Notes under the pieces: generated by a model | What the model saw: only the letters and a program-made list of their open reading frames with translations | The model's database searches: none | Told to the model about the DNA's origin: nothing | Shown here: positions 1 to 12,646 of the stretch, in pieces | How the letters are laid out: each line of letters begins with the position of its first letter | How positions within the stretch are numbered: the stretch's first letter is position 1 | Assembly (NCBI GenBank): GCA_037446635.1 | Contig: JBBIIG010000090.1 | Coordinates: forward strand, 1 to 12,646 | Length of the DNA: 12,646 bases | Reading direction: 5' to 3' | Source of the DNA: a bacterium | GTDB lineage: Bacteria > Zhuqueibacterota > Zhuqueibacteria > Oceanimicrobiales > Oceanimicrobiaceae | Translations under genes and position numbers: made by a program

Positions 1-586
1 GTTTCCCGCCCACAAAAAACCAAATGACATTGCTCAATTTCAGTTTGAATCCGCCGGCGCGATCCTCGGAGGGCAGCGATTCCTCGGTTTGATTGGGATC
101 CAGCAGCCAGTCGGTTACCTTTCTCCCCTGAGTGGTAGAAATGGGAAGGATGGCGGCGCGCATCTGGATCACGAATCTCAGGTTGGGTGGAAGCTGCCGC
201 GCCGAAACCAAAACGGCGTTTTCAACGCGGCTGCTGATTTTTTTGACCTCCTCCAGTTCGCTGAAAAATCGCACGCTGTCCTCGGCGACGGTGTAGCGGT
301 TTTCCCACACATCGTAGGAAATGGAACGGGTGATCTGGCGCTGGACGATTTGTTTGTTGCGGTCATCTTTCAGCTTGATTTCGATTTGCACAATGGCGGG
401 CAGGCCGCTTTGAATGGTGCCGACAATTTTATTTGAAAATAAGTTTTCACAAACCGCGGAGACGGTGAGCGACTGGCCGGACAGCCGCGGCATGATCTGC
501 ATTACACGGATCGCGTCCCCCTCGCCGGCCGCGGCCCAGCCTGCGATAAAAATCAAGAAGAAATAAATGGCGTTTCTGGCCTGCAT
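1..586 (-). CDS. Secreted/periplasmic protein, DUF4390-like; partial, runs off the left edge
   Basis: Manual translation from the ATG at 586 is open to the window edge: MQARNAIYFFLIFIAGWAAAGEGDAIRVMQIMPRLSGQSLTVSAVCENLFSNKIVGTIQSGLPAIVQIEIKL...RQITRSISYDVWENRYTV.... It has an N-terminal signal peptide. The 'IQSGLP' and 'YDVWENRY' motifs recall DUF4390. It is missing from the ORF track because no stop lies in the window. Confidence 0.75.
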   Translation of the reverse strand, partial: MQARNAIYFFLIFIAGWAAAGEGDAIRVMQIMPRLSGQSLTVSAVCENLFSNKIVGTIQSGLPAIVQIEIKLKDDRNKQIVQRQITRSISYDVWENRYTVAEDSVRFFSELEEVKKISSRVENAVLVSARQLPPNLRFVIQMRAAILPISTTQGRKVTDWLLDPNQTEESLPSEDRAGGFKLKLSNVIWFFVGGK

Positions 587-607
587 GATTTGCGAATTAT
601 CTAACTA

Positions 608-673
608 AATGGAGTAATGGATCGATGAAAAAGAAAACTTCATTACTCCAATGATCCATTATTCCAATACTCC
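608..673. repeat. Inverted pair of degenerate 8-mer tandem arrays
   Basis: aatggagt-aatggatc-gatgaaa faces ttcattac-tccaatga-tccattat-tccaatac-tcc. tggagtaatg (610-619) is the exact reverse complement of cattactcca (641-650). Confidence 0.75.
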
Positions 674-735
674 CCGTTAACATAGCAGCACTGATTAGAT
701 GTTGACTTCCGTGTGGCTCATCTCTATCCATTATT

Positions 736-2124
736 TCAGAAGGTTTGCCCCAACGAAATGTGAAATTGAAAATCGTTGTTATCGACGTTGTTTAATGGGA
801 ACGAGAAATCGAAGCGGGTGACGCCCAAGACCGGCAGCCGCACCCGGAACCCGAAGCCCGCGGCGGCGAAGATGTCATTCACATTCGGATCGTCTGCGGG
901 CGACCAGATTCCGCCGGCGTCGAAAAACAAAACCCCCGAGGATTTGTGGTTTGGGAAATTCCGGGCCGTCAACGGGAAGCGGAATTCCGCGCTGCTCAAA
1001 AATAGTTTCGTGCCCCAGCCCAGCGGCGTGAGGCGGCGGTCGCCGTAGCCGCGCAGGGAGTTGGCGCCGCCCAAATAGAAGCGCTCGTAAAACGGCGCGT
1101 TTTCGCCGGCGTAACCGGCTTTCAAATGCAGCGCCAGCACCTGATGGCGCAGCGCTTGTTTGTAAAAACGGGCGTCGAAGGTGATTTTGCCGAAGTCGCG
1201 GTCGCTGCCAAAACGATCGTTGGCAATTTCGGCGGTGAGCGCACCCCAGAAGCCGTTGAGCGGATAAATGGGGTTGTCGCGGGTGTCGATGGCGGCCCCC
1301 AGCACAATGGCGCCAATCTGAGTTTTGGGGATATCTCTCGCCAGTTCCGGCGGCAGCAGGTTCAGCGTCGAGTCGGTTTCGGTTAAGCTGACGAAGCCCT
1401 CGGGGTTGTACGAACCGACGCGATAGGCGTAGAAGAAATGTTTGAGCCAGCCGCGGTTGGAGCGCAGCTCGAAGCGGGCGCCGCCGAAACCAACGTCCTG
1501 TTGTCCGCGATCGGCGCCGAAGTAGTGGATGAATTGCTGGCCGCCGCCGTAAAGCTCAATGTCCAGCGCCACGGCATCGATGGTGCGGCGGTATCCCAGC
1601 GCCAATTTGCTGACGCGATCGCCCAGCACCCAGCGCAAGCCGAGCAGCTCGCCGGCGCCGCTGAAGTTGTCGAAGCGCAAGCTGGCGGGCACAAAGAACC
1701 AGCCGTTGAGATCGCTGAAGCCGCCTTCAAATTGAAAATAGGGCCAGCTCCGCTCTTTGACCTCCACGATCAGCACCAGCTTGCCGGTTTCGGCGCCGGG
1801 GTGGGTGTAAAATTCCACCTCCTTAAAAAAATTGGTTTGTTCGAGCCGGCGATCGTTTTCTTCGATCGTCGCGGGATCGATGGCGTCGCCCGGGCGGATG
1901 GTGAGGTGCTGGTAAATGACCTCGGGATTGGTTTTGGTGTTGCCAACGATTTCGATTTTTTCAACAATCAACTGGCGGGTGGAGTCGGGGATTTGGGCGA
2001 ATACACTCTGGAACGACAGGGCGACGATTCCGGCGATCAGCAGCGCGCTTGGCGTTGAAAACAGGTTTCGAATTAGGGGATACAAGAGTTTTTTTATTCG
2101 ATGTTGAAATTGATTCGACGGCAT
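736..2124 (-). CDS. Omp85 (BamA/TamA) family outer-membrane protein with a single POTRA domain
   Basis: Signal peptide ending SVFA-Q; POTRA motif IEIVGNTKTNPEVI...RLEQTNFFKEV; barrel motifs DTRDNPIYPLNG, FYLGGANSLRGY, FFDAGGIW; C-terminal FHISLGQTF with terminal Phe. Confidence 0.9.
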   Translation of the reverse strand: MPSNQFQHRIKKLLYPLIRNLFSTPSALLIAGIVALSFQSVFAQIPDSTRQLIVEKIEIVGNTKTNPEVIYQHLTIRPGDAIDPATIEENDRRLEQTNFFKEVEFYTHPGAETGKLVLIVEVKERSWPYFQFEGGFSDLNGWFFVPASLRFDNFSGAGELLGLRWVLGDRVSKLALGYRRTIDAVALDIELYGGGQQFIHYFGADRGQQDVGFGGARFELRSNRGWLKHFFYAYRVGSYNPEGFVSLTETDSTLNLLPPELARDIPKTQIGAIVLGAAIDTRDNPIYPLNGFWGALTAEIANDRFGSDRDFGKITFDARFYKQALRHQVLALHLKAGYAGENAPFYERFYLGGANSLRGYGDRRLTPLGWGTKLFLSSAEFRFPLTARNFPNHKSSGVLFFDAGGIWSPADDPNVNDIFAAAGFGFRVRLPVLGVTRFDFSFPLNNVDNNDFQFHISLGQTF

Positions 2125-2174
2125 GTGGTTGGCCTGAATTTAAAATAAAAGCATAATAATTCAATGGATTTGTA

Positions 2175-2203
2175 TTCGCATCCCGGCGCAAAACGGGATC
2201 GAA
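2175..2203. terminator. Hairpin: possible terminator or small palindromic element
   Basis: ttcg(c)atcccg-gcgcaaaa-cgggatcgaa forms a 10-bp stem with one bulge. No clear U-tract follows. Confidence 0.3.
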
Positions 2204-2329
2204 CATAAACAGATCTCAAATTTCAGGCCAGAAGTAGTTTTGGGGAGATTAAGCTTACTCGATGGTTTTGTGATGTAGAACCAATGGGAACGCAGACAAC
2301 AGGTGTGGCTGTTTTACAACGAAAGATTC

Positions 2330-2379
2330 GCCAGAAACTTAAGTTTCTGGCTGATAGCAAAAGTCTGCTGAAGCAGACT
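2330..2379. repeat. REP-like double hairpin
   Basis: Perfect 22-bp palindrome gccagaaacttaagtttctggc (2330-2351), then hairpin agtctgct-ga-agcagact (2362-2379). Confidence 0.75.
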
Positions 2380-2387
2380 AATTTCAT

Positions 2388-2520
2388 GGGGCTGTCCAAA
2401 AAAGCCAGTTGCCTGTCATGCCCGAATGCTTTTATCGGGCATCCATGTGCGTACAGCAGAAAATTCCCGCCAAAAACATGCGGGAATGACAACTATGGAA
2501 CACCTTTTTTGGACAGCCCC
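2388..2520. mobile_element. 133-bp MITE-like element, copy 1: 17-bp terminal inverted repeats around a GTCAT...ATGAC REP-like core
   Basis: Perfect TIR ggggctgtccaaaaaag (2388-2404) / cttttttggacagcccc (2504-2520). The core (2415-2490) holds hairpins atgcccga..tcgggcat and attcccgc..gcgggaat. A second collinear copy lies at 10631-10763. Confidence 0.85.
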
Positions 2521-2558
2521 TAGGTTATGAGCCTGAAAATTTATTTTGAGCGGTTGCT

Positions 2559-3800
2559 TTACTCATACCGCAGCGACTCCACCGGATCGAGTGCGGCCGC
2601 TTTGCGCGCCGGGAAGAATCCGGAGAGCAAGCCAATCAACGCCAGAATGGTCACGGTTAGAAATGTAATTCCCTGCGATAAAATCGGGCGGCCGAGAAAC
2701 TGCATCGGGCCGTCTTCAGCGGGGATGAGCCGCACCAGCGCCACCACGCTCCACGAAAACAAAATGCCAATCGCCCCGCCGATGAACGCAATCAGCAGCG
2801 CCTCGAAAACAAACTGCACGAGGATGTAGCGCCGCCGCGCGCCCACCGCCATCTTGATGCCAATTTCGCGCGTGCGTTCTTTCACCACGATGTACATGAT
2901 GTTGGCCACGCCCACGCCGGCAATCAGCAGCGTCAGAAAGCCCATCGAGCCGAGGAAGATGCTCATGCCGAGGTTGATCTTCTGGCCGATTTTGTCGGAT
3001 TCGATCGTGTCCCACACGCTGAGCGCGCGTTCGTCCTCCGGGTCGAATTTGTACTTCCGTCCCAGCACGCGATATAATTCGCTTTTCACCAGCTCCTGCT
3101 TGTTGGGGTCTTTCGGACTGATTACCATCGAGTTGAGGTATTTGTAGCCAAACTGCGTGCGAAACGTGTTGTACGGAACGATCGCGCGGCGGGAATCCGG
3201 ACCGTTGTTCATGCTGGTTTGAATTTTCTTCTGCATGATGCCGATCACGGTGTAGGGCACACCGTCGAGCATAACGACTTTGCCGATGGCATCCTCTTGC
3301 CCAAAAATTTCCTCGGCGATTTTGATGCCGAGGAACAGCACGCGCCGCTGGAGCAAAATGTCCTGATCGCTGAGGAAGCGGCCGCCGGCCACCGGATACA
3401 TGCGGCGCATTTCTTCAAAGTACGGCGTCACGCCTTCGCATTCGGTGGTGACCGAAATTTTGCCGTAAGTGAGGGTGACGTTTTTGCGGTACTGCGGGCT
3501 GATCATGTCGATGAACGGGATCGCTTCCTTCAACAATTTCACATCCTCCTCCACAAAGCGAATGCGCCGGCCTTTGGGGAGGCCTTCAAATTCCTTGCCG
3601 GTTTGTCCGCCCCAAACCATCAGCACGCGGTTATAGGCATTGAGCATGCCATTGCGCATCTGCGTTCCCAGCCCGTTGCCAAACGACAGCAGCAGCACCA
3701 CCGTCACCGTGCCCCAGGCAATGGCAATGATGGTGAGAAGGGCGCGGGTTTTATGCGCTTTCAGGTCTTGGAAGAATTCTTTAATCAGTTCGGTCCACAT
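2559..3800 (-). CDS. ABC transporter permease, MacB/FtsX family (no fused ATPase)
   Basis: Probable start is MWTELIKEFFQDLKAHKTRALLT at 3800. One TM helix, a large periplasmic domain (GGRFLSDQD), then GVGVANIMYIVVKERTREIGIKMAVGA and C-terminal PARKAAALDPVESLRYE. Confidence 0.93.
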   Translation of the reverse strand: MWTELIKEFFQDLKAHKTRALLTIIAIAWGTVTVVLLLSFGNGLGTQMRNGMLNAYNRVLMVWGGQTGKEFEGLPKGRRIRFVEEDVKLLKEAIPFIDMISPQYRKNVTLTYGKISVTTECEGVTPYFEEMRRMYPVAGGRFLSDQDILLQRRVLFLGIKIAEEIFGQEDAIGKVVMLDGVPYTVIGIMQKKIQTSMNNGPDSRRAIVPYNTFRTQFGYKYLNSMVISPKDPNKQELVKSELYRVLGRKYKFDPEDERALSVWDTIESDKIGQKINLGMSIFLGSMGFLTLLIAGVGVANIMYIVVKERTREIGIKMAVGARRRYILVQFVFEALLIAFIGGAIGILFSWSVVALVRLIPAEDGPMQFLGRPILSQGITFLTVTILALIGLLSGFFPARKAAALDPVESLRYE

Positions 3801-3809
3801 AGCTTTTCC

Positions 3810-3882
3810 GTGAGACGTGAGATGTGAAACGTGAGACGGCAAACAGCAAACGTGATATTTTTTCAGTTTGCATTTTTCATTT
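3810..3882. repeat. Degenerate heptamer tandem arrays
   Basis: gtgagac gtgagat gtgaaac gtgagac ggcaaac agcaaac gtgatat (3810-3858), followed by ttttcag tttgcat ttttcat. Confidence 0.75.
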
Positions 3883-3896
3883 ATCGCGCTTGATCC

Positions 3897-3964
3897 AACA
3901 CCGTTTGTAACGGTGTTTTCATTCGACTCGCAACATCCCAAAACACAGTTACAAACTGTGTTTT
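3897..3964. repeat. Inverted REP doublet (REPIN-like)
   Basis: aacaccgtt-tgt-aacggtgtt (3897-3917) and aaaacacagtt-aca-aactgtgtttt (3940-3964) are each hairpins, and they are near reverse complements of one another. Confidence 0.75.
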
Positions 3965-4017
3965 ATCGAATATACAAACGAGACCTTGCGCTACAATTCA
4001 GAGTTCCAATTCTACTG

Positions 4018-5253
4018 TTATGCTCGCAAACATTCCGCGGCATCAAGATTCGCGGCCTTGCGCGCCGGCATCAAACCGGCGGCGAGGCCAATCAAAAACA
4101 AAATCGCCGCCGTCGCCAGCATCACTTCGATGGAAATTTCCGGCGTACCAACGAATTCTTTAATCGGGATGAGCTTCATTCCTTGCGTGATAGCAATCGC
4201 AATGATGAAGCCAATAATTGCGCCCAGGGCGATGATGAAAAACGTCTCCATAAAAAACTGAAAAAGGATGTTGTACTTGGTGGCGCCCACCGCCCGCTTG
4301 ATGCCAATTTCTTTGAAGCGCTCCTGCACTACCACGTACATAATATTCGCCACGCCAATGCCGCCCACGGCCAACGTGAATGTGCCGATGACGCCCATGA
4401 AAATGTTGAACGCCAGAAAAAAGTAAAACATGAATTTGTCGAACTCCGACGTGTCCCACAGCCAGATGGCGCTTTTGTCGGTGGGATCGAATTTGTAGCG
4501 CTTGCCCAGCACCTGCCGCACCTGCTCGTTGACTGCCTCCGCCTGCCGCGGATCCGCGTGTTGATAAATGATATTGTTGATGTAAACATCACCGAACGCG
4601 GCGGCAAACGTAGACGCCGGAATGAACACGCGATCTTGATCGCGGGAGTTGTACGAGGAGTTCTGCGTCTTCTTCTGCATCACGCCAATAACGGTGAACG
4701 GCATGTCGCCGAGATAGACGAGTTGACCCACGGCGTTTTCTTCGCCAAATAAATACTCTTTCACTTTATTGCCGATCACCGCTACCCGCCGGCGCTGCTG
4801 CATATCGAGATCGTGGAAAAAGCGGCCGCCCACTTCACAGATGATGTTGCGCATCTCGCCGTAAATGGGATACACGCCAGTGATGTTCGGATTCAAAATA
4901 CTTTTGCCCACGTGCACGGGCGTGTTCCAGCGGCTGTATTCGGGACTGATGGCGCGAATGCCTTTGACTTCACGTTCAAGCAGCCTTGCGTCATCTTCAA
5001 TTAAGCGGATGCCGCGGCCTTTGCCAAACCCCTCGAAGGCTTTGGTGGTTTTGCCCGGAAACATGATGACGATTTGCTCGCCAATGCCGTGCATGTTAAT
5101 GGAGAGCTGCCGCTTGAATCCCATCCCGAACGCCAGCAGCACCACAATCGCCACCGTGCCCCAAATGATGCCGAAGATAGTGAGAAAGGTGCGCAGCTTC
5201 TGCGCGCGCAAATCTTGTACGAATTCGGAAAGGGTTGTTAGTAGATGGTTCAT
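4018..5253 (-). CDS. ABC transporter permease, MacB/FtsX family (no fused ATPase)
   Basis: ATG at 5253 (alternative GTG at 5259). Motifs LRAQKLRTFLTIFGIIWG, GGIGVANIMYVVVQERFKEIGIKRAVGA and PARKAANLDAAECLRA. Paralog of the 2559-3800 permease. Confidence 0.93.
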   Translation of the reverse strand: MNHLLTTLSEFVQDLRAQKLRTFLTIFGIIWGTVAIVVLLAFGMGFKRQLSINMHGIGEQIVIMFPGKTTKAFEGFGKGRGIRLIEDDARLLEREVKGIRAISPEYSRWNTPVHVGKSILNPNITGVYPIYGEMRNIICEVGGRFFHDLDMQQRRRVAVIGNKVKEYLFGEENAVGQLVYLGDMPFTVIGVMQKKTQNSSYNSRDQDRVFIPASTFAAAFGDVYINNIIYQHADPRQAEAVNEQVRQVLGKRYKFDPTDKSAIWLWDTSEFDKFMFYFFLAFNIFMGVIGTFTLAVGGIGVANIMYVVVQERFKEIGIKRAVGATKYNILFQFFMETFFIIALGAIIGFIIAIAITQGMKLIPIKEFVGTPEISIEVMLATAAILFLIGLAAGLMPARKAANLDAAECLRA

Positions 5254-5254
5254 A

Positions 5255-5317
5255 TTCACAATCTATCATTCACAATTGACAATTGACAATTCACCATTCC
5301 CCATTCACTATTCGCTC
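5255..5317. repeat. Heptamer tandem array, about 9 units
   Basis: ttcacaa tctatca ttcacaa ttgacaa ttgacaa ttcacca ttcccca ttcacta ttcgctc fills nearly the whole spacer. Confidence 0.8.
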
Positions 5318-5327
5318 TGCGCTTTGC

Positions 5328-6422
5328 TCATTCGATCTTCTTCACCGGCTTCTCCAGTACCTCATCCCCTTCTTTCAAACCTTCCAGCACTTCAACGTTG
5401 ATGGCGTCGCTCAGGCCGGTTTTGATATAGCGCTCTTCGCTCTTATTCTCCGCCAGCGCTACTTTCACAAAAGCGGAATCGTTGCGAAAGGTCACCACCC
5501 GTTCCGGGATCACCAGCACGCTGTCTTTACGCTGAATGATGATGTTCGCGTTAGCCGAGTAGCCGGCGCGCAGAGTGGTGCCATTCGATATCGCGATCAA
5601 AATTTCGATGGGGAACACTGTGGTGTTGTCGTTCTTCTCCGCTTTCAGAGAAATCTTTTGCAGCGTGCCGGTGATTTTGGCGTCGGGCAGGGCGCCAATT
5701 TTGATCTCTGCTTCCATGCCCTCGTGCAATTTGCCCACGTCGATTTCATCCACCGTGCCTTTGAAAAGCAGATTTTCCATGTTGGCTATTTTCATCAGCA
5801 CGGTGCCTTCCTGAAAGGAAGTTAGCGGCGTGACCGAATCGCCAATCTCCACGGTTTTACTAAGGACGAAGCCATCGATGGGCGCGTGAATGATGGTCTC
5901 GATTTTCTTGCCGCCAATATTCACTTTTCCGCTTTCGATGAGCGCTAACTTTTCTTTGGCGATGTTGAGCCGAAGTTCCGATTCTTTAAATCGCCGCAGG
6001 AAATCGTCAAACTCTTTGTCCGAAATCAGTGCGTTTTTCAACAGCGATTCCTGCCGCGCCTTTTCTTTGGTCATATTGTCGAGCTCCACCTGCGCCAGCT
6101 CGACGTTGCGTTTGGCCTCCGCCAATTCCAACGGGGTGGGATCGGGATTCACTTCCAACAGCGGATCCCCCGCTTTCACAAACGAGCCCGGCTCCGCAAA
6201 AATGCGGCTCACTACGCCGGAGATTTTGGATTTGATGGAGATTTCGTTTTCGGGTTCGATGGTGCCGACCGCGAGGGCTTTGTCCACGATGTTGTCGCGC
6301 GTGACTTTTACTTTGGGGAGGGCATTCTTTTCATCGCCGTTGGAGCGGCCGATCATCACCGCCACTGCCGCCATCGCGACGATCGCGCCGATGCCAATAA
6401 AAAGCCATTTTTTCTTTTTCAT
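5328..6422 (-). CDS. Efflux periplasmic adaptor subunit (MacA/HlyD-like membrane fusion protein)
   Basis: KKKK followed by a TM anchor; lipoyl half-motifs ISIKSKISGVVSRIFAEPGSFVKAGDPL and IHAPIDGFV; coiled-coil hairpin; VDEIDVGKLHEGM; C-terminal GLSDAINVEVLEGLKEGDEV. Confidence 0.93.
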   Translation of the reverse strand: MKKKKWLFIGIGAIVAMAAVAVMIGRSNGDEKNALPKVKVTRDNIVDKALAVGTIEPENEISIKSKISGVVSRIFAEPGSFVKAGDPLLEVNPDPTPLELAEAKRNVELAQVELDNMTKEKARQESLLKNALISDKEFDDFLRRFKESELRLNIAKEKLALIESGKVNIGGKKIETIIHAPIDGFVLSKTVEIGDSVTPLTSFQEGTVLMKIANMENLLFKGTVDEIDVGKLHEGMEAEIKIGALPDAKITGTLQKISLKAEKNDNTTVFPIEILIAISNGTTLRAGYSANANIIIQRKDSVLVIPERVVTFRNDSAFVKVALAENKSEERYIKTGLSDAINVEVLEGLKEGDEVLEKPVKKIE

Positions 6423-6550
6423 AGTCTTTCCTCATCAACTAAGATTCATGGGGAATGAATCGTTTTTCTCAGGTAAGAAGTCGGCAAAAAAGTACGACTG
6501 CCAACTCTGCATTGTTTCAAAGTTTTATTCACAGCAATTGATTGCAGTGA

Positions 6551-6594
6551 TCCATTACTCCAGAACTCAGTACTCCAACACTCCACTCCAACGC
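6551..6594. repeat. Degenerate 8-mer tandem array
   Basis: tccattac tccagaac tcagtac tccaacac tccac tccaacgc; same unit type as 639-673. Confidence 0.7.
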
Positions 6595-6601
6595 CCGCCT
6601 C

Positions 6602-6630
6602 TTGCTTTTATCGGGAAAACCTTTTATTAT
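6602..6630 (+). promoter_or_regulatory. Putative sigma70 promoter for the DUF971 gene
   Basis: TTGCTT (6602-6607), 17-bp spacer, TATTAT (6625-6630), 32 nt upstream of the ATG at 6663. Confidence 0.45.
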
Positions 6631-6662
6631 GAGACAACTAAATCACGAAAGTTGTTGCCACG

Positions 6663-7013
6663 ATGGAAAATAAATTCTTTGCCAAAGAAGTGGAAGTAAA
6701 TACCGCCGAGCAAACGTTGACCATCCTTTGGGGAGACGGCCACCGCTCGGTTTATCCGCTGGAAGGCTTGCGGATGTCCTGTCCCTGCGCGGTCTGCGCC
6801 GGCGGCCACGAATTCATGGGCCGCCCGGTTGATCCGGCCATCTTCAAAATTCCACCCGCGAAAACTTGGACGATCACCGATCTGCGCGAGATGGGCAACT
6901 ACGCCGTGCAAATCGTTTGGGGCGACGGCCACGACAGCGGCATATATCGCTGGGAAAGTTTGCGGGAGATGTGCCCGTGCGAAACATGCTATCCGGAAGA
7001 GTCACAAAAATGA
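6663..7013 (+). CDS. DUF971 (GBBH N-terminal-like) domain protein
   Basis: Motifs LTILWGDGHRSVY, LRMSCPCAVC and MGNYAVQIVWGDGHDSGIYRWESLR are typical of DUF971. Confidence 0.9.
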   Translation: MENKFFAKEVEVNTAEQTLTILWGDGHRSVYPLEGLRMSCPCAVCAGGHEFMGRPVDPAIFKIPPAKTWTITDLREMGNYAVQIVWGDGHDSGIYRWESLREMCPCETCYPEESQK

Positions 7014-7050
7014 GCGGCAAAAACCTACTTTCCGAATAACAGCGTCGAGA

Positions 7051-7199
7051 ATCTTATGTCACTCAGGAGGAGTCTTTTTATTGCGATATAAATTTGAATC
7101 GTAGCGTGATAAGTCAAAATAATTATCTTATGTCACTCAGGAGGAGTCTTTTCATTGGGATATCCCGCTGTTTGCTAAAAGGGTTCCTCCTGAATGACA
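7051..7199. repeat. GTCA...TGAC-type palindromic element with a duplicated left arm
   Basis: 28-bp exact direct repeat atcttatgtcactcaggaggagtctttt at 7051-7078 and 7125-7152. The second copy pairs imperfectly with aaaagggttcctcctgaatgaca (7177-7199). Confidence 0.8.
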
Positions 7200-7222
7200 G
7201 ATGTTTCGTAATGATGCAGACT

Positions 7223-7280
7223 AATTTCGAAATTGATTTTTGGATTTTATTTGAAATTTGGGATTGGTGTTTTGGGATTT
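7223..7280. repeat. Degenerate heptamer-periodic tract
   Basis: Palindrome aatttcgaaatt, then ...tttggat...tttgaaa tttggga ttggtgt tttggga tt. Confidence 0.55.
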
Positions 7281-7304
7281 CAAAGCGTTGACCGTTAGGT
7301 ACTT

Positions 7305-7664
7305 ATGATTTTTCAACTGCTGGCCGACCTGGTGGTGATTGTCCATCTCGCTTTTGTGATCTTTGTAGTGGCAGGCGGCCTGGTCGCGTTCAAGTGGCGC
7401 AAGGCGATCTATTTTCATTTGCCGGCCGCAGCTTGGGGCGCACTGATTGAATTCGCCGGCTGGATTTGTCCGCTGACGCCGCTGGAAAACTGGCTGCGGC
7501 GCCAGGGCGGCGCCAGCGCATACTCCGGCGATTTCGTCAATCATTATATTATGCCGATTCTCTACCCCAGCGAGTTGACGCGGGAGGTGCAGGTGGTGTT
7601 AGGGGTGTTGGTGGTAGTGATTAACGTTGGCATTTATGGATTTCTTATTAAATCGCGAAGTTAG
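7305..7664 (+). CDS. DUF2784 family membrane protein
   Basis: Motifs LADLVVIVHLAFVIFVVAGG, HLPAAAWGALIEFAGWICPLTPLENWLR and FVNHYIMPILYP. Confidence 0.9.
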   Translation: MIFQLLADLVVIVHLAFVIFVVAGGLVAFKWRKAIYFHLPAAAWGALIEFAGWICPLTPLENWLRRQGGASAYSGDFVNHYIMPILYPSELTREVQVVLGVLVVVINVGIYGFLIKSRS

Positions 7665-7739
7665 TCTCGGCCACGACCTTAAAATTAGAGTCGCATTTGC
7701 TGCTGCACCATGCTTCTTTTTGAATTTTTGAGTTTCTAT

Positions 7740-7768
7740 TTGCATTTACTGGCGCGTTTTTCTATTTT
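7740..7768 (+). promoter_or_regulatory. Possible sigma70 promoter
   Basis: TTGCAT, 17-bp spacer, TATTTT, upstream of the GGGAGG RBS at 7795-7800. The context is AT-rich, so support is weak. Confidence 0.3.
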
Positions 7769-7806
7769 TTATCCCAATTTTTTCTTTCGAAAAAGGGAGG
7801 ACGAAA

Positions 7807-8014
7807 ATAGCACACAACTATTCCGGGCGCTTAGTAGCGGACATACTCAAGGAAAAGAAAGGACGAGTTAAACAAGCTCAATTACCATCCGGGTCGCCCG
7901 GCTGGGAGAATTTAGTCAGATGATTTGGCAAGATATTGAAGCCGGCGCCAAAGCAAACAAACCCGGCTTCAAAGTTGTTCGTAAGCTATTAACTGATAAG
8001 AGGTTGATCCATGA
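7807..8014 (+). pseudogene. Frameshifted small basic gene (~69 aa), polymorphic-toxin-tip-like
   Basis: RBS GGGAGG lies 6 nt before ATA at 7807. Frame 1 reads (M)AHNYSGRLVADILKEKKGRVKQAQLPSGSPGWE. A shift near 7909 continues FSQMIWQDIEAGAKANKPGFKVVRKLLTDKR. One more base near 8004 gives FDP*, with the TGA overlapping the next ATG (ATGA 8011-8014). Confidence 0.6.
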
Positions 8015-8310
8015 AAGATAATGTTTTCAACAAACTGCTGAGGTTCTTGGAAAAGATAGAGCAAATGGGTATGAGCTACACCCTTGCTCATCATCGCGAG
8101 GGCGCGGTGATGGTAATTATTGCGGTACCCGGAGAACGCTGGGAGGTGGAGTTTATGAACGATGGCTCTGTTGAAGTGGAGAGGTTTACGAGCAATGGGC
8201 AAATACACGATGAAAGCGCCCTCGAAGAGTTGTTTGAGAGATATGTAGAGCCAGCAGCGGAAACGGCCAATTCGCCTCAAGATGCCGAATTAGTTGCTGC
8301 AGAGCAATGA
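8011..8310 (+). CDS. Small acidic hypothetical protein, candidate immunity/antitoxin
   Basis: 99-aa ORF with AAGAGG upstream and motif AVMVIIAVPGERWEVEFMNDGSVEVERF. Acidic, lower GC than neighbours, coupled to the upstream pseudogene. Confidence 0.75.
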   Translation: MKDNVFNKLLRFLEKIEQMGMSYTLAHHREGAVMVIIAVPGERWEVEFMNDGSVEVERFTSNGQIHDESALEELFERYVEPAAETANSPQDAELVAAEQ

Positions 8311-8322
8311 ATGTTCTACGGC

Positions 8323-8342
8323 AATATTTTGATCAAAATATT
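8323..8342. promoter_or_regulatory. Perfect 20-bp palindrome, candidate operator upstream of sthA
   Basis: AATATTTTGATCAAAATATT ends 54 nt before the sthA ATG. Confidence 0.4.
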
Positions 8343-8396
8343 CCTTTTCGTTAGCCATATCTTGTTGCAAGACAATCTAAATCCCATCATTCGTAG

Positions 8397-9761
<1,365 letters not shown>

Positions 9762-9802
9762 TCCGAATTAATCATTTAATTTTTGAAACGGAAAGCGACG
9801 CA

Positions 9803-10606
9803 ATGAAACTTCTCTTCTCCGAGTACAAATCCGATTACAGCCACTACATTTTCCCCTACGCTATCTGGGCGATTCCGGAAAAAGGCGAAACCCCGGGGAT
9901 GATCTTCAATCGCGGCTTTTTGCCGGCGTCGCGGGAATTCGCCCATTTCTATTTATGCCGGCAGGTGCGAGTCGATCTCTCGCAATTCAGCCCCTCCTCC
10001 GAAAACCGCCGCATCATGCGCAAGTGTGAAGATATCCGGTTCCGGCTGGTTCCGCGCCCCCAGTTTGATTACACTCCGGACTGGCGGGAATTCTGCAAGC
10101 ACTACGCCGATATCAAATTCGGCAAAGACGTGATGAGCTACCAGCGCCTCGATTCCCTGTTCAACTCAAAAATCGTCACCCATCTTTTGTTGTTTACCGA
10201 TGGCGCCAGCAAAGACGACGTCGGAATTGTGACGCTCTATCTCGAAAAGAAAACCATGGCTTACTATTATTATTCTTTTTATGATTTGAACTACTACGAT
10301 CGCAACCTCGGCATGTTCATGATGACGTCCGCGGTGGATTTTTTCGCCAACGAAAAATTCGGCTACGTTTACCTGGGCTCCTGTTACTCCCGCAATGCCA
10401 TGTATAAAACGCAATTTTCCGGCGCCGAATTTTTTAACGGCCGCCACTGGTCGCAGGATTTGAAGGAGTTGAAATATCTGATCCAGCGCGACCAAAATCC
10501 AGTGACCCAGCATTTGATCGAAACCGAGGAGTACCGCGAAAAATTTTACGAGGGCCAACTTGCGAACATTGCCGATGCCAGCGACTTCACGATTCGGTTG
10601 GAATAG
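9803..10606 (+). CDS. ATE/Bpt-like aminoacyl-tRNA-protein transferase (GNAT-like fold)
   Basis: QVRVDLSQFSPSSENRRIMRK resembles the ATE N-domain end; YSFYDLNYYDRNLGMFMM, YVYLGSCYSRNAMYKTQF and EFFNGRHW resemble the ATE C-domain. Confidence 0.7.
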   Translation: MKLLFSEYKSDYSHYIFPYAIWAIPEKGETPGMIFNRGFLPASREFAHFYLCRQVRVDLSQFSPSSENRRIMRKCEDIRFRLVPRPQFDYTPDWREFCKHYADIKFGKDVMSYQRLDSLFNSKIVTHLLLFTDGASKDDVGIVTLYLEKKTMAYYYYSFYDLNYYDRNLGMFMMTSAVDFFANEKFGYVYLGSCYSRNAMYKTQFSGAEFFNGRHWSQDLKELKYLIQRDQNPVTQHLIETEEYREKFYEGQLANIADASDFTIRLE

Positions 10607-10616
10607 TGGCGAAAGA

Positions 10617-12335
10617 GTGCGTGAACAGGTAGGGTTACCTAAAAGGTCAGGCTTCTTGTCATGCCCGAATGCTTTTATCGGGCATCCAGTACGAGACCGC
10701 AGAAGATTTCCGCCAAAAGCATGCGGGAATGACAGCCGCCCGAGGATTTTTTTTGACAGCCCCCTCTTTCTTGCATTCATCGTCGATCTAATTTTCGTTT
10801 CTCTCCTTTTTCCGCAATCCCAAAACTTGGCAGTCGATCACTGGGCCTACTCCTTTCTCGATCGCCTCGAGACGCGCGGACTGTTTGCCAGCGAAACCTT
10901 CAGCGCCCGCCCTTTTTCCCGCGAGGCGGTTGGGCAGATTCTCGTTCAAATTCATAAAAAGATTGAGAACGATCCGCGCTTGCTGTCTGAAGCCGAGCGC
11001 CGCCTGTTCGAGCAGCTCAAAGGCGAATTTTATGAAGAAGTGGAACGCGCCGATTCAACGATTGTGATTGCCAAAAAAGATCGCGAGCGCCATCTGTTCA
11101 CCTGGCGCAGCCCGCTGGTCGATGTGCGCGGCGACGGCTTGCTGGGCAATCAAACGAAATTGGAATCGAAACGCGAGGTGGACAATACGGTCGCGAACTC
11201 AGTGAGCTACGTTGGATTATCTTTGCGGGTGGATATCAAAAAAAGTCTGGCCATTTTTGCCGAGGAACGCACCTTTTTTCTCAGCGAAACCGATAGTTTT
11301 TCAAATACGATTTTTAACCCGGGGTTGGGCCTGCCGGTGACGAGCGAGGCGCTGATTGATGTTGCGGTCACGGATAACATCTCAGCGTATGTGATTTTTC
11401 GAACACCGTGGCTGGATATTCAGGCGGGCCGCGATTTGATCGACTGGGGGCCGGGGTTTCGCGGCAATCTCCTGCTGTCCGGGAATTCCAACTACTATGA
11501 TCTTTTCAAATTCATGTTTCGATTCAAGAAATTCAATTTCGAATCGTTCCACGGGTTTTTGAATTCCGACCGCGCCAAATATTTGGCCGGCCACCGGCTG
11601 GAAATTCGGCTGTCTCGCAGCTTCTATTTTGCGATCTCAGAAACCGTAGTTTATGGCGATCGCGACGTGGAGTTTCTCTACTTCAATCCCTTTGTCCCCA
11701 TCATGTCAGCGGAGCGCCATCTCGGCAACCAGGACAACAACATGATCAGCTTTGACGCCACGCTGCTTCTCAAAAATCGCCTGCAGCTTTACGGCCAGAT
11801 TTTGTTGGACGATTTCAGTTTCGCCAAAAATATTTTTCACAACTTCGTTAACAAGTGGGGGGTTTTGGCAGGCGGATTGTGGGTGGATCCGTTTGGAATG
11901 AAAAACGCCGAGTTCCGTTTCGAGCTGACGCGCATCCAGCCCTTCGTTTACACGCATTTCAAAGAGATCAACACTTACACCAATTATAACAACGTCATTG
12001 GCCATTGGCTTGGTCCGGATTCCGATGATTTATATTTTGAGTTGGCGAAACAGGCGCACAAAAATCTACGTTTGGCGGTTTCGTGGGAACAGCGGCGAAG
12101 AGGTGAAGGCAACGATTTGACAAATAACGAGCCGCCGCCGGACAACCGCATCGATTTTCTCAGCGGCGTGGTGGAACGCAACCGCTACTACGGGTTTTCG
12201 GCGCAGTGGCAATTCATTCGTGACGGCTTTTTGGGTGTGGGCTACCACTACATCCAATCAAAAAATCTGCAGCGCCGCCAAGACGTGAACCAGAACAATC
12301 ACCGGCTGTTCATCAATTTTTCGCTGAATCATTGA
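10617..12335 (+). CDS. Capsule assembly Wzi-family outer-membrane protein with an in-frame MITE in its N-terminus
   Basis: Probable GTG start at 10617, 10 nt after the upstream stop. Motifs DHWAYSFLDRLETRG, RPFSRE, AGRDLIDWGPGFRGNLLLSGN, GHRLE, YFNPF, DNNMISFD, YGQILLDDF and IGHWLGPDSD. Beta-strand-like C-terminus. Confidence 0.85.
   Translation: MREQVGLPKRSGFLSCPNAFIGHPVRDRRRFPPKACGNDSRPRIFFDSPLFLAFIVDLIFVSLLFPQSQNLAVDHWAYSFLDRLETRGLFASETFSARPFSREAVGQILVQIHKKIENDPRLLSEAERRLFEQLKGEFYEEVERADSTIVIAKKDRERHLFTWRSPLVDVRGDGLLGNQTKLESKREVDNTVANSVSYVGLSLRVDIKKSLAIFAEERTFFLSETDSFSNTIFNPGLGLPVTSEALIDVAVTDNISAYVIFRTPWLDIQAGRDLIDWGPGFRGNLLLSGNSNYYDLFKFMFRFKKFNFESFHGFLNSDRAKYLAGHRLEIRLSRSFYFAISETVVYGDRDVEFLYFNPFVPIMSAERHLGNQDNNMISFDATLLLKNRLQLYGQILLDDFSFAKNIFHNFVNKWGVLAGGLWVDPFGMKNAEFRFELTRIQPFVYTHFKEINTYTNYNNVIGHWLGPDSDDLYFELAKQAHKNLRLAVSWEQRRRGEGNDLTNNEPPPDNRIDFLSGVVERNRYYGFSAQWQFIRDGFLGVGYHYIQSKNLQRRQDVNQNNHRLFINFSLNH
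10631..10763. mobile_element. 133-bp MITE-like element, copy 2 (intragenic, left TIR degenerate)
   Basis: Ungapped alignment to 2388-2520: identical tgtcatgcccgaatgcttttatcgggcatcca, near-identical ccgccaaaa.catgcgggaatgaca, right end ttttttttgacagcccc, left end decayed to agggttacctaaaagg. Confidence 0.85.
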
Positions 12336-12411
12336 CAAGACTCTTTTACGGCTAACGCCGGCGCCGGCGGCTCTTTGTCGAGGTTATTGGAGAGTCTCAC
12401 CTAAAGAGCAT

Positions 12412-12450
12412 TTGACATCAAATTTAAAAATCATTATATTCCCCTCGCCC
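12412..12450 (+). promoter_or_regulatory. Strong sigma70 promoter with a GC-rich discriminator (stable-RNA type), copy 1
   Basis: TTGACA (12412-12417), 17-bp spacer, TATATT (12435-12440), then CCCCTCGCCC, directly upstream of the tRNA. Confidence 0.85.
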
Positions 12451-12461
12451 AAAAGCGCTAA

Positions 12462-12554
12462 GGAGGGCTAGTCCTAATTGGTAAGGCAGCGGTCTTGTCC
12501 GCGCAGCGGATCCGCTGAGGCGGAAAAACCGCGGGGAGTAATCCCGTGCCTCCA
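12462..12554 (+). tRNA. tRNA-Ser(UGA)-derived gene: 27-nt insert in the anticodon, T-arm missing (probable pseudogene)
   Basis: Acceptor 5' strand GGAGGGC, then TA, D-arm GTCCTAATTGGTAAGGC, anticodon stem GCGGT/ACCGC with loop CTTG[27 nt]AAA, and long variable arm GGGA-GTAA-TCCC. GTG is then followed directly by CCTCCA, with no GTTCRA T-arm. Confidence 0.8.
12498..12524. mobile_element. 27-nt palindromic insert (two TCCGC-N3/4-GCGGA hairpins)
   Basis: Sequence tccgc-gca-gcgga + tccgc-tgag-gcgga. Removing it restores the canonical 7-nt loop CTTGAAA. Confidence 0.75.
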
Positions 12555-12591
12555 GGTGTTAGCGATCGCGCGTGTCCTTCAAATCCGCAAA

Positions 12592-12646
12592 AGCATTTGA
12601 CATCAAATTTAAAAATCATTATATTCCCCTCGCCCAAAAGCGCTAA
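12592..12646 (+). repeat. Exact 55-bp direct repeat of 12407-12461 (promoter plus tRNA leader), copy 2
   Basis: Identical to 12407-12461 at a 185-bp period. TTGACA at 12597-12602, TATATT at 12620-12625. The window ends exactly where a second tRNA would begin. Confidence 0.9.

What the first reader, a model, noticed from the sequence alone, without database searches (positions are those of the whole stretch)
12462..12554. tRNA-Ser(UGA) anticodon split by a 27-nt double-hairpin micro-element
Seen: the anticodon loop reads CTTG|tccgcgcagcggatccgctgaggcgga|AAA. Precise removal of the 27 nt restores CT-TGA-AA, so the insert lies between anticodon positions 35 and 36, with no target duplication. 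It is two tandem TCCGC-N3/4-GCGGA hairpins that can alternatively fold as one long stem around the palindrome cagcggatccgctg, extending the anticodon stem. Known: characterised bacterial tRNA introns are self-splicing group I introns of hundreds of nt, whereas short protein-spliced introns are archaeal/eukaryotic. I see no clean bulge-helix-bulge here. Inference: this is either a tiny mobile palindrome that inactivated the tRNA or an RNA-level excisable mini-intron of an undescribed type.
Basis: partly seen in the sequence, partly recalled or inferred. Interest (0 to 1): 0.8.

Follow-up and report, generated by a model that had tools for sequence, protein, structure and literature searches.

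The report
Mobile double hairpin in dead tRNA
The 27-base insert is real, but it splits a truncated spare copy of a serine tRNA gene whose intact copy lies on the adjoining contig; it is one of dozens of copies of a tiny two-hairpin DNA element in this genome, recurs at the same anticodon position in broken copies in distant bacteria, and likely spreads with the help of a small neighbouring nuclease rather than being spliced out as an intron.

Summary
Observation confirmed: 27 nt (12498-12524) sit between anticodon positions 35 and 36, with no target duplication. The intron reading is not supported. This copy matches only tRNA nt 1-57 and has no T-arm. An intact tRNA-Ser(UGA) starts contig C94, which overlaps the window end, and is followed by a 78-aa GIY-YIG gene and a second fragment with the identical insert. 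The insert is one of 35 double hairpins in the genome; 16 have exact empty sites, and 8 lie in long ORFs (in-frame extra residues against orthologues in 3 of 3 tested). A same-site insert occurs in 23 other genomes of at least six phyla. All 26 copies are partial, 17 of 23 genomes have a small GIY-YIG gene beside it, and 21 of 23 keep an uninterrupted anticodon. Best reading: a tiny mobile DNA palindrome marking the dead fragments of a tRNA-targeting GIY-YIG cassette; the nuclease's role is inferred, not shown. No RNA data were available. My literature searches found no description of the cassette. This scan noted it before on other genomes and on the sister copy in this genome.

The parts
12404..12461 (+). 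First copy of the tRNA promoter region (sigma-70-like, TTGACA-17-TATATT, 11 of 12 matches)
   Evidence: 57 of 58 nt identical to 12589-12646
12462..12497 (+). tRNA-Ser(UGA) nt 1-36 (acceptor 5' strand, D-arm, anticodon arm up to position 35) of a dead duplicate
   Evidence: identical to nt 1-36 of the intact gene at G000:C94:20-104
12498..12524 (+). 27-nt double-hairpin element, inserted between anticodon positions 35 and 36 without target duplication
   Evidence: one of 35 family members; identical to the copy at C94:372-398
12525..12545 (+). tRNA nt 37-57 (rest of anticodon arm and variable arm), one mismatch; similarity ends here
12546..12588 (+). 43-nt spacer without a T-arm. A CCTCC at its start can pair with the acceptor 5' strand; it is either a remnant after an 18-nt T-arm deletion or chance, and a related strain has other letters there
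   Evidence: loose end at 12543 in run X4; no full-length match elsewhere in the genome
12589..12646 (+). Second promoter copy. Its last 19 nt are the first 19 nt of contig C94, where the intact tRNA-Ser(UGA) (C94:20-104), a GIY-YIG gene (106-342), a second insert-bearing fragment (350-416), tRNA-Ser(GCU) (485-572) and gltX follow

Best explanation
The insert is a 27-bp double-hairpin DNA element sitting in a truncated duplicate of tRNA-Ser(UGA), and it was likely placed there, at DNA level, as part of a selfish cassette built around the small GIY-YIG nuclease gene that follows the intact tRNA. Shown: the copy is partial; the intact gene is next door; the element inserts with no loss or duplication, mostly at T/G^A junctions; it is kept in frame in protein genes; the same site is hit in many phyla, in partial copies mostly beside small GIY-YIG genes. 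Inferred: the nuclease nicks the tRNA gene at or near the anticodon (possibly as folded single-stranded DNA); repair copies part of the host tRNA so that one working gene is always left; the hairpin pair is joined in at the nick as the cassette's end or as a non-autonomous passenger. In this genus it then spread to other sites, partly inside other repeats. The window copy likely arose by a tandem duplication of promoter plus tRNA 5' part, and the two identical inserts likely come from one insertion. The dead copy is probably transcribed but cannot yield a tRNA.
For: Partial copy, no T-arm, no tRNA after removal. Intact Ser(UGA) at C94:20-104, joined by a 19-nt end overlap that is unique to these two ends, in the ancestral Ser(UGA)-Ser(GCU)-gltX order seen in 14 of 19 relatives' loci. 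19 of 19 relatives' loci hold a single intact gene, with no GIY-YIG gene and no duplicate. 35 doublets, control 0; exact empty sites for 16 of 35, against 1 hit in 105 tests that allow a 1-3 nt duplication. In-frame extra residues: +9 aa against 9 of 9 homologues, +16 aa against 9 of 9, and a longer loop in RecC than in 6 of 7. Same-site insert in 23 genuine of 24 genomes returned; 26 of 26 copies partial; GIY-YIG within 200 nt in 17 of 23; uninterrupted anticodon in 21 of 23. In 10 of those 23 genomes the strict doublet pattern has no match outside the Ser(UGA) locus. The fragment is closest to, or tied with, the host's own tRNA in 13 of 14. Nuclease clades partly follow the tRNA target across phyla.
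Against: No nuclease activity or insertion intermediate is shown. The window copy has no GIY-YIG gene directly behind it; 6 of 23 other genomes lack one within 200 nt (two of these at a contig end or an N gap). 73 of 110 loci of this nuclease family have no tRNA within 120 nt. The tree is a quick tree on 78 columns, and the C94 protein does not fall into a supported Ser(UGA) clade. 13 of 23 genomes have doublets elsewhere or unplaced matches, and 33 of 35 copies here are far from the nuclease gene, so another enzyme could move them. The 23 loci were picked by a pattern that requires the insert, so they cannot say how often cassettes lack it. The test for folded targets was weak (19 of 35 junctions unpaired against 38% at random). 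Many of the 35 copies were probably amplified inside larger repeats and are not independent insertions.
Confidence: 0.6

Rival explanations
1. The element is a tiny mobile palindrome moved by something else (a RAYT-type HUH transposase acting in trans, or host repair and template switching). It prefers TTG^AA-like sites and survives only in redundant tRNA fragments; the GIY-YIG cassette merely supplies such fragments.
For: The genome has 4 Y1 matches, 3 over the cut-off. The element sits in several other repeat families and in genes. Insertion without target duplication fits HUH enzymes (own knowledge). Survivor bias is expected, since an insert in the only tRNA gene would be lethal.
Against: [quoted passage not shown] In 10 of 23 genomes the doublet is found nowhere but at the Ser(UGA) locus, which random insertion plus survival explains poorly, though these are incomplete assemblies.
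Confidence: 0.3
2. The insert has been kept because it helps the cassette or the host: it breaks up the direct repeat between fragment and intact tRNA and so slows deletion or gene conversion, or it shields the fragment from cutting, or its stem shapes the leader RNA in front of the nuclease gene or tRNA. This is compatible with either mover.
For: Arms are conserved while loops vary across phyla. The insert lies 16-37 nt in front of the nuclease match in the upstream-type cassettes. The window copy has its own promoter.
Against: The same element lies in unrelated repeats and inside ORFs. Arm conservation is equally expected of a mobile substrate. No expression or stability data.
Confidence: 0.25
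3. The insert is an RNA-level mini-intron of a new type, cut out by an unknown nuclease and sealed by RtcB.
For: Exact anticodon position that recurs in many phyla. It can extend the anticodon stem. Two RtcB genes are present. In runs X1 and X3 one short contig runs from the insert into the T-stem, and in X3 another joins tRNA nt 7-36 to the insert; contigs cannot phase these, so a full-length insert-bearing copy in those strains is not excluded. Two of 23 genomes show no uninterrupted anticodon. One 3' fragment (L040) is called as a tRNA by ARAGORN after removal.
Against: Removal gives no tRNA for either copy here. An intact gene is adjacent. No EndA domain was found, while the control rang in 4 archaeal genomes of 14. 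The junction folds as a 4x3 internal loop, not a bulge-helix-bulge. 26 of 26 other copies are partial. The L040 call has only 4 of 7 acceptor-stem positions as Watson-Crick pairs, and an intact gene lies upstream. The two genomes without an intact arm have the locus at a contig end. RtcB rang in 10 of 14 control genomes, so it says little.
Confidence: 0.03
4. The window copy is an assembly artefact made from the repeated promoter and tRNA pieces.
For: The contig breaks in this repeat and the overlap with C94 is only 19 nt. No run holding most of the stretch was listed.
Against: Run X4 has a contig from the promoter through the 5' half into the insert, and others that carry the spacer's middle part in front of a promoter copy. 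The window copy has its own differences from both C94 copies.
Confidence: 0.04

Closest known systems
REP / REPIN elements with RAYT transposases (PMC3116915 and PMC3733652; passages read)
   Same: Small palindromic repeats in many copies, arranged as doublets, inserted into each other and sometimes into genes, and linked to a small nuclease-type gene.
   Different: Two abutting 13-14-nt hairpins with no spacer and no GTAG or CGTC tag seen; not next to the genome's Y1 genes; the linked gene is a GIY-YIG, and the recurrent site is a tRNA anticodon.
Rickettsia palindromic elements (RPE; passage in PMC3733652, original papers not read)
   Same: Palindromes inserted in frame in protein genes.
   Different: Much shorter than RPEs as I recall them; found across many phyla; tied to tRNA fragments and a nuclease gene.
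Small dispersed repeats (SDR) of Nostoc (Elhai et al. 2008; paper not held; named in passing in PMC3116915 and PMC2884548; details recalled)
   Same: About 20-30 nt, precise insertion at preferred short targets, nesting (recalled).
   Different: Different sequence and hosts; I recall no nuclease cassette or tRNA duplication for SDRs, and could not check.
Double-hairpin elements (DHE) of fungal mitochondria (passages in PMC10085805)
   Same: GC-rich, two adjacent hairpins, potentially mobile, near-identical across species, found in intergenic DNA and rRNA genes.
   Different: Mitochondrial; no sequence relation tested; no mover named in the passages read.
Phage T4 SegB, free-standing GIY-YIG homing endonuclease of the tRNA cluster (PMC2330249 abstract; PMC13096335 passages)
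   Same: A GIY-YIG gene among tRNA genes that cuts tRNA-gene DNA and drives its spread or local amplification.
   Different: SegB recognises the T-loop motif in phage DNA. The protein here is 78 aa, closest in PDB to UPF0213 proteins (1zg2, E 3e-5), lies on a bacterial chromosome, and comes with tRNA fragments and a palindrome.
tRNA introns: bacterial group I (PMC3984707, passages) and archaeal bulge-helix-bulge introns (PMC4090602, abstract start)
   Same: An insert in the anticodon loop.
   Different: Too short for a ribozyme, no bulge-helix-bulge, no EndA, and the host copy is not a tRNA.

Membership tests
tRNA intron (any type) | Removal restores a complete tRNA | tested here: not met
   ARAGORN finds nothing after removal at three thresholds; no T-loop
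tRNA intron (any type) | Excised from the RNA, with spliced junction reads | not testable with these tools
   no RNA holder listed
Archaeal/eukaryotic protein-spliced tRNA intron | Bulge-helix-bulge at the exon-intron junctions | tested here: not met
   predicted 4x3 internal loop at the base of one long stem
Archaeal/eukaryotic protein-spliced tRNA intron | EndA splicing endonuclease in the genome | tested here: not met
   PF01974: 0 matches in a 97% complete genome; control rang in 4 of 14
Group I intron | Catalytic RNA core of hundreds of nt | tested here: not met
   27 nt; no Rfam match in the window
REP/REPIN | Short palindrome in many copies, mostly outside genes, often as doublets | tested here: met
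   35 doublets; 8 of 35 in long ORFs that cover 71% of the genome
REP/REPIN | Found in the immediate vicinity of a RAYT gene | tested here: not met
   0 of 4 Y1 matches has the hairpin within 800 nt
REP/REPIN | GTAG or CGTC end tag | tested here: not met
   read by eye from the 35 copies and flanks: ends are TCCGC and GCGGA, flanks vary
RPE-like coding palindromes | In-frame insertion absent from orthologues | tested here: met
   3 of 3 tested, out of 8 ORF-borne copies; RecC is the weakest case
MITE | Target-site duplication | tested here: not met
   exact empty sites for 16 of 35, no duplication
Free-standing GIY-YIG homing endonuclease (Seg type) | GIY-YIG catalytic domain | tested here: met
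   PF01541, E 1.6e-14; the Tyr, Gly, Arg, His and Glu that I recall as catalytic align with 1zg2
Free-standing GIY-YIG homing endonuclease (Seg type) | Site-specific cutting of the empty allele and homing | not testable with these tools
   only indirect: clades partly follow the tRNA target

The most novel reading that the evidence does not exclude
A minimal 78-aa GIY-YIG nuclease and a 26-45-bp double hairpin form an undescribed class of mobile element. The nuclease nicks tRNA genes in their loops and the hairpin pair is the end or substrate it joins in. The cassette spreads between phyla, always regenerating one working tRNA, and the bare hairpin pair moves on its own into repeats and protein genes as one of the smallest mobile DNAs known.
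Probability: 0.35. Interest if true: 0.8.

Novelty: new variant of a known kind. Interest (0 to 1): 0.5.

Why it matters
How REP-like palindromes under 30 bp move without a transposase of their own is an open question; RAYTs account for some families only. Here the tRNA gives base-exact insertion junctions, repeated across phyla, and a named 78-aa candidate enzyme next door, so the question becomes a simple bench test. If the nuclease joins a short hairpin into a defined site with no scar, it is a very small site-directed insertion system. The element also adds 9-residue loops to proteins such as RecC. For annotation, it warns that 'split' bacterial tRNAs of this kind are dead fragments, not introns.

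Tried and rejected
Mini-intron: rejected. RNA evidence: no RNA holder listed; untested. Rfam on the window: 0 matches. Same-site insert in viral contigs: 0. The bare doublet gave 6 viral loci; none lies in an obvious tRNA copy by eye. A phylum search for anticodon stem plus CCGC gave 9 of 167 genomes; apart from G000 only G063 was real, the other 8 sites were chance. L055 was dropped as a chance match (not a tRNA); L039 and L022 are the same DNA and were counted once. RAYT as mover: no neighbouring hairpins. Folded-target test: weak. Length as a multiple of three: 27 nt is the mode inside and outside ORFs, so it does not discriminate. A 22-nt spacer match on C10 lies in apparently coding sequence and is likely chance. 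The sister-genus genome G001 (74% complete) has no assembled Ser(UGA) locus. The automatic boundary finder gave spurious rows and was used only as a cross-check. The careful tree did not finish; the quick tree is reported. Runs X1 and X2 gave the same figures and may be one data set. Literature: nine searches found no description of small GIY-YIG genes with palindrome-split tRNA fragments. The library lacks most subscription papers, the SDR paper was not held, and no supplements were read.

Full report
Observation. The window at 12462-12497 is identical to nt 1-36 of a tRNA-Ser(UGA). A 27-nt insert follows at 12498-12524, after the second anticodon base, and the tRNA resumes with no base lost or repeated. 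The insert is two TCCGC-N-GCGGA hairpins; its predicted fold is one long stem extending the anticodon stem through a 4x3 internal loop. ARAGORN and Rfam find nothing in the window.

The copy is not a whole tRNA. After the insert it follows the intact gene only to nt 57. There is no T-loop motif, and ARAGORN finds no gene after removal of the insert, even at 90% threshold. A CCTCC at 12549-12553 can pair with the 5' acceptor strand. It may be a remnant after an 18-nt T-arm deletion or chance; a related strain has other letters there.

The intact gene is next door. The last 58 nt of the window repeat the promoter region in front of the dead copy (57 of 58 identical; both sigma-70-like, 11 of 12). 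The last 19 nt are the first 19 nt of contig C94, an overlap unique to these two ends. C94 begins with an intact Ser(UGA) (20-104), a 78-aa GIY-YIG gene (106-342; PF01541, E 1.6e-14), a second fragment (tRNA nt 15-48) with the identical insert, Ser(GCU) and gltX. In relatives, 19 of 19 fetched loci hold an intact Ser(UGA), none with a GIY-YIG gene or duplicate, and 14 of 19 have gltX downstream. The C94 gene is thus the orthologue, and the fragments and nuclease are additions. Four public DNA runs of related strains (X1 and X2 may be one data set) hold the insert. X4 has a contig from the promoter into the insert, and X1 has another palindrome of 19 nt in the T-loop in front of its GIY-YIG gene.

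The insert is a genome-wide element. There are 35 doublets (control 0) and 174 single hairpins with 3-4-nt loops (control 9). For 16 of 35 the exact empty site exists elsewhere in the genome; allowing a 1-3-nt duplication gave 1 hit in 105 tests. 27 of 35 junctions are T/G^A. About 25 copies lie inside other repeat families and are not independent events. 8 of 35 lie in ORFs over 250 aa, which cover 71% of the genome. I tested 3 of these 8 against homologues: a carboxypeptidase-regulatory-domain protein has 9 extra residues against 9 of 9; an APH/RapZ-C protein has 16 extra against 9 of 9 (doublet plus a host hairpin); RecC has a longer loop than 6 of 7, while one homologue has an unrelated loop of similar length. 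The 27-nt form was found in 2 of 167 genomes of the phylum, this one and its sister in the genus.

The same site is hit in distant bacteria. A scan of one genome each for 185,579 species returned 24 loci; one is chance, leaving 23 genomes and 26 copies, with inserts of 26-45 nt. Record titles name Desulfobacterota-type lineages, Planctomycetota, Omnitrophota, Elusimicrobia and Verrucomicrobiota; one locus is from the window's own phylum. Two more variants occur in that phylum (G047, G062). None of the 26 copies has both the acceptor 5' strand and the T-arm (five genomes without a local reference were judged by eye). One 3' fragment gives a weak ARAGORN call after removal, with a broken acceptor stem. 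An intact gene lies in the locus in 18 of 23, and an uninterrupted anticodon arm elsewhere in 3 of the other 5; the last two are at contig ends. A small GIY-YIG gene lies within 200 nt in 17 of 23 (one cut by a contig end). The usual order is 5' half with insert, nuclease gene, intact tRNA; four genomes have the fragment directly before the intact gene, like the window. In 10 of 23 the strict doublet pattern has no match outside this locus; others have up to dozens. The fragment is closest to, or tied with, the host's own tRNA in 13 of 14, so it is made or corrected locally.

The nuclease family. Of 110 loci of relatives of the C94 protein (its own included), 37 have a tRNA within 120 nt and 73 do not. 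Many of the tRNA-linked ones that I read by eye have a fragment split by a related palindrome in the D-, anticodon or T-loop region. In a quick tree (115 rows, 78 columns), 8 Ser(UGA)-linked proteins from three phyla form a clade at support 99, and Met-, Pro- and Gln-linked proteins form their own clades; the C94 protein is unresolved. Its nearest solved structures are UPF0213 proteins (1zg2, E 3e-5) and, weakly, SLX1 (E 0.07).

How it most likely works. Shown: a precise DNA-level insertion into redundant tRNA fragments, repeats and ORFs. Inferred (0.6): the small GIY-YIG nicks the tRNA gene, repair duplicates part of it and leaves one working gene, and the hairpin pair is joined in at the nick. 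The main rival (0.3) is another mover plus survivor bias; but none of 4 Y1 matches has the hairpin within 800 nt. The intron reading is at 0.03: no EndA, no bulge-helix-bulge, no tRNA product. Points in its favour are two RtcB genes (common, 10 of 14 controls) and unphased contigs in X1 and X3 that leave a full-length insert-bearing copy open in those strains.

Comparison with what is known. It works like REPINs, RPEs, SDRs and mitochondrial DHEs but fails the REPIN tests of RAYT vicinity and end tag. The nuclease recalls SegB of T4. What I saw of papers: passages of PMC3733652, PMC3116915, PMC2884548, PMC11270868, PMC13096335, PMC3984707 and PMC10085805; abstract and outline of PMC2330249; search listing only for PMC4090602; nothing of Elhai 2008 (recalled). 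PMC11270868 reports GIY-YIG genes in non-intron insertions of CPR rRNA genes and does not mention tRNA or palindromes. Nine searches found no description of this cassette; coverage is limited to open-access papers and preprints, and no supplements were read.

Earlier scan notes. My reading was written down before the first look-up. Fourteen notes describe the cassette family on other genomes (8 shown), and one covers the sister copy on another contig of this genome. They are not independent evidence. The label 'KSB1-type bacterium' comes from such a note and from no call of mine.

Verdict. Real feature, not an intron, and more than plain decay: a dead tRNA fragment marked by a tiny mobile palindrome of an apparently undescribed nuclease-linked family. 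New variant of a known kind; interest 0.5.

Noticed in passing
G000:C6:18095-18150: The only tRNA-Pro(UGG)-type sequence found is a 56-nt 5' fragment that stops in the T-stem, 113 nt upstream of an intact Pro(CGG). No intact Pro(UGG) is called at default ARAGORN settings; four relaxed calls were not examined. It may lie in an assembly gap.
   Followed up: partly
G000:C43:13808, C81:16356, C2:79692: In-frame copies of the element in RecC, a carboxypeptidase-regulatory-domain protein and an APH/RapZ-C protein.
   Followed up: yes
G000:C3:50571 and 51520, C2:4821, C15:59044, C32:20240: Further copies inside ORFs for TamB (two copies), a GH9 glycosidase, an OmpA/LysM protein and the end of polyphosphate kinase; not compared with orthologues.
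   Followed up: no
L001:86 in run X1; L037; L040; L061: Other small palindromes inserted in the T-loop or D-loop of the same kind of tRNA fragment, some copies carrying two inserts.
   Followed up: partly
L070, L105, L118, L124, L130: Close relatives of the nuclease gene lie away from tRNAs, with flanks that look to me like pieces of an integron-integrase gene (recalled likeness, not tested).
   Followed up: no
L098, L100, L102, L110, L117: Another clade of the nuclease is bracketed by an inverted repeat (CCCCGTTAGAG / CTCTAACGGGG) instead of tRNA pieces.
   Followed up: no
G000:C6:91719-91946 and C4:20504-20722: Two other small GIY-YIG genes, each flanked by its own long repeat family.
   Followed up: no
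G000:C29:28227-28562: RAYT-like Y1 gene flanked by tandem copies of a GTGCCAGGCAC-type palindrome.
   Followed up: no
L037 (G167): An Omnitrophota genome of 1.9 Mb holds dozens of doublets, many near contig ends, which suggests that they break assemblies.
   Followed up: no
window 10560-12335: The gene upstream of the promoter matches the capsule assembly Wzi family; it was not found upstream of Ser(UGA) in any of 19 relatives' loci.
   Followed up: partly
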